Source: a phage. From it: 35,772 nucleotides of DNA. Positions within the stretch are counted from its first letter, which is position 1, and each line of letters opens with the position of its first letter. The stretch lies in assembly GCA_019566835.1 (NCBI GenBank), contig GCA_019566835.1_3045.2, one strand, 5' to 3'. Positions 1-35,772 of this stretch are shown in pieces. The translations under genes and the position numbers were made by a program. The notes under the pieces were generated by a model. The model made no database searches. It was not told where the DNA came from and saw only the letters and a program-made list of their open reading frames with translations.

Positions 1-81
1 CCTGCGTCTCAACCTTCTCACGTTCCGCGATTTGATCAAATCGTAATTAAGGATTCTGTTCAAGATTTCGGCTATTATTAA
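1..81 (+). CDS. 3' end of the upstream late gene, probably tail-fibre gene 36 (partial)
   Basis: Frame 1 is open from the window edge to TAA at 79-81, which overlaps the AAGAGGA Shine-Dalgarno of gene 37. Identity is by position only. Confidence 0.3.
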   Translation, partial: PASQPSHVPRFDQIVIKDSVQDFGYY

Positions 82-89
82 GAGGACTT

Positions 90-3000
90 ATGGCTACTTT
101 AAAACAAATACAATTTAAAAGAAGCAAAACCGCAGGCGCGCGTCCTGCTGCTTCAGTATTAGCCGAAGGTGAATTGGCTATAAACTTAAAAGATAGAACA
201 ATTTTTACTAAAGATGATTCAGGAAATATCATTGACTTGAGCATTTCCACTGGCGGCAATATCAGTGGAAATATCACTCAAACTGGTGATTATTTACAAA
301 ACGGCACGTATAATCTTAATGGAAACCAGTTTGTTTATGCAGGAAAATACATTGAATTTTTACCTAAAACCGCTGGTAATGGTGCGTGGGCAAATCAACA
401 CCTCAATAAAGCTCCTATCTTTACAGATTTAAGTTCAACTACTTCTGTTTCAGAATATCATCCACTCATTAAGCAGCGTTATAAAGATGGGACTTTTTCT
501 GTTGGTACGTTAGTAAACGAAGGAAGTTTTAAAATTCATTATATTAATGAATCGGGAACTTCAAAATATTGGACATTTCGTAGAGATGGTGGATTTGTTG
601 TTGATACAGGAAGTTTGACAGTAACAGATGGAAATATTTCTGCCTCTGGTAATATTAATTCAGCTACTGGGGTAGTTTCTGCTCCGCAGATTAATACAAA
701 GACTATAGTTTTTGATACAAAAGCGTTCGGACAATATGATTCGCAGTCATTAGTTCAATATGTTTATCCTGGAACAGGTGAAGCAAACGGAATCAATTAC
801 CTTCGCAAATTCCGTGCTAAATCTGGTGGTACAATTTATCATGAATTAGCTTCTGCGCAAACCGGAAAAAGTGATGAACTTTCTTGGTGGACTGGTAATA
901 CAGCGGTTAATAAACAAATGGGCCTTCGCAATGATGGGTCTTTAGTACTACGACGTTCACTTGCAATTGGTACAATTACAACAGATGAAAACATCAATAA
1001 CTACGGTTCCACTGGAGCAATGGGCGAATGTTATATAGTTATTGGTGATGCATCAACAGGTTTATCATACAAAAAAACTGGGGTATATGACTTAGTTGCT
1101 AGTGGTCTTTCTGTAGCATCTATTACTCCTGATAGTTTCCGTAGTACGCGCAAAGCGATTTTTGGACGCTCGGAAGACCAAGGCGGTACGTGGCTTCTTC
1201 CTGGTCAAAACTCATCTCTTCTTTCAGTTCGTACTGAAGCTGACCAAAACAATAATGGAGATGGTCAGACACATATTGGCTATAATAGTAATGGTAAATT
1301 TTATCATTATTTTAGAGGCAGAGGAAGAATGGCCATTGGAATGGCCGAAGGACTTATTGTTGAACCAGGAATTTTAGATATTAAAACTGGTTCAAATACA
1401 TTAAGTTTGCGTGCTGATGGTACCGTCGCTTCTGTTCAAACATTAAAGCTTAATAATGGATTATATTTTAATAGCGATGGAACTAACGCTTCTCTAATTT
1501 TTAAAGCAGCTTCAGGTATTGATGGTACTAAACAAATACTTTGGGAAGGTGGTACTCGTGCTGGGCAGAATAAGAGCTATGTAACTGCTAAAGCTTGGGG
1601 AAATTCATTTAATTCATCTGGCGATCGTAATCGTGAAACGGTTTTTGAAGTATCAGATGGACAAGGATATTATTTTTATGCTCAACGCGTAGCTCCTGCA
1701 CCAGGTTCAACAACTGGTGCAGTTCAATTTAGAGTTGCCGGAGCATTATTAACTTCTGGCGGTATTACATCATCTGGTTCTATTGTTACTGAATCTAGCT
1801 TAGTTGCAAATAATGGATTATCTGTAAATGGACAAGCTAAATTTGGTGGAACAGCAAATGCATTAAGAATTTGGAATGCCGAATATGGCGCCATATTCCG
1901 TCGCTCAGAAACAGCATTGCACATTATTCCTACTCTTAAAGACCAAGGAGAAAATGGTGAAATAGGTAATCTTCGTCCATTGAGCATCTCACTTAACAAC
2001 GGTATGGTTCAAATGCGCCATTCTGTCACGTTAGGTGATGATGGTGCAGGCGGTAATATGGTGACGGTTGATAATGATTCTAAAGTTATAGTAATGACGA
2101 CTAATAGCCGTATTAGTCCTAACTTCCGTATGCAAATTGGACAGTCGTCTTATATTGATGTGGAATGTACTGATGCTGTGAGACCTGCTGGAGCCGGTTC
2201 TTTTGCTTCACAGAATAACGAAAACGTTCGCGCTCCGTTCTATATGAATATTGATAGAACAGATACAAGCACTTATGTTCCTATTGTGAAACAAAGATAC
2301 GTGCAAAATAATAGTTGCTATTCTATTGGTACTTTAATTAATGGTGGTAACTTTAGAGTTCATTATCATGAAGGTGGCGATGGCGGTTCTACAGGCGCAA
2401 TTATAAAAGATTTAGGATGGGAATTTAATAAAAACGGTGATTTTTATTCTCCTGGTAAATTAGGCGCTGGAAATATTAGAATAGGTACTGATGGTAATAT
2501 CACGGGTGGTTCTGGTAACTTTGCTAACTTGAATACAACTTTAAACCGTAAAGTTAATTCTGGTTTTATTACTTATGGAGCAACGGCAGGTTGGTACAAG
2601 TTTGCAACAGTAACAATGCCTCAAGCTACATCAACTGTTTCAATTACAGTCACCGGTGGAAATGGATTTAATTCTGGGTCATTTAATCAGTGTGCAATTT
2701 CTGAAATTGTTCTTCGTACAGGAAACAATACTCCTAAAGGATTAAATGCTGTTCTATATAGAAGAGGACTAAATTCATTTAGAGATATTGCTTGGGTTAA
2801 TACATCTGGTGATACATATGACATTTATGTTAATATGGGAACATATGCTAATCAGTTGATATTTAACTATAGTTCTGTTGATAACGCCACAGTTCAAATT
2901 ATTGGCGCATTCAGCTCAGCTCAAAATCCTGTTGATGCATTGCCAGAAACATATGTTAAAGGTCAGGTAGCAGATGTATTGACTAACTTAGTTGATTCTG

Positions 3001-3953
3001 GAAAAACGAAGCGTTTTGTTGCTGAATCTGAAATAGCTGTTAATAATCAAACTGGATTACGTATTACGAGTAACGGTGATAAATCTGGTTCAAATTCAGT
3101 ATTATTCAGAAATGATGGCGGTAGTTTTTATATTCTTTTAACAGATAAAAACGCAGCAGATGGAAATACGACTGCTACAGAAGGAGATTGGAATGGTAAA
3201 CGTCCTTTCCAAATTAATATGACTTCTGGTGAAGTAACATTTGGAAATAATATTAATATTTCTGGAAACGGAAGCATTAATTGGACAAAAGCCGGAGCAA
3301 ACCCTAGAAATATGAGAATATTTCATGCAGGTGATGCTTCTCGTGGTAACCGTATTGAAATCGCAGATGATACTAACTATATTGCTTACTTTGAAAAAAC
3401 TCCAGGTGGAGCTAACCGCTTTGTAGTAAATAATGCTACTGTAGCTGGTGTTAATCAAATGAATTCATTTGGTATTAACATCAATAACGCGCTTGGTGGA
3501 AATAGTATAACATTTGGTGATAGCGATACTGGTATTAAGCAAAATGGCGATGGATTATTAGACATATATGCGAACAACGTACAAGTATTCCGTTTCCAAA
3601 ACGGTGATTTGTACTCATACAAAAATATAAATGCTCCAAACGTTTATATTCGTTCTGATATTCGTTTAAAATCCAACTTCAAACCTATCGAAAATGCGCT
3701 TGATAAAGTTGAAAAACTTAACGGTGTCATTTACGATAAAGCTGAATATATCGGTGGAGAGGCAATTGAAACTGAAGCGGGTATTGTGGCTCAAACGTTA
3801 CAAGACGTTTTACCAGAAGCTGTCCGTGAAACAGAAGACAGTAAGGGTAATAAAATACTCACTGTTTCTTCTCAAGCCCAGATTGCTCTTCTGGTTGAAG
3901 CTGTGAAAACACTTTCTGCTCGTGTAAAAGAACTTGAATCTAAACTTATGTAA
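90..3953 (+). CDS. 37: Long tail fibre distal subunit gp37, T2-type with C-terminal intramolecular chaperone module
   Basis: 1287-aa ORF. N-terminus MATLKQIQFKRSK...LAEGELAINLKDRTIFTKDDSGNIIDL and internal blocks NAEYGAIFRRSE, AECTDAVRPAGAGSFASQNNE and KQRYVQ match the gp37 signature I recall from T4. Last ~99 aa (SDIRLKSNF...GVIYD...) resemble a self-cleaving fibre chaperone domain. Confidence 0.93.
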   Translation: MATLKQIQFKRSKTAGARPAASVLAEGELAINLKDRTIFTKDDSGNIIDLSISTGGNISGNITQTGDYLQNGTYNLNGNQFVYAGKYIEFLPKTAGNGAWANQHLNKAPIFTDLSSTTSVSEYHPLIKQRYKDGTFSVGTLVNEGSFKIHYINESGTSKYWTFRRDGGFVVDTGSLTVTDGNISASGNINSATGVVSAPQINTKTIVFDTKAFGQYDSQSLVQYVYPGTGEANGINYLRKFRAKSGGTIYHELASAQTGKSDELSWWTGNTAVNKQMGLRNDGSLVLRRSLAIGTITTDENINNYGSTGAMGECYIVIGDASTGLSYKKTGVYDLVASGLSVASITPDSFRSTRKAIFGRSEDQGGTWLLPGQNSSLLSVRTEADQNNNGDGQTHIGYNSNGKFYHYFRGRGRMAIGMAEGLIVEPGILDIKTGSNTLSLRADGTVASVQTLKLNNGLYFNSDGTNASLIFKAASGIDGTKQILWEGGTRAGQNKSYVTAKAWGNSFNSSGDRNRETVFEVSDGQGYYFYAQRVAPAPGSTTGAVQFRVAGALLTSGGITSSGSIVTESSLVANNGLSVNGQAKFGGTANALRIWNAEYGAIFRRSETALHIIPTLKDQGENGEIGNLRPLSISLNNGMVQMRHSVTLGDDGAGGNMVTVDNDSKVIVMTTNSRISPNFRMQIGQSSYIDVECTDAVRPAGAGSFASQNNENVRAPFYMNIDRTDTSTYVPIVKQRYVQNNSCYSIGTLINGGNFRVHYHEGGDGGSTGAIIKDLGWEFNKNGDFYSPGKLGAGNIRIGTDGNITGGSGNFANLNTTLNRKVNSGFITYGATAGWYKFATVTMPQATSTVSITVTGGNGFNSGSFNQCAISEIVLRTGNNTPKGLNAVLYRRGLNSFRDIAWVNTSGDTYDIYVNMGTYANQLIFNYSSVDNATVQIIGAFSSAQNPVDALPETYVKGQVADVLTNLVDSGKTKRFVAESEIAVNNQTGLRITSNGDKSGSNSVLFRNDGGSFYILLTDKNAADGNTTATEGDWNGKRPFQINMTSGEVTFGNNINISGNGSINWTKAGANPRNMRIFHAGDASRGNRIEIADDTNYIAYFEKTPGGANRFVVNNATVAGVNQMNSFGININNALGGNSITFGDSDTGIKQNGDGLLDIYANNVQVFRFQNGDLYSYKNINAPNVYIRSDIRLKSNFKPIENALDKVEKLNGVIYDKAEYIGGEAIETEAGIVAQTLQDVLPEAVRETEDSKGNKILTVSSQAQIALLVEAVKTLSARVKELESKLM

Positions 3954-3954
3954 A

Positions 3955-3972
3955 AGAGGGCTTCGGCCCTCT
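3955..3972 (+). promoter_or_regulatory. C(UUCG)G tetraloop stem-loop in the 37-38 intergenic spacer
   Basis: AGAGGGC-TTCG-GCCCTCT gives a 7-bp stem with a UUCG loop, immediately after the gene 37 stop and before the gene 38 SD. No clean U-tract follows. Confidence 0.45.
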
Positions 3973-3983
3973 AAGGATTTTTA

Positions 3984-4661
3984 ATGGCAATTGTAGGTGT
4001 TCCTGGCTGGATTGGTGAATCTGCCGTGAATGAAACTGGACAACGCTGGATGGATGCTGCAATGAAAGCAGTTCGCGTTTCAGTTCCTGGCTGGATGAGT
4101 TCAATGGCTGGACAATCTAAAGAAGTATATTATAGTGTTGGTGCTAGTAATTCTTATAATAAAGACACACTAATAAATTGGATAAAAGCTCAAGGCAGTA
4201 CTCCTGTTGTTATTACTATTACAGGAAATATTGTTTCTCAATCTACTGGTGTTCCATGCTTAGATTTTCCTAGCTCATTAACTAATGCGTATGTTACCTT
4301 AAATATTAATAGCGGGGTTCATGTATTAGGTCGGGGAGGAAATGGCGGAAGTAACTCTGCTGGTGGAGCAGGAGGAACTGCAATAAATAACGGAATTGGA
4401 ACTCGTTTAAGAATAAACAATAACGGTATTATTGGTGGCGGTGGCGGTGGCGGCGCTGGTGCTAGATACCATCCTTTCCCTCAAATGGATATGATATTTG
4501 GTGGCGGCGGAGGTCGTCCATTTGGCGCTGCTGGCAAATCTTCATATATTCAAGGTGGTACTGGAGGAACTGTTCACTCGGGTGGTGCTGCGGGTAAAGC
4601 TGTTACTGGTAATGCTCCAACTTGGACTAAAGTTGGTACAATATACGGTTCAAGAGTATAA
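3984..4661 (+). CDS. 38: gp38 tail-fibre adhesin, glycine-rich-motif type
   Basis: 225-aa ORF directly downstream of gene 37 with SD AAGGA. C-terminal half holds several glycine-rich motifs (GRGGNGGSNSAGGAGG, GGGGGGGAGA, GGGGGRPFGAAG, GGTGGT, GGAAG) typical of T2/T6-type gp38 adhesins. Confidence 0.8.
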   Translation: MAIVGVPGWIGESAVNETGQRWMDAAMKAVRVSVPGWMSSMAGQSKEVYYSVGASNSYNKDTLINWIKAQGSTPVVITITGNIVSQSTGVPCLDFPSSLTNAYVTLNINSGVHVLGRGGNGGSNSAGGAGGTAINNGIGTRLRINNNGIIGGGGGGGAGARYHPFPQMDMIFGGGGGRPFGAAGKSSYIQGGTGGTVHSGGAAGKAVTGNAPTWTKVGTIYGSRV

Positions 4662-4668
4662 TTTTTGA

Positions 4669-4678
4669 ATAAATATCC
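4669..4678 (+). promoter_or_regulatory. Possible late promoter for t (imperfect TATAAATA)
   Basis: GAATAAATAT lies about 20 nt upstream of the holin start; it matches the T4 late -10 consensus except at the first position. Confidence 0.25.
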
Positions 4679-4693
4679 TTAAAAGGAGGGTCT

Positions 4694-5350
4694 ATGGCAG
4701 CACCTAGAATATCATTTTCGCCCTCTGATATTCTATTTGGTGTTCTAGATCGCTTGTTCAAAGATAACGCTACCGGGAAAGTTCTTGCTTCCCGGGTAGC
4801 TGTCGTAATTCTTTTATTTATGATGGCGATTGTTTGGTATAGGGGAGATAGTTTCTTTGAGTACTATAAGCAATCAAAGTATGAAACATACAGTGAAATT
4901 ATTGAAAAGGAAAGAAATGCACGCTTTGAATCTGTCGCCCTGGAACAACTCCAGATAGTTCATATATCATCTGAGGCAGACTTTAGTGCGGTGTATTCTT
5001 TCCGCCCTAAAAACTTAAACTATTTTGTTGATATTATAGCATACGAAGGAAGATTACCTTCGACAATAACAGAAAAATCACTTGGAGGATATCCTGTTGA
5101 TAAAACTATGGATGAATATACAGTTCATTTAAATGGACGTCATTATTATTCCGATTCAAAATTTGCTTTTTTACCAACTAAAAAGCCTACTCCCGAAATA
5201 AACTACATGTACAGTTGTCCATATTTTAATTTGGATAATATCTATGCTGGAACGATAACCATGTACTGGTATAGAAATGATCATATAAGTAATGACCGCC
5301 TTGAATCAATATGTGCTCAGGCGGCCAGAATATTAGGAAGGGCTAAATAA
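4694..5350 (+). CDS. t: Holin T
   Basis: 218-aa ORF with strong SD AAGGAGGG. Sequence MAAPRISFSPSDILFGVLDRLFKDN... with one transmembrane segment and a large periplasmic domain matches T4 holin as I recall it, same length. Confidence 0.96.
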   Translation: MAAPRISFSPSDILFGVLDRLFKDNATGKVLASRVAVVILLFMMAIVWYRGDSFFEYYKQSKYETYSEIIEKERNARFESVALEQLQIVHISSEADFSAVYSFRPKNLNYFVDIIAYEGRLPSTITEKSLGGYPVDKTMDEYTVHLNGRHYYSDSKFAFLPTKKPTPEINYMYSCPYFNLDNIYAGTITMYWYRNDHISNDRLESICAQAARILGRAK

Positions 5351-5623
5351 TTATTTGTTCGTATACATCTCTAGATATCGATATACACCCTCAAAACCCT
5401 CGTTGAATTCGTCGATGAGGGTTTTCTTATCTTCTTGAGTTAATTCAGAAACAATTTTACGGAATGAATTCTGATTTAATTTTCTACCTTCATGCGTTAC
5501 TCCAATCTCATTCAGAAATGCAATAAAATTAGCACGATTCTCAACAATATCTTCTCTGGAAAATTTAATCAAAATAGACGCAACAGTAATAATTTCACGA
5601 ACTGTATCAATGTTTTTATTCAT
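5351..5623 (-). CDS. asiA: Anti-sigma-70 factor AsiA
   Basis: 90-aa ORF, MNKNIDTVREIITVASILIKFSREDIVENRANFIAFLNEIGVTHEGRKL..., convergent with t; length and sequence match T4 AsiA. Confidence 0.95.
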   Translation of the reverse strand: MNKNIDTVREIITVASILIKFSREDIVENRANFIAFLNEIGVTHEGRKLNQNSFRKIVSELTQEDKKTLIDEFNEGFEGVYRYLEMYTNK

Positions 5624-5635
5624 TAACTATACCAC

Positions 5636-5788
5636 TCAATTAGTTGACTTTGCTATAATATCATCAGACGCTTGATTTGTAAACTGGTCTGTGGTATTTT
5701 CTTCAAAAATTTTTTCTACGAATTCCTTGAACGACTCGCGTTCCTGAGCTACATTATGCTCGATTACCTTTTCAAGATTATGACTCAT
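5636..5788 (-). CDS. Small acidic ORF (50 aa) between arn and asiA
   Basis: ATG overlaps the arn stop (ATGA). Its 3' half contains the asiA early promoter, so coding status is uncertain. Confidence 0.3.
   Translation of the reverse strand: MSHNLEKVIEHNVAQERESFKEFVEKIFEENTTDQFTNQASDDIIAKSTN
5655..5684 (-). promoter_or_regulatory. T4-type early promoter upstream of asiA
   Basis: Minus strand reads GTTTAC, 18-nt spacer, TATTAT, with an AT-rich upstream region. Confidence 0.6.
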
Positions 5789-6063
5789 TCGAAATAATCT
5801 TCAATTTCATAATCATGGACATAAATCATTATAGTTTTTAATACATCATCAATACTTTTTCCTGGAGCTGGAATTACGTAAAAATATCCTGCTTTTGAGA
5901 GGTCTTTATAAGTTCCAATCAAGAAATCATTATTCTCAAGATGTAGTTCTTCAACTAATTCATTAACAATTGAATGGTATAGGTTTGGTAGAAACTTATA
6001 TAGCTTTTCTAGAATATCAATTTTGATTGTGTATTGAACCACGGATTGAGAATCAATAATCAT
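5785..6063 (-). CDS. arn: Anti-restriction nuclease Arn (anti-McrBC)
   Basis: 92-aa acidic ORF in the T4 arn position next to asiA; size matches. Confidence 0.8.
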   Translation of the reverse strand: MIIDSQSVVQYTIKIDILEKLYKFLPNLYHSIVNELVEELHLENNDFLIGTYKDLSKAGYFYVIPAPGKSIDDVLKTIMIYVHDYEIEDYFE

Positions 6064-6349
6064 AGACCTTCCCCTTATGTTTCTGTTTGCGATTAGATTC
6101 TTTAAACGCTTTCTTCTTATCCATATGAACAGAAGCTTTATTAAAATTATGTTTTGCGACTAAATTGTTCATAGTGCTGAATTACCTCTCTCAAACATTT
6201 GCATGTGAATGAAAACTTTTTAGCTACACCACATTCAAATATATGTTCTCTTAAATCGTGTGTATCCGTATAATCCCATCTCAACAATAAAATGCCGTAT
6301 TAGATTTTTATCTTTATCATTGAGAGAATTAAAATAATCAGATTTTGAA

Positions 6350-6646
6350 TTAATTTCCCTGGCCAAATTGAATCACCTTCAGTTGACGTTTTAGCTCTTT
6401 TATCATCTCTTCGTTCATCGCAATATAAAGATCGCGTAAAGCAGGTTTTAGCATGTCATTTATTATAGAACTAAATGGACATACATAATCTTTTCCTACA
6501 AGCTTTTTAGTAAATTCCATATCACAGAACTTAAATCCCGGCTCATTGGTATAAATTCCCCAATTAGTTGACATCATTTTATTAGCGTATTCCAGTGCCT
6601 GGATTTGATTCATAATTCCATCAATTTGAAACTTTTTAATATTCAT
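6350..6646 (-). CDS. Hypothetical protein (arn.x-position ORF)
   Basis: 98-aa ORF, tiled end to end with neighbouring minus-strand genes. Confidence 0.6.
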   Translation of the reverse strand: MNIKKFQIDGIMNQIQALEYANKMMSTNWGIYTNEPGFKFCDMEFTKKLVGKDYVCPFSSIINDMLKPALRDLYIAMNEEMIKELKRQLKVIQFGQGN

Positions 6647-7107
6647 TAGTAAAGGTCCTCAGAGTAAAGTTCTTTTTCACTACCACCGCGTTCAATACGC
6701 ACCTGCCCAGCATAAGTTGCAATAATCATTGCTTCTTCACGTGTCCAATAATTACTATATTGGTCAATAAACCCTTGGTCATCATCACAAACTTGTTGAG
6801 TAACTAACTGTGGTTTAACTATATCTAAAACTTCTGCCATGTCCTTAGAATAATGACGAGCGCCTGGAATAATAAGAGTTCGTCCATCTTTTAATTTAAA
6901 ACGGTTGGCTGCGCAGACAATTCGTCGTTGATACTTTTGATTTTCATCCCAATATGCAGTCTGCCAACAGATTTCAGGAACTTCTTTCAGAATATCTTCT
7001 TCTGTGCATTTATAACCATGCGCTTTAAATTTTTGAACAAGACTCTCCGGAGTCTCACGAGATAAAGGAACATTCAGCATTTTTAAACGATTGATAAATG
7101 GGTTCAT
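6646..7107 (-). CDS. Hypothetical protein (arn.x-position ORF)
   Basis: 153-aa ORF; its stop overlaps the downstream start. Confidence 0.65.
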
Positions 7108-7433
7108 TTAAACCATCCTTTAATACGCTGCCACAAAGTTTTCTGCTGAGTTTTGTTAACACCAATTGAGCGAATAACTGGTTGAGATTCCTGGAATTCT
7201 TTATAATCAGCAAGGTAAATTTCGTAAGCTGCATCCGTAAATGAACTTATCGCTGCCATAAAATTATTGCGAATACCTATTGGAGCATCTTTACTGTCAC
7301 GAATAATCATGTATTTACCAGTCTTAATCTTTACAATAGTTCCAAGATAAGCTCCATGGTACCAAATGTCCCACCCCTCTTGAGTGGGTTCTGCACAACG
7401 ACGAAGTTCATTGATAATTTCTAACTTGTTCAT
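7104..7433 (-). CDS. Hypothetical protein (arn.x-position ORF)
   Basis: 109-aa ORF; 4-nt overlap with the next gene. Confidence 0.65.
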
Positions 7434-7443
7434 TATTTATTCC

Positions 7444-8079
7444 TCACAGTTCAGATGCTACAGTGATTACTGCTTCAATGTTTTCTGCCGAGCGTTTAAT
7501 GTCAAGATACACATTACCGTTTTTAGCGATTTTACAAGACATTCCGATATCAGTAAATTTCTGAATATGATGTTCCATCATTTTGTATCCAAAAATTCGC
7601 ATATTTCCATTATTGTTAATTTCAAAATTGCGAATTCCGTGGGTGCGTTTTTCTAAAATAGCGAGATAGTTACTGCGATAAGTTTCAACCTTTTTAAGAA
7701 CAAATCCATTTTCATCTAAAAGTTTTAACATAAAGTCTTTATCTTCTTCCATATCAGAAGTAATCTCGCGAGCTTTACGAGTTGCTCGTTTTTTCAGCAG
7801 TTCAGGAGCGTTTTCCTGTGCATATAAAGTTGCTGCGTTTGAAATAATATCTTGCGCTTCGCCTGTGATGATTAATCCATCACCTGATTTCTCTACCAGG
7901 CCTTTTTTAATCAATACCCCAATATTACTATTAACTACTGCGTTACCTAAATCTGGATGCACCTCACGAACTTCTGCGGCTGTAATGAAATCTTTCTTAG
8001 CAATAGTAATTAAAATCGCAGCAGTTTTTTCATTCAGAACATCGTTAGAAGCTTTGATGATGTAAGTTACTTTAGACAT
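7444..8079 (-). CDS. motA: Middle transcription activator MotA
   Basis: 211-aa ORF, MSKVTYIIKASNDVLNEKTAAILITIAKKDFITAAEVREV...; length and sequence match T4 MotA. Confidence 0.95.
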   Translation of the reverse strand: MSKVTYIIKASNDVLNEKTAAILITIAKKDFITAAEVREVHPDLGNAVVNSNIGVLIKKGLVEKSGDGLIITGEAQDIISNAATLYAQENAPELLKKRATRKAREITSDMEEDKDFMLKLLDENGFVLKKVETYRSNYLAILEKRTHGIRNFEINNNGNMRIFGYKMMEHHIQKFTDIGMSCKIAKNGNVYLDIKRSAENIEAVITVASEL

Positions 8080-8120
8080 TTTCTAATCTCCGTAATTCTG
8101 TATCAGTAGTTGATAGTTGT

Positions 8121-8150
8121 ATAGTACCACAGTATGCTTTGGTTGTAAAC
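8121..8150 (-). promoter_or_regulatory. T4-type early promoter upstream of motA
   Basis: Minus strand reads GTTTAC, 18 nt, GTGG-TACTAT, with AT-rich UP region 8151-8180. Confidence 0.65.
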
Positions 8151-8174
8151 CGTTTTGTGAAAAAAATTTTTGAA

Positions 8175-8203
8175 ATAAAAAAGGGAGAGCCGAGGCTCTC
8201 CCT
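8175..8203 (-). terminator. Rho-independent terminator
   Basis: Perfect 9-bp GC-rich inverted repeat GGGAGAGCC/GGCTCTCCC followed on the minus strand by a 6-U tract, just downstream of the 49-aa ORF. Confidence 0.7.
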
Positions 8204-8207
8204 AAAA

Positions 8208-8357
8208 TTACTGCATGACTGTGATAACTGTCATAATAACACGTTGAATTCCGAACGCAAGAAGACCTCCTGCTACGGCTGGAACAACACCTAAACCCGC
8301 CAGTAAAATGCTACCGGATACTAATGCAGCGCTTGTAATACCTATGAATGGACTCAT
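8208..8357 (-). CDS. Small hydrophobic membrane peptide (49 aa)
   Basis: MSPFIGITSAALVSGSILLAGLGVVPAVAGGLLAFGIQRVIMTVITVMQ. ATG overlaps the gene 52 stop (ATGA) and SD GAGGAA sits inside the 3' end of gene 52. Confidence 0.5.
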   Translation of the reverse strand: MSPFIGITSAALVSGSILLAGLGVVPAVAGGLLAFGIQRVIMTVITVMQ

Positions 8358-9682
8358 TTGATTTCCTCTAAATCTTTAGTGTATTCGGTAACTACATCAG
8401 TAGTTTTCCAATATTCGTTTTCTTCTTTCTTAGCTTTAGCTTCTTCAGCAAGTTTCTTTGCTTCGTCGGAAGTCATATGAAAAATATTCATTCCGACTAG
8501 TTTATCAACATAAGAAGAATACATCTCAATTTTAGAAAGTTCTTCGGTCAGTTCTTTACGAGTTTTACCCTGCACATCAATTTCACCTGAAATTACTTTC
8601 TTAATAAAATGTGCCTTGGCAAAGGCTAAACGAAATGCTGATTCAGTTTCTTTGATTTTGTTATCAATTCGTTTTTGGACATAAGTTTTACGAACTTCAA
8701 CAAAGTCTTTAATTAAATCAACTACGTTATCGTAAACTTGCAGCTTTCCTTTCTCATTAATAACCGTAATATTCTGAGAACGACGCTCAATCAACCCGAA
8801 GTCTTTCATAATTTTTGCATGGCGTTCTTCTTCATTATCGCTCAAAGAATATTCTTTACGGAATTTAACTTTAAAGCCAAAACCATGCTCACCACAAGCA
8901 TCATCCCATGTAATGAAGCCTTTATCTTCAAGTGGGTCTAAGATTTTACTCACATAAGTTTCACGATCATACTTATACGGAATCTCAGTGATATGCATTT
9001 GAGTTCGTGAAGTAAACTTATATGTTCCACGAATTTCATATTGCCCATCAATTTCAACGACTTCACCACGAAATTCTGGGAATTCTACCTTCGGTTTAGT
9101 TACTTTCTTTCCTTGAAGAGCTTGTAGTACAGCTTTCTTGACAGAAGAAACACTATGAGGAAGAATGTAAGTTGCATAACCAGTTGCAATACCGGAAACA
9201 CCATTAAGAAGAACAGTAGGAATAATAGGCAAATAGAAAGCAGGCGGAATGTGTTCTTTATCTTGATGTACCGGAGCATATTCAGTATCTTTATATACGT
9301 TATAGAAATTTTTACTTACGCGAGCAAAAATATAACGACTTGCTGCTGCTTTTTGAACGGTACGAGAACCAAAGTTTCCTTGACCGTCTAACAGAGGAAA
9401 GTTATTATTCCAAGTGTTAGCCATCAAAGCCCCCGCATCTTGTGCAGAGTTTTCACCATGATGATATCCAAGGTCAGCTACACCACCTGCAATAGAAGCT
9501 AGTTTGTGAAACTTATCTTTATTTCCCCGTGCCAAATCAAGAGCTCGAGCAATAACAAATCGTTGAACTGGCTTAAATCCATCAATCATATTTGGAATAG
9601 CACGATTTTCAACCGTGTACATAGCATAAGCCAATGCTTCATTATCAATGATACTTTTTAAATCGCGATTATTCAGTTGCAT
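8354..9682 (-). CDS. 52: DNA topoisomerase II medium subunit (GyrA-like) gp52
   Basis: 442-aa ORF, MQLNNRDLKSIIDNEALAYAMYTVENRAIPNMIDGFKPVQRFV... (GyrA N-terminal breakage-reunion motif); T4 gene 52 position and size. Confidence 0.93.
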   Translation of the reverse strand: MQLNNRDLKSIIDNEALAYAMYTVENRAIPNMIDGFKPVQRFVIARALDLARGNKDKFHKLASIAGGVADLGYHHGENSAQDAGALMANTWNNNFPLLDGQGNFGSRTVQKAAASRYIFARVSKNFYNVYKDTEYAPVHQDKEHIPPAFYLPIIPTVLLNGVSGIATGYATYILPHSVSSVKKAVLQALQGKKVTKPKVEFPEFRGEVVEIDGQYEIRGTYKFTSRTQMHITEIPYKYDRETYVSKILDPLEDKGFITWDDACGEHGFGFKVKFRKEYSLSDNEEERHAKIMKDFGLIERRSQNITVINEKGKLQVYDNVVDLIKDFVEVRKTYVQKRIDNKIKETESAFRLAFAKAHFIKKVISGEIDVQGKTRKELTEELSKIEMYSSYVDKLVGMNIFHMTSDEAKKLAEEAKAKKEENEYWKTTDVVTEYTKDLEEIK

Positions 9683-9686
9683 AAAT

Positions 9687-9827
9687 TTACCATACTAGTG
9701 AATGTAGTGCCATAATAACATCAGAAATGAAAAGCACGACTTGAATTAATCCAAACATTACTCCATAATATAGTGCTATTAATAAAATAGCAAGGGCTAA
9801 TGAATAGCCCAAGATTTTCTTAATCAT
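9687..9827 (-). CDS. Small hydrophobic peptide (46 aa)
   Basis: MIKKILGYSLALAILLIALYYGVMFGLIQVVLFISDVIMALHSLVW, read from the sequence; its start overlaps the stop of the ORF upstream. Confidence 0.35.
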   Translation of the reverse strand: MIKKILGYSLALAILLIALYYGVMFGLIQVVLFISDVIMALHSLVW

Positions 9828-9978
9828 TAGTAGATAACAACACAAATGTTAAATATGCACACATACCCTGAGCTAAAGCTTGCGAAAACACACTGCTGGC
9901 ATCAATACAGATAGTTAAAACACATGCTACTATCCAACAAATAAATGAAATAACTCCTAATAATTTTGCAATATTCAT
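9820..9978 (-). CDS. Small hydrophobic peptide (52 aa), paralog of the 51-aa peptide
   Basis: Start taken at MNIAKLL with SD GAGGAG. Shares the motif SSVFSQALAQG with the neighbouring peptide (SVFLQASAQG). Confidence 0.45.
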   Translation of the reverse strand: MNIAKLLGVISFICWIVACVLTICIDASSVFSQALAQGMCAYLTFVLLSTND

Positions 9979-9988
9979 AATATTCTCC

Positions 9989-10144
9989 TCAACTATTTTT
10001 AGAACCAATGTACGCGAATAATGATAAAATCGCTAATACGCCCTGAGCTGATGCTTGCAAAAATACTGAAGTTTCTCCAGTTATTACTGTTCCGATGCAT
10101 AAAAAGAACCAACAGAAAAAGGCTATACCGTGAACAAATTTCAT
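9989..10144 (-). CDS. Small membrane peptide (51 aa), possibly Ac
   Basis: MKFVHGIAFFCWFFLCIGTVITGETSVFLQASAQGVLAILSLFAYIGSKNS with SD GAGGAAAAT; lies between stp and gene 52 where T4 carries ac. Confidence 0.45.
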   Translation of the reverse strand: MKFVHGIAFFCWFFLCIGTVITGETSVFLQASAQGVLAILSLFAYIGSKNS

Positions 10145-10151
10145 ATTTTCC

Positions 10152-10232
10152 TCACTGGCGTCCGAAGACGCCTTTGGTTTTAAGATTGTTACGATAGAAC
10201 TGCATCACGTGTTCGTTGTGGAAATTACTCAT
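10152..10232 (-). CDS. stp: Stp peptide (suppressor of pseT; 26 aa)
   Basis: Translation [26 protein letters not shown] matches the T4 Stp peptide as I recall it. The start overlaps the ndd stop (TAATG). Confidence 0.9.
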
Positions 10233-10690
10233 TAATATGCCTGCAAAACGAATTTAAAGTTATCAGCCAACATACGGTTCATTTCTTCAAGTGTTTGATA
10301 CTCAGAATGATGATTACGAGTAAACGCCAAAGCTAACTGACCTTTACCAAATCCTGTCGTCAGAGGTTTCATCTTAGAAGCAGGCAGATAAAATACTGTG
10401 TATGGAACATTGTTATTTGCAATAGTACGTGCAAGCTGAGACCGACGTTGACGAATATGACTTAGAACTGCACTGAATCCTTGCTTAGAACGCTGATTAC
10501 CTACATAAAATCGTGCAGACACGCATGGATTACTAAATGGACGACCATCTAATTTACTTACTAAAAAGTAAAATCCAGGTTTAGATAAAATATCTTTATG
10601 CGGAGTTCCCAAAAACCATTCACCACCCTTGATTGTACCAATAACAGTAGCACCTGCGTTGTTCAGATCAGTAACAGTCATATATTTCAT
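10232..10690 (-). CDS. ndd: Nucleoid disruption protein Ndd
   Basis: Start taken at [33 protein letters not shown] (SD GAGGAA), giving 152 aa; T4 Ndd sequence and position. Confidence 0.85.
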
Positions 10691-10750
10691 ATTAATTTCC
10701 TCTAAATTATTTTCTACTCCAAGGCCGCATGAATACACACGGCCGATAAA

Positions 10751-10966
10751 TTAATCGTCGCAGTCGACGCTCAATTCCCAAAACTCTTCTACAGTATAAG
10801 TTTCAGTATCATTTTCAATACAGAAACGTTCATTACTGTTATTTGCTAAAGTAGCATTAACTGTCGGTTTCTCGCTAGTGCTCTTAAGAGGTGAAATACG
10901 AATTAACTGATCACCGTTATCTAAACAGAAAATTTCACCAACTTTTACATCTTTAAAACTTTTCAT
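10751..10966 (-). CDS. Hypothetical protein (ndd.x-position ORF)
   Basis: 71-aa acidic ORF with SD GAGGTG. Confidence 0.6.
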   Translation of the reverse strand: MKSFKDVKVGEIFCLDNGDQLIRISPLKSTSEKPTVNATLANNSNERFCIENDTETYTVEEFWELSVDCDD

Positions 10967-10974
10967 AATTCACC

Positions 10975-11082
10975 TCAAGGAGTATAAAATCCAAATGCAG
11001 TTGTTGACCATCCCATCCAATACGGAAAATTTGCACCAATGTAAAACATAAGAATATAAAACCAAATGTTTAGTAAATTCAT
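10975..11082 (-). CDS. Tiny hydrophobic peptide (35 aa)
   Basis: MNLLNIWFYILMFYIGANFPYWMGWSTTAFGFYTP. ATG overlaps the stop of the 65-aa ORF (TGATG). Confidence 0.35.
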   Translation of the reverse strand: MNLLNIWFYILMFYIGANFPYWMGWSTTAFGFYTP

Positions 11083-11279
11083 CATTTTACACCATTCCAA
11101 ATTGTTTCAACTACGGATTTTAAACCATTTTGATGAATATCCATTCCGACTACCGCCATCAAATAGATTCCAACTACAACTGAACCTAAGGCAAAAATCA
11201 GCATGAAAATGAATAAAGCCGGAAAAATATTATCGAAAAACCATTCAATAAATGTAAAAGCATTGCGTTTACGCTTCAT
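11082..11279 (-). CDS. Small membrane protein (65 aa)
   Basis: Start taken at MKRKRNAF with SD GAGGAAAAT; one predicted transmembrane helix. Confidence 0.55.
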   Translation of the reverse strand: MKRKRNAFTFIEWFFDNIFPALFIFMLIFALGSVVVGIYLMAVVGMDIHQNGLKSVVETIWNGVK

Positions 11280-11286
11280 ATTTTCC

Positions 11287-11400
11287 TCACATAAATCCAA
11301 AGTAAACGTTTAATACATCAATCATTAAAACGATTGGGAATATACTCAAAACTATTAGTATTATAACTACATTCCATATAGCTTTAATAATCTTTTTCAT
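11287..11400 (-). CDS. Tiny membrane peptide (37 aa)
   Basis: MKKIIKAIWNVVIILIVLSIFPIVLMIDVLNVYFGFM with SD GGAGGAA; sits directly downstream of an early promoter. Confidence 0.5.
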   Translation of the reverse strand: MKKIIKAIWNVVIILIVLSIFPIVLMIDVLNVYFGFM

Positions 11401-11428
11401 TTTCTGTTCCTCCGTAGTTGATAGGGTA

Positions 11429-11458
11429 ATAGTACCACGGAAGAACAGTCTTGTAAAC
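11429..11458 (-). promoter_or_regulatory. T4-type early promoter
   Basis: Minus strand reads GTTTAC, 18 nt, GTGG-TACTAT. Confidence 0.6.
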
Positions 11459-11465
11459 AACTTTT

Positions 11466-11564
11466 TTAAAAATATTCGTAATAAATGTGAATACCAACTA
11501 CTACCGCTGAAACCTGTGCAACCCACCATGCACAAGCAATAAGTACAGAATTTAAAATTTTCAT
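11466..11564 (-). CDS. Tiny hydrophobic peptide (32 aa), candidate
   Basis: MKILNSVLIACAWWVAQVSAVVVGIHIYYEYF with SD GAGGT; overlaps the promoter UP region. Confidence 0.25.
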   Translation of the reverse strand: MKILNSVLIACAWWVAQVSAVVVGIHIYYEYF

Positions 11565-11647
11565 AATAACCTCATTACAAAAGTAAATGTTAAACAAATT
11601 ACTGGAATACTAATTAACCAAACAAAACACCACCATAGTGAACTCAT
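11561..11647 (-). CDS. Tiny hydrophobic peptide (28 aa), candidate
   Basis: MSSLWWCFVWLISIPVICLTFTFVMRLL; ATGA overlaps at both ends. Confidence 0.25.
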   Translation of the reverse strand: MSSLWWCFVWLISIPVICLTFTFVMRLL

Positions 11648-11907
11648 AGCTCAATCTCAGCGATTTTCATTTCATTACTATTAATAGCCGCTTTAAGACT
11701 ATCTGAAAGAATTACATTCCAGTGGTCATTCATATGACCATTAACTAAGCGTGTAATTTCTTCAGGAGTTGAAAAATAAGGCTGATCAGACTCCCAATGC
11801 GATAATCCTAAGCGAGTATAAATCATGCCTTCATCATCGCTAGAATATTCAACTGACACAAACTCATCAGTTATTTTATGTTTAGCGTAATAAAATTTAA
11901 ATTTCAT
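11644..11907 (-). CDS. Hypothetical protein (87 aa)
   Basis: Start taken at MKFKFYYAKHK with SD GGAGAA, directly downstream of an early promoter. Confidence 0.6.
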   Translation of the reverse strand: MKFKFYYAKHKITDEFVSVEYSSDDEGMIYTRLGLSHWESDQPYFSTPEEITRLVNGHMNDHWNVILSDSLKAAINSNEMKIAEIEL

Positions 11908-11941
11908 TTTATTCTCCAAATCCGTATCAGTTGATAGTTGT

Positions 11942-11971
11942 ATAGTACCACGGTCCTTGTGGCATGTAAAC
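11942..11971 (-). promoter_or_regulatory. T4-type early promoter
   Basis: Minus strand reads GTTTAC, 18 nt, GTGG-TACTAT; overlaps the 3' end of denB. Confidence 0.6.
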
Positions 11972-11987
11972 CATTTTATGAAATTTT

Positions 11988-12545
11988 TTAAATGGAAAGA
12001 TACCATCCGTTGTAGTTGCTTTTTCTTACAACCTTACGAAGGTCTTCTCTATCACCGATGAACTTCGGAGTGTACTGGATGACACCTGGATGAATTTCTT
12101 TAGTGTTGAATATAATTATACAGTCAGCGACTTGATGATTTAGAATGGGCCCTAGATTTATTCCAGAACCGTATGGATACTCTCCGCTGTATCCTGTCGT
12201 TACTGAAATCCATCGAGAGTCAGTTTGGTGTGTTTTAACTTCTACCCGAAGCCCGCAGTATTTTGGATGTGCTAAAACATCCCATGCATATGTATACGGA
12301 TCATCGACGTCTTCTTGACCTTTATTAACATACCCACTTAACCAATCTGCTACAACATACTCAGCATACACTGCGATACGGCATCTTTCGATAACTTCTG
12401 CTTTATCCTGGTTCGGGTTTTGTTTTAAAGAGTATCTTGCTGTATCAGCAATTTTGACCTTCATTTCACTAGTCAAGTCACTGTTCGATAGGGTAAATGT
12501 CGGAATCTGAAATAGTCTCTGTAAACCCGGATTCGTTTTCTGCAT
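11988..12545 (-). CDS. denB: Endonuclease IV DenB
   Basis: 185-aa ORF in the T4 denB position between ndd and rIIB, same length; SD AAGGAAAG. Confidence 0.75.
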   Translation of the reverse strand: MQKTNPGLQRLFQIPTFTLSNSDLTSEMKVKIADTARYSLKQNPNQDKAEVIERCRIAVYAEYVVADWLSGYVNKGQEDVDDPYTYAWDVLAHPKYCGLRVEVKTHQTDSRWISVTTGYSGEYPYGSGINLGPILNHQVADCIIIFNTKEIHPGVIQYTPKFIGDREDLRKVVRKSNYNGWYLSI

Positions 12546-12587
12546 TTAAACTTTCCTTTATGTCGGAATCATAATTTCTCTTAAAAC

Positions 12588-12607
12588 AAAAGGGCCGAAG
12601 CCCTTAT
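12588..12607 (-). terminator. C(UUCG)G tetraloop hairpin, weak terminator or mRNA stabiliser
   Basis: Minus strand reads AAGGGC-UUCG-GCCCUU followed by UUGUUUUAAG. Confidence 0.45.
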
Positions 12608-12608
12608 T

Positions 12609-12803
12609 TTATTTGAATTGTGCGATTCTTTTCTCTAGACACTCAGCATAAGATTTCATTGAGATGAATTGTGAAAGCAGCAGTTCTTGCTCAACTGCAC
12701 TAACTGTTAGAAACTTTGCGCTTTCTAAAAATTTGCTCAGTGCATTAATTTTGAGCATTAATTGATCGTATTCTTCTTTTACTCGTGCTTGATAACCTAA
12801 CAT
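12609..12803 (-). CDS. Hypothetical protein (64 aa; denB.1 position)
   Basis: Coiled-coil-like ORF with SD AAGGAAAATT. Confidence 0.6.
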   Translation of the reverse strand: MLGYQARVKEEYDQLMLKINALSKFLESAKFLTVSAVEQELLLSQFISMKSYAECLEKRIAQFK

Positions 12804-12821
12804 AATTTTCCTTAATATGAT

Positions 12822-12837
12822 AAGGGCCGAAGCCCTT
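12822..12837 (-). promoter_or_regulatory. C(UUCG)G tetraloop hairpin at the rIIB stop
   Basis: AAGGGC-UUCG-GCCCUU overlaps the rIIB stop codon. Confidence 0.4.
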
Positions 12838-13774
12838 ATTTAAATTGTTCAGTAACGTCTTCAACCACTTCGTATTGGCAGGTACGCATTTTAGCATCAT
12901 TGTAATCAATCGGAATTGATACTACATCACGTGGATGTACTTTAACTTTTACAACTCGACTGGTTGAACTGCCAAAGTGACGAATATAAGATTTAGAACA
13001 TACATGCAGACCACGAGAACAAGTTTGTGTATCATCGTCATTCACACGAGTACGCGGCATTTTAACTACTTTACCAGGACTGTTATCAAAGGTGTTTGAG
13101 TGACAGTCAAAGTAGTTGTCACGAACTACTTTCCAAGCATAGAAGTAACCATCTTCGGTGATTTCAATATCGTTTGCTACCAAGAAATCAAAGAGTCGAG
13201 ATACCGCTTTTTGGCTTGGGTTTTCCAGCAGATTTTCCAAGAACGGAAAATAAAATTCAAAATTTTCGCCTTTTTCCATCGAGTCAAGAATACGATCAAC
13301 CAGACCAGACCGTAATTCGATATTTTGATAGAACAAGCTTCCGCCTTCAATTCGAACATCACCGGAAATATATTTTTCAACAGCGCGACGAACATTAATT
13401 TTTTGTGCAGCTTCTTCCAGCTTATCCGCTACAAGCAGATTAAGAATTTCCTGGAAGTTTGAATGAGTATTAGGAGTTGCGTTATAAGTTACACCGTCAA
13501 CAGTAATTGAAATGAATTTTTTAGATGCATTCCAAATAATGTCAGATTTAGCAACTGGAGCAATAACTTCATCGCTATTAACTTTAACTGTAATATCACC
13601 GCTAATAGTAACTTTAGGGCGTTTAGCTTCTTCAGCATTTTTCAAAACACGACGAATTGTGTCAACCGATACACCTTGCCAATCAGCCAATTCCTGTTGG
13701 GTGTAATTACCACTTGAATACAGTTTAACAATTTCAGCTTGTTCGTTTTTGGTCAGGCATTTAATATTGTACAT
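12836..13774 (-). CDS. rIIB: rIIB protein
   Basis: 312-aa ORF, MYNIKCLTKNEQAEIVKLYSSGNYTQQELADWQGVSVDTIRRVL...; T4 rIIB length and position. Confidence 0.9.
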   Translation of the reverse strand: MYNIKCLTKNEQAEIVKLYSSGNYTQQELADWQGVSVDTIRRVLKNAEEAKRPKVTISGDITVKVNSDEVIAPVAKSDIIWNASKKFISITVDGVTYNATPNTHSNFQEILNLLVADKLEEAAQKINVRRAVEKYISGDVRIEGGSLFYQNIELRSGLVDRILDSMEKGENFEFYFPFLENLLENPSQKAVSRLFDFLVANDIEITEDGYFYAWKVVRDNYFDCHSNTFDNSPGKVVKMPRTRVNDDDTQTCSRGLHVCSKSYIRHFGSSTSRVVKVKVHPRDVVSIPIDYNDAKMRTCQYEVVEDVTEQFK

Positions 13775-13785
13775 AATTTTCCTTA

Positions 13786-15963
13786 TTAGGCCGCAAGGGC
13801 CTTCATAGTTTTAGCGATTTGAGAAACTTCATCATCACTTAAAGAGTTGCGATATCCGATGAAGTCGGAAACAATACGGAATTTCTTGGTAAACTCAGCA
13901 ACCATTTTATCACTGTTTTTTGAAGCATTATTTGATAATACATCAAAAAGATTAGTTACTGTCCAGATGTCATGACCGATGGTATCTTTTCCACCATTAA
14001 AATATACACCGCGCAATGAACTAACTATATTAGCGAGTCGTGTATATTCTTCAGAAACTTCATCTGTACTGAAGTACTTCATCATAAAATCTAGTTCAGG
14101 ATACTTGATAATTTTATCAATATATCGTTGAGCTGAACTTGAATAACCTACATACTTATCATAATCTACATCATCAAAAGCATCTACATATAAATCACGC
14201 AAAGCTTCAAAAATACATTGGCACTGACCGAGTTCTTTTACCTTTTTCTGTAAAAGCGGACGAATAACATAAAATTCATTAATGCCAATAAGATTAGCCA
14301 TACGAATCAAAATATTCATAGATGGATGACAAAGTGATGTAGTACCATCCATAGAGAAAATATCAGAACGATGCATATACGCTACATAACCAGTAATTTC
14401 ATCTGCTTCTGACGTAAGTGTAAATAATTCCTCTTTTTCCCAACGCCCATCTTTAATTTCAAACTTAAATGCTGTAGCAGCTTTAGGACGAGGAGCTTTA
14501 CTTTTAACTACCTTTGGAATATAGCTTTTAACTAAAGCTTCAATTTCTGACAAATAATGAATGTTAACTTCATCACTTTCAAACATTGCCATAATATCAG
14601 GTAGTAAATCAATCTGCGATTCTACTTCTGGATTAATAAACAGAAGACGCTCATTATGATGAATATTTAAGGTGTTATTAAATTCGCTATCATCTAATGC
14701 ACGTGCTAATCCACGGACAATATTAACGCGATTTTTAATATTATCAATAACAATATTAATTTTTGTCGTATTAATACCAAACAGACGATAGCTTGATGCA
14801 ACGGCTGAAGTTTCATGACTTTGCTTAATGCGTTTCAGTCGAGGGTCAAGATTTACTTCATACACAACTCCTGCATTGCATAACTTACTGTCAGGTTCAA
14901 ACATGCTCTGCATCTTTTTATATGACAGATTTTTAGTCGTGAATTTGACCGAATTACTAATCATATAATCTCGAGCAGAATACCCCATCTTCATTAATTC
15001 GCGATATGTATGACGAGGAGATGTAGATTCTTTAAATCGTTTTACATCTTCATTAAATGCTTTCTCACTGAGTTCTTTAACTCGTTCAATAATATTTTTA
15101 CGAGTGCGATCATCTAGTGAAAGAGCCTCGCGAGATGGAGCAATATCAAGTGAACCCATTGGAAACTTAATGTAATTCACTTCATTGCGAATGCTTAGCC
15201 AGTTACGCTCTCTAATAACACCATCGATAGGATAAACAATACCACCATAGATAGCATATAATCCACCACGATCAGGCCAGTATCTTTCTGGATTTACACC
15301 GTAATAGTCATCAAAATCCGGAAAATAATCAATTTCGCGGTCAAGACCATTAATGATAGCCAAATCTTTGAACGGTCGCATGATATAAGAAACTTCATAA
15401 GCAAAGTTTCTAAAGTCTTTTTCTTCAACTGGAACTACGATTTCAATACCAGTTTTATCATCTGGACCCATTTCTTTCACGAATGTAGGTTTAATTTGTG
15501 GACCATCGCCATCCATGTAAGCTACATAACCACGAATTTCACCTTTATGATACGAAGTAATACTAAATGTATCAGTATAACTAAACGGAGATTTAGAACC
15601 TAAACCAAATCCGCCAATGAAATCGTTAGATTCAGCCTTAGATGAACTGAAGTATGAATTATACAAACCAGGAGAATTATCATCACCCTGAATATCAAAA
15701 TCACTCATACCCGGACCAAAATCTCGGCAAACAAATCGTGGATCTAAACGTCCAGGAACTTGAATGATAAATTTTTCAGGATTTCCATTGAGAGCATGGG
15801 CATCAATCATGTTGGTAATCAATTCACGGACTACTGCGCGAATCTTGTTTGTATACAAATCAGACGACAGAATTTTAAATACTTTAGGAGATGCTGTGAT
15901 GCTAAATGCTTTCGATTTAGAACCATTACCAAGAATTGTTTCTTTTTCAGTGGTGATAATCAT
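13786..15963 (-). CDS. rIIA: rIIA protein
   Basis: 725-aa ORF adjacent to rIIB; T4 rIIA length and position. Confidence 0.9.
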
Positions 15964-15973
15964 AATTTCCTCA

Positions 15974-16177
15974 TTAATTCATATTACGCTTAATAACTTC
16001 AGCAACTTCTAGTAGTTCATCTTTAGTTGCGGTGTCGGATTGAATTTTATCTCTAATATCTTTAAAGCGGTTTTTAAATTCTTCGGCTTCTCCCATATCG
16101 AAAAAGCGTTGAATGATTCTATATTCTCGATGAACTGCTTTATCAAAAAGTTCTAAATTTACTTTATATGATTTCAT
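15974..16177 (-). CDS. Hypothetical protein (rIIA.1 position)
   Basis: 67-aa ORF with SD GAGGAT, directly downstream of an early promoter. Confidence 0.65.
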
Positions 16178-16202
16178 TTCAATATCCTCATTTACCCAAT
16201 TA

Positions 16203-16232
16203 ATTATACCACATCCTTGTGGTAAAGTAAAC
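16203..16232 (-). promoter_or_regulatory. T4-type early promoter for the rIIA.1-rIIA-rIIB unit
   Basis: Minus strand reads GTTTAC, 18 nt, GTGG-TATAAT; the -35 element overlaps the gene 39 stop codon. Confidence 0.65.
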
Positions 16233-18049
16233 TACTGGCTCATCCATTCTTTACGAAGGTCAGCATTATCTCCCATGAGCATTTCAAAAAGCTCTTTCCA
16301 GTTCTCAGGAAGTTTAACAACATCATATACTGGATTTTGAATCATTTCACGATATTCAGATTTTTCCAAAGAGCCAAGTCCTTTAATATAACGGATGCTA
16401 TGTTTAGGTAGAGCATCTTTGGCACTCTCATATTCAGCGACTGTATAAAACCATTCTTGTTTTTTACCGACCTGAGCGATGATTACAGGAGTTTTGACAA
16501 AGCGAATTCGTCCTTGCTCAAACAATTCTGGCCAATTACTAAAAAATCCGAGCAGAGAAGGATAAATGCTTCCTAGACCATCATGGTCAGCATCAGTCAT
16601 AATAGCAATATTGCGATAATTCATGTTTTCAGCTTTTTCACCAAGAACTAATCCAGTGATTGCGCAAATATCAAATAGTTCTTTGTTTTTAAGCATATCT
16701 GCATAAGACATACCCCAACTGTTGAGAACTTTACCACGCAATGGATAACCACCATGAAGTTCTTTATCACGAACATCAATAAGATATCCGATAGCAGAAT
16801 CACCCTCAGTCAAGAAAAGAGTAGTATCAGCATCTTTACCGCACAGATTAGCTTTAATATGTTTATGAACCTTTGCCTTAGAAGCCTTTTTAGCTGCTTT
16901 AGTTTCAGCTGCTTTTTCTGCTGCCAATTTACGAGCTAGTGCAGCTTCAATAATTGGCATTAAAATTGCTTCATTATTTAAAATAGCGCGTGAAATCTTT
17001 TTAGCGTCAAGTTGAATATGACTACGGATTTCACCAAATGGAGAAGTCAAACGCTCTTTAGTTTGAGAATCAAATCGCATGTTTTTCATATCACGAACAA
17101 ACATAACGATAGTCAAACATTCTTTAACGCGTGCTTTAGTTACATCAATTTTGAACTTACGTTTGATTTGTGGAATAAGGTCTTCACAAATATCATCCAT
17201 AACACAGTCAATGTGATGGCCACCATTCTTAGTATGAATGTTATTGACGTATGTTAATTGACGAAATCCATCCGGTGAACGACCAACCGCAATAGAACAA
17301 TTTTCTTGTTCTTGAACAATAGCATGTTCATCATACTGTAGTGCATATTTCTTAAAATTGCCCTGAACCTTTTTACCATTAAAGGTAAATTGAATATCAG
17401 GATAAACAACAGCAAGTGTCTGGAGACGATCTAGTGTAATGTCAAGATAAACTTGGGACAGCTCATTAGTTTCAAATGACATAAAATCTGGAATGAAAGT
17501 AACACGAGTTCCTTTCCATTTTCCAGGAATAGTTTCCCAGGATTTATTTTCCATGCCATTTGAACAACGAACTACAATATTATTTTGACCATCGCCAGTT
17601 TCACCGACAAACATCACAGAAAAAATGTTAGTTAAACTAGAACCAACACCATTCATACCACCGGTGACACGTTCTTTATCATCACCAAAGTTACCACCCG
17701 CTTTTGGAATAGTCCAAGCAGCAACTGGACCAGGAATTTCTTCACCGGTAGGTGTTTTAACCATCGCTTGTGGAATACCACGACCGTTATCTTCAACTGT
17801 TACTTGATTGTTTTTAATAGTAACATTAATTTTATTTGCGAATTTAAACTTAGTACGAATACCTTCATCTACTGAGTTATCGATAATTTCATCAATAAGC
17901 TTAACAAGACCAGGTACATACTGAACACTTTCCCATTTACCAAACAGAAAGCGCTCATGCATTTCATTAGCAGAAGAGCCAATGTACATGCCACTACGCT
18001 TTTTGATATGTTCAATATCGCTCAGAATTTTAATTTCATTCTTAATCAT
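16232..18049 (-). CDS. 39: DNA topoisomerase II large subunit (GyrB-like) gp39, uninterrupted
   Basis: 605 aa from the ATG at 18049 (SD GAGGATAAG; the ORF-track start at 18052 is GTG). N-terminal GHKL ATPase motifs (DEIIDNSVDEG, EDNGRGIP) and a C-terminal Toprim-like region sit in one frame. Confidence 0.92.
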   Translation of the reverse strand: MIKNEIKILSDIEHIKKRSGMYIGSSANEMHERFLFGKWESVQYVPGLVKLIDEIIDNSVDEGIRTKFKFANKINVTIKNNQVTVEDNGRGIPQAMVKTPTGEEIPGPVAAWTIPKAGGNFGDDKERVTGGMNGVGSSLTNIFSVMFVGETGDGQNNIVVRCSNGMENKSWETIPGKWKGTRVTFIPDFMSFETNELSQVYLDITLDRLQTLAVVYPDIQFTFNGKKVQGNFKKYALQYDEHAIVQEQENCSIAVGRSPDGFRQLTYVNNIHTKNGGHHIDCVMDDICEDLIPQIKRKFKIDVTKARVKECLTIVMFVRDMKNMRFDSQTKERLTSPFGEIRSHIQLDAKKISRAILNNEAILMPIIEAALARKLAAEKAAETKAAKKASKAKVHKHIKANLCGKDADTTLFLTEGDSAIGYLIDVRDKELHGGYPLRGKVLNSWGMSYADMLKNKELFDICAITGLVLGEKAENMNYRNIAIMTDADHDGLGSIYPSLLGFFSNWPELFEQGRIRFVKTPVIIAQVGKKQEWFYTVAEYESAKDALPKHSIRYIKGLGSLEKSEYREMIQNPVYDVVKLPENWKELFEMLMGDNADLRKEWMSQ

Positions 18050-18076
18050 CACTTATCCTCGTTTGGTTTCGGGAAT

Positions 18077-18101
18077 ATTATACTCCGGTAATCATAAAGC
18101 T
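18077..18101 (-). promoter_or_regulatory. Middle-type promoter upstream of gene 39
   Basis: Minus strand reads TTTAGCTTTA, 12 nt, TATAAT; one mismatch to the MotA box TGCTTtA. Confidence 0.4.
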
Positions 18102-18119
18102 AAAGGCCCGAAGGCCTTT
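18102..18119 (-). terminator. C(UUCG)G tetraloop hairpin terminator
   Basis: AAAGGCC-UUCG-GGCCUUU overlaps the stop of the lipoprotein gene. Confidence 0.45.
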
Positions 18120-18388
18120 TATTTAAAACGAATAGTTGAATCCTTAAAGAACAGCCCAGAACATACTGTTCCTTCTACTTTCTGCCCGGTAGGTCCAATA
18201 GCACGAAATCCAGTATGTTGGAAATCATTTTCAGAGCAACCGAACCAGTTATATCCAGTGATTTCAATATTCGTAAAACCACTTGATGATAAAATTTTAG
18301 TTGCATTATCAGCATCAGTACATCCTACTAAAGATACTGCTAATACTAATGCTGCGATAGAACGATTAATATATTTCATAATTTTCAC
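18119..18388 (-). CDS. Putative lipoprotein (89 aa)
   Basis: N-terminal signal peptide ending in lipobox LVGC (SIAALVLAVSLVGC). Confidence 0.65.
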   Translation of the reverse strand: MKIMKYINRSIAALVLAVSLVGCTDADNATKILSSSGFTNIEITGYNWFGCSENDFQHTGFRAIGPTGQKVEGTVCSGLFFKDSTIRFK

Positions 18389-18756
18389 TTAAATTTAATA
18401 GCTTGAAGAAGACTAATAATTCTCAAGCGACTTCTTTCATCTTTAACTGTAAAGGAAAGAGGGTCGCCAGATTTCATGGTAATAGTGCATTCAAAATCAA
18501 AATCTTCTGTGACTTCTTCGAAGAAGTCAAATTCTTCAGCATAAATTAGAACATTACTCTGAAAACTGTGAAGAATTTTTCCGTTATTTCCAGACGCTGT
18601 ACTAATCATCGTAACATTATGACCTTTCATATCTTCAACGATAAATTCGCTTGTAGATATTACAGCATTAATAGAACCATTCCTATAAATAGCAGACATT
18701 AGATATTTCTTTTCTTCGCCTTCGCGAATACGATATTTCTTACCGATTTTAAACAT
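18385..18756 (-). CDS. Hypothetical protein (123 aa)
   Basis: ORF with SD AAAGGA; ATGA overlap with the downstream gene. Confidence 0.65.
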   Translation of the reverse strand: MFKIGKKYRIREGEEKKYLMSAIYRNGSINAVISTSEFIVEDMKGHNVTMISTASGNNGKILHSFQSNVLIYAEEFDFFEEVTEDFDFECTITMKSGDPLSFTVKDERSRLRIISLLQAIKFK

Positions 18757-18758
18757 AA

Positions 18759-18935
18759 TTATCCTTTAAGTAAGTCGTAAAATCCGCCATTCACATGCTT
18801 AGGAGCAGAAGGCCGACGAGTAGACAAACGATGACATTTAGGGCAAACATCATTTTCTCGTTCAGAAATCTTTTTAATTTTTTCATATTCATGCCCGCAA
18901 TCTTCGGATTGGCATTTATAATCATACATTGGCAT
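18759..18935 (-). CDS. Zinc-ribbon protein (58 aa), FmdB-like
   Basis: MPMYDYKCQSEDCGHEYEKIKKISERENDVCPKCHRLSTRR... has two CxxC pairs and the M-P-x-Y-x-Y-x-C start typical of FmdB-type zinc ribbons; SD AAGGAA. Confidence 0.5.
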   Translation of the reverse strand: MPMYDYKCQSEDCGHEYEKIKKISERENDVCPKCHRLSTRRPSAPKHVNGGFYDLLKG

Positions 18936-18937
18936 AA

Positions 18938-19363
18938 TTATTCCTTAAAGTGTGCTTTCAGCATTTGATACAAGGACCATGCCTGTTCATTATTTTCAAT
19001 AGTAACTTTCATGACAGGAAATTCTGTGAAATCTTCTATTTGTTCTTGCTCTTTCTCTTCCTGCTCTTGCTCTTCAGCTGCCTGATATGGATTTTCCACT
19101 TCATCAAAGAACTCGGCTTCGTTAGTAGAGAGCCAGATAAAGTTTTCGTCAAGGATATCACCATGTGTTGCATATCCAATTGTGCCAGTAAATGACATAA
19201 TTTTAGTAGGACGACCAAGATGGTCAACATCTAAAATTTTAAAAGGATGCATACCTAAACGTCGTGCATAAATTCCGTTATCAGTATGGTCTTTAATAAA
19301 AGCTTCTTGAGCTTGTTTATTTTTAAATTGATACCATTTATTAACTTCAAATCTAATAGCCAT
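18938..19363 (-). CDS. Hypothetical protein (141 aa)
   Basis: Start taken at [11 protein letters not shown] with SD GGAAGGA; acidic E/Q-rich linker. Confidence 0.65.
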
Positions 19364-19578
19364 TAATAAATTTCCTTCCAATAAGTTGTACCATCTTCAG
19401 TAATTTCGCGAAATACACCGTAAATTGGTTGTTTATCACCAACCTTTTCATACACATAAACCGAAGTCAAGTGAGTAAACTTAACGGTATGTTCTTTTTG
19501 AACTACTACCAAATCTGGATCGAATAATACATCTTCAAATTCGTCATTAGTGCAATTCTGAACAATTTTACGTTTCAT
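19363..19578 (-). CDS. Hypothetical protein (71 aa)
   Basis: ORF tiled between neighbouring minus-strand genes. Confidence 0.6.
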
Positions 19579-19591
19579 TACAATTTCCTCA

Positions 19592-19861
19592 TTAATTGAA
19601 CAGTGGAGCGATGCGTTTCAGAAGAGTAGCAGCACCTTTAGCGAATTTTACATCATGAAAAACAGTTTCTTCTTCTGTAACAACTCGAACTTTAATATTT
19701 TCACAATCCCAATTTTTACGAACAATCTTCAAAAGCTGCAGTAAATCTTTACATTCAGCAATATCGATAACACATCCACGAGAATCTTCCATTATCGCAC
19801 GATAACCGTAAGCCATACCATAATCATTGAAAGATTGCTCGATGATAATTAAGTTTTCCAT
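19592..19861 (-). CDS. Hypothetical protein (89 aa)
   Basis: Start taken at MENLIIIEQ with SD GGAGAATAAA. Confidence 0.6.
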   Translation of the reverse strand: MENLIIIEQSFNDYGMAYGYRAIMEDSRGCVIDIAECKDLLQLLKIVRKNWDCENIKVRVVTEEETVFHDVKFAKGAATLLKRIAPLFN

Positions 19862-19885
19862 TTTATTCTCCAAGTTGTTTTCTGT

Positions 19886-19928
19886 ATCAGTAGTTGATAT
19901 TGATATAGTACCATAATCAACTACTGAT
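19886..19928 (-). promoter_or_regulatory. Promoter-like element with extended -10 inside a 13-bp inverted repeat
   Basis: Minus strand reads TGG-TACTAT with no GTTTAC at -35; the -10 is bracketed by ATCAGTAGTTGAT and ATCAACTACTGAT. Confidence 0.35.
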
Positions 19929-19968
19929 GTATATAGTTTTATGAAAAAAATTTAAACTTTATGCAAAT

Positions 19969-20388
19969 TTATGCTAAAGCTGCTTCGCACCATTTTTTAA
20001 TTTGGAATTCAGGAACTACCATGAACTGGCCTGCAAAAACAATATTGTAGAGCTTGACACCATCTTCTACCCAACGGTCCGAAATAAAACCAGCGACTTG
20101 ATTCGTTGTCCATGGAGTTCCATCTGTTGCCGCCGCAATTGTGAATTTATGGTCTTTTACAACTAAAACTGAAGAACAAAGTTTCCATTTAAATGCGCTT
20201 TCTTCTGGCTCAATGAACTGACTTGAGACATAACCAATGTTACCATCAGCGTCACGAACTTTAACCTCGTTACGACCAAAAACTGGATCACTTACAGAAA
20301 GAACTTCAACCAGCTTTCCTGCAACTTTAGAACGAGAAGCAACGGATACATATACGTAATCACCAGTAGAGAGATTTGCAATATTCAT
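19969..20388 (-). CDS. Hypothetical protein, paralog family member A (139 aa)
   Basis: SD AAGGA. Shares the N-terminal SRSK-AG-LVEV block and the C-terminal GF-TD-W-EDG-KLYNIVF module with the next gene. Confidence 0.7.
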   Translation of the reverse strand: MNIANLSTGDYVYVSVASRSKVAGKLVEVLSVSDPVFGRNEVKVRDADGNIGYVSSQFIEPEESAFKWKLCSSVLVVKDHKFTIAAATDGTPWTTNQVAGFISDRWVEDGVKLYNIVFAGQFMVVPEFQIKKWCEAALA

Positions 20389-20397
20389 AATAATTCC

Positions 20398-20871
20398 TTA
20401 AGCTTTACGAGGAGAAGCATAACGAGTGATTTCAGATTCTTCAACAACCCGGAAGTCACCTAAGAATACGATATTGTAGAGCTTTTCACCATCTTCAACC
20501 CATTGGTCTGTGATGAAGCCACACATCCTATCAGTTTTACTTGGACCAGCGAAATCATCAATATAATCGAATTCTTCATCAGTTACAAATTCAACGCCTT
20601 TACACAACGCCCATTTAAATTGTGTATTAGACTCAGTGGATTCAACTTCTTCAACAGAAGCAAAATGAGAGCTAACACGAGTTTCCAGAAATTTAGGACT
20701 TACGTAAGCGTACTGAGTTTCAGTTTTTCCAGAACCAGGAATGATTCGAACTTTAACTTCTTTAACACGACCAGTACCATTAGTACGAAGTCCTACCACT
20801 TCAACTAGACGACCTGCAGCTTTAGAACGAGATGCAGACGATACACGCTTAATTTCACCGATAGTAATCAT
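20398..20871 (-). CDS. Hypothetical protein, paralog family member B (157 aa)
   Basis: Start taken at MITIGEIKRV, because the longer in-frame ATG lies inside the upstream promoter. Same conserved N- and C-terminal blocks as member A. Confidence 0.7.
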   Translation of the reverse strand: MITIGEIKRVSSASRSKAAGRLVEVVGLRTNGTGRVKEVKVRIIPGSGKTETQYAYVSPKFLETRVSSHFASVEEVESTESNTQFKWALCKGVEFVTDEEFDYIDDFAGPSKTDRMCGFITDQWVEDGEKLYNIVFLGDFRVVEESEITRYASPRKA

Positions 20872-20914
20872 AATTTTTCTCTCTTTGTTGTTAAGATTTA
20901 TACTCCGCAGGACC

Positions 20915-20944
20915 ATTATACTCTGGTCCCAAGAGTTTGTAAAC
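20915..20944 (-). promoter_or_regulatory. T4-type early promoter
   Basis: Minus strand reads GTTTAC, 18 nt, TATAAT, with a second GAGTATAAAT about 20 nt downstream. Confidence 0.55.
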
Positions 20945-21381
20945 TAGCTTACACGAACATTAATCACTGCGCTGCGAGGAACTACAGAGTACTCTCCAGC
21001 ATGAACTACGTTCAGAAGTTCAACACCATCTTCAATCCACTGATCAGTCACCCATCCACCCACAGGATTCGCGAATGGACGACGAATATAAACTGCCTTA
21101 CACAGCAGATCAGTTGGATCTTCAGGTTTTTCAATTTCTGTCAATAGACTAAAATCTTTTTCATAAATAATAAGCGGTGATACCATTCCATAATAGTTTC
21201 TAATTTCAATATACATCATACCGATAAGAATTCCGCTATTAACACTAATAACAGTAAAAGGATATCCGCCAGTTAAACCAAGAAGTTCACAAAACTTATT
21301 ATGAGCTGTATTAGACAGTACCGAAAAATTCTTAATTTCATCAAATTTTTTCAATTGATAAACAGCATTATTTTTAATCAT
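20944..21381 (-). CDS. Hypothetical protein, paralog family member C (145 aa)
   Basis: C-terminal GWVTDQWIEDGVELLNVVHAGEYSVVP matches the shared module of members A and B; the N-terminus is unrelated. Confidence 0.7.
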   Translation of the reverse strand: MIKNNAVYQLKKFDEIKNFSVLSNTAHNKFCELLGLTGGYPFTVISVNSGILIGMMYIEIRNYYGMVSPLIIYEKDFSLLTEIEKPEDPTDLLCKAVYIRRPFANPVGGWVTDQWIEDGVELLNVVHAGEYSVVPRSAVINVRVS

Positions 21382-21391
21382 AATTTTCTCT

Positions 21392-21895
21392 TTAATCTAA
21401 GGTAATAAAGCCTTTTAATTCGGCATGTGACTTGCGGAACATTACTTGATGCCCACCAATGATAACTTTATCTTCAGGTACTTCGTATACAGCGAGATAA
21501 AATCCTTTAGAAGCTAATTCTTCACGCTCTTCTCGTGTGAACCATCTCATCATATCATATTCACTAGCAAAAGCAAAATGATAAAGAGCTATAAACCATC
21601 CTGGAATATAGTGATCTACGCCTACATATTCTTCTTTCTCAAAATTAGTATTAATTGCTATATTAGCATTTTTAACTAATAGTTTGTCTTCGTGCGGAAG
21701 AGGAATTCTTTTATTATCATTACTATGATGCATAAAATTAGGTCTGTCATAACCTACGTGTAATAACCACTCTTCGCTCCATGAATCCATTATACTCCTG
21801 TACGGCGTTATTTGAACACAAAGATCTCGACGTATTGTTATAGCATCTTCATAATTAAGAATACTAAATGATGATTCAACACGATAAATTTTCAT
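21392..21895 (-). CDS. Hypothetical protein (167 aa)
   Basis: Start taken at MKIYRVESS with SD GAGGATAAT, directly downstream of an early promoter. Confidence 0.65.
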   Translation of the reverse strand: MKIYRVESSFSILNYEDAITIRRDLCVQITPYRSIMDSWSEEWLLHVGYDRPNFMHHSNDNKRIPLPHEDKLLVKNANIAINTNFEKEEYVGVDHYIPGWFIALYHFAFASEYDMMRWFTREEREELASKGFYLAVYEVPEDKVIIGGHQVMFRKSHAELKGFITLD

Positions 21896-21922
21896 TTTAT
21901 TATCCTCAGTAGCTATGGTGTT

Positions 21923-21952
21923 ATAATACCACAACTAACCGAGGAAGTAAAC
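21923..21952 (-). promoter_or_regulatory. T4-type early promoter
   Basis: Minus strand reads GTTTAC, 18 nt, GTGG-TATTAT. Confidence 0.6.
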
Positions 21953-21958
21953 AACTTT

Positions 21959-22642
21959 TTATCGTTTTGTTGGAAGAGTCAGAGGATCGCAATCTTCCTC
22001 TGACGGAGCATCTTCAAGACCCATAGCGTATCGCAAAGCATACTTCATCATCAGGATGTCTTTCGCACAGTCATGAATAGAATCATGTGCAACGAATCCA
22101 TCTAAAGTTCCCTTTGGAAGAGGACACGTGGTCATATCACGAACAAGCAGAAGTGCTTCAATTCTGGTACGAATATCACGCTGATTCCAGAATTTACATG
22201 GTTCTAACTTAAATGTATCAAGCTCATTCTCGGAAACGCCATTAAGACGTTGAATATCGCGAATGAGATCGACTAAAATTGGAAAATCAAACGACATTCC
22301 ACGGCACCAGCCTTGAGATTTCCAAGGATCGATATTATGTGCATTGATGTAATCGTTGAATTTTGCAATACCATCAATGGTGCTTACATCTTCATCGGAT
22401 GGTGCAATATTTTTTCGAGCTTCAGGAGACTGATTTTTCCACCATTCGATAGTGCTTTTAGTAAAAAGACGATGTCCTTTTTGGCTTTTTAAATCAAATT
22501 TGATTTTAATGCCACGTGAAACTAGTTCATCGAATGATTCAACTACTTCTGGGTTAGGGTCAAAAGCAATTACAGCCAAATCAATAACAGCTGCTTTTTC
22601 ACCGCTTCCCATTGTTTCAAAATCTATAATAAAATCAAACAT
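21959..22642 (-). CDS. dexA: Exonuclease A DexA (DnaQ-like 3'-5' exonuclease)
   Basis: 227-aa ORF; N-terminal IIDFETMG is the exonuclease Exo I acidic motif; T4 dexA length and position. Confidence 0.85.
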   Translation of the reverse strand: MFDFIIDFETMGSGEKAAVIDLAVIAFDPNPEVVESFDELVSRGIKIKFDLKSQKGHRLFTKSTIEWWKNQSPEARKNIAPSDEDVSTIDGIAKFNDYINAHNIDPWKSQGWCRGMSFDFPILVDLIRDIQRLNGVSENELDTFKLEPCKFWNQRDIRTRIEALLLVRDMTTCPLPKGTLDGFVAHDSIHDCAKDILMMKYALRYAMGLEDAPSEEDCDPLTLPTKR

Positions 22643-22884
22643 TAAATTTTCCTCGCTAAATCACGAATTTGGCCTACAGTATAGTCTTGAATATAAACTT
22701 TATTAATAGGCTCATCAATAAATTTTGCCATAGATTCAATATCTTTTTGTATCTCTTCAAGACTGTATACTATCTTTAAAGCTTTTTCGCGAATAGTAAC
22801 ATTATCAGGTCCTGAATTTTCTTGAATGACAGCTTTAACATTTGCCATAAGAGATTTAAACTGGTACCAACTTAATTCAATCAT
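22642..22884 (-). CDS. Hypothetical protein (dexA.x position), paralog pair member
   Basis: Start taken at MIELSWYQF with SD GAGG (the ORF track extends to 22899). Aligns along its length with the next ORF. Confidence 0.55.
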   Translation of the reverse strand: MIELSWYQFKSLMANVKAVIQENSGPDNVTIREKALKIVYSLEEIQKDIESMAKFIDEPINKVYIQDYTVGQIRDLARKI

Positions 22885-23122
22885 TAATAATCGCCTCATA
22901 AAGATAGCTAATTTCGCCTAAAACGTAATCATTGATTGTAACAGTTTTCACTTCACCACAAAAGAATTCTAACGCAATTAAATCTCGTTCAATTTCTTCT
23001 AATTGAAGCATCAACTTACTAGATTCAATTTTTACAGTTTCACGATTTTTACCATGAGCAATTTCATAAATTTCGCTAACTTTATCCTGAAGAAGATAAA
23101 ACTGATCTTTAGTTATTTCCAC
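22877..23122 (-). CDS. Hypothetical protein (dexA.x position), paralog pair member
   Basis: Probable GTG start (VEITKDQF) with SD GAGGAAG 7 nt upstream; the ORF-track start at 23137 is TTG with no SD. Confidence 0.5.
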   Translation of the reverse strand: MEITKDQFYLLQDKVSEIYEIAHGKNRETVKIESSKLMLQLEEIERDLIALEFFCGEVKTVTINDYVLGEISYLYEAIIND

Positions 23123-23369
23123 GAATAGCTTCCTCAAATTTAATTAGTAATTTACAGACACTTTCATCTAGTGTAATTACCGTATCTGTATTACTGTGAT
23201 ATGATTGTTTTTCAATTCGTTTAATTGCTAATATAGTATCACTTATAAGATAAAGCTTATGAAGGAGCTCAGCTCCTGTTACCATAACATCGAGATTATC
23301 TTGCTTATTAGTATGCTTCCTTATACCATCTATTAGACGATTTAAATATTTTGAATTGATGTTAATCAT
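23109..23369 (-). CDS. Hypothetical protein (86 aa)
   Basis: ORF with SD GAGG, immediately downstream of dda. Confidence 0.6.
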   Translation of the reverse strand: MININSKYLNRLIDGIRKHTNKQDNLDVMVTGAELLHKLYLISDTILAIKRIEKQSYHSNTDTVITLDESVCKLLIKFEEAIRGNN

Positions 23370-23375
23370 ATAGCC

Positions 23376-24695
23376 TCACACATAAAACACATCATAACGA
23401 CCGCGGGTGACACCAACATAAAGAAGTTGTTGAGCTAGTTCAGCATCTGCATAATGAATACAAGGCGTATAAATGAAAGCACGGTCTACAGACATACCCT
23501 GAGCTTTATGGAATGTTGATGCAGGAAGTGCTTTCACTTTACTGAACTGTGATTTAGCATCCCAAAAATCACTCCATGGAGCTTTTCCGCCTTTGTTCCA
23601 ATTTTTATAAGTTTCTGCCGTTTTACCTAAAAACAGGTTAAACTTATATAGCTCTTCATCAGATGAAATTATTTTAATCTTTTCACGATAATATTCATCA
23701 TCGCCGTAAGTTTCTACTGTTAAATCCCAATGACGAATTAAGTATTCTCCAGGAACACCACGAGCTTTAACAAACGTCGATGTATACTCTGCTTCTATAA
23801 TACGAACTAATTGCCCATTATTAAAAATAATTTCTGATACAGGCTTTCCATCAATTTTATATGTTTTAATTAATGGTTCCTGCATTACAATAATTTCACC
23901 GACAATAAAATCTTTATCAGTTTCAAAAATCTTTTTACGAATAATGCTATTTAACTTATCAACAGATTTATTCGTAAATGCCATCACACGATTTTCAAAC
24001 AAATCATCTAATGATTTAACAATTGAAAAATAATTTACCATAAAATCGCGTAAAGCGGTATCACCAGTAAATCCACGTACTCCATGCCCGTCAACAACTT
24101 TATCATAAATCCACTTACCGTTACGAACGTCAGTAGCTACATCAATAATAGGAGCATTACTGCGTTTAACTTCAGTGAGTTCACACTGATAAAAATCTTT
24201 ATGTGTAAAGAATGGACTGATATAAGCAGTATTTTCTCCTGGGTCAACAGGTCTAATTTGCTTATTATCCCCTATTCCAATTATAGTACACCACGGCGGG
24301 ATAGTTGAAAGCAGAATTTTAAATAGCTTTCTATCATACATTGACACTTCATCGCAGATTAATACCCTGCATTTAGCTAAATCTGGTACTTCTTTTTGTT
24401 CAAAAAGAACGTTTTCTTCATATGTTACCGGGTTAATTTTAAGAATACTGTGAATAGTACTCGCTTCTTTCCCCGACAGTTTTGAAAGAATCTTTTTAGC
24501 TGCATGAGTAGGAGCTGCTAAAATAATACCAGTTTCACCCGTAGATATTAAAGCTTCAATGATGAACTTAGTAAGAGTAGTCTTACCAGTACCAGCAGGT
24601 CCATTAATAGTTACATGATGTTTCTTTTCTTTAATAGCCCTCATAACAATGTTAAAGGCATTTTTCTGGCCTTCGGTCAAATCATCAAATGTCAT
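23376..24695 (-). CDS. dda: Dda DNA helicase (SF1B)
   Basis: 439-aa ORF with Walker A GPAGTGKT and DE box LICDEVSM; T4 Dda length and position. Confidence 0.93.
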   Translation of the reverse strand: MTFDDLTEGQKNAFNIVMRAIKEKKHHVTINGPAGTGKTTLTKFIIEALISTGETGIILAAPTHAAKKILSKLSGKEASTIHSILKINPVTYEENVLFEQKEVPDLAKCRVLICDEVSMYDRKLFKILLSTIPPWCTIIGIGDNKQIRPVDPGENTAYISPFFTHKDFYQCELTEVKRSNAPIIDVATDVRNGKWIYDKVVDGHGVRGFTGDTALRDFMVNYFSIVKSLDDLFENRVMAFTNKSVDKLNSIIRKKIFETDKDFIVGEIIVMQEPLIKTYKIDGKPVSEIIFNNGQLVRIIEAEYTSTFVKARGVPGEYLIRHWDLTVETYGDDEYYREKIKIISSDEELYKFNLFLGKTAETYKNWNKGGKAPWSDFWDAKSQFSKVKALPASTFHKAQGMSVDRAFIYTPCIHYADAELAQQLLYVGVTRGRYDVFYV

Positions 24696-25003
24696 CGTAA
24701 ATTCCCTGCAATTGGTATACTAACAATACGCCCAGTATCTAAAATTCGCTGATATAATCTTTGTGTGTCTACATCAGGCTTAACATGTTTAACTTCTATT
24801 TTATTAAACCAAAATTTACGTGGAGTCTCAACTAATCTTGGAATTCCCATACCTAAAGCTAGTTTATATTGGTCTTTGAGAGTAGTAAAAACTCTATCAG
24901 CAATCTCTCTTTCAAAAAACACAGCAGGACGATGTTCATCAAGTGGAACTGGCGCCGTAAATCCGTCTTTGTCTCGGTAAACTATCGCATATACATAAAC
25001 CAT
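24692..25003 (-). CDS. Hypothetical protein (dda.1 position)
   Basis: 103-aa ORF with a 4-nt overlap onto dda. Confidence 0.65.
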   Translation of the reverse strand: MVYVYAIVYRDKDGFTAPVPLDEHRPAVFFEREIADRVFTTLKDQYKLALGMGIPRLVETPRKFWFNKIEVKHVKPDVDTQRLYQRILDTGRIVSIPIAGNLR

Positions 25004-25004
25004 A

Positions 25005-25760
25005 TTATCCTCGGATAAGTTTAAAAATTGAACAATTTAGCGGGTATCCTCTTTTCAGTTTAAGTTTATCAATAAAAGACAAGTTTTGATACCGCTCTAC
25101 ACCTTGAATAATTTTATCACACATATCATATTGCATTTCTGCTTCTGACAACTTTTTCACAATTTTCCAATCCGAGCCTTTAAGAAGAACGTTCAGTTTA
25201 ACAACTTCAGCGCCTTCTGCTATGCGAGAACCATCAATACGAGCTTTAAGTGCTATAATCCTTAGCTTAATGTCAGAGGTCTGTTTTGATTTAGAAAGCT
25301 GAGAAATGTGTTCAATTCGGTTTTCACGTTTTTTCTGTATAGCTTTAATTTGATTATAAGTCTTTTTGATTTTAGCCCATTTCTTTTCATCTAAATTTAG
25401 TTTATGAACTTTTTTCGCAGATGAACGACCAATTCGCAAAGCAAATAAATCCCGTTTTTCAATCAACTCTTCTAAAGTATAATCAGAACGAAATGTATTA
25501 TACTTTTTCTTTACTGCAATAACATTCCCTTTAATGTATCCAATGTTATTATCAAAACGTTCTAATGATAATTTCTCTCCTTCAATACGATTATCAAAAG
25601 GTTCTCCCGAGTAAGCGCAAACTTTTTGGTCTAAAATGTTCTTAATGTAATTGAAGTCTAAGTTAAAATCTTTAGAACGTCTTTTTGCAGATGCCTGAGT
25701 GTGCTCTAAACGACGTTTAATTTTACGAATTTGATTATTAGACATATTATGCAGTTTCAT
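25005..25760 (-). CDS. srd: Srd-like protein (similarity to rpoD)
   Basis: 251-aa basic ORF between dda.1 and modA, where T4 carries srd; assignment is by position and size. Confidence 0.55.
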   Translation of the reverse strand: MKLHNMSNNQIRKIKRRLEHTQASAKRRSKDFNLDFNYIKNILDQKVCAYSGEPFDNRIEGEKLSLERFDNNIGYIKGNVIAVKKKYNTFRSDYTLEELIEKRDLFALRIGRSSAKKVHKLNLDEKKWAKIKKTYNQIKAIQKKRENRIEHISQLSKSKQTSDIKLRIIALKARIDGSRIAEGAEVVKLNVLLKGSDWKIVKKLSEAEMQYDMCDKIIQGVERYQNLSFIDKLKLKRGYPLNCSIFKLIRG

Positions 25761-25795
25761 ATTTTTCTCACATCTTACGGACGATTGACTACTAT

Positions 25796-25825
25796 ACTAT
25801 AACATTTTTACCTTGGCTTGTAAAC
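25796..25825 (-). promoter_or_regulatory. T4-type early promoter upstream of srd
   Basis: Minus strand reads GTTTAC, 18 nt, TATAGT. Confidence 0.55.
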
Positions 25826-25837
25826 AATTTTATGAAA

Positions 25838-25864
25838 AATGCTTCAAAAATTTCATGGTATAAT
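25838..25864 (+). promoter_or_regulatory. Consensus MotA-dependent middle promoter on the plus strand, antisense to modA
   Basis: Plus strand reads AATGCTTCA (MotA box), 12 nt, TGG-TATAAT (extended -10), pointing into the 3' end of modA. Confidence 0.4.
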
Positions 25865-25881
25865 GAATCTAAGTCCTTCCA

Positions 25882-26484
25882 TTATAGATTAAATCCTTCA
25901 AAATCAAGAGTATAGATAGTGTATGTTGAATACTTTTTATACTCATATCTATCTGCAATTCTAAATACACTTCCAGCTGGTATCATTACTTCCTGTTCAT
26001 CTGAAACTAATTCCATATTACGATAGCGATGGCTATCTGGAAATTTAAAACTCGGACTATATTCTTTACAACGTAGAGCTTTTATAGCATACTCCTGGAA
26101 ATTGAATACCATAGGAGCTTTGAATTCAAAAATAACTTGTGTGTTATACTCTAAACCGGAAGCAAAATGTAGAGCTATATTTTTATCATATGAAGCTGAT
26201 ACGACTTTATCAAATGTAATAATATCAATTCCTTGATTTAACACCTGCTTAGTCTCAGCTGGAACACCTCTCCAAAGAGGTTTATCGTTTGGAACCAAAC
26301 GAGATTTGATTATTTCATTTAACCAAGTATGGTCATCTGGTTTGTTGGTAATACAATGAATTAAAAGTTCAATTTCAGATAAATTAAACCCTTCAGAAAG
26401 TAATTCTTCACGAATAGAAGCACGCACCGATGCATCCATTGATTTTATTTTAAAATCTTTTAGTTGCATTACTGAGTATTTCAT
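25882..26484 (-). CDS. modA: ADP-ribosyltransferase ModA
   Basis: 200-aa ORF with an ADP-ribosyltransferase layout (LWRG, SAS, EQEVMIP catalytic block), in tandem with a 207-aa paralog. The modA versus modB label follows my recalled T4 lengths. Confidence 0.65.
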   Translation of the reverse strand: MKYSVMQLKDFKIKSMDASVRASIREELLSEGFNLSEIELLIHCITNKPDDHTWLNEIIKSRLVPNDKPLWRGVPAETKQVLNQGIDIITFDKVVSASYDKNIALHFASGLEYNTQVIFEFKAPMVFNFQEYAIKALRCKEYSPSFKFPDSHRYRNMELVSDEQEVMIPAGSVFRIADRYEYKKYSTYTIYTLDFEGFNL

Positions 26485-27104
26485 TCAACTACCTCAATAT
26501 CATAAACTTTAAATGTTCCAAATGAATCGTGTAATTTTTCTTTTGAAATAGAAGTTATTCTATACTTTCCAATTGGAATCATCCATTCTTGTTCATGCAC
26601 AATCATCATTAAGTTATCAGTACGCTCTGAATCTAGCCCATCAGTATCTTCATACGTGTACTTAAACTCAGTATTAGGAGAAGAAAGTATAATATCGCTG
26701 ATATGGTCAGAGTAATTAAAAGCTTTATCAGTTTTTAAACGAAGTATTGTTTCAGTGAAATATTCAGCATAAGAAAAAGAACACGCTGTATGCAAACTAG
26801 TAGTAAATGAATCTACCCTGTTCGTTGAAAACACTTCTCCAACTTGTAAATCTTTAATAAGTTCTTTTGTCGATTTTGATATACCACGATATAACTGATA
26901 AGGCGATTTAGTTAAATGCTTTTTAATGATTTTATTCAACTGTCTGTGAAGAGCTTCATTCTTTTTGGCTTCCATACATTGCCAAAGAACAGACTGCTCA
27001 AAGTCAGTAAATTTTTCACAGACTTTTTTATACATATCATATTGAAAATCAACGCTTTCAGCTTTTATAGATAACTGTTCAACATCTGCAGGATTAATAA
27101 TCAT
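26481..27104 (-). CDS. modB: ADP-ribosyltransferase ModB
   Basis: 207-aa ORF with LYRG, STN and EQEWMIP motifs; paralog of the adjacent gene. Confidence 0.65.
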   Translation of the reverse strand: MIINPADVEQLSIKAESVDFQYDMYKKVCEKFTDFEQSVLWQCMEAKKNEALHRQLNKIIKKHLTKSPYQLYRGISKSTKELIKDLQVGEVFSTNRVDSFTTSLHTACSFSYAEYFTETILRLKTDKAFNYSDHISDIILSSPNTEFKYTYEDTDGLDSERTDNLMMIVHEQEWMIPIGKYRITSISKEKLHDSFGTFKVYDIEVVE

Positions 27105-27130
27105 GATAGCCTCCGTATACTTCAGAAGCT

Positions 27131-27160
27131 ATCATATCATCGTTAGAAAGGAAAGTAAAC
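27131..27160 (-). promoter_or_regulatory. T4-type early promoter upstream of modB
   Basis: Minus strand reads GTTTAC, 18 nt, TATGAT, then SD GGAGG. Confidence 0.55.
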
Positions 27161-27171
27161 AACTTTTTGAA

Positions 27172-27354
27172 TTATTTTGCCCAGGGAGCCCAAGGCGGAG
27201 GGTCAAGATGGTATGAAGCTAGTTCTTCTAGAAGAGCATCTGGGGCTTCAATTCCATAATTCTGTAATACTATACGGTACTCTTTCTTATAATCACTAGA
27301 ATCATTCTGGTTATTCGTAGAATGATTATCTTCTAACATCTCAAATAAATCCAT
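27172..27354 (-). CDS. Hypothetical protein (60 aa)
   Basis: Acidic ORF ending PPPWAPWAK. Confidence 0.5.
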   Translation of the reverse strand: MDLFEMLEDNHSTNNQNDSSDYKKEYRIVLQNYGIEAPDALLEELASYHLDPPPWAPWAK

Positions 27355-27362
27355 ATTAATTC

Positions 27363-27833
27363 CTAGCGATAAAAACCAAAGTGACGATTAGCTTCAATGA
27401 TCTTTCTTTCTTCTTCGGACATTCTCCAGCGTAGTCCAACATCAAAATGAGCCCAGACCATCCTAACAAATGCATTTATATCTTTAATATCTTCAATAAT
27501 GAATGTTTTACTTTTAGAAGGTTGACTCGCTAATTTAACTTTATCGTCTTCAAACATGTCAAAAAGACCATATTCATGAGCTCTTTTATAGCCTTTAATA
27601 GTTAAAGCTTCAGAAGAAGAAAATGGTGAATCTGTATTCTGCAAAATATCTTCAGTATGCTTTATAATTAGAATAACATTTTCTGGATATTTTCTTTCTT
27701 TTATATCTTTAATTAAAATATCCGGATTTTCTGCTAAAGGAATAATTAACGAGCATTTTTTATCAAGTGTATTTACTGATTTACCTTCTTTAGACATAAA
27801 TTCTATTGAATATAATTTTGCTACTTCAATCAT
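27363..27833 (-). CDS. Hypothetical protein (156 aa)
   Basis: ORF tiled with neighbouring genes. Confidence 0.65.
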   Translation of the reverse strand: MIEVAKLYSIEFMSKEGKSVNTLDKKCSLIIPLAENPDILIKDIKERKYPENVILIIKHTEDILQNTDSPFSSSEALTIKGYKRAHEYGLFDMFEDDKVKLASQPSKSKTFIIEDIKDINAFVRMVWAHFDVGLRWRMSEEERKIIEANRHFGFYR

Positions 27834-27834
27834 G

Positions 27835-27990
27835 TTATTTCCTTTTGCCTACTAATGGACCGTCAGGAATTTTGTTTTCCTGAATGTATTTCTCATTTTC
27901 TTCCATCATTTTACTACCGATTTTAAGAAGCAAATCCATTGCTTCATTTGCTTTAGCCTTTGCCTCTTCTAACGTCATATCTTTGGTCAT
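27835..27990 (-). CDS. Small hypothetical protein (51 aa)
   Basis: [51 protein letters not shown]; ATGA overlap with the upstream stop. Confidence 0.4.
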
Positions 27991-28190
27991 GATTTATCAC
28001 CATAGATGTCTCTCATCAATTTAAGCGCTGAGCGTTCTAATTTCTTTTCTTTCTCAGCACTAATCATTGATTTCATCCATTCTTCTGACTCGTTCTGCAT
28101 TTCTTTATTTGCCTGTTCAACCCAACCATCATCAATATACATTGAGTTTGGTCTATTGAACCATTCAAGCATTTTCTTCAGAACTTTCAT
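27987..28190 (-). CDS. Hypothetical protein (67 aa)
   Basis: ORF with a weak SD; overlaps the upstream gene by 26 nt. Confidence 0.45.
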
Positions 28191-28650
28191 TTGTTTTACC
28201 TAAAACGATAGTATGGACAGCGTCAAATTCATGAATTTTTAGCAAATTAGGATTTAAATTATTCCATAAAGAGGTAATAAAATATGATAGCGCACTTTCG
28301 TCCGTAATTATAAATTTATTTCCTTTATCTATTTTCCAATCATATATTGAATCGTATGAATAGAAGGATAACGGTTTATTATTATAGTATGCTTCAGCAA
28401 CATCAATATAGTTAGATTTAGTAAATGCTTGAATTGCCATAAATGGAGAATTTTGTACAGTTTCAATAATTCCGATCTTTTTAAGTTTTATTTCAACATC
28501 TTCTGGAACTGGCATTGAAATAAAATCTTCTACTAGATACATGTCATTGTCATATCTTTTATCAATCATTACTGCTACTGTAATTGGAACATCCTTGACA
28601 AACGCCATACTAATACTATTGATAGACATTTCAAACAAAATCGCTTCCAT
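28165..28650 (-). CDS. Hypothetical protein (161 aa)
   Basis: Start taken at [10 protein letters not shown] with SD GAGGAAAATT. Confidence 0.65.
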
Positions 28651-28658
28651 AATTTTCC

Positions 28659-29000
28659 TCAATCACAAGATGTAGATGAACAACTAGAATCACAAGAACT
28701 TCCACATGAATCGCCCGTCCATACATGAACAGGAACATTGGTGTCATATGAATCAGAACTAGACTGTGTATTCTGTGCATTAGATGATGTAGTAGGTACT
28801 GACCAGCGCCAAGGATTTTTATAATATTCTTGGGCTTCTTCATAAGTCATAGTAACTGCTTCTACTGTTCCATCTCCCATATAAACATACTCAACTACAG
28901 TTAAAGGAAGGTAGTCATTTGAAATAGGAACTACACCTTCTCCCGGAGTTGTAGAGAAAAAATCTGTAAAGAAATTTTTAAACCAATTAAATATAAACAT
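28659..29000 (-). CDS. Hypothetical protein with cysteine/serine-rich C-terminal tail (113 aa)
   Basis: N-terminal aromatic hydrophobic segment [15 protein letters not shown]; C-terminus [18 protein letters not shown]. Confidence 0.6.
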
Positions 29001-29206
29001 TACAAAAAGCCTCTTTTGAATTCGACTTGCTTATCGCCATAATCATATCGAATCTCTGCATTAAATTCGACAGAACCATCTGCGTACATCATAAATGAAT
29101 GCACAACAACTTCTGTGGACCATGGCTGCAGTTCATATTTCTTCATTACATGCCGTGAAATGATAATATCTAAATCTTCATTTGGTTTAATCCAACGATT
29201 TAACAT
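29000..29206 (-). CDS. Hypothetical protein (68 aa)
   Basis: SD GAGGAG, directly downstream of an early promoter. Confidence 0.6.
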   Translation of the reverse strand: MLNRWIKPNEDLDIIISRHVMKKYELQPWSTEVVVHSFMMYADGSVEFNAEIRYDYGDKQVEFKRGFL

Positions 29207-29232
29207 AGTGCTCTCCTCTATAAGATAGTTCT

Positions 29233-29262
29233 ATTATACCACACTCATTTTGATATGTAAAC
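29233..29262 (-). promoter_or_regulatory. T4-type early promoter
   Basis: Minus strand reads GTTTAC, 18 nt, GTGG-TATAAT. Confidence 0.6.
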
Positions 29263-29264
29263 TG

Positions 29265-29298
29265 CAAAAACGAAAAAAGGAACCCCGAAGGATTCCTT
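29265..29298 (-). terminator. Rho-independent terminator downstream of soc
   Basis: Minus strand reads AAGGAAUCC-UUCG-GGGUUCCUU (9-bp stem, UUCG loop) followed by UUUUUUCGUUUUU. Confidence 0.7.
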
Positions 29299-29303
29299 AA
29301 ATT

Positions 29304-29561
29304 TTAACCACCAATACCTGGAGTTGGCGTAACAGTCCAAAGACCTTCATTAGCAGTGATCCATTCAGTACGCTGATTTTCTTCATATACTGTAGAATAT
29401 GCTGCTTTTTCAGAAGGGAATGTCTGATAATGAGCACCAGAAATTTTGTGAACATCAGAATAAAGAGGGAAAGCTACAGAAATTTCTTTACCCTGAATTG
29501 TACCACCATCAACTGCTTGGTCAAATGTTTTAATATTAACATAACCGCGAGTACTAGCCAT
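29304..29561 (-). CDS. soc: Small outer capsid protein Soc
   Basis: 85-aa ORF, MASTRGYVNIKTF...GKEISVAFPLYSDVHKISGAHYQTFPSEKAAYSTVYEENQRTEWI...; matches T4 Soc as I recall it, with a slightly longer C-terminus. Confidence 0.92.
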   Translation of the reverse strand: MASTRGYVNIKTFDQAVDGGTIQGKEISVAFPLYSDVHKISGAHYQTFPSEKAAYSTVYEENQRTEWITANEGLWTVTPTPGIGG

Positions 29562-29577
29562 GTAATTCTCCTTTTAT

Positions 29578-29787
29578 TTAAATTACATGATTATTTATAA
29601 TAAATTCTCGCGGAACGTTAAAATATCCGATTTTAGTTAATATAACAACATCACCGTTAATAATTACCGGAGAATAATCTTCTGGAGTGTTAAATTTCCA
29701 ATGGGATCTAATATTATATCCATCAGAACCAAATGCTCGAGTAGCCGGTCTCCCGGCTTTTTGCCACGCGTAGAAATCAAATTTCAT
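29578..29787 (-). CDS. Hypothetical protein (69 aa; soc.1-type ORF)
   Basis: Small ORF between soc and gene 56. Confidence 0.55.
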   Translation of the reverse strand: MKFDFYAWQKAGRPATRAFGSDGYNIRSHWKFNTPEDYSPVIINGDVVILTKIGYFNVPREFIINNHVI

Positions 29788-29978
29788 TTTGAATGCTCTA
29801 TAATTAATTTTAAAGCTTCTTCACTGACAAAAATTTCGTCAGGACCTTCTATAACTTCAACCATACGAAGTTGATTAGTTAAGAGCTCACATACGAGCTC
29901 CTTGTTATAATCTTTAAATAGCTGGTCAATACGTTTCTTATGGGCTTTCTTAAGCTGACGCTTATTTAAACGAGCCAT
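29784..29978 (-). CDS. Hypothetical protein (64 aa; soc.2-type ORF)
   Basis: Small basic ORF overlapping both neighbours by 1-4 nt. Confidence 0.55.
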   Translation of the reverse strand: MARLNKRQLKKAHKKRIDQLFKDYNKELVCELLTNQLRMVEVIEGPDEIFVSEEALKLIIEHSK

Positions 29979-30496
29979 TAATAACCTCGGTCTTGACGAG
30001 CGAAGTTTTCAGCATTTTTCAGGTAATAAAGTTTAAAGATTTCTTCAGCCGACATTCCAAGAGCAATAAATTTATTCATGAAAAAGTGAAATTGGTCAAT
30101 CAGTTCAAATTTAATTTCAAGCTGATCTTCAGGAGATAAGTCTTGAATTTTCTTGGATTGCATTTCAGAATAACGTTTCTTCCAAGGTTTCCATACAGCA
30201 GAAGCTTCTTTTTCACCATTACTCATACCACCAAGAGAAGTATATAGCTCGCGAGTTTCGTCTGCGATATAATCGTCTTGGTTTCGCAGCCAAGCAAGAA
30301 CTTCTCCTGCAGTTTCAAGTGAATCAGGATGACGATTTGTTTCTGGTTTATCATTAGCCAAACGAATCTGTAAATGCCGCTGCATGTCAAGCATAACCTG
30401 CAATGGGTCAATACTGTGCATAATATACTCAGCATATGCACGATTTGCTTTATCAACACCTTCGATCAAATGAGCACATTCATTAAAGTGAGCCAT
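29978..30496 (-). CDS. 56: dCTP pyrophosphatase gp56 (MazG-like)
   Basis: Start taken at MAHFNECAHL with SD AAAGGAAAAATA, giving 172 aa; the ORF-track N-terminal extension is hydrophobic and lacks an SD. Confidence 0.8.
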   Translation of the reverse strand: MAHFNECAHLIEGVDKANRAYAEYIMHSIDPLQVMLDMQRHLQIRLANDKPETNRHPDSLETAGEVLAWLRNQDDYIADETRELYTSLGGMSNGEKEASAVWKPWKKRYSEMQSKKIQDLSPEDQLEIKFELIDQFHFFMNKFIALGMSAEEIFKLYYLKNAENFARQDRGY

Positions 30497-30530
30497 TATT
30501 TTTCCTTTCAATTCATGGGTTAGTAGATTA

Positions 30531-30556
30531 ATTATACAATAAATATATAAAGCAAT
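30531..30556 (-). promoter_or_regulatory. MotA-dependent middle promoter for gene 56
   Basis: Minus strand reads ATTGCTTTA (perfect MotA box), 11 nt, TATAAT, about 30 nt upstream of the gene 56 start. Confidence 0.55.
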
Positions 30557-30567
30557 AAGGAGGACAT

Positions 30568-30768
30568 ATGGTACAAAAATTAATGGCACTTGTTAATGCC
30601 ATAAAAGGTAATAAAAAACGTATAGCTTTTACTATTTCTGCTATGGTAGGAATTTTACTCTGGAACTTTATTTTATCACCAATTGCAATTGCGCATGGTG
30701 TTAATATTCCAGTAGTTACTCTTGATACATTTGTAGATTTAGCATTTGCTTTAGTTGGGTTGATTTAA
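30568..30768 (+). CDS. Plus-strand small membrane protein (66 aa) in the 56-61 gap
   Basis: Consensus SD AAGGAGG 4 nt before the ATG; hydrophobic product; fills the gap exactly, with its stop overlapping the gene 61 stop. Confidence 0.5.
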   Translation: MVQKLMALVNAIKGNKKRIAFTISAMVGILLWNFILSPIAIAHGVNIPVVTLDTFVDLAFALVGLI

Positions 30769-31793
30769 ATCTTAGCATATTTAGATAGCCGCATTTTAGC
30801 CATCAACCCCTGGGCAATATTATTTTTCATATATTCCATAATTTGTTCAGGGGTTGCACCTTCCTTTCTAATCATATCATTAACATCTTTAGATTTCCAG
30901 GGAGATTTATCCCAAAACATAATCCTTTCTCCTGCATCAACTAATTTAGTCATTCGTTTGATAGTGTCAGGGTGACGAGGTTCATTATCTAAAACCCACA
31001 CTCGTCTATCTTTAAATGGAACAACTTCTAGGTCTAATTGACCACCCGTAATAGCTATACCATTTTCAATAAAAAGTGAATCTATAGGTCCTTCTAGAAC
31101 ATATACATCACCATCTTTAACTCGTTCAACACCGTAAATTTTTGTTGCCTCAGGATAAGCTTTAATGGTGATATATTTTTGAGGAGCATCTTTCTTTAAT
31201 GCACGTCCTTGAAAAGACTCAGCTTTTCCATTAGCATTATAAATTGGAATAACAAGACGAGGCTCAGAAATTTCCTTTTTGTATGTTCCCGGTGCTATAC
31301 TATTAACTAATTTAGGCCATTCGGTTGTAAACCAAAGATATTTCCATTTATCCTTTGGAATACAACGAGCTTTTACATATTTTATAATTGGATGGTCTTC
31401 CGCCAGTTTATCTAATCTAACACATGACGGAAGAGATTTAATTATTTTCTTCTCAGGTTGCTTAGGAAGTTCTTTAGGTTTTTCTACTGGACGACTTTTA
31501 CCTTTTTCTTTTCTTATTTCAAAGATATACTCACGATATAAATCAGGTTCAAACTCCTTTAAATATATTCCGATTGGTGCATGATAATTACAGTTATAAC
31601 AATGAATATTTCCTTCATTATTATCACCATAATACCATCCACGAGCTTTATTCTGGTCGGTTTTTGAATCTCCACAAACTGGACATCTAAACCGCAATTT
31701 AAAAGTTGAACTATTATTTACTTGTGTGAATTTAGGTAAATGAGCTAATGCACGGTATGCAAACTCATTATCAATCCAAGGTATTGATGACAT
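30765..31793 (-). CDS. 61: DNA primase gp61
   Basis: 342-aa ORF with N-terminal zinc ribbon (CPVCGDSK...CYNCNYHAP) and a Toprim-like core; T4 gene 61 length. Confidence 0.93.
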   Translation of the reverse strand: MSSIPWIDNEFAYRALAHLPKFTQVNNSSTFKLRFRCPVCGDSKTDQNKARGWYYGDNNEGNIHCYNCNYHAPIGIYLKEFEPDLYREYIFEIRKEKGKSRPVEKPKELPKQPEKKIIKSLPSCVRLDKLAEDHPIIKYVKARCIPKDKWKYLWFTTEWPKLVNSIAPGTYKKEISEPRLVIPIYNANGKAESFQGRALKKDAPQKYITIKAYPEATKIYGVERVKDGDVYVLEGPIDSLFIENGIAITGGQLDLEVVPFKDRRVWVLDNEPRHPDTIKRMTKLVDAGERIMFWDKSPWKSKDVNDMIRKEGATPEQIMEYMKNNIAQGLMAKMRLSKYAKI

Positions 31794-31795
31794 TT

Positions 31796-31960
31796 TTACT
31801 CTTCTTTTTCTTTAGATTCCTCTTTTTTCTTTTTAGGAATCTGCTCAGGACCTTTATTTACTACAGCGCCTGACGTTGTTCCAGTAGAGATATTTTCAGG
31901 ATTACCACCTGAATCTCCAGCGACCATATCTTCTTTAATAAATTCTTTATATGTTTTCAT
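31796..31960 (-). CDS. Small hypothetical protein (54 aa; 61.1 position)
   Basis: MKTYKEFIKEDMVAGDSGGNPENISTGTTSGAVVNKGPEQIPKKKKEESKEKEE; stop 2 nt before the gene 61 ATG. Confidence 0.45.
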   Translation of the reverse strand: MKTYKEFIKEDMVAGDSGGNPENISTGTTSGAVVNKGPEQIPKKKKEESKEKEE

Positions 31961-32005
31961 ATTAACCTCTATTCATAAAAGCATTAAAAATTTGGTCATC
32001 AATAG
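31958..32005. repeat. Direct repeat copy 1 (gene-junction cassette, about 48 bp)
   Basis: CATATTAACCTCTATTCATAAAAGCATTAAAAATTTGGTCATCAATAGA is about 92 percent identical to the copy at 32316-32363. Confidence 0.8.
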
Positions 32006-32318
32006 ATGGCGCAGTAATATTTTCTGCATCATTTAGTAAATCATTAATTTCATCAGATAGCATAACACATGTACCTTTATTTCCTGTAATTGTTACTGCA
32101 CAATTACGAACGTTTTCTTTATCAAATTTTAGGTTAATATTTTCGTAGTGAAAATCCTTTAATGCCGAATATATCTTTAAAATGAAATTGTCTTTTACTA
32201 CAATAAACCCAACCTCACTATTAAAACGCGGTTCATGGAAACTGTAATAAACCTTTTCATCTATAAAATCGTATGAAATTTTTTCCATTTTTAAATATGA
32301 AAATTCAGAACTATACAT
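31962..32318 (-). CDS. Hypothetical protein (118 aa; 61.x position)
   Basis: C-terminal 14 aa SIDDQIFNAFMNRG are shared with the upstream 210-aa gene. Confidence 0.6.
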   Translation of the reverse strand: MYSSEFSYLKMEKISYDFIDEKVYYSFHEPRFNSEVGFIVVKDNFILKIYSALKDFHYENINLKFDKENVRNCAVTITGNKGTCVMLSDEINDLLNDAENITAPSIDDQIFNAFMNRG

Positions 32319-32363
32319 ATTAACCTTTATTCATAAAAGCATTAAAAATTTGATCGTCAATAG
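32316..32363. repeat. Direct repeat copy 2 (gene-junction cassette)
   Basis: CATATTAACCTTTATTCATAAAAGCATTAAAAATTTGATCGTCAATAGA. Confidence 0.8.
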
Positions 32364-32952
32364 AAACTTTTACTTTAGGCTGTTCTTCAAACGGTAATTC
32401 ATATCCACATATTACAATTTTGTGATCGATACCAAAATACACAGAAGCAATATTATTAATATTATTTTCAGTGAAATCTAAATCAACATCAATATCTTTT
32501 TGACTAACGCTCAAAGGATAATTAATACGAATAATTCGATTATCTTTAACAAAGATTCCACCGACATACTCTGTGCTGCGTTTAAAGTTTACACGTTTCC
32601 TAAATGAAAAATATTCAGGTTCTTTATGGGCTCGACTCATAGGGCTTAAAGTGTATTCCGAATATGAAATATCAAATCCTACACCTTCAATATGAGCCAA
32701 AGTGTCATGATTAAACCAATTATAATCGTATGCCAAATCCATTAAATTGTAATATGTGAAAGGCACCGGATTAACATCATATGTTGTACCTTTAAAATCT
32801 GCCCAGGCAACGATTTCGTTATCTTTAACAATTACAAAAATTGTGCCAATAAGATATCCACGGTTATTTTCATCAGGCGTTATATTATAACATTGTGCAT
32901 CAGGAAATTTACCGTATTTAAACGGTGGATTTTTGTGCATATAATAAATCAT
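32320..32952 (-). CDS. Hypothetical protein (210 aa; 61.2-position ORF)
   Basis: ORF ending SIDDQIFNAFMNKG. Confidence 0.7.
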   Translation of the reverse strand: MIYYMHKNPPFKYGKFPDAQCYNITPDENNRGYLIGTIFVIVKDNEIVAWADFKGTTYDVNPVPFTYYNLMDLAYDYNWFNHDTLAHIEGVGFDISYSEYTLSPMSRAHKEPEYFSFRKRVNFKRSTEYVGGIFVKDNRIIRINYPLSVSQKDIDVDLDFTENNINNIASVYFGIDHKIVICGYELPFEEQPKVKVSIDDQIFNAFMNKG

Positions 32953-32953
32953 A

Positions 32954-33247
32954 TTATTCGCCTGTGATTTCGGTTACGATATTTTTGTTATTAAAGTTTT
33001 TATCGCAATACAGAACATAATTATACTGCATTACACCACCAGACTTAAGTTGTTTTTGCACTTCAGCTTTCATTTCAGGACGATCGCGCTCAACGATATT
33101 CATAATATCCGCTTCAATTTGAGTTTCAACTTCAGTCTGATCTGCAGTCATAGACCATTCACACAAATCTTTATCATATCCTGCCATAGCAGGCTGAGTA
33201 GCACAAGAAGCCAAAGTAAAAATTGTAGCAAAAATAAATTTTTTCAT
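32954..33247 (-). CDS. sp: Spackle periplasmic protein Sp
   Basis: 97-aa ORF with a cleavable signal peptide (MKKFIFATIFTLASCATQPAMA); T4 sp size and 61.3 position; SD GAGGAG. Confidence 0.7.
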   Translation of the reverse strand: MKKFIFATIFTLASCATQPAMAGYDKDLCEWSMTADQTEVETQIEADIMNIVERDRPEMKAEVQKQLKSGGVMQYNYVLYCDKNFNNKNIVTEITGE

Positions 33248-33275
33248 GATAATCTCCTCAGTAGTTTATGTTTAT

Positions 33276-33305
33276 ATAGTATCTCAATTTCCAACAAAAG
33301 TAAAC
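33276..33305 (-). promoter_or_regulatory. T4-type early promoter upstream of sp
   Basis: Minus strand reads GTTTAC, 18 nt, TACTAT. Confidence 0.6.
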
Positions 33306-33307
33306 AG

Positions 33308-33565
33308 CTATTTTAAAACTTCTGCGTAATCACATGTTACAAACTGTTTCTCTAGCTTAACGATTTTACGAAAATACCTTTTATACTGACGAATCTGCCT
33401 CTTCGTAGGACGTACAGCAAACTTAATAAATTCCACTCGACCAAATGGAGGACTTTCTTCTGCTGGAATATCTAACACCAATTCCCACGTATCCGCAATA
33501 AGTGCTTTGAATTGCGTATTTTTCCTGACGTTATACGGAGTAGGTTTAAATAAAACAATATGCAT
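33308..33565 (-). CDS. Hypothetical protein (85 aa; 61.4 position)
   Basis: Start taken at MHIVLFKP with SD GAGGAT, which removes the overlap with dmd. Confidence 0.6.
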   Translation of the reverse strand: MHIVLFKPTPYNVRKNTQFKALIADTWELVLDIPAEESPPFGRVEFIKFAVRPTKRQIRQYKRYFRKIVKLEKQFVTCDYAEVLK

Positions 33566-33566
33566 A

Positions 33567-33749
33567 TTATCCTCGGCAATCCACTTCGCACACTTTCTTG
33601 TCATCAATGAAAGCTTTAACTAATGCTTTATTAACTTCAGCATATTGAGTAGTAGCCCATTGAACGTCATCTTTCATCATTGTGATTTCTTTAGTAAACA
33701 TGCTTTCATTCTTAAACCACCCCATAAAAACTACTTTTACCAATTCCAT
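33567..33749 (-). CDS. dmd: Dmd antitoxin (inhibitor of RnlA/LsoA)
   Basis: 60-aa ORF with SD GAGGAG behind an early promoter, between the 61.x ORFs and gene 41; matches T4 Dmd in length and position. Confidence 0.7.
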   Translation of the reverse strand: MELVKVVFMGWFKNESMFTKEITMMKDDVQWATTQYAEVNKALVKAFIDDKKVCEVDCRG

Positions 33750-33778
33750 AACAATCTCCTCATTTAACCAACAAGACT

Positions 33779-33808
33779 ACTATACCATAGTCTTGTCAGC
33801 TTGTAAAC
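33779..33808 (-). promoter_or_regulatory. T4-type early promoter upstream of dmd
   Basis: Minus strand reads GTTTAC, 18 nt, TATAGT; the -10 sits inside a 9-bp inverted repeat (ACAAGACTA/TAGTCTTGT) and the -35 overlaps the gene 41 stop. Confidence 0.6.
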
Positions 33809-35235
33809 TAAAATTTTAATTCATTTGCCAAAGCATCTAACTGAGCTCGAGCTGATTCGTTTCTTTGATAGCGATTCTGTTCAGCCTGAATCTGTTGTGA
33901 ACCTGCTACTTCACTCACTTCGGTTGGAGTAGAATCTTGTTCAATTTCTACCCATTTTTGATTTCCTTTTTGAACACCCATCAAAAACTTATTCCACTTA
34001 TTCTTATCACCATATCGTGATTTGATTTGCTTAATAAGTTGTTGTTCAGCAGCTGCTAGCTCCTCAGTTTCAATGACCGCAAGCATAAAATCAGCTGTTG
34101 CTGGAAGACCAGCAGATTCTGCAATATCGCTCATGTTAACATCGGAAGAGTCCCAAGCTTGTTTACCGACCTGTGCTGCAGTCCAAAGAACAGTTTCGGT
34201 TTCAACAGCCAGAGCACGCAATTCCTCTGCGATAGCTTTAACAGTTGTGTAACTATTTTCTGAATAAACTCGGATGCGACAAGATTTACAAATACCCAGA
34301 TAGTCGACAATAATGATTGTTGGAACAAAATTCTTTTTGAGCTTCAATTCATTCAAGAGAGACCTGAATGTGTTAGCGTCTGCTCCACCAGTAGGATATT
34401 GCTTAACGATTAAACGACCAAGGGTAGATTTCTCACGCCATTTTTCCATTTTTCCTTTATATTCAGCGTAAGAAATATGCCCATCATCAATGTCATCAAG
34501 AGAAACATCAAGCATGTTAGCGTCAATACGCTTAGCACAGACTTCTTCTGCCATTTCCATGGAAATGTAAAGAACATTATGACCGAGCTGCAAATAATCT
34601 GCCGCTAATGAACACAATCCTAATGATTTACCAACGTTAACGCCAGCCATTAAAACGTTCAGTGTTCCAGTCTCAGCTCCGCCTTTAGTAATTTTGTTTA
34701 GAATTCTGAGTTTAAATGGAACCTTACGAGCTTTATTCATATAAGATAGCCAACGCGCTTCATAGTCATCCATCCAATCATGACCAACGTAGCTATCAAA
34801 TGAAATTGATAATGCTTGGCGCATGATGTCAGGAATAGCACCTACATCTGGCATTTTCTTATTTCGTTTTTCCGGAGGAAGCTCAGCATTAGTTTGAATT
34901 TCGATTATTTTAGACGTAGCATTAAACATCGCCCTTTGCTGAACATATTTTTCTGTTTCTTTTACTAACCAGCTGTGGTCTTCTGGAGAATCAGCCAGTT
35001 TTGAAATAAGTGTTTTTACACCAGAATATTCTGTTTCAGTAAATGAACTATTTTCTAATGCAACATTTAACGCATTAATAGATGGAACGCTATGATACTC
35101 ATTAACATGAGATTTAATTAATTTGAACGTATTTTTAGCTGGACCACTTTCAAAATATTCTGAATCCATATATGGCCAAACTTTTGAAAAATAAGCTTGA
35201 TCAAATATAAGATGAGAAAGAATAATTTCTACCAC
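33808..35235 (-). CDS. 41: Replicative DNA helicase gp41 (DnaB family)
   Basis: 475-aa ORF with Walker A GVNVGKS and DnaB-like motifs; T4 gene 41 length. Confidence 0.95.
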   Translation of the reverse strand: MVEIILSHLIFDQAYFSKVWPYMDSEYFESGPAKNTFKLIKSHVNEYHSVPSINALNVALENSSFTETEYSGVKTLISKLADSPEDHSWLVKETEKYVQQRAMFNATSKIIEIQTNAELPPEKRNKKMPDVGAIPDIMRQALSISFDSYVGHDWMDDYEARWLSYMNKARKVPFKLRILNKITKGGAETGTLNVLMAGVNVGKSLGLCSLAADYLQLGHNVLYISMEMAEEVCAKRIDANMLDVSLDDIDDGHISYAEYKGKMEKWREKSTLGRLIVKQYPTGGADANTFRSLLNELKLKKNFVPTIIIVDYLGICKSCRIRVYSENSYTTVKAIAEELRALAVETETVLWTAAQVGKQAWDSSDVNMSDIAESAGLPATADFMLAVIETEELAAAEQQLIKQIKSRYGDKNKWNKFLMGVQKGNQKWVEIEQDSTPTEVSEVAGSQQIQAEQNRYQRNESARAQLDALANELKF

Positions 35236-35244
35236 ACTTACTCC

Positions 35245-35589
35245 TTAAAAGAATTTAAACTTTTTCTTTGATCTTTTATTAAATGCATCTTGTAGTTGCA
35301 TTGTAATACATTTTTCTACATGAGGAGCTAACTCAGCTTTTCTTTCTTGGTCAAGAACAGCAAAGTCCATTACGACTTTTCCATCAACCCAATCTAATTT
35401 TGTCACATACACAATGTGTGTAGAACCATCTTCTAGTTTAATGACAATCTCCTGGATAACATTTTCCATGGCAGATTTAATTATCTTAAGAGATTCATTA
35501 AAAAGACGTTCTTTTCTTTCTTCTTCCCCCTCCGAAGAGGGGGATTCATCGATAATTTCTAGATCTAAATCTAAATCATCTTTATTCAT
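35245..35589 (-). CDS. 40: gp40-position protein (114 aa)
   Basis: Start taken at MNKDDLDLDL (the ORF-track start at 35607 is GTG); lies between uvsX and gene 41 as in T4. Confidence 0.55.
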   Translation of the reverse strand: MNKDDLDLDLEIIDESPSSEGEEERKERLFNESLKIIKSAMENVIQEIVIKLEDGSTHIVYVTKLDWVDGKVVMDFAVLDQERKAELAPHVEKCITMQLQDAFNKRSKKKFKFF

Positions 35590-35772
35590 TAAATTCTTCC
35601 ATATCACTTAGCTGATCTAGGTCAGTTTCTAAATCAGCAGCTGATTTACTTTTACTTTCTGGAGATTTAAATTTTTCAACTTTTGAGTTAATTAATTCAT
35701 CAACTTCCGCTTCAACAATTTCATTACTATCAATAGCACCTAACTGATAAGCACGCTTAATAGCATCACGGA
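35582..35772 (-). CDS. uvsX: 3' end of uvsX (RecA-like recombinase), partial
   Basis: Frame open from the window edge; translates to ...RDAIKRAYQLGAIDSNEIVEAEVDELINSKVEKFKSPESKSKSAADLETDLDQLSDMEEFNE, an acidic tail. Identity is by position upstream of genes 40 and 41. Confidence 0.55.
   Translation of the reverse strand, partial: RDAIKRAYQLGAIDSNEIVEAEVDELINSKVEKFKSPESKSKSAADLETDLDQLSDMEEFNE

Follow-up and report, generated by a model that had tools for sequence, protein, structure and literature searches.

The stretch of DNA analysed here (the window) is a phage contig of 35,772 nucleotides, GCA_019566835.1_3045.2, and shares 99.8% identity with Escherichia phage teqdroes, a Tequatrovirus. 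Between the genes for primase (61) and helicase (41) lie six tightly packed open reading frames, all on the minus strand and together spanning positions 31796–33749. The first-pass annotation, made from the sequence alone, described six small genes in this interval, and all six are present, exactly where it placed them. From primase to helicase, the genes are:

30765–31793: primase gene 61 (Pfam DnaG_N match), flanking the six-gene interval
31796..31960, minus strand: 61.1, 54 aa (PHROG 1823, function unknown, E=7e-34)
31962..32318, minus strand: 118-aa single-module AdfA paralogue, 'short AdfA' (PHROG 4122, function unknown)
32320..32952, minus strand: adfA (61.2), 210 aa (Pfam PF23813, 461.7 bits, E=3.2e-139)
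32954..33247, minus strand: sp (61.3), Spackle, 97 aa (Pfam PF25676, E=1.2e-44)
33308..33565, minus strand: tifA (61.4), 85 aa (Pfam DUF7279, E=2.7e-20)
33567..33749, minus strand: dmd (61.5), 60 aa (Pfam PF17587, E=1.6e-46)
33808–35235: helicase gene 41 (Pfam DnaB_C match), flanking the six-gene interval

The sequence TAA-T-ATG occurs at four of the five internal junctions of the block, inside which no terminator-like site was predicted. A search of positions 31500–34000 against Rfam returned no RNA family, and none of the six proteins matched NCBIfam. The interval is matched by 665 phage records in megablast; it is real and gene-dense, and a chance pattern of reading frames is excluded. Two promoter regions can be placed within or beside it:

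33779..33807, minus strand: early sigma-70-type promoter of dmd–tifA (TTTACA, 17-nt spacer, TG-extended TATAGT)
33276..33305, minus strand: promoter region upstream of sp, read from the sequence (−35-like GTTTAC, 17-nt spacer, −10-like TACTAT)

Dedicated early promoters had been proposed for both dmd and sp. For dmd the proposal holds: the site has 10 of 12 consensus matches in a promoter scan, together with the TG extension; the site and the end of gene 41 overlap, and the intergenic region upstream of dmd is as in T4 at 62 of 63 nucleotides. For sp it holds in part. The intergenic region is identical to that of T4 (60 of 60 nucleotides), and phage Lutter (MT682714) has promoters annotated at the equivalent place, but the site scored under the threshold of the consensus scan; a late-promoter-like TATATAAA overlaps it. 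In T4, dmd and 61.4 (tifA) are expressed from a mapped early promoter, and a second promoter is located downstream of tifA (PMC9391042). In the present phage, dmd and tifA would be transcribed from an early promoter immediately past gene 41, and sp, adfA, the 118-aa gene and 61.1 from a second immediately past tifA, with transcription reading on into primase gene 61. The block would then consist of early-transcribed, translationally coupled small genes for stoichiometric protein inhibitors.

The 60-aa reading frame had been called Dmd from the outset, correctly: its product is identical to T4 Dmd at all 60 residues, and matches PDB entry 5HY3_B ('Antitoxin Dmd') with E=1.8e-37 and 100% identity. 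As known from homologues, it would be an antitoxin-like direct inhibitor that binds and blocks the RNase toxins RnlA/LsoA. The 85-aa frame, listed in the first-pass annotation and left unnamed there, is TifA (97.6% amino acid identity to T4 gp61.4). In a mechanical list of open reading frames it begins at a TTG further upstream and has 99 aa; with the ATG that lies one base after the dmd stop codon as its start it has 85 aa, the same as in T4. TifA of T4 and RB69 has been shown experimentally to bind RNA and to inhibit the type III toxin ToxN (PMC9391042, PMC10853763); both activities require the P53–T54 cap together with three basic residues, K55, R56 and R59 (PMC10853763). All five residues are present here (residues 53–59 are PTKRQIR), in a protein of the expected 85 aa that is co-operonic with dmd and that would, like its homologues, bind ToxN jointly with RNA and so trap it.

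The identification of the 97-aa frame as Sp is borne out by its matches to PF25676 and to PDB 6X6O (E=2.9e-59), and by 92.8% amino acid identity to T4 Sp. The protein begins with a Sec signal peptide (MKKFIFATIFTLASCATQPAMA), the signal ending in AMA and followed by GYDKD, and its mature domain is a homologue of the inhibitor of gp5 lysozyme. Spackle acts in superinfection exclusion, by inhibiting the gp5 lysozyme of phages that arrive later, and the Spackle–gp5 complex has been described (PMC7677548). Judged by its sequence, the present protein is likewise a periplasmic inhibitor of the gp5 tail lysozyme, and its predicted target is not a host defence system; after export it would block the gp5 lysozyme of a superinfecting phage. 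The 54-aa protein, 61.1, is 96.3% identical to T4 gp61.1, has a lysine/glutamate-rich C-terminus, and has no match in Pfam or NCBIfam.

The 210-aa frame had been put forward as a candidate anti-toxin factor linked to DarT, and homology search confirmed it as a full-length match to the Pfam AdfA family (E=3e-139), with residues 1–210 aligning to profile positions 1–211 (cut-off 27 bits). It is 83.5% identical to RB69 AdfA and 73.6% to that of T4, and over the first 60 residues just 40% identical to the latter. The gene lies in the slot after sp, between sp and 61.1 in the 41–61 interval, in the same order as in T4, RB69 and phage Ec_O157kw, the orthologue of which carries the annotation 'anti-DarT factor A'. 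The original source for AdfA is LeRoux et al. (Nat Microbiol, 2022), relied on here as it is reported in PMC11825919/PMC11257639 and PMC9391042. From its homologues, AdfA would be expected to bind the DNA ADP-ribosyltransferase DarT1.

At the one known specificity position the protein departs from the characterized versions. In RB69 AdfA, His at residue 164 is active against DarT1 and Arg is inactive, and AdfA(R164H) binds DarT1 by two-hybrid (PMC11257639/PMC11825919). The corresponding residue here, 168, is neither: it is Asn (in NNINNIASVYF), as against His in T4 and Arg in RB69. Two alleles that are 96% identical to the present one, P0007 and P0008, have His. The exchange bears on predicted target specificity and leaves family membership untouched. 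Activity against the DarT1 studied is not assured because Asn replaces the DarT1-neutralizing His, and the residue suggests an allele that is either adapted to a different DarT variant or inactive against the one studied. Marked by the Asn variant and by a mosaic N-terminus, adfA is the fastest-evolving gene of the interval.

AdfA gave no match to solved structures by sequence (best E=0.35). Its AlphaFold2 (AF2) model, of moderate confidence (pLDDT 70.5), has a predicted architecture of two beta5–alpha modules followed by a conserved C-terminal helix, and in the model AdfA looks like two fused single modules. A profile comparison of the N-terminal and C-terminal halves reached a probability of 13% and detected the VKDNEI motif alone; because this match is weak, an internal duplication is proposed mainly from the predicted topology and the short motif.

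The 118-aa protein is paralogous to the C-terminal half of AdfA and consists of one beta5–alpha module plus the invariant C-terminal helix of the family. It aligns with AdfA residues 111–210 by BLASTP (37% identity, E=6e-11) and with the C-terminal half by hhalign (probability 98.2%, E=3.8e-14). Against the Pfam AdfA profile it scores 31.9 bits (cut-off 27) at positions 113–211 only—unlike the full-length match of the 210-aa protein—and so belongs to the family as a single-module member and not as a full-length AdfA. Its AF2 model is a confident, compact predicted fold (pLDDT 83.6); in the models, this protein and each half of AdfA have their secondary-structure elements in one and the same order, and all three modules carry a [FIV]VKDNxI motif at the beta3–beta4 hairpin. 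The gene had been regarded as an extra, lineage-specific insertion. It is indeed absent from T4, but it is an AdfA paralogue and occurs in about 300 public records of T4-like phages, T2 included.

The long and short genes are distributed unevenly. Full-length AdfA is found in 487 records. The short gene follows adfA in tandem in 158 phage records, and in 141 T2-type records it stands alone, directly after sp, as the sole AdfA-like gene. T4 has adfA only; T2 has the short gene only, and Gaprivervirus has two short forms but lacks the long one. More divergent single-module relatives, of 119–145 aa and ~20–46% identity, occur in other T-even genera. A profile search of 1.84 billion representative proteins placed the family in just 10 clusters, all T-even-like and fragments included, with greater diversity among the short forms than within the long one. 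This exhaustive search found no cellular or distant relatives, and no sign of an origin from a bacterial antitoxin. An apparent three-copy array in Yersinia phage phiD1 was set aside: its junction is N-filled, its two short copies are identical, and it is a probable assembly artefact.

The short gene is bounded by a direct repeat of 49 nt:

32316..32364, unstranded: direct repeat copy 1, comprising the adfA 3' end (SIDDQIFNAFMNKG) with its stop codon, plus the start ATG of the gene that follows
31958..32006, unstranded: direct repeat copy 2, comprising the 118-aa gene's 3' end (SIDDQIFNAFMNRG) with its stop codon, plus the start ATG of 61.1

The copies (family D1 of the repeat search) are 94% identical, and their spacing of 358 nt is the length of the 118-aa cassette. 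Copy 2 is identical to the adfA/61.1 junction of T4. Homologous recombination between the two tail repeats would allow the cassette to be gained or lost. The C-terminal protein tail that the repeat encodes, DDQIFNAFMN(K/R)G, is invariant. In RB69 and Gaprivervirus the tail is kept, as DDQIFNAFM(N/K)R(G/D), despite synonymous changes (GCT/GCA/GCC, ATT/ATA, CAA/CAG, TTT/TTC and AGA/CGA), and it is invariant even among proteins whose bodies are ~20% identical. Going by these codons, the tail is conserved as protein.

The ends might instead be conserved as a DNA or RNA signal, that is as a Shine–Dalgarno sequence and a MotA-type middle promoter serving the downstream genes, and not as a protein motif or a recombination substrate. 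The repeat does contain AATGCTTTT, then 12 nt, then TAATAT, an arrangement that we take to resemble a T4 middle promoter (MotA box and −10); it ends in (A/G)AGGT TAA T ATG, a ribosome-binding site for the next gene; and the annotation of phage Lutter has 27-nt 'promoter' features at exactly both copies. We nevertheless consider this unlikely, in that the synonymous changes of RB69 and Gaprivervirus preserve the tail while disrupting the TGCTT box, and that the tail stays the same on such dissimilar bodies. A role as signal and a role as protein motif are not mutually exclusive.

What the short protein does has to be considered against published work on T2. T2 without adfN cannot form plaques on DarTG1 cells, and T2 ΔadfN keeps the short gene (PMC11825919); by this indirect evidence the short form does not neutralize that DarT1 at native expression, and we argue from these data that the short paralogue does not neutralize E. 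coli DarT1. That the gene confers no such resistance, that its match to AdfA is confined to the C-terminal half, and that T4 and about 330 records with AdfA lack it, would all fit a decaying and functionless remnant of a partial adfA duplication, retained inside the operon. Decay, however, is hard to square with a gene that 337 of the 338 matching records carry intact and at full length, and that is under purifying selection (dN/dS 0.07–0.35, the 76%-identical variant of phage Sf21 included). Nor would a remnant be expected to retain a confident compact predicted fold, to be the sole family member in the 141 T2-type records, or to have divergent single-module relatives persisting in other T-even genera, and we regard this explanation as improbable. 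Improbable, too, is that the short protein acts only with full-length AdfA, as its partner or modulator (e.g. in a hetero-oligomer that changes AdfA specificity): 158 records have the two genes side by side and translationally coupled, and the proteins share a module and an identical C-terminal helix that could mediate association, but 141 records, including T2, have the short gene without the long, and Gaprivervirus lacks the long form altogether.

We favour an independent role for the short protein. It too would be a toxin-binding inhibitor, with a target different from that of AdfA; the variable module would set target specificity, and the invariant C-terminal tail would carry the function that is shared. 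More broadly, and tentatively—we put it at short of even odds—AdfA-like proteins may be a modular, fast-evolving group of inhibitors peculiar to T-even phages, built from one or two variable beta5–alpha modules and a DDQIFNAFMxRG helix, with the 118-aa protein as an independent anti-toxin directed at something other than E. coli DarT1, and with repertoires swapped by recombination at the 49-nt repeat. If so, the target of the short protein might be another DarT variant, for example, or an unrelated defence protein, and phages would widen or exchange their anti-toxin repertoire through the gain and loss of cassettes.

For the locus as a whole, our main conclusion is that the 61–41 interval is the T-even 'anti-TA island' with a short AdfA paralogue cassette added, transcribed and recombining in the manner outlined above; we put the probability of this at roughly 85%. 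The dmd, tifA and adfA region of T4 was proposed as a possible 'anti-TA island' by Srikant, Guegler and Laub (eLife 2022; PMC9391042). The present interval resembles it in position between 41 and 61, in gene order and in promoters, and differs in the 118-aa gene added between adfA and 61.1 and in an adfA allele only 73.6% identical. The first-pass annotation took the entire interval for a counter-defence locus. This is upheld for dmd, tifA and adfA and does not extend to Spackle and 61.1; because these two are not known counter-defence factors, the label 'island' fits three to four of the six genes. Comparable behaviour is seen elsewhere. Other small toxin binders of phages, such as AdfB of ICP1 (PMC11481870), and tandem arrays of anti-defence paralogues, such as anti-CRISPR or anti-restriction–modification (anti-RM) islands, likewise involve small early proteins that bind a defence toxin directly and so neutralize it; in these, too, allelic variants correspond to different toxin homologues, and the genes cluster with further anti-defence genes.

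The counter-defence reading of the locus is already published, and the main claim adds nothing to earlier T4 work on dmd, tifA and adfA. Modestly new are the paralogy of the 118-aa protein, the 49-nt repeat that bounds its cassette, and the Asn at RB69 position 164. The Asn variant and the mosaic N-terminus make adfA a natural system for the study of inhibitor–toxin co-evolution, and the invariant C-terminal helix is a testable handle on the mechanism of AdfA. The paralogy bears on phages regarded as 'adfA-negative'. The literature has T2 as a phage naturally without an adfA homologue, and yet T2 and about 140 related records still hold a half-size member of the family, so the short form should be considered wherever adfA genotype is correlated with DarTG sensitivity. 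The T2 protein, 'gp61.2' (AYD82632.1, 118 aa), is 97.5% identical to the 118-aa protein described here, and 61.1 lies downstream of the gene in both phages; in T2 the gene directly follows sp, with no full-length adfA. At the T2 junction between sp and the short gene there is a 13-nt remnant, AGAGGTTAGTATG, that resembles the end of adfA.

The interval between the primase gene 61 (30765-31793) and the helicase gene 41 (33808-35235) belongs to a Tequatrovirus segment. Over positions 31700-33850 its identity to Escherichia phage teqdroes (MN895438 / NC_054932) is 99.8%, and megablast gives matches in 665 phage records. Six small ORFs lie between the two genes, all on the minus strand and exactly where the first-pass annotation had placed them. 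They are listed here with the two promoter-like sites:

31796-31960, minus strand: gene 61.1, 54 aa
31962-32318, minus strand: 118-aa ORF, the short AdfA-like gene
32320-32952, minus strand: 61.2 (adfA), 210 aa
32954-33247, minus strand: 61.3 (sp), 97 aa
about 33305-33276, minus strand: GTTTAC...TACTAT site after tifA, read from the sequence and below the threshold of the promoter scan
33308-33565, minus strand: 61.4 (tifA), 85 aa
33567-33749, minus strand: 61.5 (dmd), 60 aa
33807-33779, minus strand: sigma-70-type site from the promoter scan, TTTACA-17-TATAGT with a TG extension, just after gene 41

Four of the five internal gene junctions read TAA-T-ATG, as is usual in T4 for translationally coupled genes. 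The 85-aa ORF is taken to start at the ATG one base past the dmd stop, as in T4; a mechanical ORF list gives 99 aa, via an upstream TTG.

The earlier interpretation of this interval as a counter-defence locus is largely correct, yet it restates published T4 knowledge: a possible ‘anti-TA island’ has already been proposed at this place (PMC9391042). What is newer is modest: a widespread, single-module paralogue of AdfA, which T2-type phages carry as their sole AdfA-like gene and which is bounded by putatively recombinogenic tail repeats; a C-terminal helix invariant across the family; and an Asn variant at a known specificity site.

The 210-aa ORF, proposed as an anti-toxin candidate to be checked by homology search, matches, along its entire length, the profile of AdfA, ‘Anti-DarT factor A’ (461.7 bits, E=3e-139; Pfam PF23813). 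The 118-aa gene is absent from T4, in which 61.1 abuts 61.2. Its product aligns to AdfA residues 111-210 (37% identity, E=6e-11), exceeds the Pfam AdfA cut-off (31.9 bits versus 27) over profile positions 113-211 only, and matches a profile of the AdfA C-half with 98.2% probability (E=3.8e-14). Judged by these alignments, the gene is a paralogue of adfA and not an unrelated insertion. The first-pass annotation, to which it appeared to be an extra, lineage-specific insertion, was right that it is extra with respect to T4, but the gene is not narrowly distributed: the short protein has tblastn matches in 338 phage records, 295 of them at at least 80% identity and 294 at at least 90%. It is under purifying selection (dN/dS 0.07-0.35).

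The AlphaFold2 model of the 118-aa protein is confident (pLDDT 83.6) and consists of five beta-strands, then a helix, a strand and two further helices; in the model of AdfA (pLDDT 70.5) the beta5-alpha arrangement appears twice. At the beta3-beta4 hairpin, each of the three modules (two in AdfA, one in the 118-aa protein) has an [FIV]VKDNxI motif. Compared by sequence, the N- and C-halves of AdfA give only a weak signal, so it is from the predicted topology that we infer AdfA to comprise two fused modules and the 118-aa protein one.

Full-length AdfA occurs in 487 records, the junction of adfA with the short gene in 158, and a junction of sp with the short gene, lacking full adfA, in 141. Three occupancies of the slot are therefore common: adfA alone (e.g. 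T4), the short gene alone (e.g. T2), and the two together, as here. In T2 the short gene is annotated gp61.2 and is the sole AdfA-like gene; the literature describes this phage as naturally without an adfA homologue (PMC11825919), which is true only of the full-length form. Gaprivervirus EAWsc9 (PQ341120; our segment L004, 2062-2869) has a tandem pair of short paralogues, one of 145 aa and one of 122 aa. Each ends in DDQIFNAFMKR(D/G); the first is labelled ‘serine/threonine protein kinase’ and has no Pfam match, and the second, labelled ‘DUF2528 domain-containing protein’, scores against AdfA without reaching the cut-off. Searched exhaustively with a profile, 1.84 billion representative proteins yielded only 10 clusters, among them one full-length form and about four single-module forms of 118-125 aa. 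By this search the AdfA family is restricted to T-even-like phages, and the short form is its most diverse.

All members of the family end in the tail DDQIFNAFM(N/K)R(G/D), even those with bodies only ~20% identical. At the DNA level the two tails in the window are a direct repeat of 49 nt (31958-32006 and 32316-32364; copies 94% identical), and the copies are 358 nt apart, exactly one cassette. Recombination between them would leave adfA directly followed by 61.1, as in T4, whose adfA/61.1 junction is identical to that of the 118-aa gene with 61.1 here. At its sp/short-gene junction T2 retains a remnant, AGAGGTTAGTATG, that resembles the end of adfA and would fit a tandem ancestor that has lost adfA, though it is weak as evidence because it spans 13 nt, ribosome-binding site included.

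Might the repeat instead be a DNA-level signal, a ribosome-binding site or a middle promoter? Each copy contains AATGCTTTT, then 12 nt, then TAATAT, an arrangement we take to resemble a MotA-dependent middle promoter, from which transcripts would start just inside the next gene. The record of phage Lutter has 27-nt promoters annotated at both equivalent sites. However, RB69 and Gaprivervirus, in which the tail amino acids are kept by synonymous changes, do not preserve the TGCTT box. Since it is the protein sequence of the tail that is conserved, a purely DNA-level explanation is insufficient, and such a signal is possible as an additional role. In the record of Yersinia phage phiD1 (HE956711; our segment L011, 1201-2737), AdfA is followed by a pair of identical 118-aa copies and a fragment of 33 aa. 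The junction between the two copies is N-filled, and we set the apparent three-gene array aside as a probable assembly artefact, one probably arising from the 49-nt repeat.

Within the interval adfA is the hot-spot of divergence, with 79% nucleotide and 73.6% amino acid identity to T4 versus 92-98% (nucleotide) for its neighbours, and only 40% amino acid identity over its first 60 residues. Taken over its full length, the protein has 83.5% identity to the AdfA of RB69, a phage of another genus (Mosigvirus). On these identities adfA looks like a mosaic or exchanged allele. AdfA was discovered through escape mutants of RB69, in which the change R164H leads to binding of DarT1 in a two-hybrid assay (PMC11257639 / PMC11825919). 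The corresponding residue is Asn here, His in T4 and Arg in RB69; alleles 96% identical to the present one have His, and the Asn is shared with phage Sf21. Deletion of adfA from T4 gives no DarTG1 phenotype, even when adfN is also absent, and T2 ΔadfN, which keeps the short gene, forms no plaques on cells with DarTG1 (PMC11825919). At native levels, then, T4 AdfA does not protect against that DarT1, and nor does the short paralogue of T2. Natural AdfA alleles, the authors suggest, target other DarT homologues (PMC11825919); the short form may do likewise.

The first-pass annotation had named Dmd and Sp correctly and missed TifA. Dmd (Pfam E=1.6e-46) is identical at 60 of 60 residues to T4 Dmd, and also to PDB chain 5HY3_B, ‘Antitoxin Dmd’. 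The 85-aa ORF (DUF7279, Pfam E=2.7e-20) is 97.6% identical to T4 gp61.4, whose gene Srikant et al. renamed tifA after showing that its product inhibits the type III toxin ToxN (PMC9391042). TifA binds ToxN and RNA, for which P53, T54, K55, R56 and R59 are required (Guegler et al., PMC10853763); residues 53-59 here are PTKRQIR. The 97-aa ORF is Spackle (Pfam E=1.2e-44; matching PDB 6X6O), with a typical signal peptide. Spackle acts in superinfection exclusion, through inhibition of the tail lysozyme gp5 of the incoming phage (PMC7677548), and so differs in kind from the anti-toxin–antitoxin genes: its target is not a host defence system.

In T4 a mapped early promoter drives dmd-tifA, and another promoter lies downstream of tifA (PMC9391042). 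The two intergenic regions with the promoter-like sites, gene 41/dmd and tifA/sp, are identical to those of T4 at 62 of 63 and 60 of 60 nt. No intrinsic terminator-like sites are predicted within the block, and no Rfam family matches in the interval. The likely transcription units are dmd-tifA and sp-adfA-118aa-61.1, the latter reading on into gene 61.

Gene 61.1 has no match in Pfam or NCBIfam and no named PHROG assignment. The teqdroes record (L009, 3813-3977) labels gp61.1 (54 aa) ‘major capsid domain-containing protein’, a label without support from any family search; the RB69 protein is longer (92 aa), and PHROG 2086, a 156-position profile, covers only its conserved C-terminal core. T4 has dam between genes 56 and 61, whereas this phage lacks it there (29978-30589 region). 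A 66-aa plus-strand ORF (30568-30768) overlaps the primase stop by 4 nt; it is similar to RB69ORF029w and is a predicted membrane protein in related records. The 41-61 interval of RB69 (L008, 4012-4690 and 5153-5899) carries different cargo: sp and 61.4 are separated by an insertion of imm and imm.1, and the space from 41 to dmd holds two additional ORFs, 040c and 041c. A 105-aa ORF of the 040c type, with no Pfam match, occurs also in EAWsc9 (L004, 836-1153).

Follow-up and report, generated by a model that had tools for sequence, protein, structure and literature searches.

The inverted repeat that surrounds the -10 element of the dmd early promoter is best read, in our view, as part of a composite element that acts at the level of RNA. 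We consider it fairly probable that the site is a cassette of the PeSL (promoter-early stem-loop) type, in which an early promoter is interleaved with a sense-RNA hairpin that insulates or marks read-through RNA. The dmd cassette looks like an ordinary example of a known promoter-plus-hairpin kind, and we would annotate it as a single composite in which an early promoter is combined with a hairpin that forms in read-through RNA only, and as neither an operator nor a plain terminator. The broader result, that about a third of T4 early promoters lie within sense-strand RNA hairpins, is a modest one and was largely foreseen by the PeSL papers and by the cases of e, soc, and I-TevI. When promoters lie in hairpins, the RNA made from the promoter itself and the RNA that reads through it differ in structure, and through that difference the origin of a transcript may set its translation, its accessibility to RegB or RNases, and its stability. 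Because dmd-tifA is an anti-defence operon, which transcripts express it matters for studies of the conflict between phage and host.

The window, by which we mean the whole 35,772-nucleotide stretch of phage DNA that was analyzed (contig GCA_019566835.1_3045.2), comes from a Tequatrovirus (T4-like phage), and all genes in the region examined lie on its minus strand. About 475 of the 503 Tequatrovirus genomes that matched share 95 to 99.5% identity with the 601 bp around the repeat, and T4 is ~98% identical. By the T4 annotation, the open reading frame (ORF) of gene 41, the replicative helicase, occupies 33808-35235 (-) and ends in the stop codon TAG at 33808-33810 (-), the G of which completes GTTTACA. 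The dmd gene (gene 61.5) lies at 33567-33749 (-) and encodes a 60-aa antitoxin against RnlA and LsoA that is 100% identical to T4 Dmd. A gap of 58 nt separates the gene 41 stop codon from the dmd ATG. Read in the direction of transcription, it contains first the -35 and then the hairpin, with its 5' arm in the promoter spacer, the loop with the -10, and the 3' arm; the Shine-Dalgarno sequence (SD) comes last. On the coding (-) strand, the sequence from the gene 41 stop to dmd reads TAG-TTTACA-agctg-ACAAGACTA-tggtatag-TAGTCTTGT-tggttaaatGAGGAGattgttATG.

The promoter itself scored 10 of 12 in our consensus scan, with the -35 TTTACA, a 17-nt spacer, the -10 TATAGT, and a TG extension all present. 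The -35 hexamer (33802-33807, -) is invariant across relatives, and the extended -10 (33779-33787, -), which consists of TGg at 33785-33787 and TATAGT at 33779-33784, is invariant in dmd orthologues. Immediately 5' of the -35, within the end of gene 41, lies a UP-element-like A/T-rich stretch, TGAATTAAAATTT (33811-33824, -), and AATTAAAATTT-TAG directly precedes TTTACA. Standard sigma-70 geometry predicts that transcription starts at the G at 33772 (-), the seventh nucleotide past the -10. The SD, GAGGAG (33756-33761, -), begins 5 nt past the extended stem and is followed by 6 nt and then the dmd ATG, which together form the 3' end of the cassette. The assignment of this site as the dmd early promoter, made in an earlier sequence-only reading, is borne out by PMC9391042, in which the dmd-61.4 locus is placed under an early T4 promoter with citation of Liebig & Ruger 1989 and Miller 2003; the independent GenBank annotation of phage fPS-65 also marks a predicted early promoter here. 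As a separate observation, the dmd translation start region (33741-33755, -), AGAUUGUUAUGGAA, contains AUUGUUAUG. PMC3014915 gives aaAAUUGUUAUGUAA as the RegA SELEX consensus, of which AUUGUUAUG forms the core, and dmd may for that reason be a RegA target.

The same reading had reported a 9-bp inverted repeat with the -10 in its loop. The repeat is real: ACAAGACTA and TAGTCTTGT form a perfect dyad at 33771-33779 and 33788-33796 with an 8-nt spacer between the arms, and the T4 dmd promoter carries a 10-bp version of it. The placement of the -10 needs a small correction, in that the first five bases, TATAG, lie in the spacer and the sixth, T, opens the 3' arm. Across the window as a whole, repeats this long are more numerous than in shuffled sequence. 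We counted 16 with arms of 9 bp or more and loops of 3 to 20 nt, against 4.4 +/- 2.3 in dinucleotide shuffles, and 7 with loops of at most 10 nt, against 1.9 +/- 1.4. From these shuffle counts, we infer only a low probability, on the order of 1e-3, that a repeat of that size would by chance coincide precisely with any one -10. The half-site core ACAAGACTA has no further copy within the window, and Rfam scans of the whole window and of 33650-33900 returned nothing meaningful.

Folded as sense RNA, the repeat extends well beyond its perfect core. The 5' arm, AGCUGACAAGACUAU (33787-33801, -), fills the promoter spacer around the Watson-Crick core at 33788-33796; the loop in the RNA fold is GGUAUA (33781-33786, -), or 8 nt (tggtatag) if Watson-Crick pairs alone are counted; and the 3' arm, GUAGUCUUGUUGGUU (33766-33780, -), with its perfect core at 33771-33779, overlaps the last -10 bases and covers the discriminator and the predicted start site. 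The stem comprises 15 pairs, of which 4 are G.U and only 4 are G-C. For a 32-nt RNA that includes 13 of these pairs, the folding energy is -15.3 kcal/mol (z = -5.6), a value matched by none of 200 shuffles, and the full sense stem reaches -18.9 kcal/mol in both 42- and 55-nt windows, against -10.1 kcal/mol for the antisense strand. As single-stranded DNA, either strand folds at a mere -6.7 kcal/mol, and such a weak hairpin with an 8-nt loop makes a DNA cruciform unlikely. None of the four SD bases examined and none of the three AUG bases are paired in the fold (0/4 and 0/3), and the SD in T4 is likewise unpaired (0/4).

The position of the predicted start site gives the hairpin its likely logic. 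Because that site lies inside the 3' arm, RNA from the promoter itself would lack the 5' arm and could form no hairpin, so that the hairpin, as placed by the predicted start, would arise only in RNA that reads through from gene 41, whose stop codon precedes the hairpin by 6 nt. In the mechanism that we propose, a strong sigma-70 early promoter for dmd-61.4(tifA) would be interleaved with a hairpin that functions as sense RNA. Gene 41 read-through transcripts, which are middle-mode RNA, would form this hairpin, and the transcript starting in the 3' arm could not; the hairpin would thereby mark and insulate read-through RNA at the 41/dmd junction. Its most likely roles would be two, together or singly: a structural barrier that shields the gene 41 message on its 3' side, or a processed dmd-tifA message on its 5' side, from ribonucleases, and a point of pausing or attenuation for read-through. 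The free SD indicates that the hairpin does not block dmd translation, which favors an insulating, stabilizing, or attenuating role over translational masking. Attenuation, for its part, may be weak, given an A/U-rich stem with so few G-C pairs and no U-tract. Insulation or stabilization of RNA at the 41/dmd junction is probably the job of the hairpin.

PeSL cassettes were described in T4-type phages by Arbiol et al. 2010 (PMC2839356) and were extended to the T4/PST pair by Comeau et al. 2014 (PMC4122927). They have been proposed to attenuate upstream transcription (PMC2839356) and to mediate modular exchange (PMC2839356 and PMC4122927). The literature that we searched offered neither maps of T4 start sites or 3' ends nor any reference to dyads at T4 early promoters.

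The sequence-only reading had further suggested that a -10 flanked by dyad symmetry is a recurring architecture, and a survey of promoters in the window and in T4 substantiates this. Among 16 minus-strand promoter candidates of the TTTAC/TTGAC type in the window, 4 fall in the lowest 1% of 55-nt folding energies. In the T4 genome scan, where early-promoter candidates were defined as pattern matches (n = 43), the lowest 2% of background folding energies takes in 15 candidates (binomial, 3e-15). Each of these 15 very stable T4 hairpins has a stem that encloses the -10, and the sense strand is the more stable one in 13 (means of -19.7 and -14.5 kcal/mol for sense and antisense; Wilcoxon, 4e-4). 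Stem sequences are unrelated among the 15 promoters, with a single match to dmd, the mobD.2 paralogue considered below. A canonical terminator lies within 90 nt upstream of 0/15 hairpin promoters versus 6/28 others, a marginal difference (Fisher, 0.076; background, 2%). The other example given in that reading, at 19886-19928 (-), is also genuine, with 13-bp arms, ATCAGTAGTTGAT and ATCAACUACUGAU, around TGGTACTAT, a folding energy of -20.2 kcal/mol, and a z of -5.3; its T4 equivalent lies between motB and cef.

Several further features of this promoter landscape deserve mention in their own right. On the 3' side of the 19886-19928 hairpin lies an ORF (19592-19862, -; 90 aa from its ATG), where T4 has only cef and a 170-nt gap. 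A leader, CTATCAACTAC(T/G)G..., is conserved past -10 elements of the TGGTACTAT type at promoters with the -35 at 8149, 11970, and 11457, at the 19886-19928 hairpin, and in other genera, and wherever a hairpin exists the promoter spacer is individually complementary to CTATCAACTAC. Upstream of modB, at 27095-27135 (-) (about 13185 in T4), a hairpin AUGAUAGC...GCUAUCAU (-17.4 kcal/mol sense versus -9.6 antisense) begins within the -10 and covers the downstream SD and start codon, and it likely masks that start in read-through RNA. The hairpin AUAAGGGC-UUCG-GCCCUUAU at 12805-12845 (-), with its UUCG tetraloop, lies between a TTTAAA -35-like hexamer and the -10 TATCAT, which it overlaps. In T4, the sites at 136335 (5' of alc) and 123092 (5' of alt.-3) are a near-identical cassette pair at distant loci, each with the SD buried in the 3' arm. 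At 8182-8203 and about 29275-29305 (-), the G/C-rich canonical terminators AGGGAGAGCCTCGGCTCTCCCT-TTTTTT and AAGGAATCCTTCGGGGTTCCTT-TTTTT stand immediately upstream of the -35 at two early promoters without an enclosing hairpin; both terminators fit the "AGnA-loop-TCnT" stems described for the T4/PST PeSLs.

Conservation across Tequatrovirus is consistent with a role for the RNA stem. The possibility, raised in the sequence-only reading, that the dyad is missing from homologous dmd promoters of close relatives found no example; the dyad is kept in all Tequatrovirus genomes examined, with 343 of 517 records identical over 51 nt and the others different at 1 to 3 bases. Among 9 dmd haplotypes, all 8 variable positions lie in the stem, 7 of them in the 5' arm, and every variant still pairs in RNA (135/135 cells). 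The variants of T2, T6, fPS-65, G8, ERS-1, and BCH953P2 introduce mismatches into the DNA dyad and keep the RNA pairs as G.U. Taken alone, the dmd orthologues carry one-sided transitions exclusively, and their pairing is no better than in shuffles; since pairing would survive 13 of the 15 possible 5'-arm transitions in any case, these sequences are no more than consistent with RNA pairing, and their covariation is uninformative. A metagenome pattern scan yielded 6 loci and a viral-contig search 5, all nearly identical and thus adding little variation.

A paralogous cassette provides the stronger comparison. The region upstream of mobD.2 (T4 NC_000866, 57925-57995, -) carries a near-identical copy, TTTACAAGTTGACAAGATTATGGTATAGTAATCTTGTCAACT (T4 57989), present in about 490 Tequatrovirus genomes. 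A self-match of the palindrome was the first explanation considered for the second BLAST place in each genome; a reciprocal search with the mobD.2 cassette also hits two sites in most genomes, so that this cassette is the likely second place. In the joint alignment of 9 dmd and 6 mobD.2 haplotypes, all cells are paired (225/225), and three stem pairs have changed on both sides between dmd and mobD.2, from C-G to U-A, and T2, ERS-1, and ECO78 carry U.G as the intermediate state. In 500 shuffles of this alignment, neither the observed pairing nor the double-change count nor the covariation score was ever reached, and slid registers score far worse; the covariation comes from two paralogue clades and so reflects few independent events. 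The mobD.2 stem is followed by GCCAAGGAG, without any U run, which identifies the stem, and not a terminator tail, as the conserved feature.

Two cases of rearrangement near these cassettes were also observed. In phage vB_EcoM-PM105 (MZ234041.1, 166134-166284), the mobD.2 cassette shows an inversion of its loop and inner stem, with TTACTATATCATAA replacing TTATGATATAGTAA; the stem stays intact, a usable -10, TATCAT, is left at 17-nt spacing, and the change looks like a palindrome-mediated template-switch event. In RB27 and HY01, the dmd ORF alone is divergent (57 to 90% nucleotide identity in 30-nt bins; 67% protein identity) and is flanked by DNA that is 87 to 100% identical. The divergence is bounded on the 5' side by the dmd ATG, right past the cassette, and on the 3' side by the dmd/61.4 junction. 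We read this as an allele swap of the antitoxin gene, with diversifying selection on dmd as the alternative. The replacement adjoins the cassette, and the neighboring gene 41 is a conserved core gene.

Beyond Tequatrovirus, dmd promoters homologous to this one are absent in Mosigvirus, Gaprivervirus, Dhakavirus, and Krischvirus, where dmd directly follows another ORF, and for these genera we compared the promoter of the ORF upstream of dmd instead. What Mosigvirus and Dhakavirus show there accords with our preferred reading. In Mosigvirus, a 14-bp hairpin unlike that of dmd surrounds the -10 (-21.7 kcal/mol; z = -5.5) and carries the SD in its 3' arm, and in Krischvirus the promoter has a G/C stem of 7 bp. 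A canonical terminator stands just 5' of the promoter in Dhakavirus and Gaprivervirus; in Dhakavirus the order is gene 41, the terminator, and then a promoter region without a hairpin (z about 0).

This last arrangement bears on the reading of the dmd hairpin as a Rho-independent terminator that ends gene 41 transcripts, its overlap with the promoter being accidental. The annotators of SA20RB independently predicted a rho-independent terminator here (TransTermHP/WebGeSTer); the hairpin stands almost directly past the gene 41 stop codon, at the place equivalent to that of the canonical Dhakavirus terminator; and one PeSL stem cut reporter expression as strongly as rrnB T1 (PMC2839356). Against these points, our consensus scan does not call the dmd hairpin a terminator. 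Only 4 of its 15 pairs are G-C, and its tail reads UGGUUAAAU when counted from the core and AAAUGAGG when counted from the complete stem. In the mobD.2 paralogue, the stem is preserved with a tail that lacks a U run, and the other hairpins of the promoter-enclosing class in the window are likewise without U-tracts. We therefore judge a plain terminator to be unlikely.

It is also possible, if quite improbable, that the RNA has no function, the dyad being either a neutral by-product or an element that matters in DNA only, as a recombination hot spot, a mobile cassette, or a quasi-palindrome kept by template switching. The proposed role of PeSLs in modular exchange (PMC2839356 and PMC4122927) speaks for this, as do the divergence of HY01 and RB27, which is confined to the dmd ORF and has its 5' boundary at the cassette, the occurrence of the dmd-type cassette at two loci, and the PM105 inversion, which is typical of a palindrome-mediated event. 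However, the compensatory changes with their G.U intermediates and the sense bias over 15 promoters indicate selection for RNA pairing, and spacers are individually tailored to complement the conserved leader CTATCAACTAC.

Translational masking of the e/soc/I-TevI type would leave dmd silent in read-through RNA, with Dmd made only from its own early promoter. Such masking is a documented T4 mechanism for promoters in hairpins (PMC3014915), and the SD is fully paired in the 3' arm at about 8 to 9 of the 15 T4 hairpin early promoters; several sister promoters (T4 8217, 62796, 65412, 53942, 166806, 136335, and 123092) bury it. At dmd, moreover, the distance from the end of the stem is only 5 nt to the SD and 17 nt to the AUG. 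Yet neither the SD nor the AUG is paired there, the stem is closed at its base by weak G.U and A-U pairs, and the requirement for Dmd against RNase LS at middle and late times (PMC3014915) speaks against silencing of read-through RNA. These observations make masking at dmd decidedly unlikely.

The sequence-only reading had proposed a DNA operator, on which a phage or host repressor dimer would bind the duplex dyad and occlude the -10 to control the timing of dmd. The perfect 9-bp dyad (10 bp in T4) centered on the -10, the near-identical dyad at a second early promoter 5' of mobD.2, and the incompletely explained shut-off of T4 early promoters, for which AsiA is not responsible (PMC2988021), could all be enlisted in its favor. 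The proposal nevertheless fails, because the hairpins share no sequence, their DNA symmetry is not conserved, and their pairing is strand biased. The other 13 T4 promoters with such hairpins have stems of unrelated sequence and thus offer no common recognition site; the half-site core is absent elsewhere in the window; the six phages with mismatched dyads spoil the DNA symmetry and keep the RNA pairing; and the strand asymmetry that G.U pairs create is unexpected for an operator in duplex DNA. As we read PMC2988021, there is no known repressor of T4 early promoters, and PMC2839356 had earlier presented this layout as a composite promoter/stem-loop cassette. An operator at dmd is therefore very improbable.

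That hairpins enclosing the -10 act in DNA through structure and not sequence, whether as an extruded non-template hairpin that pre-melts the -10 or as a target of an unknown T4 early protein, strikes us as scarcely credible, and if true, such a role could aid the unusually fast firing of T4 early promoters or their still unexplained shut-off.

Comparison with known systems places the dmd cassette among the PeSLs, with features of its own. With operators of the lac/lambda/LexA type it shares a perfect dyad centered on the -10, but the class to which it belongs has no shared recognition sequence or conserved DNA symmetry, is strand biased, and has no known cognate protein. With Rho-independent terminators and REP-type stabilizers it shares a stable stem-loop directly past a stop codon, at the place where Dhakavirus has its gene 41 terminator, but the dmd hairpin has neither a G/C-rich stem nor a U-tract, and its role as a barrier is conjectural. 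The nearest T4 parallels in logic are e, soc, 49, and I-TevI, whose promoters lie inside hairpins, so that folding is restricted to long transcripts (PMC3014915). There, as at dmd by its predicted start site, the promoter sits in the 5' half or loop of the hairpin, and read-through RNA folds where the promoter's own transcript cannot. Those promoters, however, are late (or middle), and the SD and/or AUG lie in the helix, whereas dmd has an early promoter with both the SD and the AUG outside it. The likeness to PeSLs is the most extensive. The dmd cassette lies between ORFs on the same strand and combines a stretch rich in A/T with a -35 and -10 of the sigma-70 type, set 17 nt apart, and a stable stem-loop that overlaps the -10 and is followed by the SD and ATG; the class has many copies per genome, including near-identical ones at different loci, and the dmd copy adjoins what may be a swapped gene allele. 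The PeSL promoter of the T4/PST pair, TTTACW...TAYWAT, is also like that of dmd. The stems differ in kind: those of RB49 and phi1 are G/C-rich (Gn-loop-Cn), and one has been shown to terminate, whereas the dmd stem is A/U-rich with G.U pairs and is predicted from its sequence; those of T4/PST are described as "just upstream of" the promoter, as suits the canonical AGnA...TCnT terminators seen in our terminator survey, whereas the dmd stem encloses the -10 and lacks a U-tract.
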